Source of the DNA: Azolla caroliniana | Taxonomy: Eukaryota > Plantae > Polypodiophyta | DNA: 64,000 nt | Direction of reading: 5' to 3' | NCBI GenBank assembly: GCA_043228905.1 | Contig: JBHGNT010000013.1 | Span: forward strand, 7,440,001 to 7,504,000 | Part shown: positions 1-64,000 of the stretch, one piece after another | Numbering within the stretch: position 1 is the stretch's first letter | Layout: each line of letters starts with the position of its first letter | The notes under the pieces: model-generated | Database searches by the model: none | What the model saw: only the letters and a program-made list of their open reading frames with translations | What the model was told of the DNA's origin: nothing | Made by a program: the position numbers and the translations under genes

Positions 1-233
1 AACAATCACTCATCATTTTATTATGATTGCCCTAAGTACTTATATAGTAGTACACGTTTTGGGTTATTTACAAGTGTAGCCCATAAGTGCATATTTAGAC
101 TATTTACAAGTATAGTCTTCCGAGTTGGCAGTCTACACGATTTTGGTTTATCGGCCTATCGGCCTCCGAGTCTGTCGAGTTCCTCATCAACTTGGCTCTT
201 CTCTTCCCATCCGAAGGGACCCATTTCCTAATA
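1..233 (-). mobile_element. Copia-type LTR remnant, cut by the window start
   Basis: Ends ...CCCATCCGAAGGGACCCATTTCCTAATA. Similar to the terminus of the solo LTR at 61293-61800 and to the reverse complement of the LTR start at 13397 (TGTTAGGAAACAAGTCCCTCCGGATGGG). Confidence 0.6.
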
Positions 234-559
234 GAATGAACACTATGCTCGCCGACCGATTCCGACTCAAGGGCGGAATATGCTTTCGATTCTCCGGCGC
301 CTGTAGCAAGGGTTTGTAGTATGGATTCGGCTTCACGCAAACTACTCAAGCTACTGCCCTCGTCAAGATGTTGTTGGTTCTGCAACCGGAGCGACTCCTC
401 CGCGACCCACAGAATCACTCTGGGAAAAGACCGGTCTTGTCCGATCTCTGCAGCCGCCAGGTGGTAGGCCTCCCGCCTTCGGAATCTTTCAGCTAGTCTT
501 CTCGTTCGTTCGGCAACTGGGTCATTTGTCAGGCTAGTCATCCATTCCTCGATGTTCAC
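234..559 (-). pseudogene. Possible retrotransposon gag-like fragment
   Basis: Helical/coiled-coil-like ORF (MNIEEWMTSL...) interrupted by the LTR at 1-233. No diagnostic motif. Confidence 0.3.
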
Positions 560-1059
560 TGCAGTCTCCAGGAATCGTGGTTGCCGAAACTGTGTTTATC
601 CTAGGGTGGACTACCATCAAACACAGGGTGTCCTTCAGGATCACTTCACCAAAGGGGTGGTTTAGGGTAGGATGTTAACCGAGACATATATGATTCTAAT
701 CCGAGTGTTTCGGATCGGTTCTAGGAGGGCAATATATCACCGATTGATTAGCACAAGTAAAATATAAAATTAAGCACAAATGGTAAGTAGACAAGATATG
801 CAATACTCAAATCCAGAAACTTATATTACTTCCATGTCTATTACATTGATTTCCGGATCCTTTTATACGCGCCTTCAATTCGAAGTACAAAACGGTGCCA
901 TATCGGCAACCAACTATGAATCAGTCTGGATTCGGATCAGTGCAACTATTCTAGATCTGTCCGTTCCTATAGTATTTCTAATTAATTATTAATCTAAATA
1001 TAATATCCGACTCCAGCTCGTCCCTTTCCACATTTGTCCTCCGGACCATACTCTGGCCA

Positions 1060-2442
1060 ACAAAGATCCTAGAGAGGTTCAACATGTCGGAAGCAAAGGC
1101 GGTGGCCAACTGCAAGTTAAATCCTAAGCAATGCCCGAGAGGGGAGAAAAAAAGGGCTGAGATGAAGAAAGTACCATATGCCTCAGCCAAGCATAGCTTT
1201 TGCTATGGGAATAGTAAGCCGATACATGAGTAATCTGGGAAGAGAATACTTGGCAGCGGTAAAGTGGATACTCAGGTACTTAAAAAGCACCTCGGGGGTA
1301 TGCCTAAGGTATGGTGTCGGAAAAACAATGATTGAAGGGATTACTGACTCGGACATGTCGGGGGATGTAGACTCAAGCAGATCCACATCATGGTACATGA
1401 TGACCTATGCAGGGGGAACCGTGTCGAGGCAGTCACGACTGCAGAAGTTTGTGGCCTTGTCGACCACATAGTCAAAGTATATGGCAGCGGTAGAGGTCTT
1501 CAAGGAGCTGATTTGGATGAAGAGTTTCCTCAGTAACACGGGGTGAATCAAGATGAATTATTGCGCCACTATGATAATTAGATTTCCATACATCTTGCAA
1601 AGAATGTTGCATACCACTCTCGGATCAAGCATATACAAATGATGTATCATTCGTTGCAAGACAAGGTAGATGAAGGAGAGTTTTCCCTCATAAAGATCCA
1701 TACCGACGATAATGGATTCGACATGCTCACGAAGAACCTACAAATGGACAGAATCATAGTCTGTCGACAGAAGACAGGACTGATCAACTCCCATCCACTA
1801 AAGTGAAGGGGGAGTTCGTTAAGAATATGTCCCTCTAGTTGGAGGAGCCAACTGTTTGGGTCGAGTGCCAATGGTTGAGTCGACTATGAGAGTGAGCTGG
1901 GTGAGTCCACAGGAAGGAGATCCAGCTCGAAGACACGACCGACTAGTCGGGCCGACCGGATGGTCAATGACCAGACCGACTAGTCGGATCGACTGGATAG
2001 TCGACAGTAGAGTCGGTTGATGGCTACTTATTATTATAGATAATAATAGTAGAGATGTGTAGTAGGGGCTACACTTGTTAATAGCCCATATGATGTATGA
2101 GTATAAATACATCTAAAGCAATCGTAGAACATAGAGGACAATGGGTTGCATAGTGTAAAATAGAGAACCATGTAGTGAGAGAGAGAGAGTGAGAGCGGCG
2201 CCATAGGTAAGTGAGGTTTAATGCCAAGAGCCCTGTGTAGCTGATACACTCTAAGTGGTGAGTGTTGTATTGTGTGATCTCACCTTGTACTTCTCTCTGT
2301 ATAGTGGAATCTCTGTTCCCGTGGGTTTCACGCGTTTAGGGTTTCCACATAAATCACTATGTACTATGCATTTGTTGTTTTCACGTGTGTTGTGTATTTC
2401 CGAGTTGATCTTTCTTCCACAGTTGAGATCTGACTCTCAACA
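1060..2442 (+). mobile_element. Ty1/copia 3' remnant: RT end, RNase H, PPT and 3' LTR (1817-2442)
   Basis: Peptides AVKWILRYLK, DSDMSGD..SRSTS and VALSTT. PPT GTGAAGGGGGAG at 1803-1814. LTR ends CTCAACA. Confidence 0.85.
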
Positions 2443-3611
2443 CTTTAATCATGTCCATCTCAGATCGCATGTCTTGTAGCCATGTGTTGACATCCGATGC
2501 AGTTGTAGCTTCCTCGTATGAGCTTGGTTCGCTTGCATCCATGTAGTTGATGTAGTCGAGGCCCATTTGGTAAAACTTTGTCGGCCTTCGGACTTGTCCA
2601 GATCTCCCGGGTGCTGAGTTCGTTGGTTAGCTAATAGGGATTATCTTGAACCATCTTTAAGAGTCCTATGGGATGACTCAGCTCTTAGATATGATTTCGG
2701 CGATGTCAAGTCACTCTCCCCGTTTTCTAGGATTGATTCATGAAGGAGTAGAAGCCATGGCCAGTTCGGCTCGACCTTTCAGCATCTTATCTTGTTTTCC
2801 TTCTATGGCCCTTTCGAGATATTTTGTCTGTTTCGCATTTGTCAATCTTTTAGTCGAATCGAGGTTGAATTTGACTAGGGGACCTCTTGCGTTTCGGATT
2901 CAACAAGGGGGTCGTTGGCTTGGTCGTCTTCGATTATTTCTCGAATCGCCTATTCGGGTCGGTGGGTTAGTCCTACGACATATCTTTCTGTGTTGAAGAA
3001 GACCTTTTTGCCGACCCTTTTCAATTGGTTCCGTTCAGAGTGAATTGAGTCTTTGTTGAAGACTACATCACTACTTCGAATCCGTTTCCAATTCGTTGGA
3101 TCCCATAGCCGATAGCCGAAGTCCCCATCGGTTCTATAACCGATGTCGTGGGAAGTTCCCGCTACAAATCGAAACAAAGCCGGACACGCCAGAACGGGTG
3201 CTTACACTAGTGAAGACCAACATTGAGTCTCTATGTATGAACACATGTAAATAATGTAGGACTAGAGCATAGGAATTAATGGGTTCTTCCCACACGAACA
3301 GAGAGGAAGGCAGTGAGTCTGATATGAGGAGATCGAGGAATTCTCTATCCGAATTGGCCAACTAACTACCTGATGTGACAACCCTCTCTCTCCTTGGTCT
3401 ATAAATGGACGGAGAGAGGACTGAGTAGGGGACCCCGGATTTTGGAGAGGACGAAGTGCTACCGGTTGGAGTGTCGAGCTCTCTCTCTCTCTCTCTCTAT
3501 CTTGTGCCCGGTTCAGGAAGAAAACCTCTGCTCGGACAGGAAGCCCATGAGCTCCAGACCAGAGGTTCTTCATTTCGTTTTCCTTGTGCGTGTGAGTGGA
3601 AGTGAGCGTCT

Positions 3612-4167
3612 TGGTTACATCTACGATAGTAATGGGTTCGGGGGGGCCCATTGCTATCAAGAGTGGGCACGCTCCGTATTCGAGTGGTATACCGACCCGC
3701 ACTCCTTGCAAAGCCGTAAGGCAAACCCTAAATGTGATGCTAATATACTATGGAGGGATTACACCTGAGTGTAGAATCCGCCGTCATGAGGTGACTGCTA
3801 ATCACAGGCCTCTGGTGGTTGCGTAGTTCACGCTTGTAACTGGTGTGACGTTTGCAATTGGTATACCATCCACTCGCAGGTGACCGCCAACCACTTGCCG
3901 GGGATCAATGTGTAGCACATTCCTACCTACCTTGGCAACTCACATGCCATGAGTTTTGTGGTTGTTTGGATGCTTCAAGCATTGCAAGTTAAGCGTGCTT
4001 GAGCCAGAACAGTACTGGGATGGGTGACCTCCCGGGAAGTCCTGGTTACATCTACGATAGTAATAGGTTCAGGGGGGCCCATTGCTATCAAGAGTGGGCA
4101 CGCTCCGTATTCGAGTGGTATACCGACCCGCACTCCTTGCAAAGCCGTAAGGCAAACCCTAAATGTG
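3612..4167 (+). repeat. ~1.3 units of a 431-bp-period repeat containing a 5S rRNA-derived segment (Cassandra-like)
   Basis: 125-bp near-identical direct repeats at 3612-3736 and 4043-4167. The segment is absent from the sister LTR, which has unrelated sequence at ~15211-15416. Confidence 0.8.
3987..4043 (+). pseudogene. 5S rRNA fragment (about nt 50-106: box A, intermediate element, box C)
   Basis: AGTTAAGCGTGCTTGAGCCAGAACAGTACTGGGATGGGTGACCTCCCGGGAAGTCCT matches the recalled plant 5S consensus at about 51 of 57 positions. No complete 5' half and no T-run terminator. Confidence 0.9.
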
Positions 4168-4749
4168 CTGCTTCTTGGCTTCCCAACTGGGACTAAACCG
4201 GCATAGCTATCCAAACCGATCAGGTGAGGCTAACCGAACCATAACGCAAGCCTCCCTTCTTCCTTTCTGGCCCTTGGTCCGAGACCCCCACGGTCCCACC
4301 CTCTCTAATATGTGCACGCGGAATATCGCGACATCTTTGGTGAACCCGACGTGAAAGAGGCGGCAGAAGAGTCTAGGATGAGGGGAACTGAACTGGCAGA
4401 GGTGATGGCAGCAACCGTCGACCGTATAGTAAATGCACGGGTTGGCATGGGTACCCTCGACATGGCCATATAAGCGATAGTCGATATGATAGGCCGGTTC
4501 AACGGGAAGGACGTGACAAAATACCAGGAGGCTTATAGGGTAGAAATGATAATGAGGGATATTCTAGAAGACAGACGCCTGTCCGGATTTCCGTGGGTGG
4601 CAATGCCGAGCATCCACGTGGAGGTGCTCGAGGTGCAAATGGTGTGCAGGAATTGGGCGGAGTTTGAGGAGCAACTCCTTGAACGAAATTGGTTTGCTGA
4701 CTCTCTCGGATTGTCGAGAGCCTTGGGAAAGGGAGGGACACATCGGTGC

Positions 4750-7097
4750 TGTTACCGTATGAGACGTACGGGTGATTGTTAAGTGTGATAAGTGCGGGTG
4801 AAAGATATATGTATGTGTAATGTCATACGATTATGAGTGTGAATGTAAGTGAGAGTGTGAGGGATATAAAGAGGTGTGAGTTTGTGACTAGGTGTGAATG
4901 GCCAAGGGTCTTGCACCCTTGTGTATCTACCCCTTTGTACCTATATTAACCCCTTATGGGGAATGAATGAAAAAAAAAGCAATAGTTCTCTCTCTCTTCC
5001 TCTCTCTCTCTCTCTCTCTCTCTCTCCCATAACGTTGAACCCCTTGGGAGGGGGGTGGAGCCATTCTAGGCACCACCCCCCACCCCACAATGCTTCTCAA
5101 TGCACATCGTAATCATGCTCTCAACCCCATAATGCTTATCAATCTCGCCATCACATTGTTTCCATCTTCATCACTATCAATGTCATCATCAATCTCGCAA
5201 TGCTAATCATTTCCATATTCGTATTATTAACAAACCCTAACCCTATTCCTATCTTTATCACCATAATCATTAACCCTAACCCTAAAACCATCAACACTAT
5301 TTTGGCACGCCCTACGGCCGACCATCCTTAGAGAAGAAGTCAAAGAAGGATGCACGATGACAACGTAAATGTGAAATGTGCGATAAATGGTGATAATAAT
5401 GTGGGCGAAATCGAATCAACAATGTATGGTAAATGGCGGTTACAATATGCTAGATAATGTCAATGAATGAGATGTGGCAATACGAATGTGCGAGAAAGAG
5501 TGGTGCGGGAAATGGAGACAAACGAAGACGGAGATGGAATAAGGGAACAGAGCCCGTGATGATGGCAAAGAAAAAAAGAAGAATAGCATCGAGACGATCG
5601 AACGAGCAACCGGAGTGGCCGAGGAGTGGCCACAATGACCGGAGAGAGGCCGGAATGAACGGCGGCAATCGGAATGAACAGCGGCAATCGGAATGAATGG
5701 AGGGAAGTGGACGAAGAGCGATGTCGATCGTGGTGGCAGCCAACCGATGATCGAAACCAACAAAAGCAACGGCCGAACGACGGCCGGATGGGCCAAATAG
5801 CGGTCAAAATTGCGGCGGCCAAGAGTGGCGGCGTCGGAATGGCTAGAGTGGCAAAACAGCCCCGGCGGCCAAATATCGACGTGAGAAAGACGGCCGGAAT
5901 AGCCGAAATCGTCGAACAATGAAGCGGAGCGGTGGAATGGCCGGCGGCCGGACAAACGACCAAGGAAATGGTCGGAAGGGCTGGAAATAGATGTTGGTGA
6001 TCGGATGGCAACCAAACAACAATAGATAAAGATGAATATAACATTAGGAAGAAGAAAGATGAAGAAAGAATGAGAAACATTAAGAACAAGAAAAGAGAGA
6101 GAAACGGGAGAAAACGCATGAAGAAGAAGGAAGAATGAGAAGAAAAGAAAAGAAAGAACGTGAAAAAAAAAAAGAGAGAGGAAAAAGAAATTTAAAATAA
6201 TATTATTATAAAGAAATAAAAAGAGAAAGATAGGGGCATAAAACAAATTTCAAAAACTCATGGACCTAAAAGAAATGGACGCAAACCACACACAACTCAC
6301 AAGATACAAAGAAGACTATACATACAACGTTTTTTTGACAACCCGAAGTATGTTACCAAGTTCGTGTGCCGACAGAACGAGAATGTTCGTGTCGATAAAG
6401 ATTCGCTGACCGACAAAGATGTTCGAGTCAAGCGCTCCGATCGAGGGAGTCGATCGTTGAGAGGACCGATGGAAGTTCCGGTCGAAGAAAGATTATGATC
6501 AAGGCATGTGGGATCGAAGTGCAAGGCACTTTCCCACGGGCGTGCCATATTGTGTTACCGTATGAGACGTACGGGTGATTGTTAAGTGTGATAAGTGCGG
6601 GTGAAAGATATATGTATGTGTAATGTCATACGATTATGAGTGTGAATGTAAGTGAGAGTGTGAGGGATATAAAGAGGTGTGAGTTTGTGACTAGGTGTGA
6701 ATGGCCAAGGGTCTTGCACCCTTGTGTATCTACCCCTTTGTACCTATATTAACCCCTTATGGGGAATGAATGAAAAAAAAAGCAATAGTTCTCTCTCTCT
6801 TCCTCTCTCTCTCTCTCTCTCTCTCTCCCATAACGTTGAACCCCTTGGGAGGGGGGTGGAGCCATTCTAGGCACCACCCCCCACCCCACAATGCTTCTCA
6901 ATGCACATCGTAATCATGCTCTCAACCCCATAATGCTTATCAATCTCGCCATCACATTGTTTCCATCTTCATCACTATCAATGTCATCATCAATCTCGCA
7001 ATGCTAATCATTTCCATATTCGTATTATTAACAAACCCTAACCCTATTCCTATCTTTATCACCATAATCATTAACCCTAACCCTAAAACCATCAACA
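4750..7097. mobile_element. Very recent non-autonomous LTR element (LARD/TRIM-like). LTRs 4750-5296 and 6553-7097; non-coding 1.26-kb interior
   Basis: LTRs TGTT..AACA appear identical except for one CT unit. 5-bp TSD GGTGC at 4745-4749 and 7098-7102. Inserted in gypsy gag. PBS-like TGGCACGCCC lies next to both LTRs, on opposite strands. Confidence 0.93.
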
Positions 7098-8882
7098 GGT
7101 GCCACTCTAGGAGTTTGAAAAACGATTCGCTCGGCTCTCGGTGCTAGATCGGACCGTGCTCGATACGAGTCGGATCCTACTATTCATTAAATCGGTAGAC
7201 GCGCTTGATCGGGAGAAGGTGGGTCTCCTGTTGGAGATGGATGAAGGACTCACGGCTGATTGGGCCGTTGTGAAAAGGTTTTGTAGCCGTTTCGACAAAC
7301 GGCATGAGTGGAGTAACGCGGGTCCGTGGGCAACAGGCCCGACCACGGGGAAAAGGCTAGAAGAAACGATTCTAGCTCAAATGGAGGAGACGCCAAGGTG
7401 GATCAAGTCAGGCGTGGTAATGACGGACGTGGTCAAGGGCCCATCCAGGGGCGTCGCTCTGGAGGAGCTGACGAAGATGGTGCATGATCTCCAGATCGCA
7501 AAAGGTAGGGGATAGTCTCGTGACTAGAGGCCTCGAGTAGACCAGCAATGCATGTCGTGTGACGTTGTCGGCCACATCCAGAGGGACTATGCCGATTTCA
7601 CGGAGGCATTTAAGAGCAACGTGGTGTACCTTTGGAATGGCCGGGTACACGCTAGCAATATGCGGAGGGCCTTGAAGGTAAATACTAGCCGTGGTGAGAT
7701 GAAAAGGTTAATGGAGGAGGTTGCGGCACAGCACGCCAAAACTGTCCATTATTCGGCATCGGCCGACATCCGTGTCGGAGATGAGAACAACAAGACGACA
7801 AGGGAATCCAGGTTTTGGCCGCTAGTGCCGGAAGGCCTTTTCAGGGTAAAGCTGCAGAAGGAAGAGGCGGACCGCGCACAGAGGGGGGTTCAAGAGGGCA
7901 CCAGATGGGACTATTTGGTAGAAGAGAAAACCGGCTTCATGGAGGCCGTGTGCCAGAACTACGAGGTTTTGGTGGAAGATAAATGGATCGGAAAGGCCAG
8001 AGGGGCTGGCCCCTCAAACCGGTATGAGACCCGGAAGGGGCCGAAGTGACGGAGGCCCGGTAGACCAACGGGAGAACATGAAAATGCCAGGATTCCGATT
8101 AAGCTCAGAAATAGAAGAGAGAGCAACGTACCTGCAAAAGGTCCTGCTGAGGGCAAACAGACAAGACACTCCGGTCCTAAACCAATTCGACGAGAATGAC
8201 TAAGAGGGGGATTGGTTGCTAATCGGCAGGTTCCTGAGCACGATGGCACTGAATGCAGCATGGTCAAAGGACAAAGCAAGCTGGATCCAAAAGAAGTCTT
8301 ACCGGTTCTTCTTTTGGAACGACAAGATATGGCGGCATCCGAAGAAGCGGACCGGTGCGCCACTCTGGGTGGTGGCGAGGAAGGAGGAATAGTCAACGCT
8401 CCTATTGGAATTTCACGACGACCCCTGTTCCGGGCACAAAGGAACGTGGGCCACCTTCGAGAAGCTAAAGGAAAGGTATTCGTGGCCGGGAATTTATTGC
8501 GACGTGTATCATTTCGTAATGACGTGCGAGAGTTGTCAGATGCATTCTGGAATCCGGCACTACGATGAACTGCACCCGACCTACCCCCCAACCATACACT
8601 TCAAGTGGATGGTCAACTTAGTGATGATGCCGATAGGGGTAGGGGAAATGTGATACTTGGTGCTTGCACGGGAGGATCTAACGAACTAGGTGGAGGGCCG
8701 AGTGTTGTACGGGTGCGTAGGCAAAATCGTGGCTGATCGTGGAGAGTTGGATGCGCAAGGAGTTGAAGAGTTGTTCGAACGGTTAGGGGTGAAGCTTTCT
8801 CTCTCTATGGCATACAATCTGGAAGCCAACGGAAAGGTAGAGTGCAGGCACGGGCCGATTGTGAAGGCGCAAGTACGGACAT

Positions 8883-11800
8883 GTGTACAGAGAGAGAGAG
8901 AGAGGAAGAGGTCGTTGCCTCTGTTGTAACCGCCGCCTGTGGCGAAGATCGTGAGCATGAGGTCGTTGCCTCCGTGAGCTCACTGTTGTAATCATTGTGA
9001 TATACTGATAGTTAGTAGTCAGTGGACGGTCGTGCTTTTTCCCTCTCAAGGTTTTCCATGTTAAACATCTTGTGTACTCTTCTCTTCTTTGTGTCGTGCG
9101 TTCATTATCCATTTTCTGTGTTTGATTCTAGACTCGGTTGTGGCCGAGCGTTGTTCATCGGGAGCGTGTGTTCCTGACAAGTGGTATCAGAGCGAAACGA
9201 CACAGAAAATGGACGATTCGTTGCAAGGCATGTTCAAGCTCACCGGCTCCAACTATTCGGTGTGGAAGTCGAAGATGAGGGACATGCTCGTGGTTAAAGA
9301 ACTCTAGCTTCCGGTTCAATTCGGGGACAAGAGACCAGACAAAATCGATGCCGCGATATGGGAGGTAATGCACATGAAGACAACAACGTACATACGGTGC
9401 TTCATCGACATGAGCCTATACAACAACTTCAATGAAGAGAGCAAGGCGCATGAGCTCTAGGAGAAGATCGGCATTATGTTTCAAAACAAAAATGTTGTTA
9501 ATCAGGTTTCGGTATTCCGGAAGCTAGTAAGACTCCGGTACCAAGATGGCTCCAGCATGGCGGAGCACATAAATGCCTTCCAGGGGCTGATCCACCAGGC
9601 AACATCATTGGAAGTACCTCTTGCCGATGAGGTACTAGCACTACTCCTGCTCGGTTCCCTCCCAGATAGCTGGGAGACGTTGGTTGTCACCTTGGGCAAC
9701 GCCGGGTCGGAAGGGAAACGGTTATCCCTAGCAAGAGTGAAGTCGAGCTTGCTAGATGAGGTGGCGCGACAAAAAGATAAGGATACGAGCTCCGACCCCA
9801 AAGCGCTCCTTACCGAATCGGAACGCGGAAGACAAAGAAACCGTAGTCCCCAGAACCAAGAAAAGTCAGGGACACGATCAAAGTCAAGGGGGAGGCCTAC
9901 TTGCTTCTATTGCGGCAAGCCGGGACACTTCCAAAAGAACTGTCGGCATTTCCGAAAAGAGAAGTAAACTGACGGTACCGATTCAAAGCGAACTACGGAC
10001 CGAAACGGTAAAAACCGGAGGGGGCCGGACCGATAGGGAACGACAACAATCACAGCAAGTGAAGAAGAGTTGATGCTCATCACCGAGGAGAGTGAGCTAA
10101 ACCTTGCCGGCGACGAGATTACCTGGGTGGTCGACTCCGGAGAGTCGTTCCACCTTACCCCAAAGCGCTCCTTACCGAATCGGAACGCGGAAGACAAAGA
10201 AACCGTAGTCCCTAGAACCAAGAAAAGTCAGGGACACGATCAAAGTCAAGGGAGAGGCCTACTTGCTTCTATTGCGGCAAGCCGGGACACTTCCAAAAGA
10301 ACTGTCGGCATTTCCGAAAAGAGAAGTAAACCGACGGTACCGATTCAAAGCGAACTACGGACCGAAACGGTAAAAACTGGAGGGGGCCGGACCGAAAGGG
10401 AACGACGACAATCACAGCAAGTGAAGAAGAGTTGATGCTCATCACCGAGGAGAGTGAGCTAAACCTTGCCGGCGACGAGATGACCTGGGTGGTCGACTCC
10501 GGAGAGTCGTTCCACCTTACCCCGGACCGGAAATGCTTCTCATCCTACACATTCCGGAGGTTCGTCTGAACCTGATGTTAGCCGGTCGGCTAGATGATGA
10601 AGACTACATGGGTAGCATTCGGAACGGTGTTATGAAGTTCAGCAAAGGGAGCCTGATTGTGGCTTGGGCCCGGAAGGTAAACACACTTTACCTGATGAAT
10701 GCCCGGTTATGTCCAGAGGAAGTGAACGTGGCATCCGACACTGCCGGTGAGCTGTGGCACAAAAGGTTGTGTCACATGAGCGAGAAGGGGATGAAGAGGC
10801 TTGCAGACGACAACCTCATTCCAATGAAGAACGTGCACTTGGAGAAGTGCACTGATTGTCTGGTCGGTAAGCAAAACCGGACCTCCTTCCAACCAAGGCC
10901 ACCGATGAGATGTAATGCACCACTAGAGTTGGTGCATACTCATGTCTGTCAAGTGGACACGAAGTCACATGCAGGATCTTAGTACTTCGTGACGTTCATA
11001 GATGACCACAGCCGGAAGCTGTGGGCCACACCGTTGAAGACGAAGGATCAGGTGCTATCCATCTTCAAAGAGCTCCACGCGAGAGTGGAAAGAGAAACCG
11101 GCCGGAAGCTGAAGGCGATGCGAGCAGATAACGGAGGTGAATACCGGGGGCAGTTCGAGGAGTACTGTCGCTCGAAGGGAATCCGGCTCGAATTCACCGT
11201 GCCGAAGATGCCGGAACTAAACGGGCTGGCCGAGAGGATGAACTGGACCATAATGGAGAGGGTCCGGAGTATGCTGCCTCATGCAAAACTACCCAATAAG
11301 TTTTGGGCTGAGGCATTGTCGACGGCGACATATGTGATAAACATATCACCCTCAGTACCCTTGGATGGAGACACGCCACAGAGAGTATGGCTCAGTAAGG
11401 AATTATCTTACCGGCATTTGAAGGTATTCGGGTGTCTTGCGTATGTGCATGTAGCTAAGGACCGGAGAGGAAAACTAGATCCGAAGACCCGGCCATGCAT
11501 ATTCCTCGGTTACGGCGACGATGAGTTCGGCTACCGAGTGTGGGACCTGGTCGACAAGAAGGTATTCCGGAGTTGAGATATTATCTTCATGGAGGACAAG
11601 ACGCTCACCGACTGGGAGTTGGAGAAGAAGATAATGAACTCCGAGTGGACCGGTAAGGATCGATTCTACGATGAGCAGACCCAACTGGCAAGAGACTGGT
11701 TACCACTCGAGGAACCAACCGGTTATGGTGGGGATACCGAACCGGCAGAAGAAGAAGTAGAGGAAGCTAAAACCGGAACCGGCCAAGACCCTGAATCGGA

Positions 11801-14105
11801 TTTGGATGAAGAGCAAATGGAGGAACCGGTTACCGAAGCCCAAAGACGGAGATATCCTCTCAGAGAGAGAATGGCCCCCCAGAGATTTCCGGATGCAGAG
11901 CATGTGCTGCTGACCGATGAGGGAGAGCCGGAAAGCTTCGAAGAAGCGAAGGATGACACCCACAGCCGCAAATGGTTAAGTGCCATGCAGGATGAGATGG
12001 ATTCCCTGCATGAGAACCATACGTACGAATTGGTGGAGTTGCCGAAAGGAAAGCGGGCACTCTGAAACAAGTGGGTGTACAAGTGGAAACTGGGAGATGC
12101 CGCCAACCCCCCGAGATACAAAGCCAGGATTGTGGTGAAGGGGTTCCAACAGAAGAAAGACGTGGACTTCGACGAGATATTTGCCCCGGTAGTAAAGATG
12201 ACCTCCATCCGGACGGTGCTGAGCATAGCGGCAAGCATGGACCTCGAGGTAGAGTAGCTGGACGTGAAGACAACATTGCTTCATGGTGACCTCGAAGAGG
12301 AGATCTACATGTAGCAACCGGAAGGATTCGTGGAGAAGGGGAAGGAGCACCTTGTTTGCCGGTTGAAGAAGAGCCTGTACGGATTGAAGTAGGCTCCCCG
12401 ACAATGGTACCGGAAGTTCGACTCCTTCATGACCGATCAAGGGTACCACAAGACGCAGGCCGATCACTGCGTGTTTTTGAAGAAGTTTGAAGGAGGCGAC
12501 TTCCTAATACTCCTTCTGTACGTGGACGACATGTTGATTGTCGGACGGGACAAAGCCAAAATACGGATGCTGATGAAGGCTCTCAACCGAACCTTTGCGA
12601 TGAAAGACTTGGGTCTGGCAAGACAGATGTTGGGGATGCATATCATCCGGAACCGGCCAACGAAGCAACTGTGGCTGTCACAGGAGAAATACGTGACAAA
12701 GGTGCTTCAGCGGTTCAACATGTCAAATGCGAAACCGGTCGGATCGACACTTCCGGAAAACTTCAGGTTATCCGGTAAGCAAAGCCCGAAGAAAAAAGCA
12801 GAGAAGGCGGATATGATGAAGGTTCCATATGCCTCTACCGTCGGGAGCTTAATGTACGCAATGGTGTGTACCCAACCGGATATAGGATACGTAGTCGGAG
12901 TGGTGAGCCGGTTTATGAGCAATCCCGACAAGGAGCATTGGAATGCAATCAAGGAGCCGGTCTACATCCGGGTATGTAATGACATATGTAGGGGGAGCTA
13001 TTTCGTGGCAGTCGAGGCTGCAGAAGACAGTTGCGTTGTCAACCACAGAGGCGGAGTACATGGCGGCTGTGGAAGCCGGCAAGGAAATATTATGGATGAA
13101 GGACTTCATCGGAGAGCTCGGTATCCGGCAAGGTGAATACTTGCTCTATTGCGACAATCAAAGTGCCATCCACCTTGCTAAGAATGCGGCCTACCATTCC
13201 CGGACGAAGCATATCCAGCGAAGGTATCACTGGATCTGGGAAAGAGTAGATGACCAGGAGTTCGCACTGACGAAGATCCACACGGCCAAGAACGGGTCAG
13301 ATATGCTGACCAAAGTACTTATACCCGACAAGCTGGATACATGCCGGAAGCAGATCAGACTAGTAAGACATCCCATGCCGGAGTGAAGGGGGAGTTTGTT
13401 AGGAAACAAGTCCCTCCGGATGGGAAATGAGAAGAACAGTACGGATGGGAAACCGGATTTGGAGTACCCGCCTACGGAAGACCCAGTGAGAACTGGATGA
13501 CAAACGGAAGACCCGGTGAGAACTGGATGTGGTGTACCCGGCAAGCGCCGGATGACGAGTACCCGGCTATGGAAGACCCGGTGAGAACCGGATGAGGAGT
13601 ACCCGGCATGAGCCGGATGGTGAAGGCCCGATGAGAAGTGCTGACCGGATGAAGGGACATATTTGTAAATATGTTTTTTGAGAGTCCATCGGGGCTATAT
13701 TTGTAAATAGCCGAAAATTCATATTAGTATAAATATGACTGAGGGCAAACAGAGAATTGAGTGTTGTTGTCGTTCTTGTTGGTGCAAGACTAGAGAGCGC
13801 GTAACTATGTACAGAGACAGAGAGAGAGAGGAAGAGGTCGTTGCCTCTGTTGTAACCGCCGCCTGTGGCGAAGATCATGAGCACGAGGTCGTTGCCTCCA
13901 TGAGCTCACTGTTGTAATCATTGTGATATAGAGATAGTTAGCAGTCAGTGGACTGTCCTGCTTTTTCCCTCTCAGGGTTTTCCATGTTAAACATCCTGTG
14001 TACTCTTCTCTTCTTTGTGTCGTGCGTTCATTATCCGTTTTCTATGTTTGATTCTAGACTCGGTTGTGGCTGAGCATTGTTCATCGAGAGCGTGTGTTCC
14101 TGACA
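8883..14105 (+). mobile_element. Ty1/copia element with near-complete gag-pol carrying stops. 5' LTR lacks U3 (8883-9179); 3' LTR 13397-14105
   Basis: PBS TGGTATCAGAGC at 9182-9193. Zinc knuckle CFYCGKPGHFQKNC, protease WVVDSG, integrase RADNGGEY, RT LYVDDM, RNase H YCDNQSAI. PPT GTGAAGGGGGAG. Confidence 0.93.
9795..10523 (+). repeat. 362-bp tandem duplication of the gag zinc knuckle to protease segment
   Basis: Copies start at 9795 and 10157, with ACCCC microhomology at the junctions. Confidence 0.9.
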
Positions 14106-16879
14106 GGGGATGAGTCGGAAATTGGCCGTGACTTCTGCCTTATGCTTTATGGGCGGACCGAACTATGCACAGTTCGGTAACCAGATACATGCCGACAGAG
14201 GTTATGTTCAGGCAGAAGCCGATCATGCCGGTGGAATGGACAATTTCCTCGTGGACCGCGATCGACTGGACGGAGGAGATGAGCAAAGAAGAGATGCTAG
14301 CCGTGCGGATCCGTCAGCTCGAGCGGAGGATGTAGTATGAGCATAGGCAAAGTTGCATGTTGCACGGGAGAGGAACAAGCGCTGATTCGACTGGACACAC
14401 CCGCTACGACCAAGGAAGGGAAGGCAACTGGGTGCTGGTCTATGACAATAGCCTCGACAATCAGCAAAGGGCTATAGGGAAATTTGTGCGGAGATGGTTC
14501 GGGTCCTATGTGGTAAAAAGGGCGAATGACAACGCCACATACCACCTTGTGGAGCTCGATGGGACAAGGATAGCGATACAAGTTACAAGAAAGCGGGTAA
14601 ACGCCTTGAAGAAGCGGCATGAAGTGGAACCGGAACTGGAGATCCGGGGAGAAGACAATGAACTAGAGGAGCTAGACCATGACCGGGAGGTCGACAGATC
14701 GGAGGTGGAAGAATAATCAAACAACTAGAATTCTCTCTCTTGGCACATACCGGTGGATATGCGGTTTGGTGGGGGTGGATGTGGTGGGATGTTCCAGCTA
14801 CAAAGCAAAACAAAGCCGAACATGCCGGAACGGGTGCTTACACTAGTGAAGACCAACATTGAGTGTCTATGTATGAACACATGTAAATAACGTAGGACTA
14901 CAACATAGGAGTTAATGGGTACTTCAACATCCCACACAGATAGAGAGGAAGGTAGTGAGTCTGACGTGAAGAGATTGAGGAAATGTCTATCCGAAGCGGC
15001 CGACTTAACTACGTGATGTGACAGCCCTCTCTCTCCTTGGTCTATAAAAGGGCGGAGAGAGGACTAAGTAGGGGACCCTGGATTTTGGAGACAACAAAGT
15101 GCTGTCGGTTGGAGTGCCGAGCTCTCTCTTTGTCTCTATTTCTTGTGCTCACGCAACGACCAGAGGTTCTTCATTCCGTTTTTCCTATGCGTTTGAGTGG
15201 AAGTGAGCATCTGTCGGGAACGCAACGCTTTGTCACCGGTCGCGCTCGGTTGTACTCCTTAGTTCTCTGCTAATCACTAGTTGTTGGTTTCCCTCTCGTG
15301 TTGGGGTTTCTGCGTTGTTCTTACTTGTTGCGTGTTAACCGTGCCCAAGCTCACGTCTTAGTCTTGTTCTGACCCTATTGCTTGCACATCCTAGTTCGCA
15401 AGCCCATGCGCTTGCCGCCGCTTCTCGGCTCCCCGACTAGGACTGAACCGACATAGCTATCTGAACCGATCCGTTGAGGCTAACCGAACCATACCACGAG
15501 CTTCGCTTTTCCTTATCCGATTCCTTGTTCCGAGACCCCCGTGGTTCCGCCCGCTCTAACACACCTGCACGCAGAATATTGCGACACCGAGAAATATACA
15601 CTTAACTGCATGGGGTTCCAGGTTGGTCCTTTTGTTTCTAGGGATGAAGGTGGAGGCTTCACATCCGAATATATGGAGCCTATCATAGGTCAGTTGTTTG
15701 CCTGACCATGTAGTCAATCACCATTACCTAGTTCAGTCCGTCTTGAGACATATGGCCAAGTCAGGCATGACATAAGTTCAAATATGGCGATTCAGCTACG
15801 TTCACTATGCCCTCCAAATTTATCGCCATCAATGGATACATGTTGTTGTTCTTGCATTCGACCCTGATTTTCATATTAACTCGGTTGATCATCCATGATG
15901 ACTCACTAAGAGTCATTCGGTACTCGGCTTCGGCTAGCATACCGATGGAGACCAGACTTCTCTTCAGCTCGGGTATGTGTCGAACTCGGTGAAGGGTGAT
16001 AGTATTGTCGTTTGTCAATTTAATGGGTACCTCGTCGATCCCTACGATTACGCACTCCTGACCATTGCCTAGTCAAACTGTGTCGCTGGCTCCGGTTGCA
16101 TAGTTCAAAAACCATTCGATGTTAGGGGACACGTGAAATGTGGCACCAGAATCCAGCAACCACGTTCATGCGACTTGCCCATTGTATAGGACTTCACCAG
16201 TCGAGGACTTCTCCAAGGAGAGGATTTCTCCCGATCAGGATTTAGAAATATAGACTTGGTTTTAGCAATATAGACTTGGTTGATGGTTGGAGAATGATTC
16301 GAATCAGATTGTTCTTGTGTCCAATCGAATCGCCAACCATTCTCCTTTTTTTCTTATCGACCAGTAGTGAGAAACTTTGTGAACAGTCTTTTTGTAGTGA
16401 GTGTAGAAATCATTTGATTGACTATTCCTCAACTTCGACCATCGTCGATCTCTCGGCTTGTTCTCTCAATCAGTTGGTTCGTCCGATCGATATCAGTTTC
16501 GACAAGGAAGACTTCTTCTCATAAACAGCTTGAACTTTCTCCCACAAAGAGAATGTCGTTGTCTCCTTGTCCATCCTGAAATTGACTTTCTCAGCCAGGT
16601 GCATCCAGATGGTCGATCATGCGATTTTGTCCATCGATCTACACTCTACTACAGATATCAATGTTGGTTTATCACTTTGGCAAATCGCTTCGACCTGTCT
16701 TTAGATTATGAGCCCCTATTGCATCATTTCTTTCCATAGGGCAAAGTTCTTCCAATCGAACTTCCAGATTTCAACATTTGTGTTGGAGTGTGTTGCCATT
16801 TGTTTTTTCTTTCTTTTTTTTTCTTTTCTCTTAGCCGGGTAGCTTCTCTTGTCATTCTTTGTTGTTTGTTGTTGCTGGA

Positions 16880-19800
16880 TGTGAAAGATTGCTTGCGGAA
16901 GCGTTAGAAAGAACAATACACAGAGAGAGAGAGTACGCAGGAGAGACAGAGAGAAAGAGCAAAACACACTATTTCTCAAAATTATATGAATACTCTGTGC
17001 TCTATGTTTTTACAACACCCTCATCAGCGCTATTTATATAAGTCCACATGGGACTGTTAGAAGTATGGTGTACTTCAATGCTCACACAAGCATCTGACAC
17101 TAACTACGAGACTAAAACTGCCTAGTAGTCTAACCTATATGAGACTTCTCCTGGCGTCGCTTCGCCTTGCTCGCGCTTCTTGTCCGGTCCGGTCCCGTTT
17201 GCTGCGACCCCTTTGGTTCTGCGCGCCTCGACCTTTGGCATGTCTACTCAATAGGCCCATCTCAGCTCCTTCACTGCTATGACTCCGGCGCTTGCCGATC
17301 CGTCGGTTCCTCCGCGATGGCATCGACTTCCGCTACGTCCGTGTCTGATTGGCCTCTTGTTGATCCGACTCATCCGGATCCGTCTGTTGATCCGAATCGG
17401 CTGTCTCCGACTCGTTCCAGGTCTTGTTCGAATCGATATCCTCCGATTCGATTTTCGGCTTCAGGCCTCTCACCACATCGGACCACGTCCGGGTCTTGGC
17501 CTTCTCCGTGCTTCCCTTGGCTTCTTCACAACCGCTCACTCCGACCTGTTCGGATGTGCCAACTTCCTTCTTCGACTCGACTTTATTTTTCTTCTTGTCT
17601 CCACCTCTACCTGTTCTTCTCTTACCTACGGGTTAATTAGTTTTTTTTCCTTTGCCCGTTTCTGTAGTGTCTTTGCCCTTGCGTCTCCCCCTCAAGTGCG
17701 GCACATTGAGATGCTGAACACCAAGCATTTCGGTAAAGTGTTGCAACTTGTCCGACCCGAGTGGCTTGGTGAAGATGTCGGCAACTTGCCGATCCGTGTG
17801 AACATACCGTAGTTCAACTTCACCGTTCAGGACCCACTCACGCACGAAGTGATAATGCACTTCTATGTGCTTTGTGCGAGCATGGAACACAGGGTTCTTG
17901 GCGAGCTGCATGCTGCTGAGGTTATTGCAGTAGATTAGGATCGGGGTCGGTACCTCAATTCGCAGGTCTTGCAGTAGTCGCCGAAGCTAGATGGCTTCGC
18001 AGGTGGCAATGGTCGCGCCCCGGTATTCAGCCTCAATGCTGGATAGAGCCACTGTTCGCTGCTTTTTGTTGCTCCATGCAACAGCCACGCTCCCAAGAGA
18101 AAATATAAAGCCAGAATTTGAGCGACGATCTGTGTAGCCGACAAGCTCTTCGGTTATACCTTGCCGGTATAAGAGCCGCCGGTCCTTAGTGTCGCTTACA
18201 TACCTCAGTATTCGTTGCACACACTAAAGGTGCTCCGTGGTTGGCTTCTGCATGAATTGGCTTACCAGTCCAACCGGATAGCTAATGTCGGGTCAGGTGA
18301 TAGTCAAGTAGATCAGGCTTTCGACTATTTGTCGGAACCGTTTCTCATCACAGGCTGGTCCGGAGTTGGGACGGAGCTTCTGATTCCGGTCCAAGGGTGT
18401 GGAGACAGGTCGGCATTCCGTCATGCCGAACTTGAACAACATATTCAACACATAATGGCATTGAGAAAGCAATATGCCGTCGGGGGTGCGGATCACCTTG
18501 ATCCCCAAAAAATAATGAAGGTCCCCCAAGTCCTTCATATCAAATGCGTCTGACAACTGGGACTTGACACGGTTGATTTCCAGAAGACCTGGGCCGGTGA
18601 TGACTAAATCATCAACATAGAGTAAGATACATACCCGACTATTTGAGCCTTGACGGATGAACAGGGAAGAGTCCGACTTAGAGGCAAAAAACCCCATCTT
18701 TCGCAACCGGTGCGTGATCTTAGCATTCCAAGCACGGGGGGCTTGCTTCAAGCCGTACAACGACTTCCTCAGCCGGCATACCGCCGACTTGTTCACCTCC
18801 GATTGAAATCCGGGGGGCTGAGTCATAAATACTTCTTCTTCAAGATCTCCTTGAAGGAAGGCATTCTTCACATCCGTCTGATGAAGATGCCACCCCCTTG
18901 CCGCAGCAACCGCCAGTACCACACGAACTATCGTCATCTTTGCTACAGGAGCGAAGGTCTCATCGTAGTCGATTCCGTGGGTCTACGCATATCCCTTCAC
19001 CACTAACCAGGCCTTGTACCTGTTAACTGTATCGTCAGCATTGTACTTTACCTTGTACACCCACTTGCATCCGATTGGTTTACAGTGACGGGGAGGGTCA
19101 ACCAGGTCCCAAATTCCGTTGGAATCCAGTGCCCGCATTTCTTCCTCCATAGCGGCACGCCAATTTGCGTCCTTTGCCGCTTCTGCGTAGCTCTCCGGCT
19201 CACACACTTCTGCGACCTTGGTCATGTACGCATAATGATGCCCCATGTACTCGTTATACCCATACCGTTTAATGGGATCCTTCTGGCGGGTGAACCGGCG
19301 TAACTCACCATTACCGAGACCCTTCTTGGCTAGTTCGGTGTTTGTTCCTGAAGATCTACCTATGGCCTTGCTAAAGTTAGATACGCACCGATCCGACTTA
19401 TCATTGCCGGTCTCAAATTCCGGCATCTTCTGCTTCCCTTTCTCTTTGCGTGTGAACCATTTCCTCGGTTCCTTGCGCGGGGAGAGCACGACAGAGTCTC
19501 CACTACTCGCCGTCTCATCATCCGATTGGTTGGACTGATCCAATCTCTCATTCGGTCCGCTTAACCGGAACGATTCCGGACTCTCATCTTGACTCCCGGC
19601 TTTATCTTCCTCTACCTGGGCCGGTTCAGGCTCACAAGCCCCATCCTCCGACATCGGGTCGGGATTGGAAGTCGGAGTTGGTAAGGAATACCACGATGCC
19701 GATTCATCAAACTCCACATCTTGGCTGACTCGGACCTGCTTTGTCCGGGGGTTATAACACTTATACCCCTTTTGCTCTTGAGCATAGCAGACTAGGATGC

Positions 19801-22443
19801 ATTTTTCCGATTTTGCATCCAACTTTCTCCGCTTCTCATCCGGCACATGTACATAGGCTATGTTTCCGAATATCCGTAGGTGTCTCAAATTCGGCTTGCG
19901 CCCGAAATATAGCTCGTGAGCTGACACCTTCTCCCCGATCCGGTTCTGGATGTAAACGGCCATTTCGACCGCCTCCGCCCAGTAGAACTTGGGCATGCTC
20001 TTTTCCTCCAGCATTGCCCTAGCCATGTCAATCAGCGACCGATTCTTCCTTTCGGCCACACCGTTCTGTTGCGGTGTGTATCTGCAGCTGAATTCTCACC
20101 GAATTCCTTTTTGTTGCAGATAGCTATTGAATTGGCCAGAAAAGTACTCTTTTCCGCCATCCGACCGTAGGCATTTGATCTTCCTCTCCGATTCCCGTTC
20201 CACCATCTTCTGGAGGCTCCAGAAACACTCGAAGACTTCGCTCTTCTGCTCAATGAGGTAGATCCATGTATGCCGCGTGTAGTCGTCGATGAAGGAGACG
20301 AAATATCGACTCCCACCAATGCTCACATTTTGTGCCGGTCCCCACACATCCGAATGGATAAGATCGATTTCTTTCGGTGGGGAATGGAAGCCAATGTTGC
20401 TTCCCGAGTTGGCAAGCTTCACAAATCTAGGCTCTCCGGCCGTTAAACTTCGGCAAACCGAAAACGACTTTTCCATTTGTAGGTTTTGAAGCCTCTGGTA
20501 CTTGACGTGGCCGATCCGCTTGTGCCACAGGTCAATATCCGACTCGACCTTCTGTCCTTTGGCGAATACTGCGATGCCGACGTCATTGGTGTTGAGGATA
20601 AACCCTAAACCCTAAAACCTAAACCCTTGCGCAATAACTTCGCTCTCATCCTCAATGAAGCACCCGAGGTGTGTAAACCGCACCTGCATCCCTTGGTGGA
20701 TGATCTGTCCGACCGACACCAGGTTCTTCGTGATCATCAAAACATGTAATACATTCATTAGCTTCCCCTTTTGTCTGACGTGGCTCAAAGGGACTTCTCC
20801 GACGTGCACGAATGGGTGGGGAGTGTCATCTCCGGTTTCGATAACTCCCGGTTGATCCGGCTTCTCCAAAAAGGAGAACCACTCCCCGTGGCTCATCATG
20901 TGGTTCGACGTGCCGGAGTCAACATACCACACTTCCTCCGATTTGGAAGTGGTCTTCTTCATTGAGTTTGCCTTGTGCTTCATCACCAAGGTTGGCCCCT
21001 TACCATTCTTTGATCCTCCCGATCCATTTGCATAGTGCGAGCTTTGCCGGCCTTCCTTACCGGTCTTGCCGGATCCGGATTTGTCCGAATCAGCACGCTT
21101 TCTCCAGCACTCGCTTTCCTTGTGGCCCTTTTTGCCACAATACCAGCATTCCGTAGCGTATTTGTCTTGCCGGCCTCCGGCACCACCTTGACTCCCTTTG
21201 CTTGTGGAAGTCCCGGAACTGCTGTCGGCAAGCTCATTGTGCCTTCGTTCCTGCTCTTGCCGGCTGCCTCCATTGCGTGCCAACCTGCCTTGTCCACCAA
21301 GCCCGCGGGACCGATCTGCTCCCGTGTACAACATCCGGTTGTCTAGGGATGCACTGGTAGATGCACCGGCGTGGTTCTCCTCTACAAGGAGCATTGACTA
21401 TAAGTCGAAAAATGAGGGTGTATTCCCCCTTGTACAAACCGCAATCCGGAAAGCTCCGAACTTGGACGCCAGGCCTCCAAGACAGACCTGCACCATCTCT
21501 TCTTCCTCTACGGCGACGTTAATAGAGGCAAGCGAGTCACAGATCCCTTTGATCTTGGTTGTGTAGTCTGCCACCGACATGTTCTTCTGTCCAACATTGC
21601 TCAACTCTTGTCTGAGTTGCAGCTTCCGGGCAGTGGTGCTTGCGGCGAAGACCTTTTTCAAGTTTCCCCAAGCATCCTTCGGTGTCTTGGCGTCACGGAT
21701 ATGGCTGAGCAACTGGTCACCGACACTGGACGCGAAGTAGTACATCACCCTACTTGCCGTCTGTTCCCACACTGGGAAGTCCTTGTGTGTCGTCTCCGGT
21801 GCTGAATCGTTCACTCCATCGACATAACTCCAGTAGCCATGCCCAAGCAGGTACTAGTGCATCTTGTATGACCAAGATGCGTAGTTGGTTCTGTCGAGCT
21901 TCTCCACCGGGAGAGACGTAGCCATACCTTTGTCCATTTCTCCTTTTGTGTTTGTTTTCCGATCTGTTAGGGTTTTCCTTCACAAGCGTAGATGTCTACA
22001 GCAGAGGTTCTCAACCCACTCGCTCTAATACCATGTGAAAGATTTCTTGCGGAAGTGTTAGAAAGAACAATACACAGAGAGAGGGAGAGAGTACGCGGGA
22101 GAGATAGAGAGAAAGAGCAAAACACACTATTTCTCAAAATTATATGAATACTCTGTGCTCTATGTTTTTACAATGCGCTCATCAACGCTATTTATACAAG
22201 TCCACATGGAACTGTTAGAAGTACGGTGTACTTCAATGCTCACACGAGCATCTGACACTAACTACAAGACTATAACTGCCTAGTAGTCTAACCTATACTA
22301 GGCTTCCGGTTACGGATCGGATCCGGCATACCGGCTCCCCAGCTCACAGGTCCTTACTGCTTACCGACTCGGTTGCTCACCGGCATACCGATTCATCTCG
22401 CTTATTCAACCGATCCGGCTCCGGTTGAGCTTGCCGCTCAACA
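16880..22443 (-). mobile_element. Ty1/copia family A, copy 1. 5' LTR 22034-22443; 3' LTR truncated at 16880-~17138
   Basis: PBS TGGTATTAGAGC at 22022-22033. TSD CTGGA/CTAGA. Motifs CWYCGKKGHKESEC, WYVDSG, RSDGGKEY, LYVDDL, KNPVFHARTKHI. Confidence 0.92.
20599..20627 (-). repeat. Short interstitial TTTAGGG-type telomeric tract inside copia pol
   Basis: TAAACCCTAAACCCTAAAACCTAAACCCT. Sister copies have ordinary coding sequence at this position. Confidence 0.8.
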
Positions 22444-22728
22444 CTAGACAACAAGGTCGCTCAGATATCAATTGTTGAATATGATATGTGGAAGGATATC
22501 TGAGGACCTGCAGGAAAATGTGTACAACAAACAACATAGACAGAATATGCAAGAAGATAGAAGGTAGGATAGTGATGATGAAGCTCTAATGGAGGCACTG
22601 TTATTTCTCTTCTATAAAACTCTCACTCTACAATGTTAGAGTTGGCCTTATTTATATAGAAGCCCTAACTTGAAGATGTGTTCACACTAAGAATACAAAG
22701 TGGAAGGAGTTGGCCTTTTATGCCAACA

Positions 22729-24758
22729 AGCCGAACAAATCGTCGACCAAGGCATGCAAGTTCGGTTCACACACCATGTGTGCTTCATCAAGGAGGAAGG
22801 CTAGATCATCGGCAAGGGCGCAAAGAAAGGAGGATGTTTATCCTCGAATTGAACAAGGTAGGAGACACTATGTTTGCCAAGGGGCATAAGGTCGAATCAG
22901 ACATCGACCTGTGGCACAAGCGGATCAGCCACGTCAACTTCCGAAAGCTTCAAGAGATGCAGACAAAATAGTTGATGCTCAGCCTATCGAAATTCAGTGG
23001 CCAGAAAAGGCAATAATGTGAAGCGCGCCAACATGGGAAACAACACATGTTTGCATTCCCCAATGAGAGAAATCAGAGCCGAAACAACCTCGATCTCATC
23101 CATTCGAATGTGTGGGGACCGGCTCAGAACATGAGCATCAGAAGGAGCCGATTTTCGTCACCTTCATTGTCGACTTCACTCGACACATGTGGGCATGCTT
23201 GATCAAGAAGAAAAGTGAAGTCTTCTCCTGCTTCATGAAGGTAAAAAGTCTTTCTGAATGGGAGACAGGAAGTAAGATCAAGTGCAAAAGGTCTGATGGC
23301 GGAAAAGAATACTTTTTCGGCCAATTCTGAAGTTATATGCAGAAGGTGGGAATTCGGCATTATTTCTCCTATAGATACACGCCGGAATAGAACAACATGA
23401 CCAAAAGGAAGAACCAAACTATAGAAGAAGCAACCATGACAATGCTAGAAGAAAAGAGCATGCCCAAGTTCTACTAGGCCGAAGCGGTCAGGATGGCCAT
23501 TTACCTCCAGAATCAGACATCTACAAACAAAGGATTGTTGCCACATGAGCTATAGTTTGGAAAGAAGCCGAATTTGGCACACTTAAGGGTATTCGGCAGC
23601 ATAGCATATGTGCATGTGCCGAAGGAAACATGGAGGAAGTTGGACCCAAAGGCTGAAAAGTGCATACTTCTCAACTACTTGAACGAGATATAAATGTTAT
23701 AACCCCTGGACAAAATCGGTTCAAGTAAGCCATAATGTTCTCTTCGACGAGATTGATTCATGGTACCAACCCCCGGACCTTCCGGGTGGCTCTACTCTTG
23801 TACTACATAATGTATGACACCTACCTAAGCTCACAACGCCATTGATCTCAGTTGGACAATTGGACGAAGACGACATTCGTGCTAGTTTTTTGTTAGGGGG
23901 TGGACGCTCCACAGAGGGAACCTCCTGCTTGTTAGAGGGCCGAAGGTACATGCTCATTGTACCCCTTGTACTTCACACTCAGAGAGGGTGACTTATTTCT
24001 GGTTGATATTTTGGTGTTGTCCCTATGGCATGGACGACTCAGCCACTTGAGGAAGGCCAACATCACGTAGTTATCCAAAGCTAGCGACATCCCGAAACTC
24101 TCCTTCTCTGATCACCAATTTTGCGAGCATTGCTAGTATAGCAAGAAAGCCATGACGTCACACCCAACTACAGAAGCGAGAGAGTCGAGCCCGCTCGACT
24201 TGGTCCATTTGGACGTCTGTGGCCCTAATGCCACATCAATCTCTTAGTAGCGCATCATACTTCGTCGCATTCATTGACGATACTACAAGGAAGGTGTGGG
24301 CGTATCCGACCATGACTAAGGATCATGTGTTCATGATCTTTTCAGAATGGCTCTCGATGGCCGAGAACCAAACCAGCAGAAAGCTGAAATACTTATGGTA
24401 TGATAATGGTGGACATATGAAGAAGCTTCGGCATGTGCCGAGTTGGCCAATTGCAACCTAGAAATGGAGTTCAAAATGAACTCCATTCGGCACAATCAGA
24501 CATGGGACTTAACGAATTGTCAAAGAATCGATGTGCTCTTCCGTGAAAATGGGTCTTTTGACTAAAAGAGACATCTATTTCGGCCAATGCCAAGTATAAA
24601 TTTAGATTGGTCACAAAAAGTAATATGGCATTGACTTCCACAAAAGTTTTTCACCAGTAGTTAAAATGACCACCCTTCAATTTCTACTCGATGTCATAAC
24701 AACCCAAAATTTGGAGCTAATCCAACTAGACATCAAGAAGACCTTCCTCCATGGTGAC
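22729..24758 (+). mobile_element. Decayed, deletion-joined Ty1/copia pol fragments (GAG-pre-integrase, integrase, RT start) from probably two families
   Basis: Peptides LWHKRISH, SDGGKEYF, FIDDTTRKVW, and a KTFLHGD-like sequence at 24738-24758. Confidence 0.75.
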
Positions 24759-27248
24759 TATTGAGATACAAGCTCAACATTGGTCGGATTGGCTATGCAA
24801 GCCGAGAACCGGATCGGTTGGGATTGATCGGTTAGGCCGGACCGGTGCATAAACCGGGTGCGTAAACCGGTGCGCAGATCGGTATGCAACGAGAAGCCGT
24901 AGCGGTGCGTAAACTGCGAGACCGTTGGAAAGATATTCCTCATAGGAATATATTTTGGGAGTTAGTGTAGAGCTCACTTATGAGCATTGAAGTACGTGTC
25001 AGTCCGTATGGACTTCTATAAAAGTGCTCGCTGACCACATCCTATGTACAAATTGAGTATTATTTTGAATTGAATTTCGGTGTGTCTTCTCTCTCTGTGT
25101 GTGTCTCTCCCGTGTACTGTGTATATTCAAGCTCTCCATTAAACCTACGTTTTTGTGTTTGGTTTTCTATTGCTTCCGCACACTATTCTTTTTACATGGT
25201 ATTAGAGCGCGAGGGTTGAGAACCTCTGCAACCAACATAGCTTGAAAGGAAAACCACCCAAGAAGAGCAGGTAAAACTGATGGATAGAGGCATGGCTAGC
25301 TCACTTCCAACAGAGAAACTCGACAGAAACAACTATGCGTCTTGGTCTTACAAGATGCACCAATACCTGCTCGGGCACGGTTATTGGAGCTATGTCGACA
25401 GAGCAAATGACACAGCACCCGATTCGACACACAAAGATTTCCCGGCATGGGAATAGTCGGCAAGCAGAGTTCTCTACTGCTTCACGTCTTGTGTGGGCGA
25501 ACAACTTTTGAGCTATATTTGGGATGCGAAAACACTGAAGGATGCTTGGGGAAATCTGAAGAAGATTTTCGCCACAAGCACCATAGCCAGGAAGCTTCAA
25601 CTCCGACAAGAACTAAGCAACTTACGACAACGCAACTTGTCGGTGGCTGATTACACCTCGAAGATCAAAGAGATATGTGACTCCTTAGCCTCCACTGATG
25701 TGAACGTCGAGGAAGGTGAGATGGTGTAGATCTGTCTCAGGGGACTGGCATCGAAGTTCGGAGTGTTCGAAATTGTTGTGTGTACACAAGAGAATAGGTC
25801 GTCGTTTTTCGACCTACAGTCGATGCTCCTTATAAAGGAGAACCATGTGGGTGCGTCGACAAGTACGCATGCCGATAGCAAGATGTTGTACACAGTGTCG
25901 TGAAGATTTTCGTCCATAGGGGGAAAACCAAGCGGAGTGAGCAAAACTGGGGTGTGCAACGTTGCACACGCACATGATGTATTTGTAAAATATTAATAAG
26001 AACAAATGTAAATTGTAAGAAATTCACCACAAGATTCCTAAAATGTAAATGTGATGTGCACTTATGTGCACATCCACATGAGAAAGAGAGGCGTACATAG
26101 GAGTACGAGGTGAGTAAGGGGCATATTAGTATCTGTGAGGAGTGGGAGTTAAGGCCCCAAGAATCTAAGCAAATATCCCCCATTGAATGAAGGGGATATT
26201 TAGTCCCTCCCTTTTGTAACGACTTTCTCTCCTTATGCTATAAAAGGAGAGGAAGGGGCACCATTGAAGGGGTTGCCTATTTTGAGTGAGAAGAGGTATA
26301 CCACTTAGGTCGAGGGTTTCTTTTAGGGTTTCTTCTAGGGTTTCTTCATTTCTTTCTTTACTGATCCGATTAGGGTTTACATTCTACTTATGTTTTGAGT
26401 CCGGCCCACGCGGCTCCAGTTGTAATCGCATTGAGGCTTTCATGCCCATAATATACATAACTTCTTAAATCTTTTCTCTTTCTACTTTCTCTACTGTGTT
26501 AATCTCTTCCACTTTGCTCATACCCGTCTTCCCATCTACTCCCTAGTCCAAGACCCCCGTGGTCCCGCCTTATTCTACACGCACGCACAGAAATACGCGA
26601 CAACAGAAGGAGATAGGCCCCGTGGTCATGGCGGATGAGGCGAGTCAGCACACAATGGAAGCGACCGACGAGATCAAGGAAGAAGGCACCAAAGTGATGC
26701 CGACAGCAACTCCGGACCCTCCGGAAACATGGGGAGTCGAGGCGATGATAACCGGCAAGGGAAATCCGCCACAAAATGTTGGTACTATGGCAAGAAAGGC
26801 CACATGGAGAGCAAGTGTAGGAAAAAGCGCGCCGATTCGGAGAGAACCGGGTCCAAATCAGGTTCCGGACAGACCAACAAAGGAAATCGACAGCGATCGC
26901 ACTACTCCGAAGGACCCAGAAGAGCCGGAAGAGGATCAGCGTTCGTGACGAGACACAAAGCAAACTCGATGAAGAAGATCACCCCAAAGTCGGATGAGGT
27001 GTGGTACGTCGACTCCGGCGCGTCAAACCACATGACGTGCCACAAGGAGTGGTTCTCGTGCCTGGAAAAACCGATGCAACCAGGAGTAGTCGCAACCGGA
27101 GACAACACTCTGCATCCGATCGCGAATGTCGGTGAAGTTCCCCTAAGCCATGTTGGGCAGAAAAGGAAACTCATGAACGTGTTACACGTCCCGACAATCA
27201 CAAAAAACCTGGTGTCGGTCAGACAGATCGTCGACTAGGGGATGCAGG
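24759..27248 (+). mobile_element. Ty1/copia family A, copy 2, 3'-truncated (LTR 24759-25196, gag, protease)
   Basis: PBS TGGTATTAGAGC at 25197-25208. Gag EKLDRNNYASWSYKM and protease WYVDSGASNH. Confidence 0.88.
25896..26602 (+). mobile_element. Solo LTR related to the tRNA-Trp gypsy family
   Basis: TGTCGTG...CGCGACA termini like those at 3144/4333. 4-bp TSD ACAG at 25892-25895 and 26603-26606. Interrupts copia gag. Confidence 0.88.
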
Positions 27249-27469
27249 ATATGTCGACTGTTGTGGATACTAGCCGGCCTATCTCCAGATATGTTATAAC
27301 TTATGCTAGGGGAGTTGTATCGTGCCTGTCGAGGTTGCAGAAGTCCTTTGCACTGTCGACAACAGAAGCGAAGTATATTGTGGCTGCAGAAGCCGGTAAA
27401 GAGGTAATCTGGATGAAGGACTTCATTGGAGAGCTGGGGATCCGACAGAAAGAATTCTCGCAAAAAATG

Positions 27470-30398
27470 TGTCACGAACGGGTGGATGAGGCTAAACACT
27501 AAGAGAGAGGAAAAGCATAAGCAAGAGAACAAGACTGTCACAGACAAGTAGACGAGGCTCAATACTAAGAGATGACGGGAGAGAGAGAATAGACAAGAGA
27601 AGAACAACTGAATTATGCTTTCGTAACTGATGTTGTTCACCTTGATTGTAATCAAGGTGCACCCGAGTGTTTATACAAGATAGTTGGAGTTTGTGGGCTC
27701 CCGTGGTTTTTCCCGATTAGAACATCTTGTGTCGCCTTATTTTTCTGTTTTTGCGGTTTTCTTCCATTGTGAGTTTGAGACTCGGTTGTGACCGAGCACT
27801 GTTCCACACACTTACATAGGTAGTCGGTTTTGATACAAATTGGCATCCATTCGGATCGGTACATCTTTCTGGATCTAACACCCCCTTAACATAATATCCA
27901 TCAATATTGTTAATTATCCTAGTTATCCGATATACGTATTCACACTCTTTCCTGATTGTCTTCCGGATCTACAAACCTTCGGCTCTACTTCTATGGGCAA
28001 CAAGGCTCGAGGATTGGGTTTTCGAGCTTTGTTCCCACATATCATACAACCTTAGGCATTTGTCCTAGTTCGGAATGGTTTCCCAACTATCCTACTTCTA
28101 ACCCATTAAAATAAGTTAGAGAATTAGTCTGTCATATTATTTATATAACAATATGTGGGCCTCCTTTGGTAGAGGGTTCTAATATATCATCTTAGACGTA
28201 TTCATATAACAATATGTGGGCCTTCTTGCAGATCGATCGTACAGTGGTAGCCTCGATGCTCAAGCAAGCGATCAGGATTCTTTTTCTCAAACACGTCCCT
28301 AAAGTCTTCATACTTGGACGATAGTGAGTCGGCAGTTGTCCTCATTCGATTGCTCGACTCAGAGGCACTATGCACTATTTTCCTTGTTGTGACTAGGACG
28401 TGAGCATCGACCTTGGAGATCATTCCTGCTTTAATGGGAGGGTGAGCGCCTGAAACCGATATTGCTGCTACAACATGAGATACTGCTTGCACCTCTGAGC
28501 TGGTTTCGGAGAAAGTAATTGAGTGATTGCGCCAATCGACATGTGGATTTTGTGCCTTTAGCTAAGGAAAACCAAGGATGACCGGATGTCACGGTGAAGT
28601 GATAACATAAAACGTTAAGACCTCCTGGTGGTCCCCAAACTATAAGACAAGTGGGATAGTGGCTTCGGTGACTACTCTAGAAGAAAGCATGTGCCCATCG
28701 ATAGATTCCACTAGGATTGTCTTGGACAATTGGAAATTGGTGTTTACGAACGAACCTTTCGTCCATAGTCGCCCCGGAATGAGAAGTGCTAAGGACCTAA
28801 TTGAAATCGAATTGAAATGGATACTTACCGGAAAGGAGAAATCTTCTATCGATGTAGCCGAACTATGGGAGCAACACGAATGCAGATTGTCCAACCACAT
28901 GGCTCCTACTGTAGTTGGACACCGTCGTTTTCCTGTTGTTGGGGTTGTCGTATTGTTTGTAGATATTTGTTTTTGATTATTCTTGATTGGGCAGAAACGA
29001 ATTAGGTGGGTGGATGCACCACAATATAAACATAGTCCATTGGTTCGGTGATACCTCCGTTCAACCTAGGTGAGTGGAGGGGCACGCCCAATCAATTTCC
29101 ATCCGCACGAGGTCATCGTACGATGACGATGGAGGAGATCTCGAAGATGGTTTCCACCTTGAAGTTGCTCATTCCTCTTGACAAAGCTCAAACAACCGAT
29201 TGTCACAACAAACTGCATGCGTGATGGCTTGCGACAATGATGTAGGCTCCAAAAATTTTAGTAAATTTTTAATTTCGCTTCGAAGGCCCTGAAGAAATTG
29301 GTCGCAGAGCGCTTGGCCATCCCCCTGAACATCACATGCTAATTGTCTAAATTCAGAGGCATAAACGGATACCGGGCACATACCTTGATGCAATGAATAG
29401 AGTTTGGTAATGGTAGTTCAATGTCAGTCCGTATCCCCAAATGTTGCCTCGAACTCTACCAGAAAGGCATGAAAATTTTGTAGAAGTGATGAAGTTACGA
29501 CCAACGGTGCAAACCAAGCTTGTGCAACTCTTGACAAAAGGGTTCCGATGGGACCAACTAGACGAAAATCATCCGCATATTGTTAAAGTTGTAGTTGGAT
29601 AATAAGTTTAATCTTATTTATGAACCCTCGGAAGTGCTTACTTGTGCCATCGAACTTGTTAGGTAAGCTAATCTTGGGCTCATACTTGTAGTGGGATGGG
29701 GAGGAGTTGGAGAAAGTCTAGACGAGGGACCAGGCTCTATAGGTAGAACATTTTTTGATGCAGGACGAGAATTGTTTTTTTCTTTAAGTTCCATCGGTGT
29801 TCCAACTTGAAGCTTCCGTAACGATTCCCAAAGGTTGTCATTCTCAAGTTGAAGTTGATGCATGGCTTCCATGAGCTGATTTATTCTCTCGGTAAGATCT
29901 GACATGTTGAGGCTTAGAAAATGGGAAGGTGAACAAACTATCACGAGAGGATAGATGAGGCTAAATACTAAGAAAGAGGGAGAGGAGAGCATAAGCAAGA
30001 GAACAAGAATGTCACGGACAAGTAAACGAGGCTCAATGCTAAGAGGTAGCGTGAGAGAGAGAATAGACAAGAGAACAAGAACTGAATTATGCTTTCGTAA
30101 TTGATGTTGTTCACCTTTATTGTAATCAAGGTGCACCCGAGTATTTATACAAAAATGTGGAGGTATGCATACAAGCTAGAAAACTTCTAGAGATTACATA
30201 GAAACTTCTAGAGAGTGCATGAAGATGCATTCTCTAGAAGGTTATTCAAAGTTCTAGTGATCAATCTACAATGTAATTAGTTGAATCTTATACAATACAA
30301 TAATGCATAGATAGATGTAGCTCAACTAGTAAGGTTGCCCAATAAGACAAAGAGGTCATGGGTTCAACACAATTTCATGTGGCATCCTGCCTATGACA
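27470..30398 (-). mobile_element. Ty3/gypsy chromovirus-like (Tcn1/Tf1-like) element. 5' LTR 29939-30398, partial 3' LTR 27470-27679, gag and protease remnants
   Basis: LTR similarity between 27470-27679 and 29939-30150. Gag YASEFRQLACDV..ALCDQF..GL. Zinc knuckle GLCLYCG. Self-complementary PBS instead of a tRNA PBS. No matching TSD found. Confidence 0.8.
27680..28190 (+). repeat. ~510-bp dispersed duplicate of 36590-37091
   Basis: Colinear similarity from ATAGTTGGAGT to GAGGGTTCTAAT.ATCAT, spanning an LTR end and its flank. Confidence 0.88.
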
Positions 30399-30809
30399 GA
30401 ACCCGGCTTACCACTCCCGGACCAAGCACATCCAGAGGAGATATCAGTATCTCCGTGACGAAGATCCATACGAAGGAGAACGAGTCGGACATGCTAACCA
30501 AGGTGTCGTCATCCGACAAACTGGACGTGTTCAGGAGACGGATCGGATTGACAAGACATCCCATGTCGGAGTGAAGGGGGAGCTTGTTGCGAATTCGGTC
30601 CCTCCGGATGGGATCTAGACGAGCTGAAGGAAGGAACTGTACCGGACATTACGGATCCGGTGTGAACCGGATCGAGGGACATATCTGTAACTATGTTTCC
30701 AGTGTGCCTATCTTGGCCATATTTGTAGATAGTCCTATATTCATGCAACTATAAATATGACTTAGGGCAACCACTTTGGTAGAGTTGTATGATGTTAGTT
30801 ATTATTATC

Positions 30810-33800
30810 TATTGAGATACAAGCTCAACATTGCGTCAACCGGTGCGCAACAAGAGGCCGGATCGGTGCGGAAATCGGGAGGCCGTTGAACAGATATTCC
30901 GCGAGGGAATATATTTGGGAGTTAGTGCAGGAGCTCAGTTATGAGCATTGAAGTACGTGTGAGTACTTCTGTCAGTCCGTATGAACTTGTATAAAAGTGC
31001 TCTCTGAGCACATCCTATATATAGAGTTTTTACACATTATTCGAATAGAGTTTTTCTGTGTGTTTTTCCCTCTCTTTCTCTCCCGCGTACATTATGTCTT
31101 AAGCTCTCCATTAAACCTGTTTTTTTCCTCTCTCGGTATTCTGTGTTTCGTATAGCTTCCGCACGTAACATTTCACATTATATAAGAGCGCGAGGGTTGA
31201 GAACCTCTGCGGCCGACTTCAGCTCGAAACAAAAAAAGCAAACCTAATCTCGGTGAAGAACAGAAAGGAAAAAAAATGGATAGAGGTATGGCTAGTTCGC
31301 TTCCAACTTAGAAGCTCAACAGAAGTAACTACGCATCTTGGTCATACAAGATGCACTAGTCCTTGCTCGGACATGGATACTACAGCTATGTCGATGGAGC
31401 AAGTGATGGAGCACCCGAATCGACACACAGAGCCGTCCCAGCCTGGGAAGAGTCGGTGAGCAGAGTTCTCTACTGCTTCGCGTCCTGTGTGAGCGAACAA
31501 CTATTGAGCTACATTCGGGATGCAAGAATGCCGAAGGATGCTTGGGGAAATCTGGAAAAGATTTTCGCCGCAAGCACCACAACCTGGAAGCTCCAACTCC
31601 GATAGGAGTTGAGCAATGTGCATCAACGCGACATGACGGTGGCTGACTACACCTCCAAGATAAAGGATATATGTGACTCCCTCGCCTACATCGATGTGAA
31701 TGTTGAGGAGGGAAAAATGGTGTAGATCTGCCTCGGAGGATTGGCGTCGATGTTCAGATCATTCCGAACTATTGTTTGTACAAGGGAGAATACGCCGTCG
31801 TTTTTCGACTTGCAGTCGATGCTCCTTGTAGAGGAGAATCACGCAGCTGCGTCAATGAGTACGCACGCTGACAACAAGATGTTGTACACGAAGGGAGATA
31901 GGCCCCGTGGTCATGGCGGACGAGGCGGGTTGGCGCGCAATGGAGGCGGCCGACAAGAGCAAGGAAGAAGGCATCGTGGTGATGCTGATAGCAATTCCGA
32001 ACTCTCCAGAAGCAAGGGGAGTCGAGGAGGCAACGGGAAACGACAAGGGAAACACGCCGCAGAATGTTGGTATTGTGGGAAGAAAGGTCACAAGGAGAGC
32101 GAGTGCTGGAAGAAACGCGCCCAGTCGGAGAAAACCGGATCAGGATCCGGACAGACCGAACAAGGAAATCGGCAGCGATCGCACTATGCTTAAGGATCCG
32201 AAAAAGTCGGAAAGGGTGCAGCCTTCATGACAAGACACGAAATGAACTCGATGAAGTAGACCACCCCAAAATCAAACGAAGTGTGGTACGTTGACTCCGG
32301 AGCGTCAAACCATATGACAAGTCATAAAGAATGGTTCTCATATCTGGACAAACCGGAACAACCAGGAGTAGTCGCAACAGGAGACGACACTCCGCATCAG
32401 ATCGTACATGTCGGTGAAGTTCCCCTCAGCCACATAGGGAAAACGGGGAAGCTAATGAACTTTTTACACATGCTGACAATTACGAAGAATCTTGTGTCAG
32501 TCGAACAGATCATCGACCATGGGATGCAAATCTGGTTCACGCATCTCGGGTGCTTCATCGAGGAAGAAGGCCAAGTTATTGCGCAAGGGTGCAGAGATGG
32601 GAGGATGTTCATCCTCGACACCAATGATGTAGTCACCACCATGTTCGCGAAAGGGCAAAAAGTTGAAGTCGGTTATTGACTTGTGGCATAAGCGGATAGG
32701 CCAGGTCAACTACCAAAGGCTTCAGGACTTGCAATCGAAATAAGTTGTGTTCAAATTACCGAAATTCAGTGCTCGAAAGGCCCAAATTTCTGAAGCCTGC
32801 CAACTAGGGAAGCAACACCAACTTCCTTTCCCCAACGAGCATAATCGGAACCGAAATAAGCTTGACTTGATACATTCATATGTATGGGGATCGGCACTGA
32901 ACGTGAGTCTTGGCAGGAGCGATATTTCGTCTCCTTCATCGACGACTACACCCGGCACACATGATCTACCTCATCGAAAAGAAGAGTGAAGTCTTTGACT
33001 ATTTCCGGAACCTCAAAAATCTTGTCGAAAGGGAAACAGGGAGGAAGATCAAGTGTCTACGGTCAGATGGTAGAAAAGAGTACTTTTCCAGACAATTCAA
33101 CGGTTATTTGCAACAAATGGGAATTCGGTGTGAATTCAGTTGCAGGTATACGCCAGAGAAGAACGACGTAGCTGAAGGAAGAATCGGTCGGTTGTGGAAG
33201 TGGCGCGGGAAATGTTGGAAGAAAAGTGCATGCCCAAGTTCTATTGGGCCGAAGCGGTCCGAACCCCAGTCTACATCCAGAATCGGATCGAAGAAAAAGT
33301 GTCGGCACATGAGCTGTATTTCGGAAGGAAGCCGAATCTACGACACTGGAGGGTTTTCGGTAGCATCGCGTATGTGCATGTGCTAAAGGAGAAGCGGAGG
33401 AAGCTGGATGCGAAAACTGAGGAGTGTATCTTGGTTGGCTACTTGGACGAACAAAAGGGTTATAAGTATTATAACCCCCGAACCAAACAAGCTCGCGTAA
33501 GTCACGATGTCGTATTCGATGAGTCCGCGTCTTGGTATTTGCCTCCGACTCCGGACCTCAGTTCCAATCCGTGTTCTGAAGATGAGGTCAACGAGGCTAA
33601 GATGTCTCCTGATGAACGCGATGTCGGAACTCTTGAAGAGAGTCCGATTTCATTTTGGCTAAGTGGACCGAATGAGGACTGAGTTGGTTTGACTAGTCAG
33701 ATGAAGAGTCGGCGAGTAGTGGACACTCGGCCGTGCATTCCCCGCGCAGAAAGCCGAAGAGACGGCTTACGCGCAAAGAAAAGGGAAAGCAAAAGATGTC

Positions 33801-36456
33801 GGAGTATGACACAGATAGGGACGAGTCGGATGGACGCGAATCTGACCACAAGAAGAGCGATGATGGACCTTCAAGAGAGAAGTCTGTGTCGGCCAGAATG
33901 GCCTCAACATCGGTTAATGAGCAGTTATGCCGATATACCCGCCAGAAGAACCCTGTTGTGCGGTTCGGATACAAGGAGTACATGGCGCAAAACTATGCGT
34001 ACATGACACGCGTAGCGGAAGTGCGTGAGCCGGAGAGCTACGCAGAAGCGGCAAAGGATGCGAATTGGCATGCCGCCATGGAGGAAGAGATGAACGCACA
34101 TGTGGAGATTGAAACCTGGGAACTGGTTGATGCCGCCAAGGGTGTAAGGCCGATTGGATGCAGGTGGGCGTACAAGGTCAAGTACAACACCGAAAGCTCG
34201 GTCAACCGATACAAGGCCCGACTAGTAGCAAAAGGCTACGCGCAGCAACATGGCATCAATTACGATGAGACGTTTGCGCCGGTCGTGAAGATGACGACCG
34301 TTTGTGTTTTGCTTATGGTAGCTGCGGCGAAGGGGTGGCTCTTACATCAGATGGATGTAAAGAATGTGTTCCTCAAGGTGAACTTGAGGAACAAGTGTAC
34401 AAGGTACAACCCCCCGAATTTCACTCTGAAACGAACACTTCGGCGGTATGCTGGTTGAAGAAGTCCCTTTACGGACTAAAGCAAGCCCCGCGTGCCTGGA
34501 ACGTGAAGATCACGCAACGATTGCGTCGGATAGGATTTGCGACATCCAAATCAGACTCTTCATTGTTCGTCCGGCATGGTCGACTTGGGCCGGTTAGTAT
34601 TTTACTTTATGTCGATGACTTGGTCATCACCAGCGTTGACTTAGGTGAATTTGACCCCGTAAAGCTCTAGCTTGCGGCATCATTTGATATGAAGGACCTG
34701 GGGGACCTTCATTACTTTCTCACGATGGAAGTGATCCGAACCCTCGAAAGCATAATGATCAGTCAACGGCATTACGTAATGAGTATGCTCTTCAAGTTCG
34801 GGATTGCAGACTATAAGTCCATTTCAACTCCTCTTGACAGAACCGTGAAGCCTCACCCCAACTCCAGAAAGGTCTACGACCCGAAAAGGTTCTGACAGAT
34901 TGTCAGAAGCTTTATATACTTGACTATTACCCGACCGGACCTCAATTACCCGGTTGGCTTGATTAGTCAGTACATTGCACGGCCAACCGAGGAGCACCTT
35001 CATTGCGCGCAACGAATACTCAGGTACATTAGTGGCACTAAGGACCGGGGGCTACTATATCAGACCTATATTGCCGCGCAGCTAGTCGGCTGTACAGATG
35101 TTGACTGGGCCGGAAACGTCGGCGATCCAATCCACATCCAGATTCGCATTCTCCCTTGGGAGCGCCACGCTCGCGTGGAGTAGCAAGAAGCAACCTACTG
35201 TTGCATTGTCGAGCACAGAGGCCGAGTATCGAGGAGCGGCTATCGCAACATGCGAAGCCATATGGCTGAAGCGGCTACTTAAGGATCTGCAGGTGGAGGT
35301 GTCCGATCCGATGAAGATCTATTGCGACAACCTCAGCAGCATCCAACTTGCAAAGAACCCCGTCTTTCACGCCCGGACTAAGCACATTGAGGTGCACTAC
35401 CACTTTGTCCCCGAGTGTGTCCTCTCTGGTGAAGTCGAACTTCAGTATGTTCCAACGGATCGGCACAATGCCGTCATCTTCACCAAGCCCCTTGATCTAG
35501 ACAAGTTGCGGCAATTCTTAGGTGCGCTTTGGTTGCGGCACGTTGAAGTTCCGAACTTGAGGGGGAGAAAAAGTCTCGCAAGACCACGGAGAGAAGCATG
35601 AATGGAGCGGAAGTGACCGCGACATCAAATCGGATGACGAATTTCATTTAGTGTCGGCTGAAGAAGCCGAAGGCGGATCCGCAAAAGAGTTTGGAATTGG
35701 ACGAGAAGGTAACAACCGAAAGAAAGAACCGGAGCCAGCCAAGCATGGGGGAGATGAAGCCAACAAGGCGAGAAGGCCAAGATTGAGGACGAATTGGAGA
35801 TAGCCAATTCAAACAAAATCAGAGACGAATCAAAGGCAACCAATTTGGCTCGGATGTTTGATTCGGAGACGCTGATTCAACTGAAGGCCAAGCGGAAGAA
35901 AGGGCAGCAGAAGAAGCGCCAACACCGTGACAACAAGGGAGCAGGAAAAGGCCGAACAAGAAGACAACTCGACCGTAACGGTCGAGGCGCGTGTAATCGA
36001 ATGGGTCAAGGAGTGCGAACGAAGCGTGAAGTCAAGAGAAACCGGACTGAAGGACCGGAAGAGCCTCAAGTTGAGCTTGAGGGGGAGTGTTGAGATACAA
36101 GCTCAACATTGCGTAAACTAGTGCGCAACAAGAGGCCGGATCGGTGCGGAAACCGAGAGGCCGTTGAACAGATATTCTGTGAGGGAATATATTTGGGAGT
36201 TAGTGCAGGAGCTCAATTATGAGCATTGAAGTACGTGTCAGTATTTCTGTCAGTCCGTATAGACTTGTATAAAAGTGCCCTCTGAGCACATCCTATATAC
36301 AGAGTTTTTACACATTATTCGAATATAGTTTTTTCTGTGTGTTTTTCCCTCTCTTTCTCTCCCGCGTACATTATGTCTTAAGCTCTCCATTAAACTTGCT
36401 TTTTTCCTCTGTCGGTATTCTGTGTTGCGCATAGCTTCCGCACGTAACATCTCACG
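30810..36456 (+). mobile_element. Ty1/copia family A, copy 3, full-length and decayed. LTRs 30810-31177 and 36088-36456
   Basis: 5-bp TSD TTATC at 30805-30809 and 36457-36461. Degenerate PBS at 31178-31190. All gag-PR-INT-RT-RH motifs present. PPT TTGAGGGGGAG. Confidence 0.93.
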
Positions 36457-38105
36457 TTATCGTTGTATAGACACAGAGAGCGAGAGAAAAAAACAGAAAG
36501 TATCTTCTGTTGTAATTGCCGGTTGGCGAAGACATAGAGCTCGAGGTCATTGCTTTTGAGTCTTGCATTGTATCCCTCTTCTCATAGACATAGTTGGAGT
36601 CTGTGGGCTCCCGTGGTTTTTCCTAATTATAACATATTGTGTCCCCTTATTTGTCTATTTTTCCTATTTTCTTCCATTGTGAGTTCGAGATTTGGTTGTG
36701 GCCGAGCACTATTCCGTATAGGTAGCCGATTCTGATACAAATCGGTGTCCATTCAGATCAGTACATCTTTCCGGATCTACCACCCCTTAACATAATATCT
36801 ATCAATATTCATAATTATCCTAGTTATCCGGTATACGTATTCACACTCTTTCCGGACTATCTTCTGGATCTACAAACCTTCGGCTCTACTTCTATGGGCA
36901 ACAAGGTAGAAGGATCGGGTTTTTTAGCTTTGTTCCCACATATCATACAACCTTAGCCATTTGTCCTAGTTCCGAATGGTTTCCCAACTATCCTACTTCT
37001 AATCCATTAAAATAACTTAGAGAATTAGTCTTTCATATTATTCATATAACAATATGTGGGCCTCATTTGGTAGAGGGTTCTAATAGATCATGTTGGTAGT
37101 AGGGCTAGCATTCTCATGTTAAATGTGGTGTTGATGTCAATATTGGGGTTATAGTCCATATTATGACACTTGCAAGAACAATGTGACTTGGTGACATCAT
37201 CATAGTCAAACAAATTCGATATGCTTGTTTGGTACAAGGTGAGCGGTTCATTATGATCGCTAGTGATATCTGTGGGTTCCAATGTTATCTCCAATAATGG
37301 TGGTCAACTTGAGCTTACGAAGAGCATGCCAATAACTTTAAAATGACTCAAGCGTGAGCAACGATAAGTACATAGTTCACTCCAATGCTAAGATGCTTTC
37401 AAGCACAAGAAACTATGGTTGGCAATATTAAGAACTTGAAGTAATTTAATTCCTTGGCCCTACATAGAGTTATGGGCCGAGCATAATGATGGTCTCAAAA
37501 ATATCCTTTGACTTTTTAAGCTCTTATATGTTGTACTATAAAGCCAAGACCACATAGAATTGAACACCCGAAACTTTCAAAGTGTGATCTTATCTACAAA
37601 GAGAATCGTCGAAATGAAGGAGGCTTTGTAGAAGATTGAAAAACACATTAAAACTATAGTCTGACCAATGGTGATATTTTTACACTTGTGGGCTAATATG
37701 ACATGCACATAATGGAAGGATGTTGTTTTGTTTGGCATCAATAAAAGTTGATAGGAAATCCAAAAGCTTTGAAGCAAATAGGATATCAACATGCTTATCA
37801 ACTAGATGAATTTTGACACGTAGGCTTTTCAGTTAAAACTTAAAGCAAGGACCAAACAAATGTGTATTCCCAAAATAGACAATGGTACTTTGTCACCCTA
37901 ACTTTCCTATTTTCGTCATACCTTTATCTTTTCAACCAATGACAGACATCCCTCCTAAGCTGTCAAACCTCAACAACAATCCTCTCCATAATGTTTTATG
38001 GGTCCAATGGCATCCATCTTATTAAGTTGTGTGTAACACCATATTTCTCAAGTGTTTGGAGTTTAGCATTCACTGTGGCCAGAGACACATACTTTAACCA
38101 CGGGC

Positions 38106-38326
38106 ACTCTCCCTTCTGAACGTCGTTGACTTATTTTTACTAATGTCATAACAATGCCAATGATATATGGTTTGCGTTCACTCTCTTGCTCAAGGAGTTT
38201 GTTCCACATCTTTAACTACCAACACTCTCCCTTCCGAACCTTGTTGACTTATTTTTACTAATGTCATATCAATGCCAATAATATATGGTTTGCATTCACT
38301 CTCCCCCTCAAGGAGTTTGTTCCACA
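38106..38326. repeat. Two-copy tandem repeat, ~118-bp period
   Basis: CTCTCCCTTC.GAAC...GTTGACTTATTTTTACTAATGTCAT...CTCAAGGAGTTTGTTCCACA occurs twice. Confidence 0.85.
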
Positions 38327-38569
38327 CACAATCTTTTTCTCCGATAGCCGATGAATGATATTCACCTATACTATGATAAAAGTCATTTATTCCAATAGAA
38401 GGGGCAAACCCAGATACATTCACTTGCCTCCTCACGGAGTTTGCTTTTTGTGGCTAACGGCTTCATAAGTTCTTTCCTATACACGCACATTACACCCCCA
38501 CAATCTTTATCATATGAAAAATGGCTTCTCTTTAACATTGGCTTGGGTGATGGATGGATGGGTCTACGT

Positions 38570-39166
38570 TAACACTCGACAATGGTTCGATTCAAACCAA
38601 ACCGAACCGTGAAACCACAACTTAATAGTTTAAATGGTTTGGTTTGCTTCGGTTCAAGTTCAAATTTTTTTAAATGGTTTAGTTTCGATTCAACTCGGTT
38701 CAATTTTAATGGATTGAAACCATGGTTCAAATTATTTAAGAGTTCGATGGTTTTTAAATATTTTAAATTAATTTTATTATTTTTAAACAACCTTTTCATT
38801 TTTAAGCCTAATTCTCACATTCTCTAAAAAATCTTTAAAATTTTGAAATAATAAAAAAGTTTAAAATTTAAATTTTGTCGACCTTGAAACCGAACCATGA
38901 AAGAGCAATTTTAGTGTTTTAATGGCTTGGATTTTTGTCTAACAATTCAGTTTAAACGGTTTCACTTTAATAGTTTTGTGGTTTGATTGGTTTGGTTCGG
39001 TTAAGGTTTCAAAATTAGTAAATGGTTCGGTTTGGACACACACACACTCTCTCTCTCTCTTAGTCATGAGATAAGAAACGAGAATTCATTCAATAAAATA
39101 CATACCATCAGATCGTCTCTCTCTCCATATCATAACAGAACCAAACCGAACCATTGCCGGTTGTTA
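38570..39166. mobile_element. hAT-type MITE
   Basis: Imperfect 20-bp TIRs TAACACTCGACAATGGTTCG / CGAACCATTGCCGGTTGTTA. 8-bp TSD GTCTACGT/GTCTATGT. Many subterminal AACCG/CGGTT motifs. Confidence 0.85.
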
Positions 39167-39239
39167 GTCTATGTGTAGAGGAAAGTTCCCACCACGACAA
39201 ACACACACACACTTAGGAAAGTTCCCACCACGACAAACA

Positions 39240-41433
39240 GAACAGGCTGGCTTTAGACGAGCCTTCTCCACTATTGATCATATCTTCACACTTAGATGCT
39301 TAATTGACCAGACTAAGGCTTGCAAGAAGAAACTATATTGTTGTTTTGTGGACTTCCACAAAGCCTTTGACACGGTCCCTAGAGAGTGGTTGTTTGATAG
39401 GCTTAAGAGCTTGAGGATACCAGATGACATGGTTTGGGCCATCTACGCACTATATGAACAAGTGTCCGGGTGTGTTTGATGCCCAGGTGGCATATCCGAT
39501 AGTTTCACTAGCACTATTGGTGTAAAACAAGGTTGCCCCTTATCTCCGACTCTTTTTGGGATCTACATTGATGAGATCACAGATTTTATTGCTCGTAAGG
39601 GAGGCAATGGAGTAGTCCTTGGGGATACGTAGGTGCGTATCTTGCTATATGCAGACGACATAGTTTTGTTCTCTGAATCCGAGCACGACCTACAAAGGCA
39701 CCTTAATGCCTTAGATGACTTTTGCACACAACGAGGATTGGTAGTGAATCTAGGGAAAACTAAAGTCCTTATGTTCCACACGTCGGCCCAAGTTAGAGCT
39801 AAGTGTCACCTAACTATCTCCCATAGCCCAGTTGAGGTGGTTGGATCATATGTCTATCTCAGAGTCACTTTCAATGCCCGCTCATGTGAATTTTCGATGA
39901 CACAAGCAGCGAAGGATAGACTTACAAGAGGACATGCATCCCTCTCACTCCTCGAGAGACAATGCCACCAAGCATACTTCCAAGAGCCACGAACTAAAGG
40001 GTGGCTCTTTGACTCATTAGTGACTCCCTCTCTCATGTATGCATTAGCGGTTTGGGCTCCAGGACTACCATCTTTCATGTGGATGCAATTAGAGAGACCA
40101 TTGGTGATGATGTTATCACGCCAACTCCGAAGCAAATCGTCGGTCCCACATGACATTATTAGGGTTGAGTTCACTCTACCCCCTATGTTAGAAGCACTTT
40201 TTCAAGTTGTAGTCTTTATCCACAGGATACATAACCAACCACTTGATAGAATATCCCATCAAGCCTTTAACGCTTCTCGAGCACTGTATGAGTCTGGCTA
40301 TACTAGCTCATGGTATGGCATGATGGTGAGTTGGCTTCTTGCCAACGGTCTAGACATTAATAACCCCCCCCCCCCCCCCCCTTAAGTACGACCAAACGAC
40401 TGATAACACTTTAATCTCTCATGAGGACCGTAATAAAGTAATACGTCAAGAAATATGGCAAATTTATACTCGGTATAAATGGATCACCCCACTTGAGCCA
40501 CTCCCATCTAAAATGTCATACTATAAGGAACACTTTATGCACTTCTCTAAGTTAGGTTTTATCACGTGACCAAGATATCTAGATGTATTCTTACCACATG
40601 CACTAAGGGTTGCCATTGGTCAACTTAGAATATCATCTCACCAACTTGAGATTGAGAATGGACGTACTAATGGAGTCCCTAGGGAGGAAAGGATATGTAG
40701 GTTATGCCACATAGAGATAGAGGATGAGTATCATTTTACATGCAAATGCCCCACCTATGCCGAGATAAGGGCAAAATACCAAGACATACTTGGTTCCTCT
40801 CTCACCCTCCCTAAACTATTAGATACACTAGATATAAAGAAATTAGGTAAATACATCTTAGAATTGAAACAACACAGAGAGAATAAGTTACAAAACGTTG
40901 ATAATAATGTTGCTAATGTTTACCAACATGTAACAAATGAAGTTTTTCAAGAACAGGGGGAGACAATGAATGTCGACACACCTACACCACTCGGGCTTTT
41001 CCTTGATGAAGCAGAAAATCAAAGAAGAACCAAACACCCTTGGATGCCGGGTTTCAAAGCAACTCGACGAGATGTAGAAGCAATAAAGAAAATAAAGGAA
41101 CGTGAACTACACCGCCTAGAAGCCATGGCTAGGGCACTCTATGCATCGGGACCATGGGTCACACCCACACCAAAAACTTTTGACCTCCCACTTCTTTTTG
41201 AGACACTTGGGTGGAAATGAGATTAGGCTTAGTGCAAAGTTTTGTACACTACTAGTACTTTCTTAGCTTAAGCTATTTTCTTTTATTTTAGTTTTGATGA
41301 TTGGATAAACACTCATTTTTGTTGTAACCCAATTGTCTCATGGGCCAAATTTGGCCTTAGAAGACGTTAATATATCTTTCTTTCTTTCTTTTTGGCCTTA
41401 GAAGACGTTAATATATCTTTCTTTCTTTCTTTC
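39240..41433 (+). mobile_element. 5'-truncated non-LTR retrotransposon (RTE/RTEX-like LINE)
   Basis: RT motifs QAGFR..STIDHIFTL, FVDFHKAFDTVPR, GVKQGCPLSP and LLYADD. C-terminal CCHC finger RICRLC..EDEYH..C at ~40690-40750. (TTTC)n tail. Confidence 0.9.
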
Positions 41434-41920
41434 TCTCAGTCATCGGATTAGAAAAGAGAATTTATTCAATAAAGTACATCCCATCAGATAGTCTCTATCT
41501 ACATATCATAACCACCCTACTACGGATTCAGAATAGTTCTCTCAGATCTAACACTTGTCGCTTCCAATGTAATGCGGTTCTCTCTATACACAAAAAGCAA
41601 ACAGGCCAGGTTTTACACCAGAATATGATAATATTCTTGCTAAGGGTTTCCATTAACGCAGTTCTCTGAAAATGAAGAACGTGTTGTTTAACACAATTTT
41701 CTGACGATGAAGATCGTGCTGTTTAACAGTGTTTTCCGAAGATCAAGATCGTATTGTTTAACACGGATCATCGCAACTTGATATGTATATAGAGGCTGAC
41801 TCTGCAGAAGCAGCACTTTTTCATTACATATAATGACTTCGCTTAAATATTAACGAGAAAGGATAATAACCTAGAACATTTTAAGCTTGTGGAGGCCGTC
41901 TCTAATGGCCGATTTTGCTC

Positions 41921-43453
41921 TTATGTCAGTTCAGCTATGATTAGCGAGAGAGGAGGTTCTTCTTCTGAGGGAGGAGGGAGGTTTAGATCAAAAGAACTTA
42001 CGGCTATAGAGCTATTAACCTGCAGCAGATTATGACGATGATGACCGATGTCTTCTGAGCATGATGTTAACTTTGATAGACCTGAAGGATTCATCGTGAC
42101 AGAAGACGAAGGAGATGAGTCAGAATCTGAGACCAGTAATTCTTGCTTCTTGCATGAGGCGACAGCTGCAGAAATATCTTCCCCTTCCTCTTCTTCTTCT
42201 CTTAGATGCTTGCTGCAAGAATCCACAATAATACACATATTTGAGCTTGGTGCATTTGCAGCGTCTAAACAAAGATTTCCTGAACCTCTAATCTGAGAAA
42301 ACCCTATTTCTTTAGCTGTTTTCACGAGAACAGGTTCAGCTGCTGCAATATTAAGACTTAATGCCATATCCACAGCTGCAGGATTTGGACTCGATTCACC
42401 ATAGCTACAATTACGGTCTAGTCCACCAGGTGGAACCAAGCTCTGAATTGCCTGAGCATAAGGACAGTGGAAAAATGTAGCCTTCTGATCAAAATTACTT
42501 TCCTTCGACCTTCCATAGAAATAACCTGTTAATCCATCAACCTTTTGATCAGAATCAGTTGCATTTGATCTTCCAGAGTGATGGCTAATTACTCCATTAA
42601 CCATTTGACGAGAACTACTTATACTGGATCTTCCATAGCCACGGATGATTAATGCTGCAACATTTTCATCATAACTAATTCTGGAGCTCCTATAGCAATG
42701 GGCAGTAAATGCATTAACCTTTTGCAAAGGATTCCTTATGAAGCTCCCATAGCCATGGCTAGGTAATCCATTGAACTTTTGACCAGAATTACTCGTAGTA
42801 CCAGAGCTTTCACAACCAAGGGTAAACAATGCCGCAGGAGTTTCGTTCACAAGAGATGTATCTTGTCCATCATAACCAGTATGGTACATTTTAGTACTAC
42901 GAGGGCCATGAGTAATTAGGGTTTCTGGTTTACTTATCTGTTTCTGATGTTTGAAGTTCAGATGAATTGAAGGAGGATGAAGAACAAGATTATCTGCAGG
43001 CTGAGCAGAAGAAGAAGAAGAAGTGTGTTTCCCATTAATAATGTTGAAATTTGTCTTGGCTTTTGATCCACGGAGGGACCGAGCAGCTGTGTCATACGCC
43101 ATGGCTGCCTCCTGAGCTGTGTCGAAGGTCCCTAACCAAACCCTAGTTTTCTTCCAAGGGTCTCGAATCTCGGCTGCAAATCTTCCCCATGGCCTCTTGC
43201 GGACACCACGATAATTAGCTTCTTTCTGCACATGATCTGTGGTAACCGTGGTCACTGCTGGATCAATTGCACTATCACTATGGCCATATACGTTGTTATT
43301 CTTTGTCTGCAGCTGCTTTGAGATGGTAGAAGGCAAGGCATGAAGATGATGATCGACAGTTGAGATCTGAGAATTGATATCGAGATGAAGCTGTTGGTTA
43401 GCTGTATTCTTGGCTATAGCGTGAACGTCTGATCTGCGGGAATCCAGGGCCAT
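41921..43453 (-). CDS. Intronless AP2/ERF transcription factor, class II / group VIII EAR-motif repressor, 510 aa
   Basis: AP2 domain [57 protein letters not shown] (~43048-43216). SDSDSS motif and C-terminal EAR FDLNLPP. Uninterrupted ORF, first ATG at 43453. Confidence 0.93.
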
Positions 43454-43655
43454 TACTCGAGAGAAGAAAGAATAGATGGAGATGGAGATGGAGATGGAGA
43501 TGGACAGTGACACTCACTCACTCACTGGGTGGTTTGTATAGTCTCGATTCCTGTCTTTGGAACAGAAAGAAAGAAGATAGGAAGGAAATGGATATGGAAA
43601 TATCTACATATGCTTACTACGGTGTCTGTAATCTCCGAGACAACTGGAGGTTCCA

Positions 43656-43696
43656 GAAGAAGGAGAAGAAGAAGAAGAAGAAGAAGAAGAAGAAGA
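43656..43696. repeat. (GAA)n microsatellite in the putative ERF 5' UTR/promoter, within a region rich in (CT)n, (TA)n and (GAT)n tracts
   Basis: Directly visible. A G-box (GACACGTG) lies at 43838-43845. Confidence 0.8.
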
Positions 43697-45972
43697 CGTG
43701 AGAAGCGTAAGGGGCGGATGTGCCGCTTACTTCCTACAATTTCTCTGAGGATGTATGTATGTACATATGTACTTACTAGTAACAAATTACAATAAGAATA
43801 TTCCGTGAGATCTTCAAATATTAATATTAATGGATATGACACGTGAGATGGGTTCTAGAAGAAAATGTTGGGCTCTCTCTCTCTCTCTCTCTGGCTCTCG
43901 TTCTCGTGTGTGTGTCCATTTCGTTGGTTTCCTCTTAAAAGACTCCCTCTCATTCTTTGTCTCATCGACGGACCAAAGTTCAAACCAAGCGAGTTGGCAT
44001 TTCACAACTATAGTCTATCATGAATCATGATCATGTGGTTTATAAGTATGGTAGTTGTTATGCCCATTGTTCAACAGTGGGGTCGGTCCCACAAGCGTCG
44101 ACAACCATCATCATTATCATTATGGACTCTGTGTGTGAGAGCGTGATGTCATATTTTATTGTACATACATACATACATACGTCGTTGTTGATATTGATAT
44201 TAATATTGATGGTGATGATGATGGTGGGTCATTGCTCAATGCTCAATGCTCAATGCTCAATGATGATGATGATAGTGACGTCAATGTGTCGGACAATTTA
44301 GGCACCGTGTGTTTTGGCCGTCATTCATACGGTGTGGTGCATTGTTCTAGCTTTCTGGATGCGCATACGACACCATTATATATATATATCTATATGTATA
44401 TAAAATACGCGCCACGCTAGGCCAGACATGAATGACGAAAATCAAAGGCGCAACGAAATCTTTCCCCGTCTCTCTCTCTCTCTCTCCGTACAGATTCGAC
44501 AAAATCATTATTTTGGACATTACAATTTATTTTTAGAAATACTAGAAGAACATGCACGTGACTATGCTGGCTCACTAAAACAAGAAGAAGAAGAAGTGGG
44601 TGGGTGCTTTGGGGGATACGATAAACCTTTGGTTGAAAATCTATTATAATTAAGTTCCAAATAGTACCTACCTACTCAGAACATAGAACCTCCTAATGTG
44701 AGACAGGTGACCGGACTCTAGCTACATATCTTCTCGTACTTAGCATACATCTAAACAAATTCACACAATATTAAACTTCTCATAATTGCCTCACCACATG
44801 AGGTTTGTCACAACTTTGATGTGTTGTACATGTGATATATGTTTTTCTGAGGCTTTATGGAGACGTGAGTAAGCCCATCAGATGAATATATATGCAATCA
44901 TGTGCCACGAAAAAAAGTTTATGCAAGATGGTTTAGATGTGTTGAGAGATCAAGCTCAACTTAGTTTAATTATTTAGTCAACCATGTAACTTCGTAGTTA
45001 CCTAGATAAAATCTAGTTAGGAGTGTTGCCTATAAAGCCTTAAATAGGATTTTGTACTTTTACATAAGCGGGGATACATTCAAGATCCTCCACTACCAAG
45101 CATATTGAATATAGTACTTACATCCTTGTACCTATATTCTACTCACACATGTGCATCGTTGCACATGAGTTGTATATATACCTCATTGTGGGTATTTTTT
45201 GTATTTGATGATGATAATGCTAATTTAATATAGAGTTAATCATCCCCCATCTTGTGTTGTTCATAAGTGTAACTTCCTCTCACACACATACACACACATA
45301 TCACTTTATCTTCCGCTTAGCTTAATCACATAATTAGGCACTAATTAACCCTTGCTTAATTACCTAATTCTTGACATTGTATCAAAGCGTGTGGTTTAGA
45401 AATTCCACTAAGCCCACCTGACTCCGTGGTTGTGTGTTCGAAACACCGATGACAAATTCCGGCTATCCACTACTGTAGTGCCGCTATGTAGCATGAGTAT
45501 GTGATCGAAGGAAGAAAAGCAAAACTAAAGACACTACAATCAACATGAACACACAAATGGTTAGCTGGCTCCCTAGTGGAAAGCTAGACCGGAGCAATTA
45601 TTCATCTTGGGAGTACAAGATGACCCAATACCTCGTTGGCCAAGGGTACTTGAGCTACATCAATGGCGCAAAAGAAAATCAACTTGACTCAAAGAATGCC
45701 GACTACGCAACATGGGAGCAAGTGGCGAGTCGGGTCATGTATTGCTTGGCAACATGTGCCGAGGATCACATGCTTAGCCACATTCGAGATCCCAAGACGC
45801 TTGAAGAGGCGTGGGGGAACTTGAAGAAGATGTTCGCCGCCAACACGACTGCTCGAAAGCTTCAATGTTATTGGTCGAAGAGAACCACATCTGAACCAAG
45901 ATGAAGACGTCAGAAGGACAAATGTTCTTCTCAAGTTCGGACGGTGGCCGAGGACGAGGTCACGACGGTAGA

Positions 45973-46355
45973 TGTTATAGGCATGACCATATAATATCCC
46001 GTGGTGAGAATTTACCGTAGTATTCTATACACATGGATAAGTGTGAGGGTTAAACGAGAGTGTCAAGAAGGGGAGGATTACTTTTAATCCTCGGGATTGA
46101 GACAACCCATTAGGCCAAGTGTGAACTTATGGTGGGTTGAATTCCCCATATCTGAACCAAACGATCATTCACAAAATTGTGTGAGCTTCCCGAATCAAAA
46201 AAAAATTGTACGGGAGATCCATTGATATACCCGTTTGCACGTAGTAAATCATTGGGTCCCAATACATAGTGAGGGAAAAAACATTGACAATTACTTTTAA
46301 TCCTCAAGGACGGTAAATTCTCACCATGGGATATTATATGGTCATGCCCATAACA
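45973..46355. mobile_element. 383-bp TIR element with TG..CA ends, 46-bp TIRs and a 5-bp TSD, carrying an aspartic protease fragment
   Basis: TIR TGTTAT(A/G)GGCATGACCATATAATATCCC(G/A)TGGTGAGAATTTACCGT. TSD GTAGA at 45968-45972 and 46356-46360. Minus-strand peptide NGYINGSPVQFFFDSGSSHNFV. Confidence 0.88.
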
Positions 46356-46866
46356 GTAGAGGAGGTCAATTTGGCCCATCACACGAAGGGAACTCGAACC
46401 TTCACGGATGCCATCGAGGAACCTTCGGAAGAAGGGGGAGCTTCCATGCTGAACAAGGTCGTCAAATGAGGCCCGCAACTTGCAATTATTGCGGAAAAAT
46501 CGGCCACCGCGAGGAGTGCCGAAAAAGAAGAAACAAGTCGTCTTCGACAAGTCGACAACTCACGAATTACGCCACCAACTCCGAATACGACGACTACAAC
46601 AGACTATTCCTAATGAGGCATAGAAAGAACTCTATGTCGGCCTCCAATTCTGCAAGCACCTCCAATTTGGAAGATGTGTGGTTCGTCGATTCCAGCGCCT
46701 CACATCATATGACGTCACACCAAGAGTGGTTTCGTGACTTACGAATGCCAAACTGATCCGACTTCATAGGGATGGGAGACGACACCAGACATCCCATTCG
46801 GCACATCGACAATGTCCCATTGAGGAAAGAAGGCGAGCAAACTTGCATCAAGAATGTCTTGCACGT

Positions 46867-48950
46867 TGTCATGGAGAAAGTCGTCCCTAGGAGGAATCGA
46901 TGGATAGTGTGCGTGAATTGGCCCTTACACACGACACATGTTTTGATGTATTCACATAGTATAGGTCCGCTAGGACAGAGAGTAAAAGGGATGTAACACT
47001 AATGGCTCTCTCTCCTTGTGCTATAAAAGGGGAGGAGAGGGGTTGAGGGGGGGATTGGACATTTTGAGAGGATGAAGTGTTGTCGAACTAGGAACCGAGC
47101 TCTCTCCTCCACCATCGTTGTTGCTTCTGTAGGGATTTTGGGTTAAGTTTGCTGCCTCTGTTGCGTGAAAGCCCGTGTGCTTCCGGTATAGGCACCACTG
47201 CGTATTTTAGTGTGTGTGTTCGTCTGTGTTGATTCTGTCACCAGCTTGCCGGTTGTAACATTGCAAGCTCCGTAATCTATACTGTTATTGGAATTGATTC
47301 TCTCGTTTCTGTCTCTCTGTGTTTTTTGCGAATCTCTCTCCCTCTCATCTCTCACGCTCCTTGGTTCAGGGCCCCTACGGTCCTGCCTTTTTTCATACGC
47401 GAAAGTGTAACAACACGACATTAATTTGGTGAACCCGACGTGAAACAAGGTGGCAGAGGAATCGAAAATGAGGGGATTAGAGCTTGCCGAAGCCATGGCA
47501 GCAACAGTCGATCAGATAGTAAGTGCTCGTGAGGGCACGTGCACCCTCAATAGGGCCATTGAAGCAATTGTCGGTACAATAGGCCGATTGGATGGGAAGG
47601 ACGCCACGAGTTATTTGGTGGCCTACCAGGCCGAAATGGTGATGAGGGACATCCCAGAGGAGAGGCGTCTAGATGGGTTTCCTTGGATAGCGACACCGGG
47701 CATCCACGCAGAGGTGCTTGAGGTGCAGGCTGGATGCCGGACCTGGGGGGAATTCGAAGCGCGGCTCCTCGAGCGGTACGGGCTTGATGACACGCTCCAG
47801 TTATTGAAGCAGGACTTTATGGATTGGGTGGAGACCCTAGGGAAGGGGAAGAATGTGTCGGCGCTCCTCCGGGAGTTTGAGGAACGCTTCGTACGTCTTT
47901 CGGCACTAGACAGGACCGTACTGGACACGAGTCGTGTCCTTCTATTCGTGAAAGCTGTGGACGTGCGAGATCGGGAGCAAATGGGTCTCTTGCTGGAGAC
48001 GGACGATGGGCTAACAGCCAACTGGGCCGTGGTAAAAGGGGTCTCCAGCCGTTTCGACAAACAGTGCGAGTGGATCGACAAGGGCTCGTCATGGGTAGGA
48101 GCGGTTGAGGTGAGAAACCTCGAGGGACCCCTGTCGGCGTGCAAGGAGGAAACTCGGGATTGGCTTGAGACAGGCTCGTCCGGCGTGGTCAAGGGCCCGT
48201 CTGGCGGAGCGCATCTGGAAAAATTGATGCAGATGGTACGAGACCTCCAGATCGCACAAGCGAGGAGGGATGTCGGCGAGCAGCCTCGCGACCGAAGGCC
48301 TCCGGGTGGGCATCGATGCTTGTGGTGTGATGCGGTTGGTCACGTCCGGAAGGAGTACTTGAACTTCGCAGAAGCAATAAGAGCTAATGTGGTGTACCTA
48401 TGGAATGGGAGGGTGCACGCTAGCGAGACCCGGAGAGCCCTGGAGCTAAATATCGGACGGGGAGGAATGAAGATGTTGATGGAAGAAGCGGCGGCGCGCC
48501 ATGTGGAGACCATCCACTACTCGGCGTCGGCAAGGATTCGGGTCAGGAGTGACGAAGGCCGGAAGACGAAAGACTCTGGGTTCTGGCTGGTGGTACTAGA
48601 AGGCCTCGCCAACGTGCAGTTGAGAAGGGATGAAGCGGAGCGTGCGGAGAGACGGGTCCGGGAGGTCACCGAGTGGAGCGATCCGGTCGAAGAAAAGACC
48701 GGCTTTGTGGAAGCCGCGTGCTAGAACTATGAGGTTCTGGTAGAAGACAAGCGTGCGGGAAGAACAGGAGGGGCCGGACCCTCGCAGCGGTACGAGACCC
48801 GATTCGGACTGAAGTAGAATGAACCCGGTGCTGCCACACACCGGATAAAGCAAAGAAAACCGGTTATCGGTTGAGCACTGAGATAGAAAGAACGACGGAC
48901 CTGCGCAAGGTCCTTGAGGAACGAATCTTCGACATCAAGGTGGAGTTGTT
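46867..48950 (+). mobile_element. 3'-truncated tRNA-Trp gypsy element: LTR 46867-47420, gag ORF 47450-48724
   Basis: PBS TGGTGAACCCGACGTGA at 47427-47443. 424-aa gag homologous to 4378-8049, with a degenerate zinc knuckle CLWCDAVGH. Confidence 0.88.
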
Positions 48951-50530
48951 GCTGAGGATGGAGGCAAGGAGTACTTCTTCGACGAATTCACCTCCTACCT
49001 CCAAAGTGAAGGCATCCGGAGAGAATTCTCATGCCGACACACCCCAACAAAATGGAGTCGCCGAAAGGAAGAATCGGCAAATACTCGAGGTGCCACGCAC
49101 CATGATGCATGAGAAGCACATGCCGAACTTCTATTGGGCCAAAGCGCCATCCACGGCTGTCTATCTCATGAATTGATGCACCATTAATGGAGTGCTTGAG
49201 CTAACTCCATACGAGCTCCTGGTCGGAAGGAAGCCGATCCTGTCACACCTCAAGGTGTTCGAGAGCATTGCGAATGTACGCATCCCGAACGAACAACGTC
49301 CAATGCAAAGTCGGGGAAATGTATCCTCGTAGGATACTCATCCTAGAATAAGGCATACAATTGCTTTAACCCCTCGAACCGAGTGATTCGAGTAAGTTGA
49401 GACATCATTTCCGACGAGTCCGCATCCTGATATGCACTAGAGACAACTTCGACTCCGACTCCGCTTGACCCAGAATCCGTCAAAATAGAGATAGAAGCCG
49501 AAGATCGGCTCACACATATGTTCAAAGAAAGCCCCGATTATGACAAGGCTTAGTGGACCACAAGAGACCCCGAGTGACCGAAGCATGTCGCGGCCAAATA
49601 TGACCCTAGACAAAGGCAAAGGTAAGATTCCCAAATACGAAGTCGACCACCCCGATGACAGTGATTTGGATTTGTCGGCTCCCTCACTAGACAGTGAGTT
49701 TGGTGTACCCATCATGCGGACACTTGGAGTAAAGAAGGCACTCACATCGGCGAGTGAAAAACTTCGACGCTCTTCTAAAGAGAAGAATCTCGTCGCTCGG
49801 CTAAGCTACAACGAGTACATGGCCTATCATTATGCCTTTGCGATGAAGGTCACGGCCTAAGAAGAGCCTGAGAGATTTACAAAAGTGGCTCGTAACCCAC
49901 TATGGGTGGAAGTAGTCGGCCTTCACCCACGCACTACAAGCCTTCGTCACTGGCTTGAGGGGGAGGAATTGAGATTGCCTCGGAAAGGCCGAAGAAAGCT
50001 GAAGGCCGGACGGGAGCACACGAAGCCGACGAAAGCCAAAGTGGATGGCAAACGCCTCACACTTGAGCTTGAGGGGGTGTGTTGAGAGATCAAGTTCAAC
50101 TTAGTTTAGTTATTTAGTTAGTTACCATGTAACTTCGTAGTTACCTACATAGAATCTAGTTAGGAGTGTTGACTATAAACCCTTAAATAGGATTTTGTAC
50201 TTGTACGTAAGTGGGGATACATTCTAGATCCTCCACTACCAAGTATATTGAATATAGGAATTACATCCTTGTACCTATATTCTACTGACACATGTGCACC
50301 GTTGTAGATGAGTTGTATATATACCTCATTGTGGGTATTTTTGTATTTGACGATGATAATGCTAATGTAATATAGAGTTAATCATCCCCCATCTTGTGTT
50401 GTTCATAAGTGTAACTTCCTCTCTATCTTCCTCTCACACACATACACACACATATCATTTAATCTTTCGCTTAGCTTAATCACATAATTAGGTACTAATT
50501 AAGCCTTTCTTAATTACCTAATTCTTGACA

Positions 50531-50645
50531 AGATGAATATATACGCAATCATGTGCAACATAAAAGAGGTTATGCAAGATGGTTTAGATCAATATATACG
50601 AAATCGTGTGCAATGAAAAAAAGGTTATGTGAGATGGTTTGATGG
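50531..50645. repeat. ~56-58-bp minisatellite; the third unit is at 44880-44939, split off by the copia insertion
   Basis: AGAT.AATATATA.G.AATC.TGTGC...AAAA..G.TTATG..AGATGGTTT repeated. Confidence 0.8.
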
Positions 50646-51384
50646 GTATGCTTTTGTGCACACCAATTTTACCAAAAGTAAGAAGGACATCATTACTAGA
50701 AGCATAAAAACCTACATGTTAGTGTTGGAATGGAGGTGCTAGTGTGGAAGACTCGATCAACAAACAATAAACAAGTATATAGGAGTGTACTAACAACTCA
50801 CAAATTGGCCAATGTGACCAAAACAAAAATATACATCATGTTGCTCATTGCTTTGTCCACTTGTTTAAAGAAATAGAATCATAGGAGCATAAATAATAAT
50901 AATAAGAGAGAATCCAAGATTGGTAATGTTCACACATCCCAAAGCCTCATCCGATGCCTCATTTCAATTATAGAATTTGCTTGATGTGTCTCAACTACAA
51001 CTTCCCATGGGTTTGGGGTCGAGGAAAGACCATTTAGGTCAAACAAGTATTAGCCTCTCCAAATCCAAGTACATAAAGGAAACACTTCAAATTGGGAGAG
51101 AATTGGTTGATCAATTGAGTGAGCAAATAGAACTTAGTACATAGGATTGTAACCATTGTGAATATTACAAGTGTGATCTCAGAAAAATTGGCTCATTGAT
51201 TTTTGCCAACCATCTCCATCTTTGAGAGTTGTGTTTTAATTGCAATCTTGTCCCATTATTCGTTTCTTTCATGATGTTATGGGATCAAAACTAGATCTAA
51301 GAACATGTGGTTCTAACCTCCACATACCATAGTGGTCTCGAACCTAGGTTCATCTACAATAGATAAAGGAGGAATTGTATAGGA

Positions 51385-52431
51385 ATATTTGACAATTTAC
51401 AGCTATATGTCCTGGACCGCCACAATACAGGCAGAGACGATGCGCTCGACGTCGTTGCTTCTCAACATCTGATAGCGGCCCACGTCGTTGTGTTGACTCT
51501 ATTTCCATCGGAGTTGGGCCATCCCTTGTAATGGGTCTAGAAACTTGTGGAGGCGTCGCAACTACGGACATGTAAGTCTGTTTAGGTTGGCGGCGTAACA
51601 TTTGTTGGTGCTCAGAACGTCGCTCAAATAGGCGATTATCACATTGCACGGCTCGACTAATGGCTTCTGTAAGTGAATTCAGATCTTCAGGGAAAGTAAG
51701 AAGAAGATCTTTGACACCATTTCGCAAACCTTGACGGAATTGATCCATTAAGGCCGCCTCATCCTATGGGATATCGAATGGCAAGACACAGAAATCGGCT
51801 GCGTAAGCCGACGCAAGACGATCTCCTTGTCGGAGCCTTCGAATCTTGTTTATCGTTGTCCTAGTGTTGTCGGTGTCTCCGAAACTAGCTTGAAACTCTT
51901 TAACAAATGCCTCGAAATCCTCCAACAATGGTGATTTCTTCTCGAGGAGTGGTGCGAACCATGCTAACGTCGTACCGCATAGCAAAGTTCCCACTAATCA
52001 CACACGAGCAACTTCAGTTGGATACCGATTGGGATGTAGCTGAATAACCAGACGAACTTGATAAAGACCTTGTACCATCAAAATTGGTGGGGTGCCTGAT
52101 CTTTGGCTCTCTAGGGGAGTTCTGAGCCCCCAACGGTTGTTCTCGTAATGAAAATATAGTCGCGTCGATTTGATGAACCCGTTGTGATAACTCTTCATAC
52201 TGTTGAGCTTTTTCGGTGCTCACTTGTTGTAGATCTCCAAGTAGCCTTTGATTCTCATGCTCTAATGCCAAAAATTTATTCGTGAGCATGTCGAGCTGAG
52301 AAAGAACAAGCATGTATTCTTGTTTGCTCACGGACTCCATAGTTTACGAGGGGAGAGGAGAAGGAAGAAGAGAACCTGTTAGGGAACTTTGTGGAGGACG
52401 AAGAAATGAAAGAAAAATTGGTTCAAACTGT

Positions 52432-52472
<41 letters not shown>

Positions 52473-52909
52473 AGAGAGATAATTGAAAAGGAATTATTAT
52501 ATTGAGGAGTAAATGGATGACAAAGAGTAGGCAATAGAGTACTATAAAATGGCATTGAACCAATTTAGGTTTGGGATGAGTGGTAGATCCCAATTTATAA
52601 GTAATAGAGAACACTCTAAAATATTCTAGGTTATCCTAGAATGCAGAGTAATCAAGAAGATCTCTAGCTTATTCTAAAAGGTTCTAGTGTATAGAACACT
52701 CTAGAATATTCTAGGTCATTCTAGAATGTAGAGTAATATAGAATATTCCTATGATATTAGATTTCATATTCTAAAAACTATACATACAAGAATATTAATA
52801 CAATGGCTAAGGATTTGACATGTGTACAAGGTCGTGGGTTCAAATCCTTTCAAGGCATAATGTGAGTGTCATGATCCTTTCGATGCATGATGTGAGTGTT
52901 ATCATGACA
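51385..52909 (-). mobile_element. Tcn1/Tf1-like gypsy element, 3'-truncated: LTR 52429-52909 plus gag
   Basis: Gag peptides EPKIRHPTNFDG, ALMDQFRQGL, GPTPMEI and RLCLYCGGPGHIAVNC. Self-complementary PBS at 52415-52426. Confidence 0.85.
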
Positions 52910-52914
52910 GTCAC

Positions 52915-55900
52915 ATGTTCATCCTCGATTCGAACAAGGTGAAATCGGCAATGTATGCTAAAGGTCTCAAAACCGAGACGACCATCGAGTTGTGGCACAA
53001 GAGAATCAGCCACATAAACCTCCAACGGCTCCGAGCTATGCAATCAAAGGGAGTCGTCATCGGATTTCCGACATTCGAGTCAAAACGAGTCAACCAAGTA
53101 TGCAAAGCGTGTCAACTCGGCAAACAACATCGACTCCCATTCCCGAAGGAGAGCCGTATAAGCAAAGGTGTGCTCGATGTAATTCATTCTAATGTATGGG
53201 GACTGACTCAAACGGCCACATTCGGCGGATGCCGATACTACGTGACCTTTATCAATGTAGAAACAAATAGCGTGCGGAAGCAATAGAAAATAGAAAACAG
53301 GTTTAATGGAGAGTTTAACAGTATGCGGGAGAGACAGAGAGACAGGGCACACAGAAACTCAATTAAAAAATACTACTTAGTCTGTACATCGTATGTGTTC
53401 AGTGAACACTTTTAGAGAAGTCCATACGGACTGACAGAAGTACGGTGTACTTCAATGCTCACACGAGCGTCTGACACTAACTACAACATATTAACTCCCT
53501 AGTAGACTAGCTGCTACTTGGATTCCGGTTACTGCTTGATCCAGCTAACCAACTCACCGGCTCACCGATCCGGCTTAGGCTGATTCAGCCGATCTGGATC
53601 TGGTTGAGCTTGCCGCTCAACACTCCCCCTCAAGCTCAACTTGAGGTCGGATCGTAGTGTCAATCTCCATGGCAGCCGGTCCTTCCACCCGGCTCCTTCT
53701 GGCGTCACTCCGCCTTGCTCGCGCTCCTCGTCCGGTCCGGTCCTGTTTGCCGCGACCCTTCGGTTTCTGCGCATCTTGACCTCCTCGGTCGGCTTGTTTG
53801 CTCAACATGCCCAAATTAGCTTCCTCGCTGTTGTGACTTCGGCGCTTGTCGACCCGCCGATTCCTTCATGTTGGCATCAACTTTTGCTGCCATCTCGTCC
53901 TCTTGGCCTTGAATTGATCCGGTTCTTCCAAATCCATCTGTTGAATCAAATCAGTTGTCTCTAATTCGTTCCAACTCTTGTCGGAATCGGTTGCTCCCAA
54001 TTCGTCTTCTGGTTCCAGGCCCTTCACCACATCGAACCATGTCCGGGTCTTGGCCTTCTTCTCTCGGTCGGCTCTGTCCTTCTTGACTCTGCCGCCGCTG
54101 CCGCTTGTTCCGACTTGTTCGGATGTGTCGACTTCCTTTGTCGACTCGGCTCCTTTCTTTTTCTTGTCTCCCCCTTTGTCGGTTCTTCCCTCACCGGTGC
54201 AATCGGCAGTTTCTTTGCCTTTGCCCATTCTGGTGTCTTTGCCCCTTCTCCCCCTCAAGTGTGGCATGTCGAGATGTTGAACACCAAGCATTTCGGTGAA
54301 GTGTTGCAACTTGTCCGATACGTATGAACATACCGAAGTTCGACTTCACCGCTTAGGACACGCTCACGCACGAAGTGGTAGTGCACTTCTATGTGCTTTG
54401 GGCGAGCATGGAATACAAGGTTCTTGGCGAGCTGCATGCTGCTTATGTTGTTGTAGTAGATCAGGATTGGGGTCGGCACCTCGATCCGCAGGTCTTGCAG
54501 CAGTCGCCGAAGCCAAATGGCTTCACAGGTGGCAACGGTAGCACCCCGGTATTCAGCCTCAGTGCTCGAGAGGGCCATTGTTGGCTGCTTTTTGCTGCTC
54601 CACGCAACAACCACGCTACCAAGGGAAAACATATAGCCGGAGGTGGATCGGCGATCCGATGCATCGCCGGCCCAATCGGCATCGGTGTAGCCGACTAGCT
54701 CTTCGGTTATACCATGCCGGTATAACAGTCCCCAGTCATTTGTGTCGCCCACATATCGCAAAATTCGATCCGCGCACAGAAGGTGCTCCACGGTCGGCTT
54801 CTGCATATATTGGCTGATCACGCCGACCGGATAACTGATGTCGGGTCGGGTGATTGTCAAATATATGAGGTTTCCGACGATTTGTCAGAACCGCTTCTCA
54901 TCGCAGGCCGGTCCAGAGTCGGGGCGGTGCTTCTGGTTCCGGTCCAGGGGTGTGGAGATTGGTCGGCATTTTGTCATGCCGAACTTGTACAACATATTCA
55001 ACACATAGTGTCTTTGTGAGAGCAATATGCCGTGGGTGGTTCGGATCACCTCGATCCCGAGGAAATAGTGAAGGTCCCCCAGGTCCTTCATCTCAAATAC
55101 GTTCGACATCTGGGACTTGACTCGGCCGATTTCATCGAGGTTGGGTCCGGTGATGACTAGATCATCAACATACAACAAGATGCAAACCGGACCGTCCGGA
55201 CCTTGCCGGATGAACAACGAAGAGTCAGACTTGGAAGCCGCAAACCCCATCTTACGTAACCGGTGTGTGATCTTCGCATTCCAAGCTCGAGGGGGCTTGT
55301 GTCAGACCATAAAGTGACTTCCTCAGCCGGCATACCGCCGACTTGTTCATCTCCCTCTGGAAATCGGGAGGTTGGGTCATAAAGACCTCTTCTTCAAGAT
55401 CTCCTTGAAGAAATGCATTCTTCACGTCCATCTGGTGAAGATGCCACTCCCTTGCCGCAGCAACCACCAGCACCACACAAACCGTCGTCATCTTCGCTAT
55501 TGGAGCGAAGGTCTCATCGTAGTTGATGCCGTGGGTCTGTGCATATCCCTTCGCCACTAACCGGGCCTTGTACCCGTTAACCGAACCGTCGGTATTGTAC
55601 TTTACCTTGTATGCCCACTTACATTCCATCGGTTTAGAGTGTCGGGGAGGGTCAAACAGGTCCCATGTGTCGTTGGCATCAAGTGCCTGCATTTCTTCCT
55701 CCATAGCGGCACGCCAATTTGCGTCCTTTTCCGCTTCTGCGTAGCTCTCTGGCTCACGCACTTCCGCCACCTTGGTCATGTACGCATAATGATGCGCCAT
55801 GTACTCATTGTACCCGTACCACATAACAAGGTTCTTCAGGTGGGAAGACCGGCGTAACTTGGTAGTACCCGGTTTGGGGCCCTTCTTGGCCAGGTCGGAC

Positions 55901-58900
55901 TTCGTTCCCGGAGTTCCGCCTTCATCCTTTCTAGAGTCAGATTCGCTCCGATCTGACTCAACGTTGCCGATTTCGTATTCTGGCATCTTCTTCTTCCCCT
56001 TCTCTTTCTGCGTGAACCGTCTCCTCGGTTCCTTGCGCGGGGAGAGCACGACAGAGTCTCCAATACTCGTCGGTTCCTCATCCGACTGGTCATCTTGACT
56101 CAGCCGCTCATTCGGTCCACTTAACCGAAATGAGATCAGACTCTCTTCTATAGTGCTGAGGTCTTCATCTTCTATCTGGGCTGGTTCAGGCTCACTAGCC
56201 TCATCCTCCGGTATCGGGTCGGGGTCGGAAGTCGGAGCCGGTAAGGCATATCATGACCTCATCTCATCAAACTCAACATCCCCGCTAACTTGGACCTGCT
56301 TCGTCCGGGGGTTATAACACTTATACCCCTTTTGCTCATACGAGTAACCGACCAGGATGCATTTCCCCGACTTTGCATCCAACTTCCTCCGCTTCTCATC
56401 TGGCACATGCACATATGCAATGCTACCGAATATCTGAAGGTGTCTCAAATTCGGCTTGCATCCGAAATAGAGCTCATGCGCGGAAACCTTGTCGCCGATC
56501 CGGTTTTGGATGTAGACGGTCGTCCGAACCACCTCCGCCCAGTAGAAATGGGGCATGCTCTTCTCCTCCAGCATTGCCCTCGCCGCGTCCACAATCGACC
56601 GATTTTCCCTATTGGCCAAACCGTTTTTCTCCGGCGTATATTTGCAACTGAATTCGCGCCGAATTCCCATCTGTTGCAGATACCCGTTGAATTGACCGGA
56701 AAAGTACTCTTTTCCGCCATCCGACCGTAGGCACTTGATCTTCCTCTCAGTTTCCCATTCAACTAGGCTTTGCAGGTTTCGGAAACACTCGAAGATTTCG
56801 CTCTTCCGCTCAATTAGGTAGATCTATGTGTGCCGGCTGTAGTCGTCAATTAAGGAGACGAAATACCGACTCCCACCAAGACTAACGTTCTGTGCCGGTC
56901 CCCATACATCCGAATGAATAAGGTCGAGCTTGTTACGGCTACGGTTTCGTTCGGTGGGCAATGGAAGCCGGTGTTGCTTCCCGAGTTGGCAAGCTTCACA
57001 TATTTGGGCCTTCCGGCCACTGAACTTCAGTAACCCGAAAACAACTTGTTTCGTTTGCAGGTCTTGAAGCCTCCGGTAATTGACATGGCCGATCCGCTTG
57101 TGTCACAGGTCGACGTCCAATTCGAGCTTTTGTCCTTTGGCGAACAAAGCGGTGCCTACGTCATTGGTGTCGAGGATGAACATACTCCCGTCTCTGCGCC
57201 CTTGCGCAATAATCTGGCCCTCTTCCTCGATGAAGCACCCAAGGTGCGTAAACCACACCTGCATCCCCTGGTCATCGATCTGACCGACTGCCACCAGGCT
57301 CTTCGTGATAGTTGGAATGTGTTATACGTTCATCAGATTCCCCCTCTGTTTGACGTGGCCCAAAGGGACTTCTCTGACATGCACGATTGGGTGAGGAGTG
57401 TCGTCTCCGGTTTCTCCAAGAAGGAGAACCACGCTTTGTGGCTCGTCATGTGATTCGACGCACCGGAATCAACGTACCACACTCTCTCCGGTTCGAAAGC
57501 GGTCTTCTTCATCGAGTTAGCCTCGTGTTTCATCACCAAGGCTGGCCTGGCCCTTTACCGGCTTTTCCGGTTTTGGATCCTCCCGATCCTTCTACGTACT
57601 CTCTATCGGCCTTGCCATATCCGGATCTATACGAATCGGTGCGCTTCTTCCAACACTCGCTTTCTTGGCAACCCATTTTACCACAATACCAACATTCCGT
57701 GTCGGCCTCCGGCGCCGCCTTGACTCCCCCTACTTGTGGAGGGTCCGGAGCTGCTGTCGGCACGTTCTCTGTGCCTTCAGTCCTGCTCTTGCCGACCACT
57801 ACCATTGCGAACCGACCCGCCTCATCCACCACGCCCACGGAACCGATCCGCCTCCGTGTGCAACATCCAGTTGTCGGTGGGTGCACTTGTTGATGCACCG
57901 GCGTGGTTCTCCTCTACAAGGAGCATCGACTGTAAGTCAAAAAATGATGGTGTATTCTCCCTCGTACATACTGCTATCCGCAAAGCTCGGAACTTAGACG
58001 CCAGGCCCCCAAGATAGATCTGTACCATCTCGTCTTCCTCTACTGTGATGTTGATAGAGGCAAGCGAGTCACATATCTCTTTGATTTGGGCTGTGTAATC
58101 AGTCACTGACATGTCCTTTCGTCGGACATTGCTCAACTCCTGTCAGAGTTGCAGCTTCCGGGCTATAGTGCTTGTGGTGAACACCTTCTTTAGGTTTCCC
58201 CAAGCCTCTTTCGGCGTCTTGGCATCTCAGATGTGGCGCGGCAGCTGGTCTCCGACACTCGACGCAAAGCAGTACATCACTCTTCTTGCTGATTGTTCAC
58301 ACATCGGGAAGTCCTTGTGTGCCGCATCAAGTGCTATGTCATTAGATCCATCGACATAGCTCCAGTAACATTGCCCATGCAGGTACTGGTGCATCTTGTA
58401 TGACCAAGATGCGTAGTTGGATCTGTCAAGCTTCTCCACTGGGAGCGAGCTAGCCATTCCTCTATGCATTTGTTTTTTTTCTGTTCTTTTCAAATGTTAG
58501 GTTTTCTTCTTGCCATACGGACTGACAGAAGTACGGTGTACTTCAATGCTCACACGAGCGTCTAACACGAACTACGAGATATTAACTCCCTAGTAGACTA
58601 GCTGCTACTTGGCTTCTGGTTACTGCTTGATCCAGCTAACCGGCTCCCCAGCTCACCGGCTCACCGATCTGGCTCATCCTTTCGAATGCTGATCCGGCTT
58701 AGGCTTATTCAGCCGATCTAGATCCGGTTCAGTTTGCCGCTCAACAATCAACGACTTCTCTAGGCACACTTGGATCTAGCCGATGCAGCAAAAGAGCGAA
58801 GTGTTCGGACACTTCCAAAATTTCAAGAGTGGAGTTGAAAAAGAAACATGTCGACACATTCGATGCCTACGATCGGATGGAGGAAAGGAGTACTTCTCCG

Positions 58901-60411
58901 ACGAATTCACCTCCTACCTCCAAATTGAAGGCATTCGGAGAGAATTCTCGTGCCGACACACACCCCAACTAAATGAAGTAGCTGAAAGGAAGAATCAACA
59001 AATACTCGAGTTAGCACCCGCCATGATGCACAAGAAGGACATGCCGAACTTCTATTGGGCTGACGTGGCATCCACGGCCATCTATCTCATGAACCGGGAG
59101 CTCCTTGTCGGAAGGAAGCTTATCCTATCTCACCTCAAGGTGTTCGGAAGCATTGCGAATGTACGCATCCCGAACAAAAGCTGACAGAAGCCCGACACAA
59201 AGTCGGAGGAATGTATCCGCATAGGATACTCGTCCGTGAAGAAGGCATACAAGTGCTACAACCCTTCTACCCGAGGGGTTCGGGTAAGTCGAGACGTAGT
59301 CTTCGCCGAGTCCGCATCGTGGTACACACCGGAGACAACTTCGACTTCGATTCCGCTCGACCTGGAATCCGCCAAACAAGAGGTAGAAGATGGAGATCGC
59401 TTCAAACACATGTTGAAAGATAGTCTGATTACGGCAAGGCCTAGTGGGCTACAAGAGCCCCCATGCAACCCAAGCACGTCGCAGCCAAGTACGAGCTTGG
59501 ACAAAGGCAAAGGTAAGATGCCCGAATACGAAGTCTATCACCCCGAGAATAATGATTTGGATGTGTCGGCTCGCTCCCTAGACAGTGACTTCTGTGTACC
59601 CATCATGCGGACACCCGGAGCAAAGAAGGCGCTCACATCGGCGAGCGAAAAACTTCGACGCTGATCTAGAGATAAGAACCCCGTCACTTGGCTTGGCTAC
59701 AACGAGTATATGGCCCATCACTATGCCTTCGCGATGAAGGTAGCGGCCGAACAAGAGCCCAAGAGCTCCATTGAAGCAGCTCATAACCCATGATGGGTGG
59801 AATTAGTCAACCTTCACCCACACACTACCAGCCTTCGTCATTGGCTTGAGGGGGAGGAACCGAGATTGCCACGACGAAGAAAGCCGAAGGCCGGACGGAA
59901 GCATATGAAGCCGACGAAAGCCAAAGTGGATGGCAGACGCCTCACACTTGAGCTTGAGGGGGTGTGTTGAGAGATCAAGCTCAATTTAGTTTAGTTAGTT
60001 AGTCAGCCATGTAACTTCGTAGTTACCTAGATAGAATCTAGTTAGAAGTGTTGACTATAACGCTTTAAATAGGACCTTGTACTTAAGTGGGATATTCTAG
60101 ATCCTCCACTCCTAAGTACATTTAATATAGGACTTACACTTCTGTACCTATATTATCCTCACACATGTGTACCATTGCACATGAGATGTATATATACCTC
60201 ATTGTAGGTATTTTTGTATTTGATGATGATGATGATAATGCTAATTTAATATAGTTACTCATCCCCCATATTGTGTTGTTCATAAGTGTATCTTCCTCTC
60301 TCTCTTCCTCTCACACACATACACACACATCACTTAATCTTCCGCTTATCAACTAATCACATAATTAAGTACTAATTAACCCTTGCTTAATTACTTACCT
60401 AATTCTTAACA
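52915..60411 (+). mobile_element. Ty1/copia family B, copy 2, 5'-truncated and RT-less; 3' LTR 59965-60411
   Basis: Integrase split by the insert at 53256-58746 (TFI|NDFSRHTW). 3' region and LTR homologous to 49000-50530. Confidence 0.88.
53256..58746 (-). mobile_element. Ty1/copia family A, copy 4. 3' LTR 53256-53622; 5' LTR truncated at 58513-58746 with PBS deleted
   Basis: 5-bp TSD ATCAA at 53251-53255 and 58747-58751. PPT at 53623-53633. Full gag-pol motif set. Confidence 0.92.
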
Positions 60412-60626
60412 GAGTATTCTAGAATGTTTTAGAATATTTTAGATATTTATGATATTTAATATAATCATGGAATATCCTAGAATGTTCTAGAATACTCTAA
60501 ATATGTTGTAATAACTAATAATACATATATATCATATATGTTATTATAATGGTTAAAGGTCAAACATATAGACCAAGAAGTCTTGGGCTCGAATCCTTGT
60601 AAGGCCAAAATGTATGTCTTCATGAT
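60412..60626 (-). mobile_element. U3 remnant of a Tcn1-like LTR
   Basis: TTCTAGAA-rich tract, tRNA-like tail and CATGATA end resemble 52600-52909. Confidence 0.6.
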
Positions 60627-63600
60627 AGGTCGGATCCGGTAGATGACAACACCATACTCGCGGAAGTGATGTGTGACAACCACGAGGTGTTCGTGGATGA
60701 AAAGAGAAAAATAATGCAAGGGCAAAATAGTCCATCAAAAAGCCATGAAACAAGGAGTGGGAAAAAGAAAGAAATAATGGAAGGGCAAGATAGTCGAGCT
60801 TTACAAACGGAGGATGAGCGAAAATGGAGATGCCAGTAAAGTTGGGAGAGAGAATAGAGACATCCGTAGCTTTAATAGACCATGGGTTCGAGATCAACCT
60901 TATGTCAACTAAGGTGTACAAAAAGGGAAGGTGGCCCATAAATATGAATCATGGGTGGAAGATCCGTGCGACAATGAAAGCTACCGAAGACTTCTATGGG
61001 GCATGTCCTAATATCCCCATCACAATTGGCGATGTCGAGATAGATCAACATTTTTTTGTTCAAGATTCAGCATCCCATCCTATCATTCTTAGGTAACCAT
61101 ACATAACTTCGTCCCAGATGGAAACCAAAGTGTTCGACAATGGTGCGGCATTTGCTCGAGTAAGGAGTCTTGATGGGAAGAAGGTCATGTAGTTCTTGAT
61201 TGTACATGCCAACCAAGAAAGGAATCGGGATTGTCTCGGAGAGGATGCTTCGGATTATTAGAATAAGCTATTTGCAAGAGGGGGGTTAATAGTGTTAGGA
61301 ATCGACCAGCCACAACCGGTTTCACGTTCGTGTTCATGTGCAGAAGCCAAGAACTAGTACACAGACAAGAAAAACTTGAAGATACAACGACACCGATATT
61401 TTACGTGGAAAACCCAAAATGGGAAAAACCACTTGGGTCCACAAACCCTGAGCAAACATATCACTATAGTAGAGAGGAAGTACAAAAATACGGAACTTGG
61501 AGGCAGTGACCTCGAGTTCTCCTTTGCCTGGTAGATAGCGATAGAGTTACACTCTCACTTTCTCAGTCATAGTTACAGAGGCAACTACCTCGTTCTAACT
61601 TTTCAATAATCATCACTACACTACCTATAAGGTTTGACCTAGTTGCTTATAAACCAAAGCAACTTTTTGGCTATTTACAAGTATATCCCCCATGAGGCAT
61701 TTTTGACTATTTACAATTATAGTCTTCCAAAACGATTTCGATTTCAGTAGTCACCAACACGGTACTTCTCTTCCCATCCAGGGGAACATGTTTCCCAACA
61801 AATAGTCCACACAAGCGTATGCCACAAGAAGATAGAAAAGCTTGTGAATTTGCAAAAGAAGGGTTGCATGTAGCCCCTAATGGAGTGTGCAAAATTAGCA
61901 CATTTGATAAAGAAGAGAAGTCTCAAATGCAAAGCTTCGAGGAAACCTTACGAGAAGAACAAATATTGGAAAGAGATGAAATCATCGAATGGGTAATGGA
62001 GGAAGCCTCATTTAATGATACCCTTGGGGAAATGGAGAATTTCATGGACTTGGGCCCTCGTAGCCAGCGATCAATTCAGATAAACTTCATCAACATGTAC
62101 ATTGCCATCGGCAAGTATAGTCGAAGTATCATGGCAAAGAAAGTCGAAGTCAATATAAAATACAAGACGGTGGACAAGAAAGTAAAACTTGTTGCTATTC
62201 CGCTGCCTTAGGATAGCTGGCAAAGAATGAAGGAAGTTGCGTGGGATCCAAGTTTACAGGATCCGAGAGGAATCTGACATGCCTTCACTAAAGAGAAGCT
62301 TTGTGTTGGGAAAGATGAAATTCTCTTGCCAGAAGAGGAAGTCACATTTCGGGAAATGCTTGAAAGACATAGGAAAGCATTTGCTTTCTATCGGAGTGAA
62401 ATCGAATGCGCTGATCCAAAGATAATAGAACCGATGGTGATATTCACAATACCACATGTGCCATAGAACCTAAAGCCGGTACCAATCCCAAGAGCACATA
62501 TTCCGATCTTAATCAAGCTCTTCAAAGAGAAGTTCGAGATGGGAATTCTGGAGCCATCAAATGCTCCTTACTTGAATAGGTGGTTCACGGTACCAAAGAA
62601 GAATAGAACCTTAAGGTTCATACAAGATCTTCAACTAGTGAATAAAGTGACAATCCGCAATGCCGGGATCGGCCCAAGTATCGATGAGTTCATAGAAGTA
62701 TTTGCGGGAAGGTTCATTTGTTCTATTCGTGATCTCTACTCAGGCTACGATCAGTTTCAACTAGTAGTCGACAACAGAGACATCACAACAATGAGGACTC
62801 CGATTGGATTGGTATTGATGTGCACCCTACCTCAAGGCACAACCAACTCTGTCACACACATGGTAAATGCCATGAACAAAGTACTAAGAGATTGCATACC
62901 AAATATTACGATGCCTTTCCTCGATGATATCCCTATAAAAGGGTGCCGTTAATCAGAAAAGGACGAGTCTTTAGATCAAGATGGATGTCAAAGATTTATT
63001 TCAAACCTATTGAAGATTACGAAAGAGTGCTACAAAGACTAGAAGGAGTCGGGCTCACATTTTCTGGAGAAAAGTCGGCATTTGGCCAACGCGATGTCCT
63101 AGTAGTGGAACATCTTTGCGGACCATATGGACGGAAACCCGCTCCTAAGAAGGTGAATACTATTCAAGAGATGCGAGAAGAATGTATATCCAAGACAGAA
63201 GTGCAAAGATTCTTGGGAGCGTGTGCCTTTTATCATATCTGGATCCCGCACTATGCCCATGTCTCTAAGCCATTATATGGATTACTAATGAAAAGAAAGA
63301 AGTTCGAATGACGGGAGGAACATAAAAACGCGATGTGAATATTGAAGAAACTACTTCTTGAAGCTTCAATGCTAAGAAAGGCTGACTATACTGAAGGAAA
63401 ACCGATTTATGTGACTGCGGATACGAGCCCAACCGGAATCGGGTGGGTCATCAACCAAGAAGGGGAAGATAGTGCACTGTATGCCATCCAGTTCGGAGCA
63501 AAGGTCCTCAGCGAATAACAGCAAGGATATGCCCATGTCCAGTGGGAACTTTGGGGTATTGTGTTTGCAGTGAAGGTAGACAAAGACTACCTGATCGGGT

Positions 63601-63765
63601 CGGAAGTGATAATTGAGAAGGATTGACTCACAATCCTCAGGATGATATCAGGGTGTGCAACACCAGATCTGGCTATGCTAAGGTGGATCACCTATATCAA
63701 TTCTTTGAACCCAAAAATCCGCCACAGTGCAAAAAAGAACAACGTCATGGCTGACATGCTGTCAA
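60627..63765 (+). mobile_element. Decayed Ty3/gypsy pol (protease, RT, RNase H)
   Basis: Peptides ALIDHG.EINLM, APY.NRWFTVPKKN..LRFIQDLQ, DLYSGYDQF, LPQG, FLDD, DTSPTGIGW. Confidence 0.88.
61293..61800 (-). mobile_element. Copia-type solo LTR
   Basis: TGTT..AACA termini. 5-bp TSD AATAG at 61288-61292 and 61801-61805. Related to 1-233. Confidence 0.88.
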
Positions 63766-64000
63766 GGGGTGAAAGCATGGGAGTGGAAACAATTAGCTAT
63801 GTCCTTGACATAGCTAATTAGCTGTGTAAAAAGCTACCATTGATAAATAGTCATTTTTGCAAAAAGCTACCATTAATAAATTAGCTATGCAAAAAGCTAC
63901 CATTGAAAATAGTAGAGAGTTTTAATTATATAAATGACCACCATAAATGTGCAACATAAACGTGCAACATAAATTGATATGTGCACCATAAATTATATAC
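63766..64000. repeat. AT-rich repeat, possibly the end of a DNA transposon, cut by the window end
   Basis: Abruptly truncates the gypsy RNase H. Starts GGGG. Contains AAAAAGCTACCATT x3, GTGCA(A/C)CATAAA x3 and a hairpin AATTAGCTATGTC...GACATAGCTAATT. Confidence 0.4.

Follow-up and report, generated by a model that had tools for sequence, protein, structure and literature searches.

A tRNA-Arg-matching site occupies the polypurine tract position in a clade of Ty3/gypsy elements from Azolla caroliniana and probably binds the plus-strand primer

Plus-strand priming from a polypurine tract (PPT) is treated as general for LTR retrotransposons and retroviruses, and the variety described lies in the primer of the minus strand (PMC6317226); the accessible text of that work gives three types of minus-strand primer and no tRNA at the PPT. 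A bipartite primer binding site (PBS) is known from Ty3 and Drosophila gypsy, where a second tRNA-matching box lies near the 3' end and the T arm of the tRNA is used, as in the elements described here. The box of Ty3 and gypsy, however, complements the tRNA on the genomic RNA and works with the minus-strand primer in elements that also have a PPT (PMC1635307), whereas the site reported below is tRNA-sense, includes the CCA, lies near U3 and replaces the PPT. Helenus TRIMs are likewise non-autonomous LTR elements with tRNA-derived sequence, but in these the tRNA sequence sits inside the LTR as a promoter, the PPT is kept and, in the available text, no role in priming was found (PMC10886601). 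A fission-yeast preprint describes ordinary PPT priming in its accessible part (10.1101/2022.12.06.519325), and primer sites are not discussed in the available text of PMC7466625. A search of the open literature, with subscription journals and Repbase outside its scope, turned up no LTR element described as priming its plus strand from a tRNA.

The window analyzed here is a 64,000-nt stretch of the A. caroliniana genome (contig JBHGNT010000013.1, positions 7,440,001 to 7,504,000) and contains, at 4750..7097, a young non-autonomous LTR retrotransposon with direct TG...CA LTRs, a target site duplication (TSD), a PBS and no coding domains. The LTRs (5', 547 nt, 4750..5296; 3', 545 nt, 6553..7097; both +) differ solely by a 2-nt indel in a CT repeat, with zero substitutions, and direct sequence comparison places the TSD GGTGC on both sides (4745..4749 and 7098..7102), in agreement with the first-pass annotation. 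A TATA-like TATATTA at about 4942 in the 5' LTR is followed by a CT tract. The internal region (5313..6509, +) is non-coding, A/G-rich and shared in part with other non-autonomous relatives, and a Pfam search of the three longest internal ORFs gave no match, in line with the earlier statement that the element encodes nothing. The element reads on the plus strand because its 3' region is homologous to that of a gag-pol family (family A, below). The host sequence of the insertion (4300-4749 and 7098-7600) is a decayed coding repeat related to an ORF at 47444-48724 and without a Pfam match.

At the left inner edge, a 6-nt spacer (CTATTT, 5297..5302, +; 6 nt in family A and 5 nt in family C) separates the LTR from a minus-strand PBS consisting of a 10-nt complement of the tRNA-Arg(UCU) 3' end (5303..5312, +). 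The right inner edge is built differently: a T-arm box identical at 7 of 8 nt to tRNA-Arg(UCU) positions 51-58 (6510..6517, +), for which tRNA pairing is predicted on the minus strand, is followed by a 13-nt insert that folds into a hairpin of 4 bp and a 3-nt loop and shows compensatory changes between families (6518..6530, +), and then by a sense copy of tRNA-Arg(UCU) positions 59-76, including the CCA and carrying a 1-nt deletion typical of the clade (6531..6547, +). A 5-nt spacer (TATTG, 6548..6552, +; 2 nt in families A and C) precedes the 3' LTR. The sense copy thus occupies the PPT slot, and 6531..6547 (+) is likely a plus-strand primer site acting on minus-strand DNA, as judged from the sequence comparisons below.

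The first-pass annotation had described these ends as two inverted primer sites, TGGCACGCCC at 5303-5312 (+), 6 nt inside the left LTR, and TGGCACGCCCGTGGGA at 6532-6547 (-), 5 nt inside the right LTR. The positions are correct, and the pattern GGGCGTGCCA-N1-9-TGTT has two matches in the whole window, which are these two motifs, while 0 of 100 shuffles gave two. The motif had been given as the complement of a plant tRNA-Arg 3' end, with the lack of a matching host tRNA named as a possible objection; the host tRNA-Arg(TCT) genes (L033, L037, L038, L039 and L046) do give a matching sequence, with an expected PBS of TGGCACGCCCGGTGGGAC. Both motifs match tRNA-Arg(UCU), but they are not equivalent: the left one is an ordinary short PBS with a contiguous match of 10 nt, and the right one, matching over 11 nt and then interrupted by the 1-nt deletion, is the end of the longer bipartite site at 6510-6547. 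The inverted-repeat look of this copy is partly incidental, arising from a PBS switch between Arg isoacceptors, because diverged relatives carry a tRNA-Arg(UCG) PBS at the left.

No PPT was apparent at either end, as noted earlier from the sequence. Within the 15 nt before the right LTR the longest purine run is 3 nt, and runs of at least 7 purines were absent within 60 nt of either inner LTR edge (the left edge being read on the minus strand). In a control LTR element of the same window (44938/50078) a 7-nt purine run abuts the 3' LTR. A second control (8884/13808; window 8884-14105), with a Met-type PBS, likewise lacks a clear PPT before its 3' LTR, so a weak PPT alone is not unusual and it is the tRNA site that carries the argument. 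In family A there are purine runs (7 and 8 nt) at 47 and 37 nt upstream of the LTR, and these are missing from the window element and family C. Genome-wide, a search for 10 purines directly upstream of A/B-type U3 starts matched 31 times at 25 places (control 7), at sequences unrelated to each other save two duplicated pairs; one match, situated a full LTR upstream of a PBS junction, is genomic flank. Outside the clade, a 43% identical relative (L136) has an 11-nt purine run before TG and after its ORF2, a candidate ordinary PPT at a putative LTR edge. The missing PPT is a clade-wide departure from LTR anatomy and a family trait.

Copies were sought across 523 Mb of genome sequence. Seven loci including the window element (the window, L011-L016; family B) have LTRs 98-100% identical to the window's, and in six of the seven the tRNA-Arg(UCU) motif is present at the left and the right internal end, with a single change in two of these loci; in the seventh (L013) the 3' site is missing through truncation. 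Among more diverged non-coding relatives, the seven with both ends recovered (L017, L018, L020, L023, L027, L030 and L107) all have the right-hand site, and their left site matches tRNA-Arg(UCG). The motif conservation asked about in the first-pass annotation holds for the 3' site, kept in 1,666 matches, and not for the 5' motif, which is mostly Arg(UCG) in relatives. One family B locus, L011, consists of a window-type LTR around an inverted piece of pol and ORF2. When its reverse transcriptase (RT) was compared with the genome, the 150 matches scored, the best of 19,122 candidates, were all 99-100% identical over 200 aa, and many of these sit in open frames of about 1,950 aa.

Ten elements taken from these best RT matches represent family A. 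Their LTRs are 420 nt long and 99.5-100% identical, the coding order is GAG-PR-RT-RH-INT (with a weak Pfam match for the protease, E 0.05), and TSDs of 5 bp were found in 7 of 7 elements checked, a set that excludes L059, whose 3' LTR is shortened. Downstream lies ORF2 in the sense direction, about 990 aa long and with no match in Pfam; its product (L052:2199-5174 and relatives) is helical and charged, with both ends conserved across families A and C. At the 5' end a 6-nt spacer separates the LTR from 13 nt matching tRNA-Arg(TCG), and at the 3' end, downstream of the sense gag-pol and ORF2, 9 of 10 elements have a sense copy of the tRNA-Arg(TCT) end, CCA included, 2 nt before the 3' LTR; the tenth (L065) lacks the site and appears truncated. 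The exact 3' junction of family A has 706 genome matches and the 5' junction pattern 368. Family A is the likely helper of the window element, because L011 and L012 are chimeras of the window's LTR with family-A sequence.

The pol of family C is about 50-84% identical to that of family A, and the same 3' site lies downstream of sense coding sequence in 10 of 12 C-type loci; for the other two (L098, L113) no sense coding match was found. The C-type loci with both ends seen (L099, L101 and L103) have an Arg(UCU)-type PBS, like the window element. Across intact gag-pol copies the 5' PBS matches tRNA-Arg(UCG) or (UCU), and most relatives combine tRNA-Arg(UCG) at the 5' end with tRNA-Arg(UCU) at the 3' end. 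The possibility, raised at the outset, that relatives would have a normal PPT is not borne out, as families A and C carry the tRNA site in the PPT slot. The first-pass annotation was right that this slot reads as a tRNA 3' end, yet its two-way reading falls away since the gag-pol relatives make the orientation of the element definite (+).

Sequences of the family are present in contigs from organisms A to D. Three of 52 metagenome loci (L120, L127 and L143, on ENA contigs; INT 70-77% identical) reach the 3' junction and keep the site, and most of the close loci among the 52 end before the 3' LTR. In L121 there is a partial site match with the box absent, and the distant loci L134, L135, L140 and L154 show no clear junction. 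An Rfam search of L052, L120 and L127 gave 0 matches. Taken together, the genomic copies are those of a recently active, high-copy Ty3/gypsy clade that appears to be amplifying currently. Two ideas tried on these families were rejected. Flipping of the internal region between the two sites does not fit families A and C, in which gag-pol and the 3' site keep the same relative orientation, and L011 is a chimera. Nor is intramolecular pairing of the PBS with the 3' site tenable in family A: there the two sites have 4 nt in common and cannot pair with each other, because they match different tRNAs.

The 3' site of the clade consists of 8 nt (tRNA positions 51-58), the 13-nt insert, and positions 59-76 less one base, and this bipartite pattern has 1,666 genome matches against 0 in the control. 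Four fully complementary stem types occur in the insert (GTAC/GTAC, GTGC/GCAC, GGAC/GTCC and GCGC/GCGC). Pairing of the hairpin reaches 95% in 15 chosen representatives, and 2 of its 4 pairs have changed on both sides. Compensatory hairpin changes fill 13 cells, compared with 0 of 500 shuffles and with 0-2 cells in slid controls, figures which, the sequences being related, do not amount to a p-value; the wobble polarity of departures from the hairpin was set aside as confounded with CpG decay. The bipartite site is, on this comparative evidence, apparently under selection on structure. Co-folding for family A pairs the tRNA with both halves of the minus-strand site and loops out the hairpin (RNA parameters serving as a proxy), and for the window variant the minimum-energy fold is a different one, without the hairpin-plus-box arrangement (RNA parameters, again a proxy for the DNA/RNA hybrid). 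Being a sense copy of the tRNA, the 3' site can pair with it solely on the minus strand, and in every family examined the CCA of the tRNA is placed 2-5 nt from U3.

We consider that in this clade a second host tRNA, tRNA-Arg(UCU), probably anneals to minus-strand DNA at the 3' site and primes the plus strand (probability about 0.65); at the same level we hold that the whole clade dropped the PPT and has both strands primed by host tRNAs, often two Arg isoacceptors, the second acting via a hairpin-split 25-nt site. Of the two mechanisms put forward in the first-pass annotation, a second tRNA priming the plus strand is the one favored, and routine replication from both strands is disfavored by the single tRNA-perfect site against 1,666 others. 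Under the favored mechanism, tRNA-Arg(UCG) or (UCU) would prime minus-strand DNA at the 5' PBS as usual, and after the first transfer the minus strand would copy the 3' site, displaying the complement of tRNA positions 76-59 and 58-51 with the hairpin looped out. There, tRNA-Arg(UCU) would anneal over about 25 nt, its 3' end lying 2-5 nt from U3, and be extended into the LTR; weaker binding to DNA may be compensated by the longer pairing, about 25 nt vs 10-13 at the PBS. Once the second transfer is complete, the minus strand would copy the start of the primer, RNase H would remove the primer, and integrase would trim at the terminal CA, with rare failures leaving tRNA copies at U3 ends.

Such tRNA copies were looked for with a tRNA anticodon and variable-arm pattern, which gave 76 genome matches; all single matches and parts of the C11 and C22 clusters were examined, with nine C4-cluster matches and the rest of C11 and C22 left out. 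Within the clusters examined the copies resemble genes, and almost none of them has the CCA. Long LTR-adjacent tRNA copies ending in CCA (or a one-base variant) were found in 24 events, 5 of them sense at U3 ends, 8 at U5 ends and 11 unorientable. The eight U5-end copies are what ordinary read-through of the minus-strand primer would leave. At U3 a retained primer of that kind would be antisense, so the sense U3-end copies (L011, L034-36 as one tandem event, L042, L078 and L079) need another source. Of 21 scorable copies, 7 differ at position A58, compared with 0 of 126 cells for the six other A/T positions (L082 dropped for an indel; the fusions L011 and L079 left unscored). In mature tRNA A58 carries the m1A58 modification, and the changes at A58 fit reverse transcription of mature tRNA; among the scorable U3-end copies the change occurs in 1 of 3 (L078). 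In L079 the element hairpin switches into tRNA sequence exactly at the 8-nt box. The U3-end copies could also have come about without priming, by template switching between element RNA and packaged tRNA at the shared 10-17 nt.

An unlikely alternative, which nevertheless survives best, is that the plus-strand primer is the element's own RNA, mimicking a tRNA 3' end and surviving RNase H as a non-purine PPT. The sense strand of the 3' site can form a T-stem (88% paired, with no compensatory change) and, with the 95% paired hairpin, such an RNA would end in CCA; the deletion carried by the family, never repaired, fits a mimic too, and an RNA-derived primer is the textbook route (PMC10886601, accessible text). 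Weighing on the other side, a mimic by itself leaves unexplained the tRNA sequence 5' of position 51 at five U3 ends, there is no conserved upstream partner for the acceptor stem (no invariant alignment column before column 20), and Arg(UCU) copies occur at A-type U3 ends (L034-36, L042) even though the family A PBS is Arg(UCG).

A reading we regard as improbable is that the element also replicates from antisense transcripts, with the 3' site as their minus-strand PBS and as the source of the U3-end tRNA copies, which would then come by normal read-through. Read on the antisense strand the site does look like a PBS, and in L011 it occupies the PBS slot beside a window-type LTR. A PBS is recopied from the tRNA in each replication cycle. 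Under antisense replication the site should consequently often be tRNA-perfect, but the genome has one tRNA-perfect copy of the bipartite site (that of L011, which lies inverted in the PBS slot) and 1,666 copies that carry the deletion. The L011 copy shows that the site is repaired when used as a PBS, and that ordinary copies are not so used; the lone tRNA-perfect copy fits a tRNA primer and an RNA mimic alike. It may have arisen by strong-stop DNA landing on sense family-A RNA. Moreover, a search for a TATA-like motif on the minus strand of the window element's LTR found none, and the other strand would still be without a PPT.

Even less probable is a function of the 3' site in binding tRNA for packaging, strand transfer or pausing, with the plus strand primed by another short RNA at the U3 edge. 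Ty3 and Drosophila gypsy offer a precedent in their non-primer 3' tRNA-binding boxes, but these pair on the genomic RNA, that of gypsy with the anticodon and T stems (PMC1635307, available text), whereas the site of the clade pairs solely on the minus strand with the CCA 2-5 nt from U3, and the stretch from the CCA to the LTR contains no further conserved primer candidate. That the PBS of the window copy was duplicated and inverted in a one-off rearrangement can be dismissed: the two motifs do share 10 nt in inverted orientation and rearranged chimeras exist (L011, L012 and L014), but the site has 1,666 copies, is found in coding families with near-identical LTRs and 5-bp TSDs and in other assemblies, and the 31 purine matches at 25 places before A/B-type U3 starts are unrelated sequences.

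In an RT tree, families A and C grouped with the metagenome relatives (100/98), beside Riccia elements (95/97) and apart from the angiosperm rows bearing an additional RNase H (aRH); they also stood apart from four aRH-less angiosperm rows that we took as Athila-like, a label assigned here. The closest named RT relatives of the clade are liverwort and fern proteins. Neither PF13456 nor PF00075 matched an additional RNase H in the pol or ORF2 of family A, no chromodomain was matched after the integrase in Pfam at E 0.1, and the native RH is intact, its four acidic residues being present when the translation was read by eye. Tat Z1/Z2 ('zero') are aRH-less Tat branches of non-seed plants (PMC13468544, PMC10508981), with a non-chromovirus gypsy polyprotein without aRH, as in the clade; the accessible main texts do not describe primer sites, the words 'PBS', 'PPT' and 'polypurine' being absent from them. 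Tentatively, the clade resembles these branches, in a tree built with no labelled Z1/Z2 reference.

Against the lineages in the accessible part of PMC6317226, the clade is like Athila in its 5-bp TSD, single GAG-PROT-RT-RH-INT ORF and extra 3' ORF, but Athila has an Asp, Asn or Ala PBS in place of Arg. A tRNA-Arg PBS is shared with Ogre and TatIII; Ogre, Retand and TatI-III, however, carry the aRH that the clade lacks. Phygy and Selgy differ in a 4-bp TSD, a Trp or Ala PBS and the lack of an extra ORF. Family A, the putative helper, fits none of the lineages defined in the available supplement of that work (MOESM5), because it combines absence of aRH and chromodomain with a 5-bp TSD, an Arg PBS and an extra 3' ORF.

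Double tRNA priming has good support in the genomic copies, from which we infer the priming step itself. A high-copy, recently active clade without a PPT implies that the plus-strand priming step is replaceable. If the proposed mechanism is true, the RT must start synthesis from a tRNA annealed to a DNA template, each end has a tRNA that RNase H must remove, and replication depends on two tRNAs. Such elements would be overlooked, or placed in the wrong orientation, by annotation tools for which a PPT is obligatory. As the family is intact and abundant, the claim is directly testable.

Several junctions and arrays were noted alongside these analyses. Retention of tRNA at cDNA ends appears frequent in the clade, given LTR-tRNA-LTR junctions carrying long tRNA copies (L043 and L082). 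In L014 (1124-1153) two LTRs are joined by a spacer, about 9 nt of PBS, about 10 nt of 3' site and a further spacer, which looks like a circle junction keeping primer copies of both ends; a deletion fits equally. On a small contig, a foldback junction (L076) surrounds a tRNA-Arg(TCG) copy between two family-A-like U5 ends and may be an assembly artefact. L011 (G000:C3:8087109-8094713) lies within a tRNA-Phe(GAA) gene and is flanked by a duplication of 13 bp instead of one of 5 bp, which suggests aberrant integration. Unusually long spacers of about 11 nt between the LTR and the tRNA site were seen in other LTR families (L032, L043, L044, L080 and L093). Tandem arrays of diverged tRNA-Arg(TCT)-like sequences, nearly all without CCA, are located at L095 and L096 (G000:C22:1.43-1.51 Mb and C11:0.69-0.70 Mb) and also at C4:19.5-19.7 Mb. 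Elsewhere in the window, amid repeats, a 530-codon open frame with an AP2 domain (41921-43513, -) is likely a host transcription-factor gene.
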